Assembly (NCBI GenBank): GCA_018238155.1
Contig: JABCTZ010000045.1
Location: forward strand, 36,452-100,451
Direction of reading: 5' to 3'
DNA length: 64,000 bases
DNA from: Candidatus Heimdallarchaeota archaeon
Lineage (GTDB): Archaea; Asgardarchaeota; Heimdallarchaeia; JABLTI01
Part shown: piece after piece, positions 1-64,000 of the stretch
How the letters are laid out: every line of letters starts with the position of its first letter
How positions within the stretch are numbered: the stretch's first letter is position 1
Notes under the pieces: generated by a model
The model's input: the letters and a program-made list of their open reading frames with translations, nothing else
Told to the model about the DNA's origin: nothing
The model's database searches: none
Position numbers and translations under genes: made by a program

Positions 1-17445: not shown

Positions 17446-18828
17446 ATGATGGTTTACATGGCTACTATGGATTTCGATATCATAATCAAAAATGCCCAAG
17501 TTATTACAATGAATACAAATATGGATTTCTATAATAAAGGATTCATTATAATAAAAAACTCAAAAATTATTGATCTTGGATCAATGGAGAAGTTTCATTC
17601 AGCATATGACAATAAAATTGATTGCAAAGAAGAAATCGATGCCCAAAACAATATTATTATTCCGGGTTTCATCAATTCGCATGGTCATTTTGCTATGACT
17701 CTTTTTAGAGGCATTGCAGACGATTTACCTTTGAAAGAATGGTTAAATAGCTACATTTGGCCAATTGAAGCTAATCTTCAAGGAAATGATTGTTATATTG
17801 GAACAAAACTAGCTGCGATTGAAATGATACAAGGTGGTACAACATCTGCTTGTGATATGTATTTTAATGAACCAAAAACATTGGAAGCTTTAGAAGAAAT
17901 TGGTTTTCGAGGGGTTTTAGGACACGGAATGCTTGATTTTGGTTCTGAGGAAAAAAGATTTCAAGAAATTTCTGAAACGAAAAAATTGATTGATATAATA
18001 AATGAAAAAGCAAAGTTATGTACACCAATCATTTCGCCTCATGCTCCTAATACTTGTTCTAAGGAAATATTACTTGCAGCCAAAAAACTCTCTGATGAAC
18101 ATCAGCTACCACTTCAGATTCATCTTGCTGAGACTAAAAATGAATTTGATGAAATAAAAGCTAAATACAACGTTACTCCAACAAAATTCCTAGACGATTT
18201 AGAATTTCTTTGTGAACAATTAGTAGTAGCTCATAGTATCTGGTTGAAAAAGAAGGATTATCAATTATTAGCAAAAAATGGTGTCAAAGTATCCCACAAT
18301 CCAACAAGCAATTTAAAATTAGGATCTGGGATTCTTGATTATCGCTCCTACAAAGAAAACAAAATTACTTTATCTCTTGGCACAGATGGTGCTTCTAGCA
18401 ATAATAACTTGAGCATGATACAAGAATTAAGGTTAGCAAGTTTAATTCACAAAGGAGTAAATACTAATCCTGAAATTCTTCCTGCCTCTGAATCCTTGAA
18501 AATGGCTACGATAAATGGAGCTACAGCATTAGGATTAGCTCACGATATAGGGTCTCTTGAAAAAAATAAGAAAGCAGATTTAGCAATTATTGATATAAAA
18601 TCATCTAACCTCTGGCCCCCACATAATCCATATTCCCTCATTGCTTATGCAGCAAGTGATTGCAATGTTGTAACAACAGTTGTGAATGGTCAAATTTTAA
18701 TGAAAAACAGACAATTTCTAACTGTAGATGTTCAAGAGGTTTTGAATGAAGCACGGGAAGCAATCATACAATTAATCGATAAATCAAAACTTAGCCAATT
18801 CAGTGAGAAATTGACATATCTCAAATAA
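17446..18828 (+). CDS. mtaD: 5'-methylthioadenosine/SAH deaminase-like amidohydrolase
   Basis: PGFINSHGH, HLAET, HNPTSNLKLGSG, LGTDGASSNN. Confidence 0.85.
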   Translation: MMVYMATMDFDIIIKNAQVITMNTNMDFYNKGFIIIKNSKIIDLGSMEKFHSAYDNKIDCKEEIDAQNNIIIPGFINSHGHFAMTLFRGIADDLPLKEWLNSYIWPIEANLQGNDCYIGTKLAAIEMIQGGTTSACDMYFNEPKTLEALEEIGFRGVLGHGMLDFGSEEKRFQEISETKKLIDIINEKAKLCTPIISPHAPNTCSKEILLAAKKLSDEHQLPLQIHLAETKNEFDEIKAKYNVTPTKFLDDLEFLCEQLVVAHSIWLKKKDYQLLAKNGVKVSHNPTSNLKLGSGILDYRSYKENKITLSLGTDGASSNNNLSMIQELRLASLIHKGVNTNPEILPASESLKMATINGATALGLAHDIGSLEKNKKADLAIIDIKSSNLWPPHNPYSLIAYAASDCNVVTTVVNGQILMKNRQFLTVDVQEVLNEAREAIIQLIDKSKLSQFSEKLTYLK

Positions 18829-18993
18829 ATGATAAATCGACTTTTCATTTTGCAGATAAGCACAATTTAAAATATGGATATGTATTTTATTTTATTAAAT
18901 AAATAAAAGTAGTTTATTAATCTCCGAGTGAATGCTTAAATGCCACTTATATCACACTTGCGACGTTTAGTACTATTTGGTGGATTATAACAC

Positions 18994-19605
18994 ATGAGCG
19001 ATGAAGAAAGAATATACAAACAGCTTGAAAATATCTCATCCACAATAATCAAAGCACTTGAAGGTCTCGAGAAAGAATTAGAAGATTATATTCAAGTTAC
19101 AGATTCACGTTTTCTTAAATTAGAAGATAAAGTCAATAGATTAGAAGCATTAGCAAATGCCTCTAGCAGAGGATTAGTTAAGACAATAGAAGACTCTACT
19201 GATAAGAAAGAAATTTCTGAATTATCTCATATTGTTCCTAAAAGAAGTAGTTCTATCCCTCAACCAACAACTTCTCATGTTTCACAAGTTGAATCGCTTA
19301 AAGAACACTCATCTCAACCTAAGATATCTACTCCGGTGCCTATCCCTACACAATCACCAATTATTGCTCCTGTTGAAACACCCGCTTTTTCAAAGGTACC
19401 CGAAGTACCAATTCCCCCTTCTTTCAAACCCACATTAGAAAAGGAACCTGTTAAAGAGGAAATTACAGTTCCCCAACCAAAGAAGTCAGAATCATCTCTT
19501 CCAAATAATTCTATTGCTGAAAAATTAGAAGAAAAGAAGAAGGAAGAAACAGATCAAGATAAGGATGATTTGATGTCTGCATTAAAGATGATCGATTCAC
19601 TTTAG
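18994..19605 (+). CDS. coiled-coil / proline-rich / C-terminal helix protein
   Basis: N-terminal heptads, P-rich middle, C-terminal DKDDLMSALKMIDSL. Confidence 0.75.
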   Translation: MSDEERIYKQLENISSTIIKALEGLEKELEDYIQVTDSRFLKLEDKVNRLEALANASSRGLVKTIEDSTDKKEISELSHIVPKRSSSIPQPTTSHVSQVESLKEHSSQPKISTPVPIPTQSPIIAPVETPAFSKVPEVPIPPSFKPTLEKEPVKEEITVPQPKKSESSLPNNSIAEKLEEKKKEETDQDKDDLMSALKMIDSL

Positions 19606-19606
19606 C

Positions 19607-22486
19607 CTAAGCTAGTTCAAACTCAACTAATTCACTTTCCTTTTCTCTTGAGTCTTTTACTTCGATTGGTGAAATTGTAGTTTCTCCCCTCATTTTATTT
19701 ATTAGATAAGTTTTATCAGCTATTCTTTCAAAGTCAGGGTCATGTGTTACAACAAACATTTGACCAACTAATCTATTCTTTTCGAGAACAGAAACAAGTT
19801 CTCCTCTTCTGCGTTCATCAAGGAAGATTGTTGGTTCATCAAGAATAAGTGTATCAAGTGAAGAGAATTCCTTAGCAAAAGCTAATCTTAGTGTCAAAGC
19901 GATGACTATAGTTTCTCCCCCACTCAAAACTGAAATATCCTCAATATTTCCCAATCGTATAATATTAAGTGAATAATCATCATTTACAATTATGCTCTGA
20001 ATATCACTTTCTGGAGCAATTGATTGTAAAATCTCAGTTGCAGTATTGCTTATTCTTTCAATATAATTGGGTAGTAATCTATTTGGTAATTCCCGCATTA
20101 AGCTTCTTAAAATCGATACTATTTTCTTCTTCTTATTCTCTTGATTGGTCTTTTCATCCAGCTTAGCTAACTGATTCGTTTTCTCTTGTAAGTCTTTTTT
20201 CTGTTTCTCTAATGGTGGAATTATCTCTTCTTTCAATGTTAAAATCGATGTTTTATATGTAACAATTTTATCTCTCATTTTTTTCCAATTTTCTTCAATT
20301 TCCTCTCTATCTTTAAACCCATCAAGCAATTCAATTGTAGCTAATTTCGAAATCGTTTCTTTTAAGTTTACACTATCTTTATGCTGTGATTTAATTTTTC
20401 CGATCAGAACTTTCATAATAGAAACTACTTCGTTCAATTCATCTTCTAAATGACTTAATTGAGAAATTTCCATTGTTTTCTCACTTAGATTCTTAGAAGT
20501 ATATTTGATTTTTAATTGAGAGATTTTTACTTTCAATTCCTTTGCTTCTTTAAGCTCATCTTTGATTTGACCTGAGATTTTAATGAATCTTGGAATAGAT
20601 TTCTTGGTAGAATTAATGTAACTAATTCTTTCTTCTAAATGGCTTATCATTTCTTCTAATTCATTTGCTTTTTCTTGAGAAAATTTCTCTTTCAATTTTT
20701 TAATGCTATCTTCCAATTTCTCACATTTGTCCTCTAATACATCCTTTTCTTTTTCTAAGTCTAGAAGAGCATCAAAAGTTTGTGAGGTTTTCTCATATAT
20801 TCTACGTTTCTCTCTCAAATCCATTTCTTTTTTCTTTGAATCGTTAAGTGAGCTAGTAATTCCCACTAATTTTTGTTTTACTTCTTTCTTTTCTTTACAA
20901 AACTGAGATTTTTCTTCAGTTAATTCAGCGCAAAGTTTAGTAAGAGTTTCAACAGATAGGTTCTGCTTGCAGGTCGGACAAGTTTCTTCACCTTGTAATT
21001 TATTTAAATGATTTAGATCTTCTTTTATTCTATTGATATTCATCTCAAGCAAAGATTTCTTGTTTTTATGTTGAGAAGTGATTTCATCTAATTCTATGAT
21101 TTCTTTTTCTAAATTTCCTATTTGTACATTAAATTCAATCTTTGAATATTCTTGGAGTGTATTTTTCCAATCATCACCAGCTTCTTTTGATAGAAAGAGA
21201 CGGTTTTTAACAATTCTTGACTGATATCTACTCGCTGATTCCTCCTGAGCTTTCCATTTTGTATCGTTCACAGAAATTTTATTTAGCAATTCATTACTCT
21301 TCTTCATTTCTTTCTTATGAATTTGTAATTCCTGTTTAGAATCCTCAATGATATTAGGTATTTTTTCTTGCCATTTAGAAACATTTAATCCCAATTCAGA
21401 TATCTCATCTGAAATTTCTTTAACATCTTTATTCAATTGTTGTTGCTTTTCATTTGTCGAATGAAGAAGCGTTGCTAAATTTCTCTCGAGATGCTTTATT
21501 GTCTCGAGATTAACAGATAACTCCTTCTCTTCATTTCGTGTTTTATCTAAAGATAACTTGGTTTTTTCTAAATTATTTTCATTTGAATTCAAGAATTTAT
21601 TAAATGAAGATAATGTTATCTTGAGTGACTCAGTATTGGTCTTTGTACTCAATCGTATCATATTTGAATTGATTTCCGTTTCTAGCGAATTAATTTCCTC
21701 TTCAATAGATCCTTTTATCCCTTCTAACGTTCTATATTCTTCTACTGCACTACCAATTTCATTATACATGTGGTCTAAATCTTTGTAAGTTTTATTCAAA
21801 TCAATTAGTTGAAATTTCTCGTTTTTTAGTTGTTTCTTCTTCTCAGTAATTTGAGCTTCAATGGAAGGGAGTGATTTTACGTCTTCTCGTAAGTCCTCAG
21901 ATCGTCCTTGTAGGATAGTAATTTGTGTATTGATAATTTTATCAACTTTTGAAAGGTTTTGCCACGCTTTTTCATATCGGTCAATTTGAAAAAGTCGATC
22001 AAAAAGCTTTTTTCTCTCCGATTCCTTTGATGTCACAATTTTTCCTATTTCACCTTGGGAAGCATAAACTGCACTTATGAATGTTGTAGCATCAATATCA
22101 AGTATTTCTTCAATTTTAGCTCTTACAGCATTTCTTCCCTCTGCAATAGTTTCATTAATTGTTTCGTTTTGAAGTACTTGTGATTGAGTTGCTCTATCTA
22201 TATCCTTTCTCGTAATTTCATCTACTAAACGATAGTCCTCACCATTAACTGAAAATCTAGTTATTATTCTACCTTGTCTCTCACCATATCGAATCATATC
22301 AACCAATCGTCTACCAGGAACTGTTTCACCAAAAATAGATAGGAAAATACTCTCAAGAATAGTACTTTTTCCTGCACCATTTTCCCCTAGTAGAACATTA
22401 TTGCCTAAAGAGAAAATAATTTCTTCTGAAACGTAGGTCTTGATATTTTCAAGATTTATTTTTGTAATCTGGAATTTTTTCATCAT
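19607..22486 (-). CDS. rad50: DNA double-strand break repair ATPase Rad50
   Basis: GENGAGKS, zinc hook CPTC, LSGGE, ILDEPT, VTH; long coiled coil. Confidence 0.96.
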   Translation of the reverse strand: MMKKFQITKINLENIKTYVSEEIIFSLGNNVLLGENGAGKSTILESIFLSIFGETVPGRRLVDMIRYGERQGRIITRFSVNGEDYRLVDEITRKDIDRATQSQVLQNETINETIAEGRNAVRAKIEEILDIDATTFISAVYASQGEIGKIVTSKESERKKLFDRLFQIDRYEKAWQNLSKVDKIINTQITILQGRSEDLREDVKSLPSIEAQITEKKKQLKNEKFQLIDLNKTYKDLDHMYNEIGSAVEEYRTLEGIKGSIEEEINSLETEINSNMIRLSTKTNTESLKITLSSFNKFLNSNENNLEKTKLSLDKTRNEEKELSVNLETIKHLERNLATLLHSTNEKQQQLNKDVKEISDEISELGLNVSKWQEKIPNIIEDSKQELQIHKKEMKKSNELLNKISVNDTKWKAQEESASRYQSRIVKNRLFLSKEAGDDWKNTLQEYSKIEFNVQIGNLEKEIIELDEITSQHKNKKSLLEMNINRIKEDLNHLNKLQGEETCPTCKQNLSVETLTKLCAELTEEKSQFCKEKKEVKQKLVGITSSLNDSKKKEMDLREKRRIYEKTSQTFDALLDLEKEKDVLEDKCEKLEDSIKKLKEKFSQEKANELEEMISHLEERISYINSTKKSIPRFIKISGQIKDELKEAKELKVKISQLKIKYTSKNLSEKTMEISQLSHLEDELNEVVSIMKVLIGKIKSQHKDSVNLKETISKLATIELLDGFKDREEIEENWKKMRDKIVTYKTSILTLKEEIIPPLEKQKKDLQEKTNQLAKLDEKTNQENKKKKIVSILRSLMRELPNRLLPNYIERISNTATEILQSIAPESDIQSIIVNDDYSLNIIRLGNIEDISVLSGGETIVIALTLRLAFAKEFSSLDTLILDEPTIFLDERRRGELVSVLEKNRLVGQMFVVTHDPDFERIADKTYLINKMRGETTISPIEVKDSREKESELVEFELA

Positions 22487-23922
22487 TTCTCCCCCTCAGC
22501 TATAAATTTAGATAATGCAGATTGTTTTGTATTCTTTTTCGTTGATAGTGCTGCTTTTGGTTCTTTAATTTCAACTCGTTCTTTTATATGCTTATTTTCA
22601 GCAATTTCTTTAGTTGGTTTCAAATTTGCTTTTTTGATATTTTTTGTTTTTTCTGGTTTAGCATTTTCTTTATGTTTAAATTCATTAACGATTATTTTTG
22701 TAGAAACATCACCAATTAAATCGTAAATTGCCAGAATTTCATCTGCTTTTTCTGAAGAAATGGATTTTTGTCCTAAGATTTTAACAGTTTCATTTGCTAA
22801 TTCGATCCAACTATTTACTGATTTCTTTTTTAAGCTATATGAAGTTCCAAGGATTTCAGCCAATGCTGCATCAGAGGTTAAACCATGTACTGCAGATGGT
22901 AATTCCTTATGAGTAAAATTCTGAGTAATTATTATATATAGTGCTTCTGAATTTTTATTTGAAGGCAAATCTATTAAATTAATTAACTTTTTTTTACCCA
23001 AAGCAATTCTTCCGGAAAAATCATATCGAATGATAGCTCCTTTTTTATCATGTTTTTTCATGAAGGCATTTGCTTTTGAATGAATTTCTTCTATTGGTGT
23101 ATTATCCTCAAATTCTAATTTGAAACGACCTTTAGGTCTAACAGCAAATTCCTTTCGATCAACTTTTGATAACCACTCGTTATTTTCAAAATTAATATTT
23201 ATACTATAATAGCCAGATTTTTGGAAGTAGCCATCTAGTTCAGGCTTTCCCCAATCATTCAGACTCGTTTGCTCTGTTGATCCAGGACAATAAAGGTTAT
23301 TTTCTTTGTCACTCCATGGTTTATGATAATGACCCAGAGCAATATAATTAAACCCAATACTAGCCAACTCATAACCCGTCATGTCATATACATTGTCATT
23401 CACTTGTCCTTGAACATAACCGTGTAGAGCTAATATATTGAATTTGTTTTTATTTAGTGGATTATTCCTAAGCACTTCCTCAACAACGAGTCCAGTTGAT
23501 TTTCCATATTCACCAATTCCTGTAATGGTAATATTCTCATTTACTTCAATTGTTTCATCTTTTATGTATATTAGATAACCTAAGTCCTCTAAGAGGTTAA
23601 GAATAGTTCCTCCAAATCTTTGGGATTGCGCTTTTGATGCATCGTGATTTCCACGTATAACATAGAATGGTATTTTTTCTTTTTTTAATTTCGAAAGAAT
23701 TTTTACTGCTTGACATAATGCACCTGGGTTTGGTTTGAAATTGTGAAATAAATCACCACAATGTATCACAAATAACGGTTTTTCTTCAATGATTAAATTT
23801 ACACAATCATTTGCTGCTATAAAGAAATCTTGCCAACGCTCTTTTTTCTGGTATTGAAAGTAATCTAAGTGCCAATCTGCAGTATGGCAAAACTTTACTT
23901 TCTCAGTATTTTTGGAATTAAT
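22483..23922 (-). CDS. mre11: DNA double-strand break repair nuclease Mre11 (probable ATT start at 23922)
   Basis: HTADWHL (upstream of the ORF-track start), GDLFH, GNHD, LGHYH, PGSTE. Confidence 0.92.
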   Translation of the reverse strand: MNSKNTEKVKFCHTADWHLDYFQYQKKERWQDFFIAANDCVNLIIEEKPLFVIHCGDLFHNFKPNPGALCQAVKILSKLKKEKIPFYVIRGNHDASKAQSQRFGGTILNLLEDLGYLIYIKDETIEVNENITITGIGEYGKSTGLVVEEVLRNNPLNKNKFNILALHGYVQGQVNDNVYDMTGYELASIGFNYIALGHYHKPWSDKENNLYCPGSTEQTSLNDWGKPELDGYFQKSGYYSININFENNEWLSKVDRKEFAVRPKGRFKLEFEDNTPIEEIHSKANAFMKKHDKKGAIIRYDFSGRIALGKKKLINLIDLPSNKNSEALYIIITQNFTHKELPSAVHGLTSDAALAEILGTSYSLKKKSVNSWIELANETVKILGQKSISSEKADEILAIYDLIGDVSTKIIVNEFKHKENAKPEKTKNIKKANLKPTKEIAENKHIKERVEIKEPKAALSTKKNTKQSALSKFIAEGEK

Positions 23923-23990
23923 TCTTCCTTCACCTACATTGATTCATTATTCATCATCTAATGATGACTCTTTGTTTAAGTTCTCCACTG

Positions 23991-25640
23991 TTAATCTAGC
24001 TCAAAATCATCATCATAGTTTTGAGGTTTAGTTGATGTGTTCTTTTGGTTTTTTATCGCGCTTTTCCATGATTCTGTAATAGGTACGCCTTTACCTCCGA
24101 GTTTACCTTCAAACTTTGCGATTTTTACAAGAGCTGGAATTGGTAAACTTGGTCCAACAACAACTGCTTCTCCTACATTGAGTGATGGTAAATCATTCAG
24201 TAGATCATCACTTAAACTCTCACTCGAGCGTAAAATTTGTTGCTGATCATAAGGGTTAACAATTCTTAGAATAATTTGGGTATTACATTGTGATAAAACA
24301 TCACTATCGAGTCTTCCAGGTCTTTGAGAGATTAATCCTAATCCCACACCAAATTTTCTCCCTTCTGCCCCAATTTGCTTCAAAGCTTGTGAAGATCGCC
24401 CTGACTGTGGTATGAAATTATGTGCTTCCTCAATTACCATTAGTACTGCACATGGTAATTTTGATTTTGTATCTTCATTTCTTGCTTTTGCTCTTCCGGC
24501 AGTAAATATTTTCCTGGCTAGTAAATCTACTATTGTTTGTTGAGTTCTAGTTCCAAGACCTGAAAGTGTGATAATACTAATTTGATTTGGTTTTACTAAT
24601 GAAGGTCCACTTGAATTATAAATCGGTAATTCTGAACTCTTAGTTAAGACATCTTTTGCTGGAGCTAAATCTATTCTTGAGAATAAACCGTATTTGGAGT
24701 TCTCGAGTCGATTTGCTTCTTTTTTCTTCTCCCCCTCTCGCAAATCTTTAATAATAGCATCTATTTTTTCCTTTAAATCATCTAAATCCCAATCACGATT
24801 ACTTTGTTGTAATTGCCAATAAGCTCTACTAAATAGATCCCTTTGAATGGTTGCTTTCTCAGGGATCTCTAAAAGAGATAGTAATTCATTATGTCTAAAG
24901 TTTCTTAGTTTGAAAGCTATTCTTTGTCTACCTACAGTTCGTTTTGCAGAAAAGACAACCACATCACCAATAATTTTTTTATTCTTAGCAAATGGAACGT
25001 AATCCTCGTGAGGATCAACAATTACTATAGATCCACCTAATTCATTGACTATTCTCGAGACAATAATTGCTACACTGTAAGATTTACCAGCGCCGGTAAT
25101 AGCTAAAACGGCAAAGTGTTTTGATACCAATTCATCAATATTCAATTTAACTGGTACATCAGGATGAGATCGAAGATTTCCAACAGTGATGTGTCCATTA
25201 CCAAATATTTTAGCTAGAATTTCACGAGGTGCACGATAAATTTTTGCACCTGGATAAGGTGGAAAGCGTGGAGAGATAATTCTATTATTTTTTTCTTCTA
25301 AAAAACCAAGAATTCTTGCAGTGGCCCCCAAGCGTTCACCATCTTCAAGTCTTCCCAATAGAAGGAGTTTATCAATAGATTCTGGCGATTTGATAAGACT
25401 TTCAATCAGATTCTCGTTTGAGAGAGCAATTTTTGATATCATTGCAATAACTGGTTGAGGAATAATTTCTTTTGGATAATCAATAACTACAAATTCACCC
25501 ATTTCAAGAGGTGCGCTTCGAGCGATTTTAGGATCTACCACAAGAGTAACCTCACTTGGAGTTGATACACCAACAATAGTGGCTACGGGTTTGTTATTAT
25601 TCCCTCGAGATGAATTTAGTTTAGACACTTTAGTAAACAC
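23991..25640 (-). CDS. herA: HerA helicase/translocase
   Basis: HAS barrel, HFAVLAITGAGKS, IEEAHNF, EGRKFGVGL, SQRP; directly upstream of mre11-rad50. Confidence 0.93.
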   Translation of the reverse strand: MFTKVSKLNSSRGNNNKPVATIVGVSTPSEVTLVVDPKIARSAPLEMGEFVVIDYPKEIIPQPVIAMISKIALSNENLIESLIKSPESIDKLLLLGRLEDGERLGATARILGFLEEKNNRIISPRFPPYPGAKIYRAPREILAKIFGNGHITVGNLRSHPDVPVKLNIDELVSKHFAVLAITGAGKSYSVAIIVSRIVNELGGSIVIVDPHEDYVPFAKNKKIIGDVVVFSAKRTVGRQRIAFKLRNFRHNELLSLLEIPEKATIQRDLFSRAYWQLQQSNRDWDLDDLKEKIDAIIKDLREGEKKKEANRLENSKYGLFSRIDLAPAKDVLTKSSELPIYNSSGPSLVKPNQISIITLSGLGTRTQQTIVDLLARKIFTAGRAKARNEDTKSKLPCAVLMVIEEAHNFIPQSGRSSQALKQIGAEGRKFGVGLGLISQRPGRLDSDVLSQCNTQIILRIVNPYDQQQILRSSESLSDDLLNDLPSLNVGEAVVVGPSLPIPALVKIAKFEGKLGGKGVPITESWKSAIKNQKNTSTKPQNYDDDFELD

Positions 25641-25707
25641 TCTCTTCTATTCTAAATGATGGCAGTACATATGTTCTAATAATCTTTTGTAATATCAATG
25701 GTTCTAT

Positions 25708-25989
25708 TTACATGAATGAATATCCAGCCAATATTCCGCTGCCAGATATTAATGAAAGACTGATTAGAACAATTCCTTTGACAACGGTTTTTTTCCCACC
25801 ACGTTCATCCCAACCTGTTGCCCATTGAATTGCTCCAACTATTGCTAAAATAACACCAATAGCAAAACAAATAGCTATCAAAAAAGCAATAGCATTGCTA
25901 AAAATTGTTTGAAAGTGATTTGGAATGTCTTCTAAGCTTTCCATTAGGTTATTTACTTCTACATAATATTTGGGAGCTTGAGAGAACAT
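25708..25989 (-). CDS. small two-TM membrane protein (VirB2/TrbC pilin-like topology)
   Basis: Two hydrophobic helices joined by W...DERGGKK. Confidence 0.6.
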   Translation of the reverse strand: MFSQAPKYYVEVNNLMESLEDIPNHFQTIFSNAIAFLIAICFAIGVILAIVGAIQWATGWDERGGKKTVVKGIVLISLSLISGSGILAGYSFM

Positions 25990-26048
25990 ATCTTATCAAA
26001 AATAAGTAGATATTAGGAAATAAAAACACCTAAGTTTTCATTTGAAAC

Positions 26049-27179
26049 CTATAATCCATTTTTTACAAATGCACCTAATAGAACTAACGCAACAGTAGTA
26101 ATTACAATTATTACACTCGTTGATGTAACTAATTGCCAATTTTTCATTTTTTCTGCTTTTGAAGTATGAATAATATAAAATGTATAAATCCAAACGACAT
26201 ACTGTATTAAAAATACCCAATATAGAGAATTAAATCCTACAAATGCTAAGAAGATACTTTTGTAAATATCAAAATTCTTGACATATGAGATTATAATAAT
26301 AGTAATCCAAACTACAACAATTACTATAGTAATACAAATACGAATTATTGAATTTGCAGAATCTAATGGGAAAGGTAAAGAGAGTAATGCAAATAATAGA
26401 CCTAAATCTTGATCTCGAGTAACATGAACACCTAATACACCTTGAATATACAAAAGAGGATCATTAAGAAATGGTATACTAAAGAGTGTAATTGTTACAA
26501 ATAAAACAACAATTTTAGTAAAAAGGTTGGAGAAATTGCGTTCATGAACATCATTTTTTAGAAAGAATGGTACAAGAATTAGTGCTATTGGCTTAGTTAA
26601 AATAGCCAATGAAAGAAAGATTCCTTCGAAGAAATAAATTTTTTCTTCATTAAAAATACAAGCTAGCAAAATGAAAACAAACATTAGTGAATCAAATTTC
26701 CCATGCATTGCTCCAGTCATAAGTACCATTGGTGTAAGAAACCAAACAGCTATTGGTATTTTCAGTCGCCAAACATTATTCACTCTTTTTTGAAGTATGA
26801 TGTATAATAGAGCTATCACTTGTAAATCAAATAAAAGTATAAGACCCTTTGTTATTCCAAAAAACCAAGTTTCAGGAAAGATTATGAGAATTAATGAACT
26901 GACGTACATCCACAGGGGAAAATAAGCATAAAAGTGTTTTATGCCTTCTACTTGAAAACTTTCTAAAGTAGTTTGATAAGGATTTTCACCATTCAAGAAC
27001 AATTTTGCTGCAGCCTTCCAGACAAAAATATCTGTGGAAGTAAAATTCCAAAGTAAAATTCTAGCAATTATTCCTGCGAGAATGATAATACCAAATACTA
27101 TCCATGAGGAATTATTTGGAGAGAAAAACTCTCTAATCTTTGGAAATTTTGATTCTGTAATCAATCGTTCTTCGTACAT
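26049..27179 (-). CDS. GT-C fold membrane glycosyltransferase (GT87/PIG-M-like)
   Basis: TD..V, GENPY, YAYFP, GKFDSL, LTKP; multiple TM helices. Confidence 0.8.
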   Translation of the reverse strand: MYEERLITESKFPKIREFFSPNNSSWIVFGIIILAGIIARILLWNFTSTDIFVWKAAAKLFLNGENPYQTTLESFQVEGIKHFYAYFPLWMYVSSLILIIFPETWFFGITKGLILLFDLQVIALLYIILQKRVNNVWRLKIPIAVWFLTPMVLMTGAMHGKFDSLMFVFILLACIFNEEKIYFFEGIFLSLAILTKPIALILVPFFLKNDVHERNFSNLFTKIVVLFVTITLFSIPFLNDPLLYIQGVLGVHVTRDQDLGLLFALLSLPFPLDSANSIIRICITIVIVVVWITIIIISYVKNFDIYKSIFLAFVGFNSLYWVFLIQYVVWIYTFYIIHTSKAEKMKNWQLVTSTSVIIVITTVALVLLGAFVKNGL

Positions 27180-27325
27180 TGTATTTACCCGCGATAAAGT
27201 AAAATTGAGAGTATTTTAACTACTATAAATCCACACTTTTGTTTGTTAAAACATAAATTTAAGAAATTTTCCATGAAAAAATGAAAAGATGAAAGTAAAA
27301 TTCAGTGTAATAATGAACTTTCTTT

Positions 27326-28063
27326 CTAGAGTGTTTTTTCTACCTCTTTCTGATATCGTTCTGATTTATCGCCGAATTTTCTCTCTGTTTTTGATATTAA
27401 TCTTTGAATATTTTCTCTATGGCTCCATATAATGAATAATCCTGCTACAAATCCACTTACAGTTAATGGAATACATGTTATTAAATCCAATCCCATTATA
27501 AAATAGGTTTCAAGAAAGATGAAAATTGCAGATAAAGGCATTGTGATAATATTTGCTAAAGAAGTATACTTTGTTGTAAAAACAACGAGAAACCAAACAA
27601 TTACCAAAACCAATGCAGTAACAGGAACAAAGTTAATGAATACTCCTGCAGTTGTTGCCATTCCTTTTCCACCTTGGAATTTCAGAAAAATTGGCCAATT
27701 ATGACCCACTACAGCCATTAATCCTGCAATTACTACTATAGCTTGTGGTATTGGTTCTGTAAAACCCATTGTATAAACAAATTTTGTTTCTGGTTGAGTA
27801 ACTATTACAGCGTAGTGTATTATTAACCGTGCAGCCCAAGCTACTACACCCCCTTTTACCACTATATCAACCACTAGAGTCATAATTGCAGACCCTGTGC
27901 CCAATATTCGATAAACATTTGAAAATCCAGTATTCCCGCTCCCGAAATCTCGTATATCTATTTTTTTCAACAATTTTCCTAAAACATATCCTGTTGGGAA
28001 ACTACCAATTAGATAGCTTCCAATAATAACCATTAGATATATTGCCCAATCTGGTAGTGCCAT
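27326..28063 (-). CDS. plsY: acyl-phosphate:glycerol-3-phosphate acyltransferase PlsY
   Basis: YLIGSFP, DIRDFGSGNTGFSNVYR, GHNWPIFLKFQGGKGMAT, HRENIQRL. Confidence 0.93.
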   Translation of the reverse strand: MALPDWAIYLMVIIGSYLIGSFPTGYVLGKLLKKIDIRDFGSGNTGFSNVYRILGTGSAIMTLVVDIVVKGGVVAWAARLIIHYAVIVTQPETKFVYTMGFTEPIPQAIVVIAGLMAVVGHNWPIFLKFQGGKGMATTAGVFINFVPVTALVLVIVWFLVVFTTKYTSLANIITMPLSAIFIFLETYFIMGLDLITCIPLTVSGFVAGLFIIWSHRENIQRLISKTERKFGDKSERYQKEVEKTL

Positions 28064-28135
28064 TTTAACTTCTTCCTGCTGTGTTTTCCTATTTTTTCCT
28101 CTTTTTTAAGGATTCTCCTCTTTCTCAATCTTTGC

Positions 28136-29008
28136 TCACCTAATTAAATAGCTAAAGTATATTGAGCCAGGACCTAAATGGCTTCCAACAACAGGTCCAA
28201 TTAATTCGATGAATTGTGTTGTGCAGCCAAATTCATTTTCAATTTTCATACTCAAAATTTCTGCCTCATTGTGTATGTTTCCATGAGCAAGAGCAATAAT
28301 TGAATTGCTATCTAATCCTTCTTCTTTTAGATATTCGATCATCCATTCTATTGCATTTTCTCTTCCTTGCACTGTCGTAAGGCTGGAAGTTTCTCCTTCT
28401 TGTACAGTTAAAATTGGTATCCTATTTAGGAGAGTTCCTACAAGCCCTTTTGCACGACCTATTCTTCCACCTTTAATTAGATATTTTAGTGTGCTTGGAT
28501 AACCAATAACATTTACTTTTTCAATTGCATATTCTACGAGCCTACAAATTTCTTCAATTTCCATCCCTTGATTAGCAGCCCAAGCTGCTTGCAAAACAAT
28601 TAGAGCTAAGGATGCTCCAGTAGTTTTCGCATCATAAATTCTAATATCAATAATTGGAAACATTTTTTTGGCATTTTCTGCGGATTTTATTGTTTCGCTC
28701 ATCAAACTTGAAATATGTATTGAAATAACTCTTTCAGCTTCATAAGCTGCATCTTCATAAGCTTGATAGAAGTCTAAGGTAGAAGGTGGTGAAGTAGAAG
28801 GAGTTTTCTTCAAAAAAGGCATTTTATTATAGAACTCTTTTGAGTTCAAATCTACTCCTGCGGTAAAAACTTCCTCGTCCATATAAACTTTTAAAGGTAC
28901 AATTATTATCCCCAATTCTTTTGCCAAAGCTTCAGGTAAATCACATGTACTATCTGTTATAATTTTAACTTTTGGCAATTCCTTTGTACCTCTGTATTTC
29001 AATCTCAT
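28136..29008 (-). CDS. fakB: DegV-family fatty acid-binding protein (FakB)
   Basis: IITDSTCDL, PSTSPPS, ISSLMSET, YLIKGGRIG, IGPVVGSHLGPG. Confidence 0.93.
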   Translation of the reverse strand: MRLKYRGTKELPKVKIITDSTCDLPEALAKELGIIIVPLKVYMDEEVFTAGVDLNSKEFYNKMPFLKKTPSTSPPSTLDFYQAYEDAAYEAERVISIHISSLMSETIKSAENAKKMFPIIDIRIYDAKTTGASLALIVLQAAWAANQGMEIEEICRLVEYAIEKVNVIGYPSTLKYLIKGGRIGRAKGLVGTLLNRIPILTVQEGETSSLTTVQGRENAIEWMIEYLKEEGLDSNSIIALAHGNIHNEAEILSMKIENEFGCTTQFIELIGPVVGSHLGPGSIYFSYLIR

Positions 29009-29115
29009 TTATTGTTCAATGAGCTTTGACTACTTTGAACATAAGAAAATAAAAGAGTTATTCCCTCAAAGGAGGAAATAATTGATTTGTTGATTTTTAC
29101 GTGCAGTTTGCTAAA

Positions 29116-30060
29116 TTATGCTGCTTCTTCTACAAACAAAAATTCTCTATGTTGCTTGGACATATCATCGATTTTTAGTCGAGATATTGCACCGAATTGT
29201 TTGCAGTGTTTAATTGTATTCTTTGGATCATTTGTATGAATATGAACTCTTATCATATCAGCATTTTTTGCTACTACTAATGAACCACCAAATTCAGCAA
29301 GCATTTCTCTGGCAGATTTAGCAGTTAAGTCTTCAGATTCAATAATGAATTCTGTACAGAATTGATATTCATCATCTACTTCTGTGTCTCGAACAACTAC
29401 TTCTATTTCTTCAGTTGCTTCATTTGTGACAGTTATGTCTTCATTTCTGAATACTTTTAGCCATCCTTCCATAATATAAACGAAACCTTGCCCGCCAGCA
29501 TCAACAACGCCTGCTTTTTTAAGTACAGGTAGAAGATCAGGGGTCTTCTCAAGAGTTCCTTGTGCAGCCTCATAAGAGGTATTTAGCATTTCAATAAAAC
29601 CAGATCCATTTTTAGCTGCTAGATTAGCTGCTTCTGCTGATTTTCGTATTACAGTTAAAATTGTTCCCTCTTGGGGATTTAAAACTGCTTCATATGCTTT
29701 TGCTGCACCATCAACAAAAGCTTGTGAGAATTCTTCTGGTCCTATGTTCTCAAAATTATTCATCGAATTACTAAAACCACCGAAAAATTGTGATAAAATC
29801 ACACCGGAATTACCGGTCGCGCCCATAAATGATCCTCTAGCAATTAGTGATGCTGTTTCTGCAATTGAACTTGAATCAGTGCCATCTAATTCTTCGATTA
29901 TTGCTTCTACAGTTAGGTACATATTTGCACCAGTGTCACCATCTGCAACTGGGAAAACATTTATTGCATTGAGATGTCTTCGATATTTTTTCAGCAAATT
30001 CGCGGATGCTCGCATCATATTTGATAACGTCTCACCAGAGAATAGTTGAAGTGTTGCCAT
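29116..30060 (-). CDS. fakA: DAK2/DhaL-domain fatty acid kinase subunit FakA-like (lacks the C-terminal domain)
   Basis: LNAINVFPVADGDTGANM, GNSGVILSQ, EGTILTV, GVVDAGGQG, FCTEF, RVHIHT, KIDDM..QH; ATG 30060 with AGGAG SD. Confidence 0.88.
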   Translation of the reverse strand: MATLQLFSGETLSNMMRASANLLKKYRRHLNAINVFPVADGDTGANMYLTVEAIIEELDGTDSSSIAETASLIARGSFMGATGNSGVILSQFFGGFSNSMNNFENIGPEEFSQAFVDGAAKAYEAVLNPQEGTILTVIRKSAEAANLAAKNGSGFIEMLNTSYEAAQGTLEKTPDLLPVLKKAGVVDAGGQGFVYIMEGWLKVFRNEDITVTNEATEEIEVVVRDTEVDDEYQFCTEFIIESEDLTAKSAREMLAEFGGSLVVAKNADMIRVHIHTNDPKNTIKHCKQFGAISRLKIDDMSKQHREFLFVEEAA

Positions 30061-30440
30061 TTTTTTCTGTCTCCTGTTTAATTTTGTAAAATATACAAGT
30101 ATAAACAATTTCTATGCTTATTTTAACTAGCAGACATTTAAACATTTCTTTTATGACTAAAAAATACTACGAAACGGTTGTCATCTTAACGAAAAACGCA
30201 CAAGGCACCACGTTTTATTGTTTTTTAAGAATTTATTTGTAAGGAATTGAAGCAATTCGTTTAAAAGAATGCGATTTTCGTAGATGAATTAAACCCACAT
30301 GTTTTTGCAGAATGGCGATTTAAATAAATTCTAATTTTAACAATTAATTAAAGACCGAATAAAATAACAATCAATATTTATTTCAAAGGGTCAAAAAAAA
30401 TCTTTGGTCAAAAATCTTTATTACTTCAGAGGACTTCATC

Positions 30441-31316
30441 TTGAAAAGAAATCGAGTTGTAAAAATGAAAATTGGTGCACATGTATCTATTTCTGGATCA
30501 ATTGAGTTATCAGTTGATAGAGCTTTAGAAATCGGATGTGATACATTCCAAATTTTTACAAGAAGTCCTCGCAGGTGGTTATCTAAAGAATTACAAAACG
30601 ATAAAATTGAGAAGTTTAGATTCAAACTCAAAAATTCATCACTAGGTCCTGTGTTTTCTCATATCCCTTATCTTGCTAATCTTGCAAGTTTAGATCATGA
30701 AATATGGAAAAAATCTCTTAAAATGATGACTGAAGAGCTTAATAGATGTGATAAATTGGATATTCCCTATATTGTAACACATTTAGGAAGCGCAAAAAGA
30801 GCAGGGAAAGAATTAGGTATTACTAGATTAATTTCATCAATAAACCTCATTTTTGAGGATTATAGTGGTAAAACAAAAATTCTTCTGGAGAATACAGCCG
30901 GCAAAGGAAATAAATTAGGTACTAATATTGAAGAAATTTGTCAAATCTTATTACAAATCAATAAATTTGATTCTATTGGGCTATGTTTTGATACCTGCCA
31001 TGCATTTGCCTCAGGATATGATCTACGGAAAGAGAAAGTAGTTAACAATCTTGTTTCTGAGATTCATGATTTAGTGGGAATTAAGAAACTAGTGTGTATT
31101 CATAGTAATGATTCTCTCTTTGATTTAGGAGAAGGTAGAGATCGACATGAACATCTTGGTTTAGGAAAAATCGGTGATTTAGGATTTCATAATCTTATTA
31201 AAAATAAAAAATTGAACAAAGTTCCTTTCATATGTGAAACGCCAGTTGATAGTGAACGAGATGGTAAAGAAAATATAAGATATTTAAGAGATTTAGAGAG
31301 GAAATGCAGAAAGTGA
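30441..31316 (+). CDS. nfo: endonuclease IV
   Basis: IGAHVSISG, HIPYLANL, ENTAG, CFDTCH, DRHEHLG, CETP. Confidence 0.95.
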   Translation: MKRNRVVKMKIGAHVSISGSIELSVDRALEIGCDTFQIFTRSPRRWLSKELQNDKIEKFRFKLKNSSLGPVFSHIPYLANLASLDHEIWKKSLKMMTEELNRCDKLDIPYIVTHLGSAKRAGKELGITRLISSINLIFEDYSGKTKILLENTAGKGNKLGTNIEEICQILLQINKFDSIGLCFDTCHAFASGYDLRKEKVVNNLVSEIHDLVGIKKLVCIHSNDSLFDLGEGRDRHEHLGLGKIGDLGFHNLIKNKKLNKVPFICETPVDSERDGKENIRYLRDLERKCRK

Positions 31317-31332
31317 ACTTTCTTAATTATTT

Positions 31333-32031
31333 TTATTCATTTATATCAAAACTCTGAGATTTTTCTCGTAAAAAGACAACTCTAGACAGAGCTGTCCAAG
31401 CTTCCAAATGAAATCTTGAAATAGCTAATTTATTTAAAGAAAGACTATCTATTCTTTTTGAGAAAGAACCATGTGGAAATGCTCCAATAATTATTCCTAG
31501 ATTTAAACTCGAAATTTCTTTAAAGTAAGTTTCTAAATTTATTTGTTCACCATTAAAGGTAAAAAGCAGTCGTTGGGTCATTGGAATGTCTTCTATTTCT
31601 TTTTCAATAGTTGTATCTACTAAAATTTTCATTAATATTTTTTCTTTACTCTCTATTAGACCATTTACCAAAAGCTGTTCCATTAATCCTATAAATCGAG
31701 GGTAATGTTTTGGAAGTCGTGTTTCTGGATTGATTTCAATTACCAGACCATTATAAGTATGTACAAGAATTCTTATTTCATTTGAGTATTCTTGAACTAA
31801 TGGTGTACCTAATAGATTTAACAAACAAAAGTGTAAAATATCAGGTCTCCCTCTTTTATTTGAATCTTTCAATTTTGTCATCGCTTTATGATGATATGAA
31901 GAATCTAAAATCATTGAATGTGGTAATTTACCTCTCTTTTTTGCGGTTTTCTTAATTGCATCAAGATAAACTATTTTCTTTGGTATCAATTCCAATGCTG
32001 AATCAGCTATAATAAAGACTGTTTTTGACAA
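31333..32031 (-). CDS. nep1: 16S rRNA pseudouridine N1-methyltransferase Nep1/Emg1
   Basis: LDSSYHH, RGRPDILH, RLPKHYPRFIGLMEQL, IGAFPHG. Confidence 0.93.
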   Translation of the reverse strand: MSKTVFIIADSALELIPKKIVYLDAIKKTAKKRGKLPHSMILDSSYHHKAMTKLKDSNKRGRPDILHFCLLNLLGTPLVQEYSNEIRILVHTYNGLVIEINPETRLPKHYPRFIGLMEQLLVNGLIESKEKILMKILVDTTIEKEIEDIPMTQRLLFTFNGEQINLETYFKEISSLNLGIIIGAFPHGSFSKRIDSLSLNKLAISRFHLEAWTALSRVVFLREKSQSFDINE

Positions 32032-32194
32032 ATGGTTCTACTATCCTTTTTGCTTTAAATAATCAAGTATCAATCAAAAATAATTAATACACTAGATTTA
32101 TTTCTATTATCTATATAAAAAACATTATCTAAGAAATTTTCATAGAAAGTTTTGTATAAAATGATTTGTATAATATATCTAGGAGAATAAATTA

Positions 32195-32605
32195 ATGTCA
32201 AAAAAAGGTAAAAAAGGCAAAGTAAAGAAAATTGTTTGTAAAAAATGTGGTGAAACATGGTTACCTGATGAAGTGCCAACAAATAAAGAGTGGACTAAAA
32301 TGGCACCAATGCCTGATTCTGAAGGTAGGGTTACTATAATGCAAATGGCCACTTGGAGCTGTCCAAGTTGTGGTAAAACTAAGATGGGTCTCAAAGGAAA
32401 ATATAAAGATGAAGGAACAACAGGACCTTCTAAGAAAGATAAATTGATTGAATATATTGAGAATTCTGGCGAGAAGATTGCTTTAGCGGATATCGCAGCG
32501 GAATTATCATTCTCTGTTGATAGCGTTGAGAAAGCATTGCAAGCGTTTATCAAAAGAAAAGCCATTTCTGGTAAAATAGAAAATGACTCTTTTATCAAAG
32601 AGTAG
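32195..32605 (+). CDS. Zn-ribbon plus wHTH protein
   Basis: CKKCG...CPSCG; IALADIAAELSFSVDSVEKAL. Confidence 0.75.
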   Translation: MSKKGKKGKVKKIVCKKCGETWLPDEVPTNKEWTKMAPMPDSEGRVTIMQMATWSCPSCGKTKMGLKGKYKDEGTTGPSKKDKLIEYIENSGEKIALADIAAELSFSVDSVEKALQAFIKRKAISGKIENDSFIKE

Positions 32606-32655
32606 TGCTAAAGATTTCCAGATATTTTGTAGAATGTCAAAAGTAGCTGATCTCA

Positions 32656-33747
32656 ATGGGTATTACTAAGAATAAGGAATTAATTGAAAGTGCAATTAAA
32701 AGTCTTAAAGACTTAACTCCTGAAGAAAACATAAAGATTACCCATGTCTGTGGAACACATGAAATGACCGCATCGAGATTCGGGATTAGATCCATTATTC
32801 CAGAAAACATTGATTTAATTCCGGGTCCGGGTTGTCCAGTTTGTGTTTGTCCATCTTATGAAATAGATTACGCTATACAACTCGCTAAACAGGGCAAAAT
32901 AATTACCACCTTTGGTGATATGTTTAAAGTACCTGCTTCAAGGCAAAGTTTATCTGAAATGAAACGATTGGGTGCGGATATTAGAGTAGTTTATTCACCA
33001 CTTGATTCAATTGAAATAGCAAAAAGAAATCCTAGCAAAGATGTGATATTTTTTGCAATTGGTTTTGAAACAAGCGCTCCAATGACTGGAGCTGCATTGT
33101 TATCCGCTCCACCTGAAAACTTCTTTGTATTATCTGCGCATAGACTAACTGTTCCAGCAATGGAGCTTTTGCTTAAATCTGAAAAGAAAAAAACTCAAGG
33201 TTTCATTTGTCCAGGGCATGTATCAGTTATGATAGGTACAGATGCATATACACCATTTAGTAAAAAATACAATATGCCATGTGTAATAACTGGTTTTGAA
33301 GCAATTGATATGTTAATTGGATTAGTCCAAATAATGAAAATGATTCAAAATAAAGAGCCAAAAATAATTAACGAATATCAAAGGGTAGTAAAACCAGAAG
33401 GTAATACAAAAGCTTTACAGATTCTTAAAGAAGCATTTGAAATTGTTGATTCGTCTTGGAGAGGTATAGGAATAGTAAAGAAAAGTGGACTTGCTATTTC
33501 TTCTCAACTTGAAAATCATGATGCAAAGAAAGTTTTTGATATTGTAATTAATGAAACTGTAGATGTTCAACCAGGTTGTAAGTGCCCTGAAGTGATGTTG
33601 GGCAATATGCTTCCAAATGAGTGTAAATTATTTCAGAAAAAATGCAGACCAGATAATCCCATAGGTCCTTGTATGGTTTCGCATGAAGGAACATGTGCAA
33701 TATTCTCAAGATATGGTTCTACAGATATGTTGAAAAATCTAAAATAG
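32656..33747 (+). CDS. hypD: [NiFe]-hydrogenase maturation protein HypD
   Basis: VCGTH, GPGCPVCV, GFETSAP, PGHVS, GPCMVSHEGTC. Confidence 0.96.
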   Translation: MGITKNKELIESAIKSLKDLTPEENIKITHVCGTHEMTASRFGIRSIIPENIDLIPGPGCPVCVCPSYEIDYAIQLAKQGKIITTFGDMFKVPASRQSLSEMKRLGADIRVVYSPLDSIEIAKRNPSKDVIFFAIGFETSAPMTGAALLSAPPENFFVLSAHRLTVPAMELLLKSEKKKTQGFICPGHVSVMIGTDAYTPFSKKYNMPCVITGFEAIDMLIGLVQIMKMIQNKEPKIINEYQRVVKPEGNTKALQILKEAFEIVDSSWRGIGIVKKSGLAISSQLENHDAKKVFDIVINETVDVQPGCKCPEVMLGNMLPNECKLFQKKCRPDNPIGPCMVSHEGTCAIFSRYGSTDMLKNLK

Positions 33748-33854
33748 TTTTTATTTTTTAAAAAACTTAACCTAAAAGATTTTTTCAGAAATCTGTAAAT
33801 CTTGTTCAAGCTGAATATAAAAGTTTAATTATCCTAATATCACTTTCAAATTCG

Positions 33855-34586
33855 TTGGAAATGACGTATAATTTTTCACTCCCATTTAATGAATTGGTTC
33901 CAGAGGATATTTTTTTAGCTGTTATCTCAGCTGCTTTTGGATTTTATCTCTTAATTATTTTACTTATATTAAAACAAACGAAGTTTCCAGCATGGGTAAT
34001 TAGAAAAGTAGGACATATTTTTGGAGGAACATATATTGCTTTTATAGCATTCCAATTTAATTCTCTTACAGGAATACTCTTTACTGTTTGTCTTTTTCTA
34101 GTTTTGCTTGTAGTATTCATTATTTTTTCAAAAGGAAAGCTCCTTACTGAATATTTCATATTTAATTTTAGAGAGAATGAAAATGATTACACTTTTATGA
34201 TCAATACAATTACTACAATGTTAGTGCTGTTTGGGTTACTATTAGTATTCTATAATTATCCTGCTGCATTTGTTACTAGTGCATTGGTTATTTCATGGGG
34301 AGATACTTTTGGTGAAGTAATTGGCAAAACGCTTCCATTCGTTAAATATAGAATTTTTTGTGAAAAATCGATTTCTGGGACATTGGGAGTGTTTGTATTC
34401 AGCTTTATTTCATTTCTTACATCAGCAATCATTTTTGAAATACCATTATCAAATGGTTGGCTATGGATTTCGATGCTTGGAAGTTTGACATGTGCAGTAA
34501 TTGAGTCAATAAGTTGGAAATGGTTTGACAATATTGTACTTCCACCTATAGGTGGTGTATTTATGTTATGGATAATTTTGCTTTAG
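33855..34586 (+). CDS. dolichol/phytol kinase-like membrane protein
   Basis: RKVGH, WGDTFGEVIG, KSISG, DNIVLP. Confidence 0.82.
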   Translation: MEMTYNFSLPFNELVPEDIFLAVISAAFGFYLLIILLILKQTKFPAWVIRKVGHIFGGTYIAFIAFQFNSLTGILFTVCLFLVLLVVFIIFSKGKLLTEYFIFNFRENENDYTFMINTITTMLVLFGLLLVFYNYPAAFVTSALVISWGDTFGEVIGKTLPFVKYRIFCEKSISGTLGVFVFSFISFLTSAIIFEIPLSNGWLWISMLGSLTCAVIESISWKWFDNIVLPPIGGVFMLWIILL

Positions 34587-34656
34587 ATTATTTACATAGA
34601 TACTAATTACCAACTAAAGCAATAAATTTTAAATTGATATATGGTTTTTTGAAAAT

Positions 34657-35016
34657 ATGAAATCTGAATATTCAATTATTTTAGTACTTGGTTTTGGCAT
34701 AATTAGTGCTATTTTATGGTATTTCTTAAATCAAATACCAATTGATACAGCTAAAGAATATTCATTGTTCTTTTTCCTTATATTAACAATAGGTCTCATT
34801 ACTTATCTGCTTCATGGCAAAGGAATATTAATATCACCCGAACAAAATTATTCAATGCAATTTTCAAGATCTGTCAGAAATGGAATAATATATCATCGAA
34901 TGAAATTTAGATCTGAAAATCTAATCTCACAAAAAATAAGAGGTAAGAATAAATCACAAAAAGCAAAAGTACTTCCTTATAATTATAGTAGGAAGAGATA
35001 TCGAGATTTAAATTAA
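34657..35016 (+). CDS. hypothetical membrane protein
   Basis: Two TM helices and a basic tail. Confidence 0.6.
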   Translation: MKSEYSIILVLGFGIISAILWYFLNQIPIDTAKEYSLFFFLILTIGLITYLLHGKGILISPEQNYSMQFSRSVRNGIIYHRMKFRSENLISQKIRGKNKSQKAKVLPYNYSRKRYRDLN

Positions 35017-35183
35017 TCTTCTGAATCTAAGTGAGATTTATAATAAGCTAGTTCCTCACTAAGCAGTTGCTCAATAGCAAATCTCAAAACCTCACTTCTA
35101 CTCCTAAATTTCTTATTCTTAGTAATTAATTCATCCACTTCTTCAAGTAGTAGATCGGGTAAACCTATTGAGATAGTTCTCAT
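35013..35183 (-). CDS. CopG/Arc-MetJ ribbon-helix-helix regulator
   Basis: MRTISIGLPDLLLEEVDEL...SRSEVLRFAI; GAGG SD before ATG 35183. Confidence 0.85.
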   Translation of the reverse strand: MRTISIGLPDLLLEEVDELITKNKKFRSRSEVLRFAIEQLLSEELAYYKSHLDSED

Positions 35184-35503
35184 TAAATAACCTCGATATA
35201 ACATAACACAAAATGTTTTTGAAACTTTTTATATCATATAAAATTTGAATACTTTCGGCTATCTCTTAATAGAATTTATATAGAATAGGCTGAGTATATT
35301 AAATTAGAACTTTAATTTGAAACCTAACGCGAAACCGAAACAACTATTATAAAAATAGATCAGAGCAATAAAAATGCAATTGGATTTATTTACAAAATAG
35401 TAATGTGTATTGATTTTCTTCAAAGTTCTACAAGTAAGCACTAAGTTTGTACCTTAAATAGTTTAATTAGGAAATACTTAGTAGAAACAAATGGTGAAAT
35501 AAT

Positions 35504-37639
35504 ATGACACTAAATATGCCTTATGATGAAGTTGTCGAGAAAATTGTTGATGAGACAAAATTATCAAAAGAAGATGTAATTGAAAAGATAAATGAAAAAG
35601 TTAAGGAATTAGGCAGCCTAATAACTCCTGAAGGAGCGGCTCACATAATTGCTCGCGAATTGGAAATAAATCTATATGGTTCACAACCAATTCAGAAACC
35701 ACAACCTACTGTCATTGCAGATCTTATTGACGGAATGAACAACGTAACTATAACAGCTCTAATTAGAAATATTTATGAGCCGAAAAATTTCTCAAGAAAA
35801 GATGGAACCCAAGGTGCTGTTCAAAATGTTCATCTAGTTGATAAATCAAGTTATTGTCGTTTAGTTCTTTGGGATGACCAAATTCGTCAATTTAAAGATA
35901 TGAGTGCATCTCGAGGTGATTTCATTCGTATTTCGGGTTCTTTTGTCAAGGAAAGTAAATTTGATAGTATTAAGGAATTAAGTTTAAATTCTAGATCTGA
36001 GATTGACATTAATCCTAAAGATATTAAAAAAGAAGAATTTCCCGATTCTTTATTATCTTCAAAGAAAATTTCTTCGTTGAGTTTAGGACAAACAGATATT
36101 GAACTTATTGGTAAAATTACTGCAATAAGACTAGCCAGTACTTTTACAAAGAAAGATGGATCCGAGGGAAAAGTGGCATCGATTGAAATAGCTGATGAAA
36201 CTGGTAAAATTAAAATTACACTGTGGGATACAGCAGCTAGTTCAACTGAAAATTTCAAAGAGGGAGATGTGCTTGAGATACAAGGTGGATATTCAAGACA
36301 AGGTTTGAATAATAATATTGAAATTCATTTGGGTAAAAATGGGTCTCTTCAAAAAAATATAAAGAAATCAATTGATGTGCCTAAAGATATTCTTGAAAGT
36401 GATTCAACTTTAAGTTCTTATAATAAAAGTGACAAAGGGAATAGCAAAGAAGTACGCTTATCCGATTTAGATGAAACAATGAAAAATATTTCAATAATCG
36501 CCCGAATTACAGGTATTAGTAACATTCGCGAATTTAGTCGAAGCGATGGAACAAACAGTATGGTAGGTTCTCTTTTAGTTAAAGATAATTCAGGACCAGG
36601 ACGCGTAACGCTTTGGAATAGCATGACAGATTATATCAAAAAAGTTCAAATTGGAGATGCAATTCGAATTGAAGGTGCTTATGTAAAAATGGGTCTAAAG
36701 GGTGATCCTGAAGTTCATGTAGGAAGAAGTACTACTGTTGAAATTAATCCAGAATATTTGAAAGATGCATTGCCTGAACTTAAATTTGATTTTAAGGAAA
36801 TTTCTTCACTTGAACCTCGTGAAAGAGATGTCAATGTTAGAGCTCTTGTAATGCGAGTTCAAGAAATTAGAACCTTTGCAAAGCATGATGGAAGCGAAGG
36901 AAGAGTTCTCAATATTGGAATTAGTGATAATTCTGGTTCAACTCGCTTAGTTGCATGGGATGATAAAGCTATTGAACTCGAACATATTGAAGAAATGTCC
37001 CCCATAGAAATCTTTCATGGTTATACTAAGGAAGGAAGTCAAGGGGTGGAAATTCATCTTGGCTCGTTATCTACAGTAAAAAAGGTTAATAAAATTGATT
37101 CATTGGATCCCACAAAAATAAAACAAACAGAAATGACAACCAATATCGCTTCTGCTGAAAGAGTTGATATGATAAATTTAGAAGAGGGCGGTCTCTCTGA
37201 AATAAGAGGTACTATTTTAAAAGTTTATGAAGGGAAAATGTATTACAATTCATGCCCAGAATGTAGAAAGAAAGTTACTGAAATGGATGATGGTAACTGG
37301 AATTGTGCAGAACATGGAAGTATTGAGACACAACATACTTTATTCGTTTCTATTGCATTGGATGATGGAACGGGTTGTGTCCGAGTAACATTTTTCAGAG
37401 ATCTGGCAGAAAAACTACTAGATGTAAATGTCAAAAGTGTAATTGATGAAATTGAGCAAATTGGTATACAAACGCTGATTGTGAAATTTGAACAAAGAAT
37501 TAAAGGACGTGAAATAATAGTTCGCGGAAAACCTAGAAAGAATAAATTTGATGACGGTATGGATTTAATTGCATCGGCATTCTTTGATATTGATCCTAAG
37601 AAAGAGATAGAATTAGCTAAAAGTTCGTTGAAAGCTTAA
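35504..37639 (+). CDS. rpa: replication protein A large subunit (multiple OB folds plus Zn finger)
   Basis: Repeated F.RKDG.EG.V....D.TG...TLW units; CPEC...CAEH; LDDGTG. Confidence 0.92.
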   Translation: MTLNMPYDEVVEKIVDETKLSKEDVIEKINEKVKELGSLITPEGAAHIIARELEINLYGSQPIQKPQPTVIADLIDGMNNVTITALIRNIYEPKNFSRKDGTQGAVQNVHLVDKSSYCRLVLWDDQIRQFKDMSASRGDFIRISGSFVKESKFDSIKELSLNSRSEIDINPKDIKKEEFPDSLLSSKKISSLSLGQTDIELIGKITAIRLASTFTKKDGSEGKVASIEIADETGKIKITLWDTAASSTENFKEGDVLEIQGGYSRQGLNNNIEIHLGKNGSLQKNIKKSIDVPKDILESDSTLSSYNKSDKGNSKEVRLSDLDETMKNISIIARITGISNIREFSRSDGTNSMVGSLLVKDNSGPGRVTLWNSMTDYIKKVQIGDAIRIEGAYVKMGLKGDPEVHVGRSTTVEINPEYLKDALPELKFDFKEISSLEPRERDVNVRALVMRVQEIRTFAKHDGSEGRVLNIGISDNSGSTRLVAWDDKAIELEHIEEMSPIEIFHGYTKEGSQGVEIHLGSLSTVKKVNKIDSLDPTKIKQTEMTTNIASAERVDMINLEEGGLSEIRGTILKVYEGKMYYNSCPECRKKVTEMDDGNWNCAEHGSIETQHTLFVSIALDDGTGCVRVTFFRDLAEKLLDVNVKSVIDEIEQIGIQTLIVKFEQRIKGREIIVRGKPRKNKFDDGMDLIASAFFDIDPKKEIELAKSSLKA

Positions 37640-37698
37640 TTCTCAACTCTCCTCTTTTTTTATGGGGGTTTTTATTCTTTAATTCGAATTTTCCTTAT

Positions 37699-38985
37699 GT
37701 GTTTCAAGAGGAAATGAGAATGTTCGATTTTACAAAAAAAATTTCAAAAAAATATCTATTAATTGGAATGTCAATTTTGAACATTCTTATGGTAATTTCT
37801 TTAATTTTTTTCTTATTACTTAGTTCAGGATATTTAGAGAATATATATTATTTAATTGCATTTCCAATTGATTATCTATCAAATAATTATCTCGTATTAA
37901 CGTTTTTCTTATTAATTGAGATATTAATTGTATTTTATAGTTGGTATTTTTATAAAGACAAAGGAAATCTCAAAGATGGTAATCAAGAGCCATTTTGTGA
38001 GTTTGAAAATGATTTGCAGGATCTAGAATCATCTAACACAGAGTCTACATTATTATTCAAAGAATGTGAATCAGAAGATCAAACATCATTAAACAATGAA
38101 ATTTCCCCTATTGATGATGCAATTGATTCTGTACTTGCATCATTAAATTTCGATGAACAGATAGATATCAATAGATTGCCAAATAATGATGAAGAAGAAT
38201 ATGATTTCGAGCCAAGTCATTTTTCTTTGCAAGATGAAAAAAAAGAAATGCCTAAAGAATCAATTCCAAAAATCAACAACATAATTAATGTAATAGAAAT
38301 TGAGGAGGAGGGAAAACAAAAAACAGGAGTTAATGATTACCAATTTGCTTTTTATCAAAATATTGTAAATGATAGGTGGTTATATGAAAAATCAATTGAT
38401 CGTGATAGAGTTGGTTTTGATAGATATGCATTAGATGAAGCAAAAATTTCTTTAACAGATATTGAGAACTTAATCAATTCAGATATGCTTTACAAACAAA
38501 TAATTCAGTTCCCAACTGGACCATTTGTTGTCTATTCTTCTAGACTAGATATTGAGAGGTTCATTATTAAAGAAACAATTAGAAGAATTATTAGGAAAAT
38601 TAGATTTCGTTTTGTAAGCCGCAAATTTACATTTGCAAATTGGAAAGAATTTGGTTTAGCTAAAAAAATTTGGGAATTTGATTTTGAGATAGCTGAACCT
38701 AAAACTATTGGATGTATCTGGATAAGTAATGCATTTCTTGTATCTAAATCGGAAAGGAGTTCTATAACACCAGAGAAAAAGGATGAATTGAAAGCTGTAA
38801 TAGCTGCTGCTACTCTAAAAATGAAAGATGAAGGAAAGGTATTGATTATCACCAATACCAAAGAAAACGCGAAAATAGTTAAGAAGTTTGCTAAAACCAC
38901 AGGATGGGGACCGATTTCAGTACTTTATTTCGCAGATTCAAGTTTTAAAAGAAAAATCATAAAGTTAATAGATTGTATTACATAA
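37699..38985 (+). CDS. hypothetical membrane-anchored protein
   Basis: Two N-terminal TM helices, acidic linker, globular C-terminus. Confidence 0.7.
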   Translation: MFQEEMRMFDFTKKISKKYLLIGMSILNILMVISLIFFLLLSSGYLENIYYLIAFPIDYLSNNYLVLTFFLLIEILIVFYSWYFYKDKGNLKDGNQEPFCEFENDLQDLESSNTESTLLFKECESEDQTSLNNEISPIDDAIDSVLASLNFDEQIDINRLPNNDEEEYDFEPSHFSLQDEKKEMPKESIPKINNIINVIEIEEEGKQKTGVNDYQFAFYQNIVNDRWLYEKSIDRDRVGFDRYALDEAKISLTDIENLINSDMLYKQIIQFPTGPFVVYSSRLDIERFIIKETIRRIIRKIRFRFVSRKFTFANWKEFGLAKKIWEFDFEIAEPKTIGCIWISNAFLVSKSERSSITPEKKDELKAVIAAATLKMKDEGKVLIITNTKENAKIVKKFAKTTGWGPISVLYFADSSFKRKIIKLIDCIT

Positions 38986-39082
38986 AACGTCTCACTCTTA
39001 CTTTCTTCAAAAAAATTAGGGTTTTTAAATTTCATTTCGGATTATTTATTGATAATTATTATTTATCGGGATTGTAGAAGAC

Positions 39083-39328
39083 ATGATTAATAAAACGAAA
39101 TATCTAAGAGAAAACCAAGAAAGCATGAAAAAAAAATTCCCTGCAATCGATGAAGAAAGAAAGGTAGAAATTTTATGCCCATTTTCTAGAAAAGTGCTTA
39201 ATTCTAGTAATTGTTTCAAATGCAAATATTGTCAAATTTATCAAGGCAAACATCAATCTAATCGAGTTTTAATATCTTTAATTTGTTTATTTAGTTATAA
39301 TATTGGAAGTGGTGATGATGAGTCTTAA
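39083..39328 (+). CDS. small Cys-rich hypothetical protein
   Basis: CP...CFKCKYC...C. Confidence 0.5.
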   Translation: MINKTKYLRENQESMKKKFPAIDEERKVEILCPFSRKVLNSSNCFKCKYCQIYQGKHQSNRVLISLICLFSYNIGSGDDES

Positions 39329-40466
39329 TTCATTTCAATTTAAATATAATGAAAATAAATCCAAAAGGTTACAAGAAGAAAATCAAATATCAATTTGTTT
39401 TGCAACTTTTGATGATACAATTGGACCTATTAGTGCATACCAAAAAAATCTTGATGGAAGAACCGCAAGTGAGGTTGCAGTGAAAGTAATGATTGGATCT
39501 CTATCATTACATGCAGATGATAAACAAGAATTATGTGGAGAATCAATAATTCCTTTTAATAAAATTAATAAAATTGCTTTTTCATATCTCTTTACGATTC
39601 CAGCGCCAAAATTAAGAGGTGGGCAACGATCATGTTCTTTAATAGTACTTATGGACACAAAAGAACAACTCCAAATGTATCGAATTGCACCATTACTTTC
39701 GACACAATGTAAAAGAATTAGCCATCTAATTAAAGACAAATATGTTTTTGGTAAATCTCTGTCCAATATTGTCAAACAAAGAATTGATTCACTTCTTGAT
39801 ATTCAATCTTTTAAAATTGAAATTGAAGATGAAGAATTTTATGCGGCAAGGAAAATCACTATTTCGAAGTCTAAAACAAAGGGAAGCATGCAATTTTTAA
39901 GTAAAATAATAAAAAAAGATTTAGACAAAGCTATACTAGCAATTCTACTTGGAAAAACAGTTGTTGTAACAGGTGACGAGGTTATGACTGAAATTACAAT
40001 TGCAAGTTTAGAAATTTTTTCTCCACATAAAGAACTAAGAAAAGTTTTTTGGACAAATCAGATTGTTGAAGCAGATATTATTGGAACAAAGAAAAATTTA
40101 GCTAAAGCATATGATGATGCTATTATTGTTGATTTATTTAAAGGAAAAGTTTCTGGTGGAGAATCTAATAAATTCTGTAAAGATTTGATTTTAGACCTTA
40201 GAAATTTAGATGAAAAACTAGTTGAAGAAAGAGTGAATGATAGAATAGGTGAAATCGTTACTAGTTCAACAATACTTGCTGAATTAGCAATGCGAAGAGA
40301 AGTAACTAAGAGTGAAATTAGTACCGTTGCACCACTATTCAATAGCGAAAAAATGAGTATAATTATTGTAATTGCAAAAAGCATGAATCCCATTTTTTCA
40401 AAACGAATTGATGCTTTAGCTCCACTTATTGCTAGAGAAGCAAGCACCTATGATGTTTTTGCATAA
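39303..40466 (+). CDS. DENN/longin-like (folliculin-type) domain protein
   Basis: FATFDDTIGP, FTIPAPKLRGGQRSCSLIVL (uDENN/longin-like); AILAILLGKTVVVTG (cDENN-like). Confidence 0.65.
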   Translation: MEVVMMSLNSFQFKYNENKSKRLQEENQISICFATFDDTIGPISAYQKNLDGRTASEVAVKVMIGSLSLHADDKQELCGESIIPFNKINKIAFSYLFTIPAPKLRGGQRSCSLIVLMDTKEQLQMYRIAPLLSTQCKRISHLIKDKYVFGKSLSNIVKQRIDSLLDIQSFKIEIEDEEFYAARKITISKSKTKGSMQFLSKIIKKDLDKAILAILLGKTVVVTGDEVMTEITIASLEIFSPHKELRKVFWTNQIVEADIIGTKKNLAKAYDDAIIVDLFKGKVSGGESNKFCKDLILDLRNLDEKLVEERVNDRIGEIVTSSTILAELAMRREVTKSEISTVAPLFNSEKMSIIIVIAKSMNPIFSKRIDALAPLIAREASTYDVFA

Positions 40467-40546
40467 CTAAAAAAATTTCAAATGCATTTCCAAAAAATAG
40501 AGGTGTTTAAAGTATTCTTTTTCAAAAATAAGATGAGTGGCATCCA

Positions 40547-43453
40547 ATGAGTACAAATATACCAATAAGGAAGAGAAATAAAATTACAAGTATAGTTTTT
40601 CTTGGAATTTTCATTATTGCCTCAACAATTTTTCTATTTAGCATGGATTTCATAAGAGATCTATTTGGTCTTGAATCATCAAACTTGTCGATTGATTTAA
40701 CAAAAATTATTATTTATTTTGGGATTTTTGCAGGTATAATTTTGTTTTTAATTTTTTCATTTTATATTACAAAAAAAGCACTTGTATGGTTACCATTTGA
40801 TGGTGAATTTATTTCTTCAGATCTATTCATACAAAAGAAGAAATTCATACCCAAATTTAGAGCAACTATTTTTATTAGAGTGAAAGGATTGCCTAGAAGA
40901 AACATATCAAAATCAAATAGAGAGAACCAAATTTCTGAGAGTAATTATGATATTAAATTAGATATAGTTTCTAGTCTTGCAAAAGTATGTGATGAAGTTT
41001 CTTATTGGATAATCAAACATGACAATAGAGTAAATATCTTTTTCACACTTTCAAGTTGGAGTTGGTTTAAACAAGAAGCTTCTTTAGAGAAAGTTAAACA
41101 AAATGCACTTTCATTGGAAGCAGCATTCAAGAATATTTATCCATCAATTCAATTTCAAAATACATCATTTAAAGATATTCAACAATTTCTTTCGGTAATT
41201 GAGGGATGCCCATTTGGCTTAGAAGCTAAAGGAATTCCAGCAGAAAAGAATTCCCAAGTGCAAATTGATCGAATAATAAACACCTTCAACAATATGAATG
41301 AAAATGGTTTCTTTGTTGCTAGTTTTAGTGAAGTAATGAAAGGACGAGAAAAAAATCTTGGGTCTAAAAAACTTGGCTCCGATTTGGAGCTTAATGAACT
41401 ATCATTAGATTATCAAGAAGCAAAAAAAATTGGACAAAGTATGTGTGGAATTTACGCATTTTCACATTCTGAAAATGGCATGTATACACTTCTTGCGGCA
41501 TTACTTAGTATTTGGTCAGGTACACATACATTCAAAGTAAAGAAACTTGGTAATGCAACTTCAAAAAAAACATTTAATTTAATCAAGAAAATTAATCCGG
41601 AAAGATCCAATAGAATAAGTAACAAATCTCTAAGCTGCTTCATTCAACTGCCTGAAAAACCATTTTTAACAGAAGATACAGCTCAACCAGTATTTGAAAT
41701 ACCTAGCTACAAAGATAATTATAATGAGAACGAAATAGTTTTAGGAAATATTATTCAAAATGATAGAATATTGGATGAATTCTCAATTCCTTTAGAAAAC
41801 TTTCACTATAATACAGAAATTGTTGGTATGATTGGAAGAGGCAAAACATACCTTACTGCAACAATAATTGAACAGATTCTTAACAAAGAAATCGGTTGTT
41901 TAATTTTTGATTTAAAGGGTGAATATGCAAGGCTGTTTGTAGAAGAAGATAATGTATTAGTTTATACTATTGGTTCTCCTGCGCCTTTAGGAATAAATCT
42001 ATTTCAAATGAATTCTGAAAATGATGTACAGAACGTTTTAGCACTAATTAATGAAATGCTGATTATTGCCGGTACACCATTCAGCCCTACCATGTTAAAT
42101 ATATTTGAAACTGCTTTACAAAAAATTTCTAAATGTGAAAATCAAAATTTCGAGGAATTTATGTATTGTTTATACGAAAGTTCAAATGAATATACTAAGA
42201 ACATGAGAACTTCATACTCAAGAGAATCGATTGATGCAATCTTAAACCGACTGAACTTTATTTTTGGTGGCATTAATTATGAAGTGTTTAGTTCTTTAAA
42301 TAATACAATAGATTTCTCATATCTTGACGATGGAGGAAAAATAATAGTTGATTTGAGTGAATATCTTAGAAGAGGAGCAAACACAGCAGCTCTTTTTCTT
42401 GTTTGTAATTTGTTATTGCATTTATTATCTAAACATGCTTCTGTAAAAGGTATTACAAATAAGTTAAGGTATCTCGTTATTTTAGAAGAAGCAATGTATT
42501 TTATACCTAAAAGATTCAATCTTGAATCAACTGCGAGTCTAGGGTACTCCGAACAAAACTTCATTATGGGAAGGTCCTTAGGAATTGGAACTATATCTAT
42601 TTATCAACTATGGGATAGTGTGAGCCCTGTTGTTCATGCAAATTCCATAACAAAAATCTTGTTTCGAGGAGAGGAGATTGAGAAGATAAAACCATCAATA
42701 ACTCTAACAGAAGAACAATTTGAGTATTTACCATATCTTCCTGACAGGAACTTCATTCTAAAAACAAAATCGCTTTCAAGACCCGCTTTATTAAAAACAA
42801 AACCATTTACTCGAGTGCCTCTTCAAAATCAAGACTATATAAATTTAGCAAGTAAGAAATACATCAAATTAGGTTTTAATTCTAAAAATGTTTCAAAGAG
42901 TTTTATTGAAATTCGCGCGAATGTTTTCGGAAGTAAGAGTAATAATTCTGTTAGAAAGAAACCGGATAACAATTTTGAGCAAAATTCGAATAGAAAACAG
43001 TCTAGAAGAGATTTTAATCGATCAAAACTAATACATTTTAGGAAAGATGAAAGTGAAATCAATCCAAACTATTGGGAGAATTGTATTGTATCTTGTCCTG
43101 TGAGAATGGAGTATAAAGATAAACATTCAAATTGGATAAAAGAAAATGTTTGTAACAATGTTCATACAATAGCTAAACAAATTACTGCCGAATTGTTGAA
43201 GAGTAATGATTTATCTCCACTTGTGAAGATTTTTGAAAATAAACCAGAATATATAGCTAAAAAAATATTACAATCTTATCGAAAAAGAAATGAAAAAGAA
43301 AACTCAAAACTAATTGCCTTTTGTACAATGAATTTAATTTCGGATTTTTTAAGAGAAGAATTTAATTATAGTTATACTTGGAAAAATAAAATTATTAATG
43401 CAATTAAAATATATCTGGCAAATAAATCAATTTCAGATATTGTATTATCTTAA
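40547..43453 (+). CDS. membrane-anchored HerA/VirB4-like ATPase
   Basis: Two N-terminal TM helices; GMIGRGKT, IFDLKGEY, VILEEAM, GRSLGIG...Q. Confidence 0.8.
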   Translation: MSTNIPIRKRNKITSIVFLGIFIIASTIFLFSMDFIRDLFGLESSNLSIDLTKIIIYFGIFAGIILFLIFSFYITKKALVWLPFDGEFISSDLFIQKKKFIPKFRATIFIRVKGLPRRNISKSNRENQISESNYDIKLDIVSSLAKVCDEVSYWIIKHDNRVNIFFTLSSWSWFKQEASLEKVKQNALSLEAAFKNIYPSIQFQNTSFKDIQQFLSVIEGCPFGLEAKGIPAEKNSQVQIDRIINTFNNMNENGFFVASFSEVMKGREKNLGSKKLGSDLELNELSLDYQEAKKIGQSMCGIYAFSHSENGMYTLLAALLSIWSGTHTFKVKKLGNATSKKTFNLIKKINPERSNRISNKSLSCFIQLPEKPFLTEDTAQPVFEIPSYKDNYNENEIVLGNIIQNDRILDEFSIPLENFHYNTEIVGMIGRGKTYLTATIIEQILNKEIGCLIFDLKGEYARLFVEEDNVLVYTIGSPAPLGINLFQMNSENDVQNVLALINEMLIIAGTPFSPTMLNIFETALQKISKCENQNFEEFMYCLYESSNEYTKNMRTSYSRESIDAILNRLNFIFGGINYEVFSSLNNTIDFSYLDDGGKIIVDLSEYLRRGANTAALFLVCNLLLHLLSKHASVKGITNKLRYLVILEEAMYFIPKRFNLESTASLGYSEQNFIMGRSLGIGTISIYQLWDSVSPVVHANSITKILFRGEEIEKIKPSITLTEEQFEYLPYLPDRNFILKTKSLSRPALLKTKPFTRVPLQNQDYINLASKKYIKLGFNSKNVSKSFIEIRANVFGSKSNNSVRKKPDNNFEQNSNRKQSRRDFNRSKLIHFRKDESEINPNYWENCIVSCPVRMEYKDKHSNWIKENVCNNVHTIAKQITAELLKSNDLSPLVKIFENKPEYIAKKILQSYRKRNEKENSKLIAFCTMNLISDFLREEFNYSYTWKNKIINAIKIYLANKSISDIVLS

Positions 43454-43564
43454 ATAGGTAATCACTAATACTTTCGGTTAACCCCCCCTTTGAGAGGATT
43501 TTTTAACTAGGAATTAGTTAAACTGAATAAACGATACGAGTTCTTATAGTAAGGGTAGAATACA

Positions 43565-44761
43565 ATGGATGATTTATTAGAAAAAGAATTGAGAAAACCA
43601 TCTCTCATAAAAAATCCGAGGGTATTAGATTTAAAATATATACCCAAGAAACTTTTACATAGAGAAGAAGAACAAAAAATGCTAATCCAATATTTCAAAC
43701 CGGTAATTGAAAAACCCGGGGAGTATTCTCAAAGAGTTTCCATTATTGGTGCTATTGGTACGGGTAAAACAGCAATAGCCTTAAAATTCGGTGAAATGAT
43801 AAAAGTATATTCAACTCAAAAGAATCTAAATTTGGAATATGTTCACGTCAATTGTAGAAGAGCAAGATCAGCATTTCTAACACTTCTTGAAATTGTAAGG
43901 AAATTTAATCCACATATTCCTGTAAGAGGGTTTTCTCCAGAAGAAATCCTCAATATGCTGACAGAAATTCTAAATCGTAAAAAACTCTATCTTATCGTAA
44001 CTTTGGATGAAATTGATTTTGTCATACGAAAAGATGGACCAAATTTGCTTTATGATCTAACAAGGTTGACAGATGATGAGTTAGATATGAAAGAAAGAGT
44101 ATCAATAATTACAATTGTAAGAGATTTTGCTTTCAGAACAATGCTTGACGAAAGTACATTGAGTACTCTACGACAAAATACTATTTTCTTAAAAGCATAT
44201 AATGAAGACCAATTAAGTGATATAATATCAGATAGAGTAGGAGAAGCATTTTATGAAGATTCAGTCTCAAATGATGCTATCAGTTTAATTGCCGATATTG
44301 CCTCAAAGAATGGTGATGCACGATTTGCAATTGAATTATTAGAACGTGCTGGAATGTATGCAGACCATAGACAATCACTAAAAGTTTTACCAGAACATGT
44401 AAGACATGCAAATGCATCTATTCATCCTGTAATTAGACAAGAAATTATAAAAGATTTAACAACTCAACAAAAACTAACTCTACTTGCTATTGCAGCAAAA
44501 TTGAGAACAACTCAGAAAGCCTACTTAACAATGGGAGAATTAGAAGAAACTTACAAAGGATTATGTGAGGAATTCAATCTACCGATTCGTAGTCATACCC
44601 AAGTATGGGAATATATCCAATATTTACAAAATTGTGATGTTATTACAACAAGGCTTAGCAGTAAGGGGCAAAGAGGCCAAACAACCTTAATTAGTTTACC
44701 TGATGTTTCAGCTGAAATAATTGAAACTACTATTAGAGAACAATTTCATAAGAAAGGATAA
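43565..44761 (+). CDS. cdc6: Orc1/Cdc6 replication initiator (chromosomal copy)
   Basis: GAIGTGKT, LDEID, GDARFAI, wing motif GQRGQT. Confidence 0.96.
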   Translation: MDDLLEKELRKPSLIKNPRVLDLKYIPKKLLHREEEQKMLIQYFKPVIEKPGEYSQRVSIIGAIGTGKTAIALKFGEMIKVYSTQKNLNLEYVHVNCRRARSAFLTLLEIVRKFNPHIPVRGFSPEEILNMLTEILNRKKLYLIVTLDEIDFVIRKDGPNLLYDLTRLTDDELDMKERVSIITIVRDFAFRTMLDESTLSTLRQNTIFLKAYNEDQLSDIISDRVGEAFYEDSVSNDAISLIADIASKNGDARFAIELLERAGMYADHRQSLKVLPEHVRHANASIHPVIRQEIIKDLTTQQKLTLLAIAAKLRTTQKAYLTMGELEETYKGLCEEFNLPIRSHTQVWEYIQYLQNCDVITTRLSSKGQRGQTTLISLPDVSAEIIETTIREQFHKKG

Positions 44762-44782
44762 TATTTTTTTGGAGAATAAAGA

Positions 44783-45118
44783 ATGCACGATCAACCCCTA
44801 AAAGATTATGAGGATATAAAAACTGAATTTAATGCTTCAGATAAAACAATAGAATATGCTATTGAAGAAATTTTATCCTCAAAAGGGAGAGTTGTAATTT
44901 TAAAAACACTTGCAGAAATGGAAGAACTAAACATCTCAGCGATTGCTAGAGTAGCAAATCTAAACCACGGCACTGCAACTCAACACCTAAATTTCTTAAC
45001 AAAAGCTGGACTACTACAAGAAAAACGATTTGGGCGAATTAAGATTTTTCGATATCGTACAGAAAGCCTAAAAGCCAGATCACTAAAAAAACTATTTGAA
45101 ATCTGGCAACAGGTTTGA
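44783..45118 (+). CDS. ArsR-like wHTH protein downstream of cdc6
   Basis: SSKGRVVILKTL, ELNISAIAR, HLNFL, EKRFGRIKIF. Confidence 0.8.
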   Translation: MHDQPLKDYEDIKTEFNASDKTIEYAIEEILSSKGRVVILKTLAEMEELNISAIARVANLNHGTATQHLNFLTKAGLLQEKRFGRIKIFRYRTESLKARSLKKLFEIWQQV

Positions 45119-45125
45119 ACAACAA

Positions 45126-47972
45126 CTATAATTGTATGTCAAGCGAAACGTTTGATTTTTTCTTGAAAAGCAAGAATGTTGAAGCTACAGTTAATGAAAC
45201 TATACCAATTCCTAAGATAATTGTAGATGGTGTGATTGAAACAATAGTTTCTATTGAACCAATCAAAATGAAAATTAATGATTGCTCATTGCTTGAATCA
45301 ACTTTGAATTTTATGTAAGTTTCAGTAGCTTTCAATTGATGACTTTGAGACACATTTTTATCATTTAAAAATAGACTCCAACCATCAATATTAGACCAAT
45401 CATTTGATTTGTAAATAGAGATTTCAAGGTTATTATATGGAATTGAGTTAGTTTCTATTGTTACTTCAATAGAAATGCTACTTCTGCTTTTTACTATATC
45501 TAAAATCGGTTCAGGTTTAGGATTCTCCAAAAGGAGAATATCATTAGTGGAATTTTGATCATATACTAATCTCTCCCATGTAATTAATCCACCAAGAGAT
45601 ATTTTTGCAGTTATATTCCCATTACTTGTAAGGATTAAAGCCGATTTAGGTGTAAATCCATTTGGGATATTAACTTGCCATTTCTCTCCAATCGAAGGAT
45701 ATGTGATGTAGAAATTGAAGAATGTGGAATTCGTATTAGAATATAAATCTAAATGAATTGGTGAATCCAATATTACAGCTCTTGAAATGTTATATAATTC
45801 TACTAATATTACCTTTGAAGAAATCAGTAACTCTGTTTCATTCATAAAAACGAAACATGAAATATTCAATGTTGGATAAATATAATTTGAAGGTATCTGA
45901 TAAAAAATTGTTACAGAACCGGTCTCATTAGTAATAGTTTGAAGCAAAAATTGATTATTTACTTCAAATTTAAGAGGTAATTGTTGTATTGGTATGGAAA
46001 GATTGTTTAGTGCAGTAGAATGAATTGAAATTGTTTCTCCAAGAATAGCTGATTGTGGGGTGTTAAGTATTAAATTAATTGATGGAAAAATAACTTCTAT
46101 ACAAATCAAATAAGTTACTGTGGCAAAATCTATTTTGTTACCAACAATAGTAAAATTATAGAATCCAGGTGAAACAATCTGATTGAGTGTTACAGCGTAA
46201 AAACCAGCTAAGTTTTGATTCATAGTTCCAGAACCGTATTTCCAACTATAAGTAACAGTAGCAAAATCAATTGTAACATTATCTTCAATATTCAGATAAT
46301 CAACACACAATTCAATAGATTGTTGATATTCAATTTTAATAGTAGGTTCTAGAGAAGTAATTTTTGTAGGTTTGGAAACTATCTGAAACCAAGAAACACC
46401 AATTCCAATATTTTCACCTCTTTGCCAGAAAACTTGGATTGTATAATTATCTCTAGCAATTTCACTATTGAGATTTCTATATAAAATGAAAGCAGAACCA
46501 CTTAGATTAGTGGTAGTAACATTTGAATAAACGATTTCTTCAGAATTCATTATTTGAATTTCCAGAATATCATTTGATATATCAGACTCAATATTAATTT
46601 GAAGTAAATCATTGTGAGTTATTTGTTGATTTGATAATACTACATCATTTATTCGATTAGTTGTAAGATAGAATATTTCAAATGAATTGCTGAAAATCGG
46701 AGCTTGAAAGTTGATTTCATTATGAGTAGCATTACTATTTGAAATTATATAGTGATATATTAAAGAGTCAATGATAATATTATCAACTAACCAATCATTT
46801 GATAACCATTTCTTATATGATAAAAAGGAAATATTAGTAGGTGCAAATATACTTTCGTTGCTATTTTCGATAAGTCGAGTTGTACCATAATCTAGAAAGG
46901 AAGGCTCAATCCTACTTTCAAAAGTATCCTTCCCAAAGATGTTGTATCTACAATTCCAAAAAATTTGGTTTGTTGAGACATATTCAATTTCAAATGTTAT
47001 TGTTGATTGTTGTATAGGAGAAACAAGAGCATAACCAGTTCCTAAACTACCAGTTACAAGATTTGAATTTACTGTTAAACTAATGGAATTTGGAGTGATT
47101 TCATCGGTAAGTGATAAATCATCAATCATAAATTCCATCTGATATGATTCCTCACCCCAAGTTTGAACAGCAAAACTTCTTAATTGATCTGGTTCCTGAT
47201 TAAATAACTCTAAACCTAAATCTGTTATGTTCAGAGAATAATTATTGATTTCACCATTAAATGAAGCATTATTTACTAAAAGATCTGCATAACCTCCAGG
47301 ACCTGTAACATTTGAAAGTACGCTTGGATTTCCATTAAACCAAATGAAAATATAAATATCAAATTGAAAAAACAATCTTATACAAATATTCGAATCAAAT
47401 GCTGTACCAAGGCTATTGCTTAGCAATGAATAAGATAAACTAAATATTACAGAATTGCCTTCCAAATTTATTGCTTCATCAAAACCCACTATTGTGGTAT
47501 GATCGAGTGATTTTATATCAAAATACCAAGAACTATTACCTGAAATCACTTCTCCTTGTTTAGGAGAACTTTCTATAGTGACGTTCTCATCATAGTGAGA
47601 AGGAATAAAATCTGTCCACAATGTAGCCGTTGATTCAGCATTACCATTTATTATCTTTTCAGATCTTAAATTATCAAAAAGAAATTCTCCGTTAACATCC
47701 CAATCATGGCAATTATTTAGAGATAATGAATTTACCTCATTAGAGATTGAATTATTTAAAATGAAACCTCTCTCAATTGATGAATTCATAAGAGTTTTTT
47801 CACTCTTTTCAAGTGATGTTAAGGGTGATGGATTTGTGTGGTGATCTAATACTAATTCCTCTCTCAAATCTACTTTGCCATCATTTAAGCTTAAATTCAG
47901 ATTAATTTTCAAAATAGGTTGAACACATAAAAATAATAGAACTATTATTGTTAAAAATTTGTTTCTTTTCAT
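45126..47972 (-). CDS. large cell-surface protein (signal peptide, beta-rich body, C-terminal TM anchor)
   Basis: N-terminal hydrophobic leader; many N-x-S/T sequons; C-terminal TM followed by KKK. Confidence 0.75.
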   Translation of the reverse strand: MKRNKFLTIIVLLFLCVQPILKINLNLSLNDGKVDLREELVLDHHTNPSPLTSLEKSEKTLMNSSIERGFILNNSISNEVNSLSLNNCHDWDVNGEFLFDNLRSEKIINGNAESTATLWTDFIPSHYDENVTIESSPKQGEVISGNSSWYFDIKSLDHTTIVGFDEAINLEGNSVIFSLSYSLLSNSLGTAFDSNICIRLFFQFDIYIFIWFNGNPSVLSNVTGPGGYADLLVNNASFNGEINNYSLNITDLGLELFNQEPDQLRSFAVQTWGEESYQMEFMIDDLSLTDEITPNSISLTVNSNLVTGSLGTGYALVSPIQQSTITFEIEYVSTNQIFWNCRYNIFGKDTFESRIEPSFLDYGTTRLIENSNESIFAPTNISFLSYKKWLSNDWLVDNIIIDSLIYHYIISNSNATHNEINFQAPIFSNSFEIFYLTTNRINDVVLSNQQITHNDLLQINIESDISNDILEIQIMNSEEIVYSNVTTTNLSGSAFILYRNLNSEIARDNYTIQVFWQRGENIGIGVSWFQIVSKPTKITSLEPTIKIEYQQSIELCVDYLNIEDNVTIDFATVTYSWKYGSGTMNQNLAGFYAVTLNQIVSPGFYNFTIVGNKIDFATVTYLICIEVIFPSINLILNTPQSAILGETISIHSTALNNLSIPIQQLPLKFEVNNQFLLQTITNETGSVTIFYQIPSNYIYPTLNISCFVFMNETELLISSKVILVELYNISRAVILDSPIHLDLYSNTNSTFFNFYITYPSIGEKWQVNIPNGFTPKSALILTSNGNITAKISLGGLITWERLVYDQNSTNDILLLENPKPEPILDIVKSRSSISIEVTIETNSIPYNNLEISIYKSNDWSNIDGWSLFLNDKNVSQSHQLKATETYIKFKVDSSNEQSLIFILIGSIETIVSITPSTIILGIGIVSLTVASTFLLFKKKSNVSLDIQL

Positions 47973-48197
47973 TTGAACATAACATCCATGATTGTAATTA
48001 TCTCAATTCAAAAAAGCGTTGAATGGACTTTGCCTATTTGAATTACTGATAATCAGTTAAAAAAAAACTATAAAAACACCCTAAAATTGATTTTTCAGAT
48101 AATTTGAACAATAAATGGGATATTTAATATTGACAGATACTTTGGATGTTATCACTTTTTAAATAGCTATAAAATAAAATAATAAACGGTGAATTAA

Positions 48198-48926
48198 ATG
48201 ACAATTGATTTCATTATTAATGGTAATAGAAATTTCAAAGATAACACTCTTATTACAGGATTTCATGGAATTGGAACAACAGGTTTCATTGGTGTAAAGT
48301 ATATTGCTGATCAATTGCAAGCAGAAAAAATTGGTACGATTATAAGTGAATTTTTACCGCCTTTTATAACTACAAAGGATGGGAAACTTTCATTGCCATT
48401 TGAATTATATCAAAATGAGGAAAATGTTCTATTAATACCACAATTTCAACCGTATCGCCATGAGCATAGAGTTTTTGCAGAGAAACTGGTTGATTGGTCA
48501 ATTCAATCTAAATTTAAAAATGCAATATTAATCGGAGGTTTAGATGCTAGATTAAAGAAAAACGAAGATGATAAAATAAGATTCGTAGCTACAACTGCTT
48601 TTCTTGAAAATACTCAACACGACTTGCCATTATTAGAAGATGGGTTATTTGTAACAGGACCTTTAGCACTCATATTAACATATTATGAAATTAACAATTT
48701 TCCTGCAATAGCTTTACTTCCATATGCAGAAAGTTCTAGAGCAGATCCTTCAGCAGCAGCAATTGCAATTAATAAAATAAATGAAATAGCTGATCTAAAT
48801 GTCGATACTGCAAAACTCATTCAAGATGCAGAATTAATTGAAAAGAACCTTCAAGAAATTATTACTCAAACTAAGGAACAAACGGTTGAAAATAAGGAAC
48901 ACGGTACTAAAAAATTGTACATATAA
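48198..48926 (+). CDS. PAC2-family proteasome assembly chaperone
   Basis: LITGFHGIGTTG, IGGLD, GPLALIL, DPSAAA. Confidence 0.88.
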   Translation: MTIDFIINGNRNFKDNTLITGFHGIGTTGFIGVKYIADQLQAEKIGTIISEFLPPFITTKDGKLSLPFELYQNEENVLLIPQFQPYRHEHRVFAEKLVDWSIQSKFKNAILIGGLDARLKKNEDDKIRFVATTAFLENTQHDLPLLEDGLFVTGPLALILTYYEINNFPAIALLPYAESSRADPSAAAIAINKINEIADLNVDTAKLIQDAELIEKNLQEIITQTKEQTVENKEHGTKKLYI

Positions 48927-48929
48927 AGT

Positions 48930-49577
48930 TTAAAGTAAAAACAAAATAATTCCTTTAGCCAACAAAAAAGAACAAATATAAGCTATGCTTGATAAAATTA
49001 GTATTTTTGGATTAAATTTTCCAAAACCAATATCAGAAATGAAATAGACTGAAGATTCAGATATCACATACAAAGAAATTGGTATCAAGCTCAAGGTACT
49101 TTGGGGGATACTTATTTCTTTAAACATTGCAATAAACGTAGCAAACAAAGGTGCTAAACCAGCAATAATTCCTAAGAATATGGAAGTTACAGACCCCAAA
49201 AATAGTAGTTTATATCTTTGGGCTTTTAGTATTGAATTTCTATTTTCAGTCAAAATATTATTTTTTTCGAGGTTCTCTGCAATTTCAATTAATTTTTCTC
49301 CTGACTCATAAGAACTAATTAAAGAAATTTTGGTTAATAATTTCCAAACTCTTGAAAGAGAGGGATCCGATGTATTATCAGCTATTTTTTGAAAAATATC
49401 TGAGCAAGTATAACCCATATTAATCATTTTCAACCAATTTTCTTTTTCATCAATTTCTCTTGGTAATTCTTTAATAGCTTTGAAAAGACTATTTTCTAAA
49501 CTCCTGCCCAAAATAAGATTATTACCTATCGATTTAAGCAAATTTATTACTTCATTACCATTTAAAATCAGTTTCAA
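48930..49577 (-). CDS. TadB/TadC-like pilus platform membrane protein
   Basis: GRSLENSL helical domain plus 3 TM helices; co-oriented with the secretion ATPase. Confidence 0.65.
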   Translation of the reverse strand: MKLILNGNEVINLLKSIGNNLILGRSLENSLFKAIKELPREIDEKENWLKMINMGYTCSDIFQKIADNTSDPSLSRVWKLLTKISLISSYESGEKLIEIAENLEKNNILTENRNSILKAQRYKLLFLGSVTSIFLGIIAGLAPLFATFIAMFKEISIPQSTLSLIPISLYVISESSVYFISDIGFGKFNPKILILSSIAYICSFLLAKGIILFLL

Positions 49578-50410
49578 TGACCTCCCATTAAATCTATCTT
49601 TCCAGTATTATAAATTTCAATAGCAATTAAATCAAATACAATAAATATCAATGGTAGGAACAATAGCAAATTCAAACTAATGTAACCCAAAAAGACTAGA
49701 AGCATTGATATCGTTAATGGAATAATAGTTGTTATTGAAAGAAATATACTTGTTTTACCTTCTAATTGCGAAAGATATGCTTCAAAGCTTTGTCTAATTC
49801 TCCATTGAGTTTCAAAACCAATCTTTCTATCAAAATCAATTCTGCCGTTATTTAATGGAATAATCACATTTAGGATAAATTCCCTAATTGTTTCAGAAGG
49901 TTGCTCATATGCAAATTCTTCAATAAGTAAATGAGGAGAATAACCAATATTTATTTTCTTAACTATTTCCTTAAGCATAGAAGAGATAATGGGATATGTT
50001 CCTAAAGCTAAGTATTCAATAACCATTGATAGAGATTTAGATGTTAACATAACCAATAGCATTTCTCTACATATAAAATCAGAAAATTGTTCTACGGCAA
50101 TTTTTTTTAGCATGAAATTCTTTTTTATTTTCCTTAAAACCATTAAGAGTGAAGTCAAAAAGATAATTATTATAACCAGAATACCAAATATAATATCATA
50201 AAAAAATACTCCAAAACTAATTATTAATGACATGATTAAAGAAAACGTAACAATAGCACCATTCAAATTCCTTTTATCCACACCAAAGTACTCTTTGAAA
50301 TAACTTTCAGGAATTTCTTCTAGAAGAAAGTTTGAATTAAACCTTTGAGAGAACTTGCTTTTCGAAATGTAGATAAGAGTCTTTTCAATCATAATTTCAC
50401 GCACATTCAA
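49574..50410 (-). CDS. TadB/TadC-like (T2SS F-domain) membrane protein
   Basis: TM pair, YPIISSMLKEIVKKINIG, PSETIREF, C-terminal TM helices. Confidence 0.7.
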   Translation of the reverse strand: MNVREIMIEKTLIYISKSKFSQRFNSNFLLEEIPESYFKEYFGVDKRNLNGAIVTFSLIMSLIISFGVFFYDIIFGILVIIIIFLTSLLMVLRKIKKNFMLKKIAVEQFSDFICREMLLVMLTSKSLSMVIEYLALGTYPIISSMLKEIVKKINIGYSPHLLIEEFAYEQPSETIREFILNVIIPLNNGRIDFDRKIGFETQWRIRQSFEAYLSQLEGKTSIFLSITTIIPLTISMLLVFLGYISLNLLLFLPLIFIVFDLIAIEIYNTGKIDLMGGH

Positions 50411-50473
50411 TATTTAGTATATTATTATTATAAAGAAACAATTTAAGCTACTACAATAAGTAACTTAAACATT

Positions 50474-51952
50474 CTAAGGTTTTATTATTTGATCGGTCAA
50501 TTTAGATTCAAGTTTTTCGAAATAAGCCAATACATTCTCAGGAGAAAACATTAAATTTTCAATTAAATGTTCCAATATTGCAGAAATTTGAGCTAATTCT
50601 GCTTCAAATATGTCTCGTGTTAACTTTTTTGACTCGCGAATTTTTTTAACAATAGGTGTTTCAAAAAGATCGATTCTCCTTTCTAATACATTATTTTGAT
50701 CTAACGCAAATATTTCTTCTAATTGTATTTCATCCAAGGAATTTGAAAATCTATTTGAAGAGAGAGATTCTTTAGAAACTTCAACAATTCGTTGAACATT
50801 TCGATTCATCCTCCATTCATCAAAAGTACTATGTGTTTCAATGAGTATATCCAATGACAATATACTAGTCAATGGTATTTCGTGTTGATTTATCCACCTA
50901 ATTAACATCATCTCTACAGATCGTCCATGACAAGTTTGAATGCCAACCAATCCTGCACTAAGAGCTTCAAAAAGTGCTTTACTATGTTCAGCAGTTTGTA
51001 TCTCACCAAGGTATACCCAATTCGGAGATCTATGTAAAAGCTTGATAATTTCTTCACTTTTTGAGCTATGATTTACTTTAGTATCAAAAGGAGAAACAGA
51101 ATATCTCGTTTGAAATTTATTATATTTAGTTTGCTCTATACTTTCAATTACGTCTTCTACAGTAATCTTACGCCAATAATTCGGAGTTAAAAAGTCAATT
51201 GAATTTGCTAAAGTAGTTTTACCAGAACCAGGTTCACCAATCACGGTAAAATTGTTTCTTCTTCGCATTACAAATATTAAATATGCAGCAGATTGAAGGC
51301 TTAACATATCACAAGAAATCAATTCAGGTAAAGTCCATATTTTTTTTCTCAGTTTCCGTATATTCATACTCATTCCATCGGCAGCTAATGGAGGAATATC
51401 TATTGCAGCCCTAATGTGAAACTTTGAGGTCTTTAATTCAACTTTTAAAGAAGGGTTTAGATAATTGATTATAGCATCTCTCTCTAAACACAACCTTGTT
51501 TTTATTGATTCTAATTCCTTTGTATTTAAGAAAATGTTTGTTAAACATCGCCCATAATCTTGATGATCAATATACAAAGAAGTGCCAGGTTTATCCAGAT
51601 ATATTTCTTGAACTTTATCATCATTCAATAAAGGAAACAAACGCTCTAATCCAATTATCCTATAAACAAGCCAGTCACACAAAAAATCTCTTAATTTAGA
51701 GGATTCGAAATGTAATTTTTCCAAATAGTTCATAATCGATTTTCTTAAATAATTGATTAAGGGATCAAGTTTGATTACATCGGTATCTAAAACACCTTTT
51801 TCAGAAAGAAGCTGTTTCTCAATTCCATAACAAAGTGAATTATATTTTTTGATATCAAAAGTTACTTCTGTTTGATAGAATTGTTTTCTTGATTTATCTT
51901 TAAAAATAGTAATTTTATATGGAGATACTAAATATTTCTCAATTCGTTTCAT
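50474..51952 (-). CDS. TadA/CpaF/VirB11-family pilus assembly ATPase
   Basis: NIRK, GEPGSGKTT, TVEDVIE, HRSPNWVYLGEI, TCHG. Confidence 0.9.
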   Translation of the reverse strand: MKRIEKYLVSPYKITIFKDKSRKQFYQTEVTFDIKKYNSLCYGIEKQLLSEKGVLDTDVIKLDPLINYLRKSIMNYLEKLHFESSKLRDFLCDWLVYRIIGLERLFPLLNDDKVQEIYLDKPGTSLYIDHQDYGRCLTNIFLNTKELESIKTRLCLERDAIINYLNPSLKVELKTSKFHIRAAIDIPPLAADGMSMNIRKLRKKIWTLPELISCDMLSLQSAAYLIFVMRRRNNFTVIGEPGSGKTTLANSIDFLTPNYWRKITVEDVIESIEQTKYNKFQTRYSVSPFDTKVNHSSKSEEIIKLLHRSPNWVYLGEIQTAEHSKALFEALSAGLVGIQTCHGRSVEMMLIRWINQHEIPLTSILSLDILIETHSTFDEWRMNRNVQRIVEVSKESLSSNRFSNSLDEIQLEEIFALDQNNVLERRIDLFETPIVKKIRESKKLTRDIFEAELAQISAILEHLIENLMFSPENVLAYFEKLESKLTDQIIKP

Positions 51953-51973
51953 CTAGTACACCCCAAAATAAAA

Positions 51974-53029
51974 TTAAAATAGCATAGGAAAACGATATTC
52001 TTGTTCTTCTATATCTTCAATTTTTGGTGGAGATAATTCTTTCACTTTTTCCTTGAATATTTCTTTTAAGACTGTTCTATGGTGATCTCTAATAGAATAT
52101 TCTGCTACATTGCAAATATTGGCTAGTGATTTTTGAGTTAAAATTTGCCTATGCCCTCCAACTTTCCCAATGATTCTATCTGCACAATAAACCACAGAAA
52201 CAGCAAAAATATAGGGGTTTCTCCCTCCTCTTGTTTTCAAAGAGGTTTCGGCTAATATCTCTCGAGACAGTTGAAGAAGCTTTTGTTCATAAGCTAGTTT
52301 TTCTAATTCAATATTAGATAATCTTGGGTGAATGTCATTTTCCTCAACTATAGAGGATACTATTCTTTGTAAGTAGTCTTCACTCTTTCGAATTCTGAGA
52401 GAGATACCTAATTCTACAGGTAAATTTTGAGCAAGCTTCACAATAGATTTGCCACTTACACGATGTCCCAAATCTTTGAAAATTGAGATTATTTCACTGA
52501 GTCTTATTGGAGCATTAGATGCAGATTCACGAATTGAAACCATTAAACATAGTGCTACTAATACGATGTGATTTGAAATCTTCTCAATTTTATTTGCACT
52601 TTCAGCACTAACAACTACTTTGTAAAGATAAGCAGCACGTTTCTTAACACCATCAGATATATCTAGGAATGCAGCAACTCGATTCAAACTCATTAACGAT
52701 CTATAATCAGTTTCATGATTGCCGATTTTTATACGGAGATTATATCTTCTCTTCAATTTTCTAAATTTGTATTGACCTTTTGAAGAAAGTGTAGTTCCTT
52801 TTCCATCATGAAAATAACCATCATTGTGATAACCAATATAGCTACCAAGTCCGTCTACAATATGAACTCTTTTTCCTGGAGCAAGCTCCTGATTCCAAGG
52901 TATTTGAGAACTTCCATTCTCTGTTAAGAAAGCAATACTATTCACTGCTCCACATTCAACACAAACGAATTCCCCTCTTGTCTGTACAAGAGTACCATTA
53001 CAAACATTACAAATTCTGTCTTCTACCAA
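51974..53029 (-). CDS. tfb: divergent transcription factor B (TFIIB) paralog
   Basis: CNVC...VCVECGAV Zn ribbon, two cyclin folds, GRNPY, TQKSLA...VAEYSIR; TTG start at 53029 inferred. Confidence 0.85.
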   Translation of the reverse strand: MVEDRICNVCNGTLVQTRGEFVCVECGAVNSIAFLTENGSSQIPWNQELAPGKRVHIVDGLGSYIGYHNDGYFHDGKGTTLSSKGQYKFRKLKRRYNLRIKIGNHETDYRSLMSLNRVAAFLDISDGVKKRAAYLYKVVVSAESANKIEKISNHIVLVALCLMVSIRESASNAPIRLSEIISIFKDLGHRVSGKSIVKLAQNLPVELGISLRIRKSEDYLQRIVSSIVEENDIHPRLSNIELEKLAYEQKLLQLSREILAETSLKTRGGRNPYIFAVSVVYCADRIIGKVGGHRQILTQKSLANICNVAEYSIRDHHRTVLKEIFKEKVKELSPPKIEDIEEQEYRFPMLF

Positions 53030-53442
53030 ATCAGAACACCAAGACAAGAATTGTGATAAATAATCTTTTAGATTTTGAAGTTTAAAATGATGATAAATAG
53101 TATAGTTTATACTATACACATGATAACGATCTTGATTAAAAATACATGAATACCCTATAAAGTGGGGAAGGTCGCCGAAAGTATTCAAAATAGTTGTTGG
53201 GTCAGCAAAAAAAGTAGGTCATAGCATTTAGAATGCTCACCCAAATGCCTTTCCATCATTCCCAACAGACTAAAGTTGTTTCTAGATGGTTAATAATTTT
53301 ATTATGTGATTTTAATTATTCAGCAATTCTATTTGTAGAATTCACCTTAAATAAACAGTTAAATGCATTTTTCCAAAAAAATTATTCAGTCGGTTATAAG
53401 AAATGTTTTTTAAATTAAAGGCAAAAAGCAAATAAAAACATT

Positions 53443-53637
53443 TCATGGATTCAATCCTTGTAATTTTTCAGATACATCTTGAAAAATATCTTGTGTAAAA
53501 CCTAAGATATCAGTTACAATTGAAACTAAAAGTACAAAAGCAAACAATGCCAATCCAATTAGGATGCCTTCCTCAATTAAAGGAGATGCTTTTTTGTTTT
53601 TTGCGATTTTTCTTAGTCCAAGTAAATCTTTTTTCAT
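53443..53637 (-). CDS. Flp-like type IV pilin (class III signal peptide), 64 aa
   Basis: MKKDLLGLRKIAKNKKA|SPLIEEGILIGLALFAFVLLV; E at +5; GAGG SD. Confidence 0.75.
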   Translation of the reverse strand: MKKDLLGLRKIAKNKKASPLIEEGILIGLALFAFVLLVSIVTDILGFTQDIFQDVSEKLQGLNP

Positions 53638-53707
53638 AAAAAATTCCTCAAAATTAAATATTGTTTTACTATTAAAAACACCACATATATTATAAAAATT
53701 AATTTGA

Positions 53708-53782
53708 TGCCCCGACCGGGATTTGAACCCGAGTCTACAACTCGAGAGGCTGTAATGATTGACCGAACTACACCATCGGGGC
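53708..53782 (-). tRNA. tRNA-Glu (anticodon CTC)
   Basis: GCCCCGA/TCGGGGC acceptor stem, ACAGC-CTCTCGA-GTTGT anticodon arm, GGTTCAAATCC T arm. Confidence 0.96.
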
Positions 53783-53885
53783 AAATTTAAACTAGGCGTT
53801 TTTTATTCAACGTTTTCTAGAATTTAATTTAAGAATAAATGAGTTTCTATTATTGTGTAAAAAAAAGTTGAATGGGATATTACAA

Positions 53886-54485
53886 TTATTCTGATAATCT
53901 AGCTTCCCAATCAAGTATTTTTTCAGATAAACCGATCTTTTCTTTTGGAGGAAAATCGTTTTCACCCTTTCTGATAAAACTGTTTCCTATACGTCTAATT
54001 TCATAGAAAACTCTACTAAATGAAAAGCTGGTTTCAATTTGCTCTAATGCTTCAATAAGAGTCTCACCTACTTGTTTAAAATTAGTAGATTCATTCATTT
54101 TCTGAAATAAATCTATGAAAATTGGGTGTTGTGGACTTCCTGTATGTGAAGGTTGTATAGAGGGTTCCGATGCTTGTTGAGGTGCTTTGGCGGGAGGTTG
54201 CTCTTTCTTTGTAACTTGCTCCTTTTTAGAAGGTTTCTCTTTTGCCACAGGAGTGAATACTTTGGTAGATTGAGTTTTTGATATATTAGTAGATAAAACA
54301 TCAAATTTCTTCGTTAAATCATTTAATTGTGAACTAATATTTGTAAAACCAGTACCAAGACCATCTATTGATGGTACAATTACTTCTATAGATTTTCTAA
54401 TAGCAGCAATATTTGAATTCAATTCGTTTAATTGTTCAATCATTTTATTAAAAGTTGTGAGAAAAATATCATCTTCAGTAGACAT
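53886..54485 (-). CDS. hypothetical coiled-coil / P-rich linker / helical-domain protein
   Basis: 199-aa ORF divergent from the AAA+ ATPase. Confidence 0.7.
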   Translation of the reverse strand: MSTEDDIFLTTFNKMIEQLNELNSNIAAIRKSIEVIVPSIDGLGTGFTNISSQLNDLTKKFDVLSTNISKTQSTKVFTPVAKEKPSKKEQVTKKEQPPAKAPQQASEPSIQPSHTGSPQHPIFIDLFQKMNESTNFKQVGETLIEALEQIETSFSFSRVFYEIRRIGNSFIRKGENDFPPKEKIGLSEKILDWEARLSE

Positions 54486-54698
54486 TAAATCAACTCATAT
54501 GTACTTAAAGTTAAGTTATTAGAATAAATAATATCTTTTGCTTTTTAAAATATTAGATTCTGACAGTAAAAATATCCAATTCTATAATATGTGAATATAA
54601 ATTAAGCCCTATTAACCGACACTTTTTTATCGAAATAGCAAACATATGAATCATATCAGTGTATAATACGAAATACTTGTATTACAGAGGGCGAAACA

Positions 54699-55655
54699 AT
54701 GGTTAATATGAAAAGTAAAGCATCTCCATTTGTGAAACATTTTGAAGCGAGAAAGGAAATATTGAATATTTGGATTAAAAAGATGGGCTATAAAAGAAAT
54801 CCATTTCTTGGTTTTACTTTACCAAATCCAGAATTATTGGTAGAAATGCCAGATTTTCTTGAATCTCTAGTTGATATTATTGTTGCAAACGAAAGACCAG
54901 CTATTTTTTTAAGAGGACCAGTTGGAGTTGGGAAATCAACACACTTAATTCTAATTAGAAGAGATATTAAAGATTTACAAGATTTAAGTGGGAATTCGTT
55001 CAGAACAGCATATATAGATAGATCAGGTTTACATGCTAGACAATTCGCTAGGTTATGTGCTATAGGATTCAATGTTAAATTCAATAAAACAGATGACTCT
55101 GATGAAATAATGGATGCAGTTGGGAAAGACATAAAAATGAAATATTCAGAAGACCAAATAAGATCCGTACTTCTTGCAGAAGATATAAGTGAAAACCAAC
55201 ATGAAATCTTCAGTAAACTACAATATCTAGCAGATCTTAATGCAGAAGCAACAGAAGAACCAATTGCTACAATTTTAATGACAGGAACAACTGAATATTT
55301 TCAAGCATTAGCTGCAGTACTTCCTCAAATTGCAGATAGATGTGAACCGATAGATGTTCCTAAATTTGAATTGAAACATTCTAGGGAATTCATTGGACGA
55401 AGAATATCATATGCAAAGAAAGAAATCTCAAGTTTCGACCTAGATAATTTTTCCATTAAACCTTTTGATGATAATGCTGTACGAATATTACATGAGAGTT
55501 CACAAGGCATTCCAAGAGATTTAAGATTGTTATGTAGAGCAGCAATTAGTTTGGCTTCAGACACACTTTCTAGGAAAGAAAGTGAAGGTGAAATTAATGT
55601 CGAAATGGCACGAATGATTTCTAATCACTATAAACAATTCTTAACAGAAGTATAA
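54699..55655 (+). CDS. AAA+ ATPase of the ExeA/TniB/Cdc6-related type
   Basis: GYKRNPF, Walker A GPVGVGKS, atypical Walker B LLAED, PQIADR, SQGIPRDL. Confidence 0.8.
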   Translation: MVNMKSKASPFVKHFEARKEILNIWIKKMGYKRNPFLGFTLPNPELLVEMPDFLESLVDIIVANERPAIFLRGPVGVGKSTHLILIRRDIKDLQDLSGNSFRTAYIDRSGLHARQFARLCAIGFNVKFNKTDDSDEIMDAVGKDIKMKYSEDQIRSVLLAEDISENQHEIFSKLQYLADLNAEATEEPIATILMTGTTEYFQALAAVLPQIADRCEPIDVPKFELKHSREFIGRRISYAKKEISSFDLDNFSIKPFDDNAVRILHESSQGIPRDLRLLCRAAISLASDTLSRKESEGEINVEMARMISNHYKQFLTEV

Positions 55656-55714
55656 TATTTCAAGCAATATTTATATTTCAAGTAATACAAGTAATAAATC
55701 AAGTATTAATTAAG

Positions 55715-56053
55715 GTGGAAGAAATGAGCTTATTACAAAAATATAGAAAAGAAGAAACAAGAAAGACTACACCTGAAGAAGAAAAACGAACACCAATTAA
55801 AAAAGTAGAAACGAAGGAACGCCCAATAGCTCCAAAAGAAAACATAAAGAAAGCCAAAAAAATTCCTAAAGAGAAAACACCAGGTGTTCGAAGTAGACCA
55901 GTAATTTCAGCAACGGTTAGTATAGAATTAGTAAATGCTTTAAATGTTTTAACAGAGGAAAAATATTTGAACAGATCCAAATTCATTGAAGATGCATTAA
56001 TTAGAACCATTAAAACTGAATTTCCAGATATTGCTAAAAGATATTCCTTCTAA
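55715..56053 (+). CDS. RHH DNA-binding protein with a long K/E-rich N-terminal tail
   Basis: RPVISATVSIELVNALNVL...NRSKFIEDAL. Confidence 0.8.
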   Translation: MEEMSLLQKYRKEETRKTTPEEEKRTPIKKVETKERPIAPKENIKKAKKIPKEKTPGVRSRPVISATVSIELVNALNVLTEEKYLNRSKFIEDALIRTIKTEFPDIAKRYSF

Positions 56054-57164
56054 TACTAATAATACTTGTATTAGAAATATTGCTTGTAATAGTCATATTA
56101 TATGTAATACATCTAATACATAAACATAGCAATATAATTGAAATAGAAAGTATTAACGAAAAGATTCTTTAATATTTATTCAAAATTCTAGTTACAATTT
56201 TCTATATAATAATATATAGGTACTTATGAAAGATAATCCATATTACAAGTATTACTTATAATACAAGTGTTTTTTGAGATAGATCATTGAATTAACCTGG
56301 AAAAAGAAAATAGGTATTTTATTAATAGTGGGATAAAGAGAGTTATTTATAATGTAAGATAAATATTACCTGAAATAGTTATATTTCTAGTAACATAAGT
56401 AATACAAATAATACATAATGTGGCGGTTTATGAGACTTCATTGTATAAAACAATGGTAATTAATTAAATGTACTTAAAAGCATCTGCGAGATACTAGAAA
56501 AATCCCAGGTTAACAATTATATTTCATTTAGACTACAATAAATATCATCAATAATAGTTAAAGCAAGATAATTGTATTGAAAGTATATTGCTTGTAATAC
56601 AAGTAATATAAGTATAACGTGTTCAAAATAAATACTATAAAATATCAAATTAGAACACGCTCTGTTAATATAGATAGCACATCATTAGAAACACTAATAT
56701 GAAAAGTCCTTCACAAACATAAATTAGCTTTTTGAACAAACAAAATTAGGTATTACAAATATAAATTAGATTTCACAAGTGAAAATCATCTTTCCCAATT
56801 TAGGAAGTAGGTATTTTCCAATAATAATGAAAGAAACTTTGACTAAGTATTAGTTTAAAGGATCGTTTGATTTTAAACTAAAATATTAACAGGTGATTGC
56901 TAAATTTCATGAATAACCAAATGGAGAAATTGATTTAAGTAATTCAAGTATTACTTATATTACATAGCATTCTCAGTTTTACTGTTTTCTTGATGAAAAA
57001 CTGTAAAAAGAGATAGAAATACAGTGTTAGATGAGAGAGGAAATTTGTAACGAATTTTAGTAAATATATCAAAATATTAGACGATTTGTGAGTAGAACGC
57101 ATGTTTCTTAAACAAAGTATATATAGCAGTTTTAGTCGTATAATATTGTATACCAGGTGATATT

Positions 57165-57665
57165 ATGTCAAGCAAAGAAATTCATTTAATTAAGAAACGA
57201 TTACGAGAAACGATGTCAAATCCTATTATTAGTCTTTTTTATTCGAAGGAAGAAAAAAGCGGAAAAGGATCTAAAGAATGGACTAATTTAACAAAAATCC
57301 AACTAGAAACGTTGATTATTGATATTATAACAGATGAAATTAACCCTAATCTCGGATATTTAGAACGAGGTAAGGTCAGAGGAGTAACTAAAAGAGCGTT
57401 TTATAGAACATTAGAACAAGCTAGATTAAATTTGATACGAGCAATGTTTACAATTATGATATCAGGAGTATTAAACATTATAGATTCTCCGAGGTTATCA
57501 GATTTTAATGCTTTATCGCAAAATTTTGTTGATCTAATAAACATAAATAACCAAACGAATCAAACTCCTGAAGATAAAGAAAAATGGATAAAACTCTATA
57601 CAAAAATGATTTTTGAGAATACACAAAATCTGAAAAAACAAACTGCATTATCAAAACCTAAGTAA
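57165..57665 (+). CDS. HTH-like hypothetical protein
   Basis: LTKIQLETLIID...RGVTKRAFYRTLEQAR; AGGTGA SD. Confidence 0.7.
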   Translation: MSSKEIHLIKKRLRETMSNPIISLFYSKEEKSGKGSKEWTNLTKIQLETLIIDIITDEINPNLGYLERGKVRGVTKRAFYRTLEQARLNLIRAMFTIMISGVLNIIDSPRLSDFNALSQNFVDLININNQTNQTPEDKEKWIKLYTKMIFENTQNLKKQTALSKPK

Positions 57666-57709
57666 TAAGAATAATATATGAAATATAAGTAATACAAGTA
57701 TTTCATACA

Positions 57710-60100
57710 TTATTGCTTGTTTTTTAAAGCAGACACTATTGCTTGACCACAGCTAATAGCCCCATCACCACAAGGTAAATTTTTGTGTTCAATAAATTCT
57801 AAATTAGCCTCCTTTACTTTTTTAGCAATATGGGAAGTAATAAAGTGATTATATGCTACACCACCAGTAATTCCAATTTTTCTAATATTATTTTCCTTTG
57901 CATAATTTATGGACGCTTCAGCATATTGATTTGCTAGCTCATAATGAGCTGCCAAAGCAATGTCATAAGGATTTTTACCTTGACTAAAGAATTCATATGA
58001 TTGAAGAATTAAAGGCGTTGTAAAGATAATATTGTCACTAGGTGAAGGAATTTTAAACTTAATTTTATCTCTTGTTCCTAATTTAGCAAAAGATTCTAAT
58101 TTTATTGCAGGTTCTCCTTCATATGTTCTCTCTGAACAGAAACCAAGTAGTGAACTCAAAGAAGCCAATATTCTTCCAGTACTAGTTGTTTCGTAAAGAT
58201 TTAGTTTCTTTTCGAGTTGTACAAGTAATACTTGTATTTCAACAGAACGCCCTGGAAAACTATCAAGGTATTTATTTTCAAGTATTTTCCTCAAGTTTTC
58301 ATGATCCATAACCTTAGACAAAATACCAGCAAACATTCTAATTGGGTAATATGTTGCACGATCCCCACCAATCATTATTTGTTCTTCGAGGTGGAAAATT
58401 CTCTCGAAACTAGTATAGCTAGTATGTAGGATTTCTCCTCCCCATATTTTCCCATCATCACCATAACCAACTCCATCAGCGACGATTGCAACTATTTCAT
58501 CTGCTAATGATAATTTATTATCTATCATTAATGCTACTGCATGAGCATGATGATGTTGAATTTGAAACAAGTTACTGTTAAATTTTGAAGCATATTCTTT
58601 TGCTAATGCAGTTGATAAAAAGTTTGGATGCAAATCACAGCCAATAGAAGTATAATTACTAACTCCTAAAAGATGAGATAAATGTTCTATAGATGATTTC
58701 AAGAAATCTAAAGTTTCAAGAGTATTGACATTACCTATATGCTGTGTTAGGAAACATCGATTCTTATATGCAATTGCACCAGTTGATGTTAGAAGAGGAC
58801 CTACGCCCAATGATTGCTCGTTCTTCAAATCGAAAGGCAGGTTAATAGGTTCTGGAACCCATCCTCTGGATCGTCTAATTAAAACAGGATTATTGTTTGT
58901 TATTCTTATAACACTATCATCAGCGCGTTGGAATATTTCTCTGTTATGTAATAGGAAGAAATCTGCTAAATCAGCTGTATTTGATAGAATCTTTTCGTTT
59001 TCAACATACATTGGAATATCAGAAGGATTTGCACTGGTTAGTATAATTGCTGAATCAGAGATTTCCTCTAGAATCAATGAATGTATGCCTGAATAAGGAA
59101 GCATAACACCAACATTGAATAGATCTGGGGAAATCCATTTTGATAAGATAAAAGGATTTTTCTTTTTTAGTAAAACTATTGGTTTTCGATAACTTGTAAG
59201 TATTTGTTTTTCAATATTTTCTATTTCTGCATATTTCTTGATATCAGTAATAGATTTTGAAATTAAAGCAAATGGTTTATACTTTCTCTTTCCTTTCTTA
59301 GTTCGAAGTCTAAGAATAACTTCATCATCTGTAGCAGAACAAGCTAAATGGGTTCCTCCAATTCCTTTTATTGCTACTATTTTACCTCTTCGAATTTGTT
59401 TTGCTGTTTCTTTTATCATATTCACACATTCAACAGCTTTTCCGTCTTTATCATATAATGACATGGATGGACCACATAGAGAACAACAAGTCGTTTGTGC
59501 ATGATGTCGTCTATCTAAAGGATTGTTATACTCTATTCTGCATGAATCACATAATGGAAAGGCAACCATTGTGGTATGTGGACGATCATAAGGCAATTTG
59601 GTAATAGTTGAATATCTAGGCCCACAAATTACACAAGATGTAAAAGGATAATTATTTCTAGTACTATTAGGATTTTTCATATCATTCAAACAATCTGTAC
59701 AAATCGATATATCAGGTGGAAGATAAGAAATACCTCCAGCTTTGGTTTCAGAACTTTTTAGTATGGAAAAATTGTTGAACTCATTTTTACATCTCTCCCA
59801 TTCAATTTGAAAATCTTCATATTTGGCTAAATGAGGTTTTTTTTCTTGTAAATCATTTACAAATGATTCTAAGTCAACTTTTGACCCTTCTGCAATAATT
59901 ATAACACCAGCATCACCCTGATTTCGTACAAATCCCACAAGTTTATGATTTATAGCAATTCTATAAACAAATGGTCTGAAACCAATGCCTTGAACTATTC
60001 CTCTACAAGCTATTCTAACTCGAAAAATCAATCGTAAATCCTCAGGAAAGAGTTTATTTAATTGGATAGTATATTTTTCTTTCGTTAAATACACTACCAT
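57710..60100 (-). CDS. hypF: carbamoyltransferase HypF (true start probably TTG ~60031)
   Basis: GIVQGIGFRPF, CGPRY, KGIGG, QHHHAH, DGVGYG, GGVAYN, GDGAIS. Confidence 0.96.
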   Translation of the reverse strand: MVVYLTKEKYTIQLNKLFPEDLRLIFRVRIACRGIVQGIGFRPFVYRIAINHKLVGFVRNQGDAGVIIIAEGSKVDLESFVNDLQEKKPHLAKYEDFQIEWERCKNEFNNFSILKSSETKAGGISYLPPDISICTDCLNDMKNPNSTRNNYPFTSCVICGPRYSTITKLPYDRPHTTMVAFPLCDSCRIEYNNPLDRRHHAQTTCCSLCGPSMSLYDKDGKAVECVNMIKETAKQIRRGKIVAIKGIGGTHLACSATDDEVILRLRTKKGKRKYKPFALISKSITDIKKYAEIENIEKQILTSYRKPIVLLKKKNPFILSKWISPDLFNVGVMLPYSGIHSLILEEISDSAIILTSANPSDIPMYVENEKILSNTADLADFFLLHNREIFQRADDSVIRITNNNPVLIRRSRGWVPEPINLPFDLKNEQSLGVGPLLTSTGAIAYKNRCFLTQHIGNVNTLETLDFLKSSIEHLSHLLGVSNYTSIGCDLHPNFLSTALAKEYASKFNSNLFQIQHHHAHAVALMIDNKLSLADEIVAIVADGVGYGDDGKIWGGEILHTSYTSFERIFHLEEQIMIGGDRATYYPIRMFAGILSKVMDHENLRKILENKYLDSFPGRSVEIQVLLVQLEKKLNLYETTSTGRILASLSSLLGFCSERTYEGEPAIKLESFAKLGTRDKIKFKIPSPSDNIIFTTPLILQSYEFFSQGKNPYDIALAAHYELANQYAEASINYAKENNIRKIGITGGVAYNHFITSHIAKKVKEANLEFIEHKNLPCGDGAISCGQAIVSALKNKQ

Positions 60101-60126
60101 TTATTTTAAGAAGATTGACATATAAT

Positions 60127-61611
60127 TTATTCAAAATCTTTACTTAAGAAGAAATCTTCTGGGAAAAACCAACTACCATTTGTTTCGTTATAGAACTTGT
60201 ATGGAATTGAACGAAAAATTCCACTTGTTTTTGATGCAAGAGAGAATTGAGCACTCTTTAATTCTGGTATTGTTTCACATATTAAATCGTTTAAACGATG
60301 AGCTCCATTCATTAAATCCACGGTTACAATTGCACCTCCATTTCGAAATGTATATGTAAAAGTTTGAGGCATTCGAGTAAGAACTTTTTCAAGAGAGGTC
60401 AGTTGTTCAGGAGTTATTTTTTCAAAAAATAACAATGCAGTTTGATTTAAACCTGTATAATAAAGGAGGATCATTGGAAAGAAAAGATCCTTAACACGAT
60501 CCATATGCTCTTTCGCTTCATCCCAAGTCAGCGAAATTCGTTTTGAAATTGTACGAACAGAGCTATCTAAATCACGTCTAAATAGTGTTAGAACTTTTAA
60601 ATCGGTAAGGGACAAGGTAGTTTTATTTCCATTAAATTTAAACTTATGAAATGAATTTTCACTCTGATCTGCATTCATAGTTAAAATGCGTTCTTTAAAC
60701 CAATCTATATAAAATCCAGGTTTTGTTGAGGTCATTACAGTTGGTCGTTTTGAATATGAGTAATATGAAAAATTTAGATTATTTGAAATTGATGAGACCT
60801 CATCACAATAAAAACATCTCACAATTTTATTGTCGCTAAGTTTTGCAAGGTAATCAAATAAGGATTTTTCAAGATACTTAGGAAGAGTTAGTGAAACAAA
60901 ATAATCAAAACGCTGATTTGGGCAACGTCTTATTGTTCTAGTGAAAGGAGATACAAAATATTCGGGAATTTTATCCCGATATTTCAACGAAGACTCTATT
61001 AAAATAAGATATTGTTGGAGCCCTATTTTAGGAAAATTGACAGTTCCTGTAACTCGAAAATAGGCATTATTTCTTAAATAACCCATACGTCTACTGATGT
61101 AATTTGATCTAACATTAAGCTTCTTTGACAGAATATCATTATTGAAGAATGTTTTTTCTTTGATTATTTCCTTAACAGCTTCAATTATTTTTACATCCAT
61201 TTCTGAGAGAGGAACTATATAATAGCGTTCTAAATCAGAGAGAATTGCACATGATTCATAGAAAGAGAGATTATCAAATTTTAGGAGTTGTTCTAAAGCA
61301 TTGTCAATATATAATCCATTCATTATTTTATCCAATGAAATGAAATCCACATACGGTCTATAGTGAAATTCTCCCATAGGGAGTTGTATAACTTGATGTG
61401 GAGAGTTTAAACGCCAAAATTTTAATAATTCCTCTTTGTCTAAATCATTATCTAATTGCTGGAAAATGTAGAGAAACCCAAGGTCTGCGGCGATTCTTGT
61501 ATTAATTGTTTTGACTCGGGATAATAGATTTTTCTTCATCTCTTCAAAGATATTTCGCAAATTTGAGCTACTGCTTATGGATTCGAAGTTTTCAAACAAC
61601 TGCTGAGACAT
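60127..61611 (-). CDS. Lrp/AsnC-like regulator with tandem HTH modules
   Basis: LSEMDVKII...LSKKL...ISRR..YL and LSLTDLKVL...SVRTISKRI. Confidence 0.6.
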   Translation of the reverse strand: MSQQLFENFESISSSSNLRNIFEEMKKNLLSRVKTINTRIAADLGFLYIFQQLDNDLDKEELLKFWRLNSPHQVIQLPMGEFHYRPYVDFISLDKIMNGLYIDNALEQLLKFDNLSFYESCAILSDLERYYIVPLSEMDVKIIEAVKEIIKEKTFFNNDILSKKLNVRSNYISRRMGYLRNNAYFRVTGTVNFPKIGLQQYLILIESSLKYRDKIPEYFVSPFTRTIRRCPNQRFDYFVSLTLPKYLEKSLFDYLAKLSDNKIVRCFYCDEVSSISNNLNFSYYSYSKRPTVMTSTKPGFYIDWFKERILTMNADQSENSFHKFKFNGNKTTLSLTDLKVLTLFRRDLDSSVRTISKRISLTWDEAKEHMDRVKDLFFPMILLYYTGLNQTALLFFEKITPEQLTSLEKVLTRMPQTFTYTFRNGGAIVTVDLMNGAHRLNDLICETIPELKSAQFSLASKTSGIFRSIPYKFYNETNGSWFFPEDFFLSKDFE

Positions 61612-61881
61612 ATATAATCTGTGCCCTCTTCAAATTTTTACTCGGTAATAATTTACATTGCAAATTACCAATCTTTATTGGATTGAGCTTAACTGACCGA
61701 AATAATGTAGAAAAGGCAGTATAAAAACACCAAGTGATAATATTTTCGGGAACCTCAATACAAAATATATTAAAGAAGTGAAAGTACTCTAATGGAATTC
61801 GGAATTTATAACAATTAAAATAAGTTATCAGAATTCATTTGTAGATGTTTTTATCAAGAGTTAAGACTGGTTGAGAATTAT

Positions 61882-63720
61882 TTGAATCAAATAGAAATCG
61901 AACTAAAATATAAAATTGAAACAATTTCAGAAAAACCCGGTGTCTATTTATTTAAGAATGAAAATAATAAGATTCTCTATGTTGGTAAAGCCAAATCTCT
62001 AAGGAAGAGAGTAAAAAGCTATTTTACAACTAAAAACAAAAACAAGAAAGTTTTCGCAATTCAAAAACACACGACAGATATAGAAACAATTACAACACAA
62101 ACTGAAACTGAAGCCTTAATTTTGGAAAACAACCTTATTAAATTATACAAACCGCGATATAATATAAAATTAATTGATGACAAAACATATCCTTATTTAC
62201 TAATTTCTACTGACGAAGAATTTCCAAGAGCAGAAATTGTTAAGAAACGAGATAATAAAAAGGGTATTTATTTCGGTCCATTTACAGATAGAAAAGCATT
62301 AAAAATTTCACTAAAACTTGCGTTAACAATTTTTCCCATAGCTAGTTGTAAAAAAGACATTGCAAAAGAAAAATTTGATAGACCATGTCTCTATTATCAG
62401 CTTAGAAAGTGTACAGCTCCATGTGTAAAGAAAATAGATGTAGTAGAATATAGGAAAGATGTTAAACGGTTTACCGCACTATTTGAAGGAAAAATTCGAG
62501 AACTATTAATAGAACTAGAACTTGAAATGGAAGAGTCTTCAAAAAAATTAGATTTTGAAAAAGCAGCAATTGTACGAGATAGAATAAAATCTTTGGAGAA
62601 AATTATGCAAAAACAAGCTATTGTCTCAAATGATATTAATGCAGAATATGATATTATTGAAATCATAAGTGAAAAATTAGATACTTGTATTCAATTGCTT
62701 TCTATGCGTGGAGGAAGGATAATTGGGCAGAAAAACTTCATTTTTAAAATGCCTTTTGAGATATTACCTGAGGAGATTATAACAACTTTTGTGAAGCAAT
62801 ATTATTCTCATACTGATTACATTCCTAACGAAATTATCACTTCGAAGGAATTACTTGATGAAAAAGCAATTAATAGTTGGTTGCAAAGTAAACAAAAAAA
62901 GGAACCTTTCAAATCGATAATGATCAGACCAAGTAATGAAGAACAAAGAAGTCTTTTGAAACTAGCTAATGATAATGCAAAAGAAAAACTATTTTCTGCT
63001 TTAAAAATACAAGAGATGAAATCTAAAAAAATAATAAATGGTTTAGAAGAATTAAAAATAACACTCTCTCTCGAGAGTATTCCTAACCGAATTGAAGGAT
63101 ATGATATTTCTACTATCCAAGGAACAAATACTGTTGCATCTTGTGTTGTATTTGAACATGGATTACCAAAAAAAGAAAGTTATAGAAAATTTATAATCAA
63201 ATCTATAGACAAACAAGATGATTTCTCAGCAATGAAAGAAGTCATACATAGAAGATTTACTGGTTCGTTGTCTAAAAAGGATCCATTTCCTGATTTAATA
63301 CTAATTGATGGAGGAATAGGACAAGTAAACTCTGCAAAGGAAGAATTAGATAAAGCTAATATAGATATTCAATTGATAGGAATTGCAAAAGAATTTGAAG
63401 AATTATATAAACCAGGGAAACGTAAACCTATTGTCTTAAGTGAAAGATCGGAAGCATTAAAACTTCTACAAAGAATAAGAGATGAATCTCACCGTTTTGC
63501 AATTACTTTTCATAAACAAAAAAGATCAAAGAAGATGCTAGAATCTTCTTTAGAAAAAATTCCTAATCTGGGAACAAAAAGAATAAGGAACTTATTTGAA
63601 TATTTTAAAACAATTGATAGCATAAAGAATGCAAATATTAGTGAATTAGTTCAAGTAGACGGAATTAGTAAAAGAATAGCTGAGGATATCTACCATTTTT
63701 ACAGAAAAGACATAATCTAA
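61882..63720 (+). CDS. uvrC: excinuclease ABC subunit C
   Basis: PGVYLF..YVGKAKSL (GIY-YIG), UVR FEKAAIVRD, EGYDIS, IDGG.GQ, RDESHRFA, HhH. Confidence 0.97.
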   Translation: MNQIEIELKYKIETISEKPGVYLFKNENNKILYVGKAKSLRKRVKSYFTTKNKNKKVFAIQKHTTDIETITTQTETEALILENNLIKLYKPRYNIKLIDDKTYPYLLISTDEEFPRAEIVKKRDNKKGIYFGPFTDRKALKISLKLALTIFPIASCKKDIAKEKFDRPCLYYQLRKCTAPCVKKIDVVEYRKDVKRFTALFEGKIRELLIELELEMEESSKKLDFEKAAIVRDRIKSLEKIMQKQAIVSNDINAEYDIIEIISEKLDTCIQLLSMRGGRIIGQKNFIFKMPFEILPEEIITTFVKQYYSHTDYIPNEIITSKELLDEKAINSWLQSKQKKEPFKSIMIRPSNEEQRSLLKLANDNAKEKLFSALKIQEMKSKKIINGLEELKITLSLESIPNRIEGYDISTIQGTNTVASCVVFEHGLPKKESYRKFIIKSIDKQDDFSAMKEVIHRRFTGSLSKKDPFPDLILIDGGIGQVNSAKEELDKANIDIQLIGIAKEFEELYKPGKRKPIVLSERSEALKLLQRIRDESHRFAITFHKQKRSKKMLESSLEKIPNLGTKRIRNLFEYFKTIDSIKNANISELVQVDGISKRIAEDIYHFYRKDII

Positions 63721-63873
63721 CAGGTATTAAAAATATATTAAGCTATAATAATTGATTAAAAAAATTGATAATCTATCGCAATACCTATATATGAGCAAAG
63801 AGATATATTATTTAGAATTTTTAATATTAGTGCAAAATTCTTTCGAAAGAACAAAAAGAAGTGATGTTAAAAC

Positions 63874-64000
63874 ATGTCTATGAGAAGCTATGCCATAAGG
63901 CGATTTCTATATATCATCCCAACCTTAATGGGTATATCAATATTCAGTTTCATATTAATTGCACTATCTCCAGGAGATCCAATTATGATTAGAATGGGGC
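63874..64000 (+). CDS. DppB/OppB-type ABC permease, 5' part
   Basis: MSMRSYAIRRFLYIIPTLMGISIFSFILIALSPGDP. Confidence 0.85.
   Translation, partial: MSMRSYAIRRFLYIIPTLMGISIFSFILIALSPGDPIMIRMG

Follow-up and report, generated by a model that had tools for sequence, protein, structure and literature searches.

Gene content and setting of the cassette

We analysed a window of 64,000 nucleotides (the whole stretch of DNA considered here) from a Candidatus Heimdallarchaeota genome. As the preliminary description of this DNA had reported, three co-oriented open reading frames lie on its minus strand: fakA (29116..30060), fakB/degV (28136..29008) and plsY (27326..28063). Firstly, fakA specifies a two-domain kinase of 314 aa when read from its first ATG at 30060, the frame being open from a TTG at 30108. 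Secondly, fakB encodes a protein of 290 aa, or of 280 aa if translation starts at TTG 28978; relatives begin about 10 codons later than the start at 29008, and this TTG, with AAGGA just upstream, may be the real start. Thirdly, plsY encodes a protein of 245 aa, by family score an acyl-phosphate:glycerol-phosphate acyltransferase.

Profile searches identified the flanking genes as those for HerA, a GT87-like membrane protein, Nfo, Nep1 and HypD, which confirmed the earlier reading that the cluster is flanked by archaeal genes (herA, nep1). The herA gene (23991..25640, minus strand; DUF87/HerA, 140.5 bits; NF040819, 303.9 bits) provides an archaeal chromosomal context and occupies the same position in relative G090. 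The divergent neighbour of fakA, nfo (endonuclease IV; 30441..31316, plus strand; TIGR00587, 268.5 bits), is taken as context only; it has the same position in 8/8 loci of the window's family. Downstream of plsY and co-oriented with it lies a gene for a GT87-like polytopic membrane glycosyltransferase (26049..27179, minus strand; PF09594, 29 bits for a cut-off of 25), possibly linked to the cassette. This gene follows plsY in all four relatives with enough sequence, three of which carry a 2.5-kb insert in the plsY-GT87 gap.

The predicted fatty acid kinase and its putative carriers across the class

FakA matches Pfam Dak2 (PF02734, 144.7 bits) and FakA-like_M (PF21645, 83 bits), and aligns to residues 10-322 of Streptococcus suis FakA (PDB 7w7h_A) with 198 bits. 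The Mg/nucleotide motifs DGDTG, GNSG, EGT and VVDxG are present and invariant in an alignment with bacterial FakA. In the middle domain, the alignment with 7w7h_A pairs FCTEF with CTE and HIH with HVH, at the positions of the Cys/His-x-His triad, which is catalytic in Staphylococcus aureus (Cys240/His282/His284; PMC9136124). FakA falls below both whole-protein cut-offs (TIGR03599, 342.9 versus 396.1; NF038248 (FakA_VfrB), 250.1 versus 975), a shortfall explained by the missing third of the profile. Its match to TIGR03599 YloV covers profile positions 1-299 of 530 and the sequence stops after the middle domain, without the C-terminal FakB-binding domain (FakA_C, PF13684), for which a profile search of the genome returned no match; the lack of this domain had been correctly read from the start. 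Weak FakA_C matches among relatives of the class fall on DegV paralogs, and no true FakA_C was found in the class. The two-domain FakA is a natural form.

An engineered S. aureus FakA that lacks the C-terminal domain (FakA_NL) is an active kinase in vitro, and activity is also restored by separate FakA_N and FakA_L (Subramanian et al. 2022, PMC9136124); loss of FakA_C need therefore not inactivate the archaeal kinase. However, the FakA_NL assay required 10 µM enzyme, the Km for FakB1 was 0.99 µM with FakA_NL versus 0.09 µM (PMC9136124), and single mutations at the FakA_C-FakB interface of S. suis abolish activity (PMC10848957). The interface mutants and the high enzyme concentration indicate that bacteria pay a price for this loss, for which the archaeal enzyme must somehow make up. 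In a class without FakA_C, FakB probably docks directly on the Dak2 domain, at the place that FakA_C takes in bacterial FakA, by analogy with DhaK on DhaL.

FakB matches DegV (PF02645) with 245.8 bits (cut-off 27) and TIGR00762 with 266.9 bits (cut-off 99.7). Twenty-four solved DegV/FakB relatives were found at E<=1e-10, among them Thermus thermophilus DegV (2dt8, 124 bits) and S. aureus FakB2 (4x9x, 106 bits). FakB keeps the Thr of TSxPS (T72), the Ser of HISxxMS (S104), the Arg of GGRIG (R182) and the His of GSHLGPG, which show little or no variation among the operon copies. By motif position, they are the putative counterparts of the carboxylate-binding Thr/Ser/His network of the S. aureus protein and of Arg173 of SaFakB1, the conserved Arg needed for kinase activity. 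The genome has 11 DegV/FakB paralogs, 17-56% identical, which would share one FakA kinase.

We surveyed 400 Asgard genomes; the window's class comprises seven families, with 83 genomes. DegV, by family search, occurs in 71/400 genomes and FakA, by single-protein query at E<=1e-10, in 66/400, both exclusively in this class. FakA and DegV strictly co-occur with PlsY, which is present in all seven families; in f6, the three genes are found together in the same ~10 of 22 genomes. PlsX was detected in 0/83 genomes of the class, a match in G079 being rejected as below the cut-off. The survey also gave the distribution of the operon across Asgard that the preliminary description had proposed to establish: fakA-degV-plsY operons occur at 8 loci in family f1 and, with overlapping genes, in f6. 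In family f7 and three further assemblies, PlsY, Dak2 and FakA_M form a single protein of 571-602 aa, whose gene is followed by degV with a 4-nt overlap; the contigs with the fusion also carry archaeal ribosomal proteins and Arf-like GTPases. In family f3 the kinase is split into two genes, FakA_N (227 aa) and FakA_M (~100 aa). The triad Cys is missing from FakA of f6 and is replaced by Ser or Thr in two of the five f3 FakA_M genes read. The operon PlsY of f6 and f7 belongs to a divergent subfamily, distinct from the window type, so that the f1 and f6 operons may have separate origins. Family f20 (135 genomes), taken to be Lokiarchaeia, has PlsY frames of ~400 aa and neither FakA nor DegV.

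The genome is a metagenome-assembled genome (MAG) with 5.9% estimated contamination, and two near-identical database proteins are named Zixibacteria or Bathyarchaeia. We therefore weighed whether the cluster could have come from bacteria through an error of binning or assembly in an archaeal MAG, or be a very recent transfer without function. The cassette, however, is located centrally on a 100-kb contig, flanked by herA/mre11 and nep1, and GC content is even over the region. The order herA-orf93-GT87-plsY-fakB-fakA-nfo recurs in independent congeneric assemblies, without exception among those examined, and a chimeric assembly is rejected on this ground. Furthermore, the two-domain architecture is found in all seven families and in none of the bacterial relatives listed, the closest of which are 35-44% identical to FakA. 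A related-locus search of genome contigs gave only bacterial three-domain FakA loci. Phylogenies had been suggested as a check. A single branch with an SH-aLRT of 98 separates archaea from bacteria in the FakA tree (24 archaeal and 74 bacterial rows), and the archaeal families cluster by taxonomy, a topology that fits vertical descent over contamination. The window-type PlsY, in contrast, branches within bacterial PlsYs, though with weak support. To the extent that sequence data allow, contamination is refuted, and we give this explanation almost no weight.

At most 7% of the sampled words were found in sequencing runs, and four of these runs showed relatives 90-96% alike. In one metatranscriptome, contigs tile the whole fakA of a relative 90-96% alike; they cover fakA only, and are a weak hint that bears on fakA, not on the expression of fakB or plsY or on operon structure.

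PlsY paralogs and the lipid-gene inventory

The window PlsY matches PF02660 with 160.6 bits and passes the equivalog cut-off of TIGR00023 (154.6 versus 137.2). Alignment with Aquifex PlsY (PDB 5xj5), from whose structure the residue roles are known (PMC5700162), revealed that S35, N37, R45, H92, G102-G105, H177 and N180 are kept (Aquifex numbering). The glycerol-phosphate clamp S35/R45/K104/N180 and H177 are all there, as is the acyl-phosphate site, with H92, N37 and the phosphate hole GGKGMA. Catalytic residues are thus conserved in FakA and PlsY, as are the putative ones of FakB, in agreement with the intact motifs first noted, and motif 1 of PlsY does read GSGNTGFSN. Two residues deviate from the Aquifex enzyme, T41 being S and S142 being N. 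The T41S substitution leaves Aquifex PlsY with 45% activity, and S occupies this position in 3.1% of natural PlsYs (PMC5700162); S142, a poorly conserved position, is the only G3P-contacting residue changed. The window PlsY also has an insert of ~30 aa ahead of the His92 helix.

Six PlsY genes are present in the genome, three of which adjoin a degV. The five paralogs of the window copy score 81-99 bits, below the TIGR00023 cut-off, and carry acceptor-residue changes (N37S+T41R; S35T+T41M; S35I+R45M); in the copy with S35I+R45M the phosphate clamp is broken. These paralogs bear on an alternative in which the kinase acts as proposed here but PlsY or its paralogs acylate another acceptor, such as G1P, lyso-PA (in place of PlsC), geranylgeranylglyceryl phosphate or a non-phosphorylated alcohol, and so yield something other than ordinary 1-acyl-G3P. 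Two further points fit it: PlsC is missing exactly in the families in which PlsY is expanded, and bacterial PlsY takes G1P as well as G3P (PMC13400652), so that family membership does not fix the stereochemistry of the product. For the window copy, however, the conserved G3P contacts and the equivalog score argue against another acceptor, as does the gene inventory of the window's family, sampled in 12 genomes. G1P dehydrogenase was detected in none of the 12, the candidates being Fe-alcohol dehydrogenases, whereas the genes for two GDPD enzymes and for a GlpD-type dehydrogenase were found, and G3P would probably come from one or the other. In the window's family, G3P is thus more likely than G1P as the acceptor, and we regard a different acceptor as unlikely.

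GGGPS was likewise not detected in the 12 genomes, and searches of the genome's ORFs with jackhmmer and a lineage-specific HMM, both built from f5-f7 sequences, gave no match; weak PcrB matches in f3 proved to be hexulose-6-phosphate synthase. Searches for PlsC, GpsA/GlpK and CdsA, which the preliminary description had put forward, were negative. PlsC and GpsA (GpsA_C) were each found in 0/12 genomes, an apparent GpsA being PanE (ketopantoate reductase); CdsA was not detected in the family, an apparent match being CarS; and the single FGGY kinase passes the xylulokinase cut-off, not that of GlpK. From the bacterial phosphatidic-acid set (GpsA, PlsX, PlsY, PlsC and CdsA), only PlsY was detected in the family. 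A DGGGPS-like prenyltransferase (C15:34779-35720) and CarS are present in the family, and the genome encodes a type-I FAS-like megasynthase together with acetyl-CoA carboxylase.

The same inventory could be read in another way, with the module serving outside membrane lipid synthesis, in fatty-acid detoxification or turnover, in energy conservation by the reverse reaction, with ATP made from acyl-phosphate and ADP, or on lipids other than fatty acids, for example isoprenoid acids held by DegV. The onward phospholipid enzymes of bacterial type were not found, the divergence of the 11 DegV paralogs suggests many ligands, and Coleman et al. 2019 (PMC6431249) considered it unlikely that archaeal PlsY/PlsC take part in membrane synthesis. 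Nevertheless, the kinase and its carriers are tightly tied to a membrane acyltransferase, by the operon, the fusion and the repeated DegV-PlsY pairs, and there is no PlsX phosphotransacylase in the class to join acyl-phosphate to thioesters. The FAS-like megasynthase and the loss of G1PDH also fit biosynthesis, and we consider a role outside membrane lipid synthesis quite improbable.

A proposed acylation route and its relation to known systems

The identities of the genes, their intact catalytic residues, their co-occurrence across genomes, the fusion and the lack of PlsX lead us to infer that the cassette probably encodes a stripped-down fatty acid kinase coupled to PlsY, for acyl-phosphate-dependent acylation of glycerol-3-phosphate. 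FakB (DegV) would bind a free fatty acid, obtained by uptake or from the genome's own FAS-like megasynthase. FakA_NL would then phosphorylate the carboxylate with ATP to yield acyl-phosphate, the Dak2 domain holding ATP and two Mg2+ while the middle domain would dimerise the protein and supply the Cys/His-x-His triad. FakB would hand the acyl-phosphate to the membrane protein PlsY, which would acylate glycerol phosphate at its 1-OH, giving lysophosphatidic acid. A complete ACP- and PlsX-independent route to this product from scavenged fatty acids had been claimed at the outset. The lack of PlsX, the intact residues, the co-occurrence, the operon and the fusion all favour such a route, but scavenging is not required, since the genome encodes a FAS-like megasynthase. 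With PlsC, GpsA and CdsA not detected, the route would be complete only to lyso-PA, a product without a known onward route.

Step for step, the family's PlsY, DGGGPS-like and CarS genes complement those that were not detected (G1PDH, GGGPS, PlsC, CdsA). This raises the tentative idea that the family has swapped the entry steps of archaeal ether-lipid synthesis for a fatty-acyl route. Fatty acids from the FAS-like enzyme or uptake might pass through FakA_NL and the FakBs to PlsY paralogs acting on G3P, the second position being filled by a PlsY paralog or the DGGGPS-like prenyltransferase and CarS providing activation, to give ester or mixed ester/ether phospholipids on G3P. If this were true, such lipids would bridge the lipid divide in nature, and would do so in the archaeal class closest to eukaryotes. 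With G1PDH, GGGPS and PlsC undetected, PlsY and DegV multiplied and a FAS-like synthase present, the membrane chemistry of the window's family cannot be textbook archaeal unless other enzymes fill these gaps.

'Orphan' PlsY/PlsC homologues have been reported in Asgard, MG-II and DPANN archaea (Villanueva 2017; Coleman 2019, PMC6431249; Manoharan 2019, PMC6737245; PMC13400652), and the earlier literature on archaeal homologues already credits Heimdall LC_2 with both PlsY and PlsC. These reports name no acyl-phosphate source, and our literature search found no paper linking DegV or FakA (Fak) with Asgard. Asgard PlsY, known since 2017, was dismissed as an orphan, since archaea lacked PlsX and any other supply of acyl-phosphate. 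The predicted fatty acid kinase, native to these archaea, conserved, and fused to PlsY in one lineage, would supply the missing donor, and turns the question of ester lipids in the relatives of eukaryotes into a three-gene reconstitution experiment.

The closest known system is FakA/FakB of Firmicutes (S. aureus, S. suis 7w7h, Bacillus subtilis YloV/DegV), with which the cassette shares the Dak2 domain, the Cys/His-x-His middle domain, a DegV carrier with, by motif position, the conserved Arg, and the predicted feed to PlsY. It differs in its archaeal host, in its sequence (35-44% identity), in the lack, throughout the class, of FakA_C and of PlsX for acyl transfer to ACP, and in having one kinase for 11 FakB paralogs. 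In domain content the window FakA equals the S. aureus FakA_NL construct, and the FakA_N and FakA_L expressed separately are mirrored by the two-gene kinase of f3 (PMC9136124). Those constructs, however, were truncated in the laboratory and have a Km for FakB that is 11-fold worse, whereas the archaeal form is natural, class-wide and, in one family, fused to PlsY; the natural FakA_NL, split and fused forms can thus inform the bacterial Fak mechanism, in particular the need for FakA_C. Compared with the bacterial PlsX/PlsY/PlsC pathway, the window PlsY is of the same family as Aquifex PlsY and has the same acyl-phosphate and G3P contacts apart from the two substitutions given above, while PlsX, PlsC, GpsA and CdsA were not detected in the window's family. 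Lastly, in DhaK/DhaL a Dak2 nucleotide subunit acts on a substrate held by a separate EDD-fold subunit, as in FakA/FakB, and the comparison drawn for the S. suis enzyme (PMC10848957) suggests that the docking geometry is likely similar. FakA differs from that pair in its predicted substrate, a fatty-acid carboxylate and not dihydroxyacetone, in its extra middle domain, and in working with neither DhaK nor DhaM.

The fakA-fakB-plsY locus and its genomic setting

The locus consists of three co-oriented minus-strand ORFs: fakA (30060-29116, ATG start), whose product combines Dak2 (144.7 bits) with a FakA-like middle domain (83 bits) and has no further domain; fakB/degV (29008-28136), a full-length DegV (245.8 bits; TIGR00762 266.9, cut-off 99.7); and plsY (28063-27326; PF02660 160.6 bits; TIGR00023 154.6, cut-off 137.2). 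The preliminary description of these genes, including the absent FakA C-terminal domain and the PlsY motif GSGNTGFSN, was right in all details. On the plsY side the locus is flanked by herA, a small membrane ORF and a GT87-like polytopic glycosyltransferase gene (26049-27179, same strand as plsY and 146 nt downstream of it), on the fakA side by nfo, nep1 and hypD, and GC content is even across the fakA-fakB-plsY region. In the 107-nt fakA-fakB spacer, an imperfect inverted repeat (TTCCTCC...GAGGGAA) precedes a T-rich stretch (29041-29100); this arrangement may be a terminator or attenuator separating the kinase from the two downstream genes.

The window (G000:C6:36452-100451) belongs to a 4.08-Mb genome assembly of 46 contigs, 90.7% complete with 5.9% contamination, and a chimeric assembly had been named as one case against the locus. 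This was not borne out: 8/8 loci extracted from the window's family (f1, 12 genomes) share the order nfo / fakA-fakB-plsY, with protein identities of 52-97%, the order plsY-GT87-orf93-herA on the far side is likewise retained in relatives, and near-identical database proteins bear the names Candidatus Heimdallarchaeota or Asgard group archaeon. We therefore rejected an assembly artefact. Three of four relatives have a 2.5-kb insert between plsY and the GT87-like gene. At L023:2564-3406, from a genome of the same genus (G084), the operon fakB is read in two pieces, a 97-aa and a 175-aa ORF; a stop codon in frame, or an error in sequencing, could account for this.

Distribution, gene architecture and phylogeny

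We surveyed 400 Asgard genomes. FakA (protein query) matched in 66, all within the seven families of the window's class (f1-f7, 83 genomes); DegV was found in 71, in these families only, and in 0 of the 317 genomes outside the class. PlsY occurs in 158 genomes, among them all of f1-f5 and f7, half of f6, and f20, a large family outside the class that has PlsY without FakA or DegV; PlsX was not found in the class. The f20 PlsY frames, about 400-430 aa with ~200 extra residues each, often stand in tandem, with as many as four within 6 kb (e.g. G270:C6:56828-62954).

Mapped across Asgard, as the preliminary description had suggested, the three-gene operon recurs in f1 and, with overlapping genes, in f6, where fakA, degV and plsY are present together or absent together and an alpha/beta hydrolase follows the operon (L048). 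The f6 FakA (L048:5944-6969, L049:5947-6963) lacks the conserved triad Cys (CTE replaced), with the degV/plsY operon intact. An N-terminal PlsY, Dak2 and the FakA middle domain are fused into one protein of 571-602 aa in f7 and in three other assemblies (L051:4968-6725 in G079; L050:2717-4525 in G080; L182:6001-7716; L183:170-1933), and degV always follows, overlapping the stop of the fusion gene by 4 nt. The fusion contigs are Asgard, with archaeal r-proteins L5e/L19e/L32e and an Arf-like GTPase. By the Rosetta-stone argument from domain architecture, the fusion is evidence that PlsY and the two-domain kinase would act together at the membrane. In f3, two of whose genomes are single contigs, FakA is split into a Dak2-only FakA_N gene (227 aa) and an unlinked middle-domain gene of about 100 aa (L052:7944-8627 in G016, and L072-L076), which in closed genomes lie >1 Mb from each other; 2/5 middle-domain genes have Ser or Thr in place of the triad Cys.

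A FakA tree of 24 archaeal and 74 bacterial rows, cut to the N-terminal and middle domains and with the nearest matches as its only bacterial rows, parts Archaea from Bacteria by a single branch (SH-aLRT 98), and within Archaea the families follow taxonomy; the bacterial relatives listed, at 35-44% identity, are all three-domain. Window-type PlsY, always GSGN(T/I)GFSN, forms a tight Heimdall clade whose placement inside the bacterial PlsYs is weakly supported, and the other PlsY paralogs of the window's genome, together with the f6-operon PlsY and the f7-fusion PlsY, fall into three deep archaeal lineages. The window-type clade being separate from the f6-operon lineage, the f1 and f6 operons carry different PlsY subfamilies.

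PlsY, its paralogs and the remaining lipid pathway

Aligned to Aquifex PlsY (5xj5), the window PlsY keeps Ser35, Asn37, Arg45, His92, Gly102-Gly105, His177 and Asn180, with Thr41 replaced by Ser and Ser142 by Asn. T41S leaves 45% activity and Ser occupies position 41 in 3.1% of natural PlsYs, and position 142 is conserved to only 52.6% (PMC5700162). In FakB the motif residues Thr (TSxPS), Ser (HISxxMS), Arg (GGRIG) and His (GSHLGPG) are all present.

The genome encodes one FakA, 11 DegV and 6 PlsY; paralog identity is 17-56%, and 3/6 plsY genes adjoin a degV. The five further PlsY (C1:62726-63415, C13:74263-74979, C39:40263-41003, C1:109694-110404, C44:32780-33541) fail the PlsY cut-off with altered acceptor residues; motif 1 variants include GSGSVSTRN, HTRNPGGMN and NIGNPGGFN, and one paralog lacks Ser35 and Arg45, both of the phosphate clamp. 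The ten further DegV lie at C44:45129-46040, C44:47072-47956, C3:4569-5438, C10:109409-110335, C13:73367-74260, C7:301644-302582, C15:314791-315681, C1:110434-111330, C4:19416-20330 and C15:401249-402358; C13 and C1 each carry a DegV-PlsY pair. Directly upstream of the C1 pair is a 136-aa PLAT/LH2-domain protein (L054:7503-7913), and downstream are two DUF2229 proteins and a BadF/BcrA-type ATPase (L054:589-5204).

The search for PlsC, GpsA and GlpK that the preliminary description proposed returned neither of the first two from the window's genome, and as a GlpK candidate we rejected its sole FGGY kinase, which scores as a xylulokinase. PlsC is absent from f1 (0/12), f2 (0/1) and f3 (0/31) and present in 38/39 genomes of f4-f7; the families without it are those with many PlsY and DegV copies. 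GpsA and PlsX were found in none of the 12 f1 genomes. G1P dehydrogenase (G1PDH), at 220-467 bits in 69/71 genomes of f2-f7, is found in 0/12 of f1. GGGPS, found in f6 and f7, was detected in none of the 12 f1 genomes, and a lineage-specific HMM gave no match in the window's genome; the G1PDH absence is the firmer of the two, because Heimdall GGGPS scores low against the Pfam model. f1 retains CarS and a DGGGPS-like UbiA enzyme, and the window's genome has a GlpD-type G3P dehydrogenase, slightly below its cut-off, and two GDPD enzymes. It also encodes a type-I FAS/PKS-like megasynthase of 3574 aa, NMO-type ER-KS-AT-ACP-KR-PPTase (C15:409896-420620, L184:8897-19621), beside acetyl-CoA carboxylase subunits (carboxyltransferase, biotin carboxylase, BCCP), biotin ligase and an alpha/beta hydrolase (L184:3538-8839). 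Upstream of the megasynthase, at a distance of 7.5 kb, is a 369-aa DegV extended at its N terminus.

As the best-supported prediction from sequence, FakB and the N-terminal plus middle domains of FakA (FakA_NL) would convert a fatty acid, which may be endogenous as well as scavenged, to acyl-phosphate, and PlsY would convert this to 1-acyl-glycerol-phosphate. Bacterial PlsY and PlsC accept G1P (PMC13400652, a 2026 paper that also names Asgard plsY); G3P is the likelier acceptor in f1. The genes present and those undetected complement each other, a pattern that allows a chimeric or fully acyl lipid pathway in f1, a tentative and rather improbable reading. Asgard PlsY and PlsC have been published (PMC6431249; PMC6737245); we found no paper linking DegV or FakA with Asgard or archaea.

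A two-domain FakA and the proposed docking of FakB

FakA spans positions 1-299/530 of the YloV model and 4-316/549 of the FakA model, and owing to this partial coverage falls below both curated cut-offs. Its alignment to S. suis FakA (7w7h_A, 198 bits) covers residues 10-322 of the latter and retains DGDTG, GNSG, EGT, VVDxG, Cys (FCTEF) and His-x-His (HIH); the middle-domain Cys and His residues are catalytic in S. aureus (PMC9136124). PF13684, the model for the C-terminal FakB-docking domain (FakA_C), has 0 matches in the window's genome and, among the 83 genomes of the class, gives only weak cross-matches, to DegV paralogs, which makes two-domain FakA the native form throughout the class. 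In S. aureus, FakA_NL retains catalytic kinase activity, its Km for FakB1 being about tenfold higher, and separate FakA_N and FakA_L restore activity (Subramanian et al., PMC9136124). S. suis FakA_C-FakB interface mutants are inactive (PMC10848957), so the archaeal FakA, devoid of FakA_C, must dock FakB in another way. By analogy with DhaL-DhaK, in which the Dak2-type subunit contacts its substrate-holding partner directly, we infer that the archaeal FakB would dock directly on the Dak2 domain of FakA with the same geometry, as DhaK does on DhaL.

Follow-up and report, generated by a model that had tools for sequence, protein, structure and literature searches.

An ORC-like ATPase, a putative RHH protein and a locus-specific field of phased palindromes: a candidate centromere-like module in Asgard archaea

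Between 54.6 and 58.3 kb of the window (the whole 64,000-nucleotide stretch of DNA analysed here), the genome of an Asgard archaeon (4.08-Mb assembly) carries the genes for an ORC-like AAA+ ATPase, a putative RHH protein and a third conserved protein, p166, set amid a cluster of short phased repeats. The layout matches that of a plasmid or SegAB-type segregation locus, but the kind of ATPase is not known to do that job. Our preferred reading, held tentatively and with confidence a little below even, is that of a centromere-like, Asgard-specific, origin-linked nucleoprotein module in the style of SegAB and type Ib partition systems, in which an AAA+ ATPase would stand in for ParA. No account of the module came up in literature searches. 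The ATPase gene, the RHH gene, the ORF-free AT-rich gap and the HTH-like gene all lie where a preliminary description had located them, and its interpretation of the locus as a segregation or origin system is partly supported.

Organization of the locus

The genes, the gap and the elements outside the repeat arrays are as follows:

43565 to 44761, plus strand: Orc1/Cdc6 paralogue, at about 10 kb from the module in each genus genome examined
54615 to 54629, plus strand: ACCGACACTTTTTTA, TATA-like putative promoter element of the AAA+ gene, invariant in six same-genus genomes
54699 to 55655, plus strand: AAA+ ATPase, 318 aa, with an ORC/Cdc6/TnsC-like fold made of base and lid, without winged helix
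55724 to 56053, plus strand: putative RHH protein, 109 aa, made up of a conserved N-terminal peptide MSLLQKYRKEETR, a basic linker that varies and an RHH region at the C-terminus
56054 to 57164, unstranded: AT-rich ORF-free gap, 1111 bp, GC 23.6%, 1100 to 1150 bp long in five relatives
56202 to 56219, unstranded: conserved 18-bp near-palindrome CTATATAATAATATATAG, then GGTAC; a perfect palindrome in four relatives
57110 to 57154, plus strand: conserved putative promoter and leader of p166 (AAACA..TATA, then AGTCGTATAATATTGTATACC)
57165 to 57665, plus strand: p166, third conserved component, all-alpha, with a sigma-region-4/DUF134-like helix-turn-helix signature (LT..QLETL ... GVTKRAFYRTLEQAR)

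The ACCGACACTTTTTTA element probably acts as a promoter; the ATPase gene of Thorarchaeota has a similar element, caccggaccacttatta, at an equal upstream distance. Translation of the RHH gene is assigned to the ATG at 55724 rather than to the GTG at 55715 because the N-terminus MSLLQKYRK is kept in all orthologues. The gap is the fourth-longest ORF-free stretch of the assembly and the most AT-rich among the top thirteen. An Rfam search of positions 53000 to 58500 placed no RNA family in it, a tRNA-Glu being the sole match.

The module is flanked by housekeeping genes, with synteny kept across families, and no integrase, transposase or other mobile gene was found in the window flanks or around the Thorarchaeota loci. 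The linked Orc1 at 43565 has a Pfam Cdc6_C match of 80.7 bits and no sizeable non-coding stretch beside it. Elsewhere in the genome, at least four genes of the ParA/MinD superfamily score over the Pfam cut-off, so that conventional candidates are present as well; the lack of a ParA was thus dropped as an argument for segregation.

A single cluster of phased palindromes

The true repeat unit is a heptamer, GTAWTAC, recurring with a 9-bp period; since it is palindromic, both orientations of the motif appear. Nine phased arrays of 3 to 9 units each, 42 units in total, occupy both promoters, the RHH stop codon, the gap (four arrays), the spacer after p166 and a site within hypF (all unstranded):

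54661 to 54685: array 1, 3 phased GTAWTAC units, about 30 nt 3' of the TATA-like element, with the AAA+ start codon 14 nt further on
55655 to 55697: array 2, 5 phased units, overlapping the TTTATATT TATA-like box in the 68-nt AAA+/RHH spacer
56041 to 56119: array 3, 9 consecutive phased units, spanning the RHH stop codon
56240 to 56264: array 4, 3 units, in the gap
56354 to 56414: array 5, 7 units, in the gap
56585 to 56618: array 6, 4 units, in the gap
56939 to 56963: array 7, 3 units, in the gap
57662 to 57704: array 8, 5 units, in the p166/hypF convergent spacer
58216 to 58240: array 9, 3 units, within the hypF coding sequence

Arrays thus lie about 30 nt 3' of TATA-like boxes for both the AAA+ and the RHH genes. 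Array 1 is conserved in all six genomes of the genus, and Thorarchaeota have an array at the same position; array 9 is intact in three of the six and partial in the other three.

The clustering expected by the preliminary description was borne out genome-wide. At up to 2 mismatches, GTAATACAAGTAWT has 26 matches in the window against 2.5 expected, 20 of them within positions 54672 to 58240. Across the 4.08-Mb assembly, the 14-mer occurs in four exact copies, all at the locus, and positions 54.6-58.3 kb of the window hold 11 of the 12 two-unit matches (at most 1 mismatch overall) and every one of the 12 three-unit matches (at most 3 mismatches overall). This cluster of the motif, within 3.6 kb, is the only one in the genome; in a complete Thorarchaeota chromosome it is likewise private to the module locus. 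The repeat that had been reported is real, but the count of about 8 copies gives way to the nine arrays, and the end given for the locus, 57702, falls short of the array within hypF. We propose that the RHH protein binds the GTAWTAC boxes.

The ATPase

The 318-aa protein carries a Walker A motif GPVGVGKST, a Walker B motif ED and a sensor 2 motif GIPRD; K79 belongs to Walker A, E161 and D162 to Walker B. The ED (not DE) in Walker B is found in 22 of 22 aligned family members, whose alignment has a mean column identity of 72%, and each genome has one copy of the gene. The sole Pfam match of the window protein, to AAA_22 (PF13401), reaches 20.7 bits, below the cut-off of 27, and some family members exceed that cut-off in precomputed PF13401 matches. 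P0155 (306 aa), which represents a more distant branch of the family, scores 52.8 bits. These scores mark the window protein as a divergent offshoot of the superfamily.

The best Foldseek matches of the predicted structure are A. pernix ORC2, S. solfataricus Cdc6/Orc1 and eukaryotic ORC/Cdc6 (probability 1.00, TM about 0.55), with TnsC also among the top matches. The model has the extra helix pair between strands 2 and 3 that marks the initiator clade of AAA+ proteins. Structural alignments to Orc1/Cdc6 show only about 10-14% identity, the lid is the last domain, running to the final residue, 318, with no winged helix after it, and neither Cdc6_C nor Cdc6_lid gave a Pfam match. A PDB sequence search with the ATPase profile returned matches at the P-loop level only. 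The Walker A motif and AAA+ fold set the protein apart from the ParA/SopA/MinD type, whose deviant Walker A is absent. The ExeA/Cdc6-like character first ascribed to it is upheld, in that the fold is of the ORC/Cdc6/TnsC kind and the nearest sequence relatives are in AAA_22.

The RHH protein and p166

Assignment of the second gene product to the RHH class rests on sub-threshold Pfam hits: RHH_1 matches 7 of 9 orthologues, with a best E of 2e-4, still sub-threshold. A PDB sequence search with the RHH profile matched no solved structure. The tail proposed earlier is confirmed: a conserved peptide forms the N-terminus, and a variable, basic linker comes next. Complex prediction for ATPase and RHH, run with two alignments, scored 0.00, which is evidence neither way.

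For p166 of the window, Pfam gave no match at E up to 0.1, and a fold search with the predicted all-alpha structure gave no PDB match at E up to 0.001. One orthologue has a precomputed match to PF02001 (DUF134), and some sources use the name UPF0251 for it.

Conservation across Asgard lineages

Gene order is kept in six genomes of the genus, and the arrays hold their places among these genomes, the proteins of which are 50-90% identical. An AAA+ gene followed by an RHH gene was found in all six Asgard lineages examined. Both the linkage of the genes in relatives and the conservation of the motif, which the preliminary description had put forward as checks, thus hold.

In Thorarchaeota, 12-17 arrays of the same boxes extend over about 12 kb, with an array in nearly every spacer of the field and some inside housekeeping genes. 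Among 16 genomes of the Thor family, the arrays occupy the same spacers and the same codons of ACS, p409, HypF and POR-gamma. A scan of third-codon-position conservation, blind to the motif, ranked the arrays top in each gene: 0.90 against a next-best 0.70 in ACS, 0.80 and 0.79 against 0.63 in HypF, and 0.85 against 0.59 in p409, with a maximum of 0.69 in control genes. A first test of synonymous sites had been set aside as circular, its columns having been picked by the presence of the motif. Control of promoters does not account for boxes in convergent spacers and within genes.

Only this genus has the 1.1-kb gap; Thorarchaeota have the system without such a gap (87 nt in the complete genome), and those gaps that are present there are not notably AT-rich. 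Other lineages have homologous genes with a different palindrome, GATATC, spaced by about 13 bp and in the same relative places. Use of covariation to find the reader of the boxes was dropped, as lineages with GTAWTAC and those with GATATC differ in the RHH strand and also in the putative recognition helix of p166.

An orc1/cdc6 gene lies 3-36 kb from the module in every lineage checked. The distance is about 35 kb in the complete Thor genome and in five others of that group; in three further families it shrinks to 3-5 kb, and the genes run DP1, orc1, gap, AAA+, RHH, p166-like, hypF. Family f23 additionally has GATATC arrays on either side of orc1 and throughout a gap of about 3 kb; in family f12 a palindrome GTTAAC clusters beside orc1, apart from the GATATC boxes at the AAA+ and RHH promoters. 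GC skew along the complete Thor chromosome (41 sampled stretches, nearly all of 20 kb) is dominated by local effects and too noisy to place the origin; a weak plus-to-minus trend near 1.65-1.8 Mb is unusable for that purpose. The module was not found in several large Asgard families (0 of 68, 0 of 29 and 0 of 21 genomes searched), and is therefore not a general Asgard solution.

Relation to known systems

SegAB consists of the ParA-type SegA and the RHH protein SegB, whose unstructured N-terminus stimulates the ATPase and of which multiple dimers form a chromatin-like superhelix (PMC8682754); the phased segS repeat of Sulfolobales is found at a single place, next to the operon (PMC12139799). 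The Asgard module resembles it in having a chromosomal ATPase gene followed by a small gene for an N-tailed, putative RHH protein, and a short repeat of fixed short period that adjoins the operon and is unique in the chromosome. It differs in the much larger field (nine arrays here, about 12 kb in Thorarchaeota) and in the third conserved gene, p166. Type Ib partition cassettes (ParF-ParG of TP228, delta-omega of pSM19035) likewise pair an NTPase with a tailed RHH centromere-binding protein, and their short-repeat arrays double as operators of the cassette's own promoter. Omega of pSM19035 binds 7-bp units in direct and inverted order, comparable to the Asgard palindromic heptamers. The Asgard module differs from these cassettes in its ATPase, which has an AAA+ fold and lacks the deviant Walker A, and in its place on the chromosome close to orc1/cdc6, where some sites fall within genes.

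Orc1/Cdc6 proteins give the best structural matches for the base and lid of the ATPase and are genomically linked to the module. The Asgard protein departs from them in its 318-aa length without C-terminal winged helix, its ED Walker B and its low identity of about 10-14%; reading of DNA would need the separate RHH protein. Beyond the family itself the nearest sequence relatives are AAA_22 proteins (ExeA/GspA, TniB), and TnsC of the TnsC/MuB type is among the top structural matches. TnsC/MuB-type and AAA_22 ATPases act as oligomers on DNA, and a peptide of a partner protein switches their ATPase; ORC/Cdc6, like TnsC, also acts as a DNA-bound oligomer. Unlike ExeA, the Asgard ATPase has no peptidoglycan-binding or membrane domain, and unlike TnsC, TniB, MuB and IstB, it is encoded at a locus with no transposase or TniQ and with a conserved housekeeping context.

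A centromere-like field and its alternatives

Under the centromere-like reading, RHH dimers would sit side by side on the 9-bp-phased GTAWTAC palindromes, and the nine arrays (12-17 in Thorarchaeota) would assemble one large complex marking a single chromosomal site near orc1/cdc6. Autoregulation could come from the arrays lying over the regions where the ATPase and RHH transcripts start. The ATPase, having no DNA-reading domain of its own, would be recruited or switched by the RHH protein, probably through the conserved N-terminal peptide on its flexible basic linker, and its ATP cycle might position, hold or organise the region at division, with p166 as a third conserved partner of DNA-binding type. 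In its most specific form this would be a segregation or origin-positioning machine, with an ORC/Cdc6-like AAA+ protein as NTPase instead of a ParA, actin or tubulin type, switched by a tailed RHH adaptor on a multi-kb field of phased palindromes beside a replication origin; we consider that form rather unlikely. To our knowledge there is no AAA+-driven segregation system, so that the motor step would be without precedent, and the ED Walker B may be more in keeping with a slow switch than with a motor.

A role in replication would account just as well for the ORC-like fold, for the position next to orc1/cdc6 and polD and for the long AT-rich gap. The array field, together with the gap in the genus, could thus be or flank an origin, read by the RHH protein and acted on by the ATPase as its AAA+ part, the pair serving as split accessory initiator, helicase-loading factor or origin regulator alongside Orc1/Cdc6. 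The structural matches to archaeal Orc/Cdc6 and eukaryotic ORC/Cdc6, with the two helices between strands 2 and 3, argue for it, as do the 3-36 kb that separate module and orc1/cdc6 in each lineage checked, the block of DP1, orc1, long gap and AAA+ in three families, and the GATATC arrays around orc1 and in a gap of about 3 kb in family f23. In the window, the gap's rank and AT content point the same way, the orc1 at 43565 having no sizeable non-coding neighbour. However, boxes spread over about 12 kb in Thorarchaeota, many of them in housekeeping genes and convergent spacers, are unlike origin iterons or ORB boxes; the boxes are not known to resemble the ORB consensus; some Thorarchaeota genomes have no long gap, and such gaps as exist there are not notably AT-rich; and the separate GTTAAC cluster by orc1 hints that origin sites and RHH sites are distinct. 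The skew of the complete Thor genome, too noisy for placement, lends no help. Altogether, we judge this origin module to be doubtful.

A circuit of transcription control only, in which the RHH protein, p166 or both repress through many operators that tune the ATPase operon and its neighbours while the ATPase does an unrelated job, appears improbable. RHH and sigma-region-4-like HTH proteins are common regulators, arrays overlap the predicted AAA+ and RHH start regions, and nearly every spacer of the Thorarchaeota field has one. Yet arrays also occur in convergent spacers, on the terminator side, and in coding sequence, where selection at synonymous sites holds them; 9-17 arrays far exceed what autoregulation of one small operon needs; and a highly conserved ATPase that is strictly paired with the RHH gene in six lineages suggests that the two work as one machine. 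More improbable still is descent from the maintenance module of a plasmid or virus that integrated long ago and was domesticated, the module surviving either as a relic or as a captured second origin or centromere. The patchy distribution among Asgard families would suit it, as would the one weak match obtained when a plasmid collection was searched with the ATPase: a 58-kb virus-like haloarchaeal plasmid without annotated ParA has a gene for an AAA_22-like ATPase, aligned at 21% identity across 89% of the query (E 5e-5), and after it one for a 70-aa Arc-like RHH protein. This match is at the general AAA_22 family level, no repeat arrays were found around the plasmid pair, and a viral contig collection held no relative of the ATPase. 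Single copy per genome, housekeeping flanks with synteny kept across families and the absence of mobile genes nearby also speak against domestication.

Significance

If the ORC-like ATPase is the true NTPase of a centromere-like complex, partition motors would extend past the ParA, actin and tubulin types, and origin-recognition-type ATPases, the lineage that marks origins in archaea and eukaryotes, would be tied to chromosome handling. Should the module instead assist an origin, it would represent a split initiator in which the RHH reads and the AAA+ acts, beside the canonical Orc1/Cdc6. On either reading, the intragenic boxes under synonymous-site selection are a clear second code over housekeeping genes. 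Asgard archaea are the closest known prokaryotic relatives of eukaryotes, and a conserved three-gene module with a defined DNA target makes the question of their chromosome segregation directly testable.

Organization of the module and its repeat unit

The window belongs to contig C6 of a genome of 4.08 Mb (46 contigs, 32% GC), and the relatives found for its proteins are labelled Heimdallarchaeota or Asgard. It also encodes Orc1/Cdc6 (43565-44761), TFB, a Tad-like pilus ATPase, HypF and UvrC; ParA/MinD-like genes are present in the genome. The four parts listed in the preliminary description (an AAA+ gene, a small RHH gene, an ORF-free gap and a third gene) were all found at the locus:

54699-55655, AAA+ ATPase gene
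55724-56053, RHH gene, from a conserved start ATG at 55724 (MSLLQKYRK...)
56054-57164, ORF-free gap
57165-57665, p166 gene (166 aa)

The gap ranks fourth in length among the ORF-free stretches of the assembly; its GC content of 23.6% makes it the most AT-rich of the thirteen longest, and an Rfam search of it gave no match. On the minus strand, a 113-aa ORF (53443-53784) overlaps tRNA-Glu (53706-53783), and its 5' end is probably spurious.

The 14-mer originally taken as a single recurring motif occurs 26 times in the window when up to 2 mismatches are allowed (2.5 expected), with 20 of the 26 copies lying within 54672-58240. Side-by-side comparison of the copies showed that the repeat is real but that its true unit is a palindromic heptamer, GTAWTAC, with a period of 9 bp. 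The proposed clustering at the locus was borne out genome-wide: all four exact copies of the 14-mer are found here. Of the 12 two-unit matches in the genome (no more than 1 mismatch overall), 11 lie inside this 3.6-kb stretch, and so do all 12 three-unit matches (no more than 3 mismatches overall). With relaxed scoring, the boxes form nine phased arrays of 3-9 units each, 42 units in total:

54661-54685, array 1
55655-55697, array 2
56041-56119, array 3
56240-56264, array 4
56354-56414, array 5
56585-56618, array 6
56939-56963, array 7
57662-57704, array 8
58216-58240, array 9, within hypF

In the ATPase, Walker A is classical, Walker B is an invariant ED, and sensor 2 reads GxPRD; column identity averages 72% over 22 aligned homologues. 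Its AlphaFold model (pLDDT 83.6) comprises an AAA+ base and a lid, and a pair of helices separates strands 2 and 3; the chain ends with the lid, and no Cdc6_C domain was found. The closest structural matches are archaeal Orc/Cdc6, eukaryotic ORC/Cdc6 and TnsC. A profile search run exhaustively on 1.84 billion representatives gave only about 16 clusters of this family with E no higher than 1e-10, many of which are fragments, the next relatives being AAA_22 proteins of the ExeA and TniB type. In the RHH protein, an invariant peptide at the N-terminus is joined by a variable, basic linker to a strand-helix-helix at the C-terminus; RHH_1 was matched in 7 of 9 orthologues, always weakly (best E 2e-4). 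The p166 protein is all-alpha with a sigma-region-4/DUF134-like signature, and structure comparison yielded no significant match for it.

Conservation of the arrays and promoters within the genus

The linkage of the genes holds in relatives. The gene order p199, AAA+, RHH, p166, hypF, with a gap of 1100-1150 bp after RHH, recurs in five same-genus genomes; a sixth locus stops before the gap. Array positions are constant among these genomes despite divergence of the gap sequence around them. An invariant ACCGACACTTTTTTA element (54615-54629) lies about 30 nt upstream of array 1, and a TTTATATT box adjoins array 2, placing both arrays over predicted transcription start regions. The first element has a Thorarchaeota counterpart, caccggaccacttatta (L016:7923-7939), at equal distance from the first array; such conservation of a promoter element between classes is unusual.

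The p166 leader is also conserved in the genus, and GACAYTTT recurs upstream of p166, at about 57080. In one same-genus genome (G001) the p166 orthologue (L010:3584-4084), otherwise 93% identical, has an in-frame stop (…FTIMI*GVLN…) which may be a sequencing error or mark the gene as a recent pseudogene. An 18-bp near-palindrome, CTATATAATAATATATAG, followed by GGTAC (56202-56219), precedes array 4 by about 20 nt. The element is conserved in the genus, and four relatives have it as a perfect palindrome (CTATATAATATTATATAG); it may be TATA-like, may serve in unwinding, or may be bound by another protein.

Arrays under selection in Thorarchaeota

Of 76 genomes searched in the Thorarchaeota-type (Thor) family, 69 carry a member of the ATPase family, as do 7 of the 9 other genomes of this genus that were searched. 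Three further families have more distant homologues; in several large families none was detected (0 of 68, 0 of 29 and 0 of 21 genomes searched). In Thorarchaeota, a 95-aa RHH homologue (31% identity) begins 3 nt after the ATPase gene, and the p166 homologue lies 3 kb off, beside hypF. The sequence 5' of the ATPase gene, GTATTACaaGCAGTACatGTGATAC, carries the same box in the same phase as here. Nearly all two-unit matches in the complete Thor chromosome fall within one 12-kb stretch containing nine arrays, five of them intragenic. Across 16 Thor-family genomes (15 genera), arrays occupy the same spacers and the same codons of ACS, p409, HypF and POR-gamma.

Third-codon-position conservation in Thor-family genes was measured by a sliding scan blind to the motif. 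Array windows scored highest in each gene, whereas the maximum in array-free genes was 0.69.

Third-position conservation in array-bearing genes
ACS: array window 0.90; next-best window 0.70
HypF: array windows 0.80 and 0.79; next-best window 0.63
p409: array window 0.85; next-best window 0.59

Therefore, selection acts on the boxes as DNA, coding or not.

The 1.2-kb p409/p186 spacer of one Thor-family genome (G065) has a GC-rich, structured-looking stretch unlike its surroundings (L065:7374-7800), which may be an RNA gene. A near-palindrome, GTTCTA(G/A)GATTAGAAC, is common to the p409/p186 spacers of two such genomes (L065:8006-8021, L071:7807-7822) and stands apart from the GTAWTAC boxes.

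Linkage to orc1/cdc6 and a different palindrome in other lineages

The ATPase, RHH and p166 genes occur together in at least five lineages. The three further families (f23, f12 and f8) share the order orc1/cdc6, gap, AAA+ homologue, RHH-type protein (117-160 aa) and p166 homologue. DP1 (PolD small subunit) precedes the orc1/cdc6 block in f23 and f12 (two loci with ORFs read), and hypF follows the p166 homologue in both; the f8 locus gave no hypF match. The module lies 3-5 kb from orc1/cdc6 in these families. In this genus the distance is about 10 kb (five genomes). It is about 35 kb in the complete Thor chromosome and in four other Thor genomes; a fifth has the two on different contigs.

The repeat in f23, f12 and f8 is another palindrome, GATATC, spaced at about 13 bp and located 5' of the ATPase gene, in the ATPase/RHH spacer and 3' of the RHH gene. 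In f23, GATATC additionally flanks orc1 and occupies a gap of about 3 kb. Family f12 has a second palindrome, GTTAAC, whose clusters (L060:11835-12189, L062:7905-8323), some with units 10-13 bp apart, fill the spacer beside orc1/cdc6 and are distinct from the GATATC boxes of the AAA+/RHH promoters. The GTTAAC clusters may be the true origin boxes or sites of a neighbouring winged-helix-like protein.

Possible role of the module

Our literature search found no paper describing this module. Three features give it what appears to be the logic of SegAB and type-Ib plasmid cassettes: the ATPase gene precedes a gene for a tailed RHH protein, short phased repeats surround the operon and cover its promoters, and the repeat is confined to one chromosomal site, near an origin-type gene. 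The ATPase class differs: SegA is ParA-type, and the unstructured N-terminus of the RHH protein SegB stimulates it; multiple SegB dimers build a chromatin-like superhelix on DNA (PMC8682754). The segS phased repeat occurs once, adjacent to the operon (PMC12139799).

The plasmid collection provided a single weak case, the circular 58-kb, virus-like haloarchaeal plasmid NZ_CP100358.1 (Natronosalvus rutilus), which has a tail tube gene and no ParA annotation. Few of its genes lie on the plus strand; among them are an AAA_22-like ATPase gene (21% identity; L079:7575-8438) and, after it, a 70-aa Arc-like RHH gene (L080:33-245), which may together form a parallel ATPase-RHH maintenance pair in haloarchaea.

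Of the two roles initially envisaged, a non-ParA segregation cassette or a replication origin, the latter would agree with the ORC-like fold of the ATPase, with the proximity of orc1 and polD and with the unusual AT-rich gap in this genus; GC skew gave no informative signal. We consider an origin possible, if doubtful. Spread over several kilobases, the boxes are more like dispersed centromere sites than like origin iterons or operators, and purely local regulation seems quite unlikely. A domesticated mobile-element module is very unlikely. The geometry of the boxes suggests that the RHH protein may read them. The best reading, which we put forward tentatively, is that the module may form a centromere-like or organising complex, mainly because constrained boxes extend over kilobases into genes and convergent spacers.
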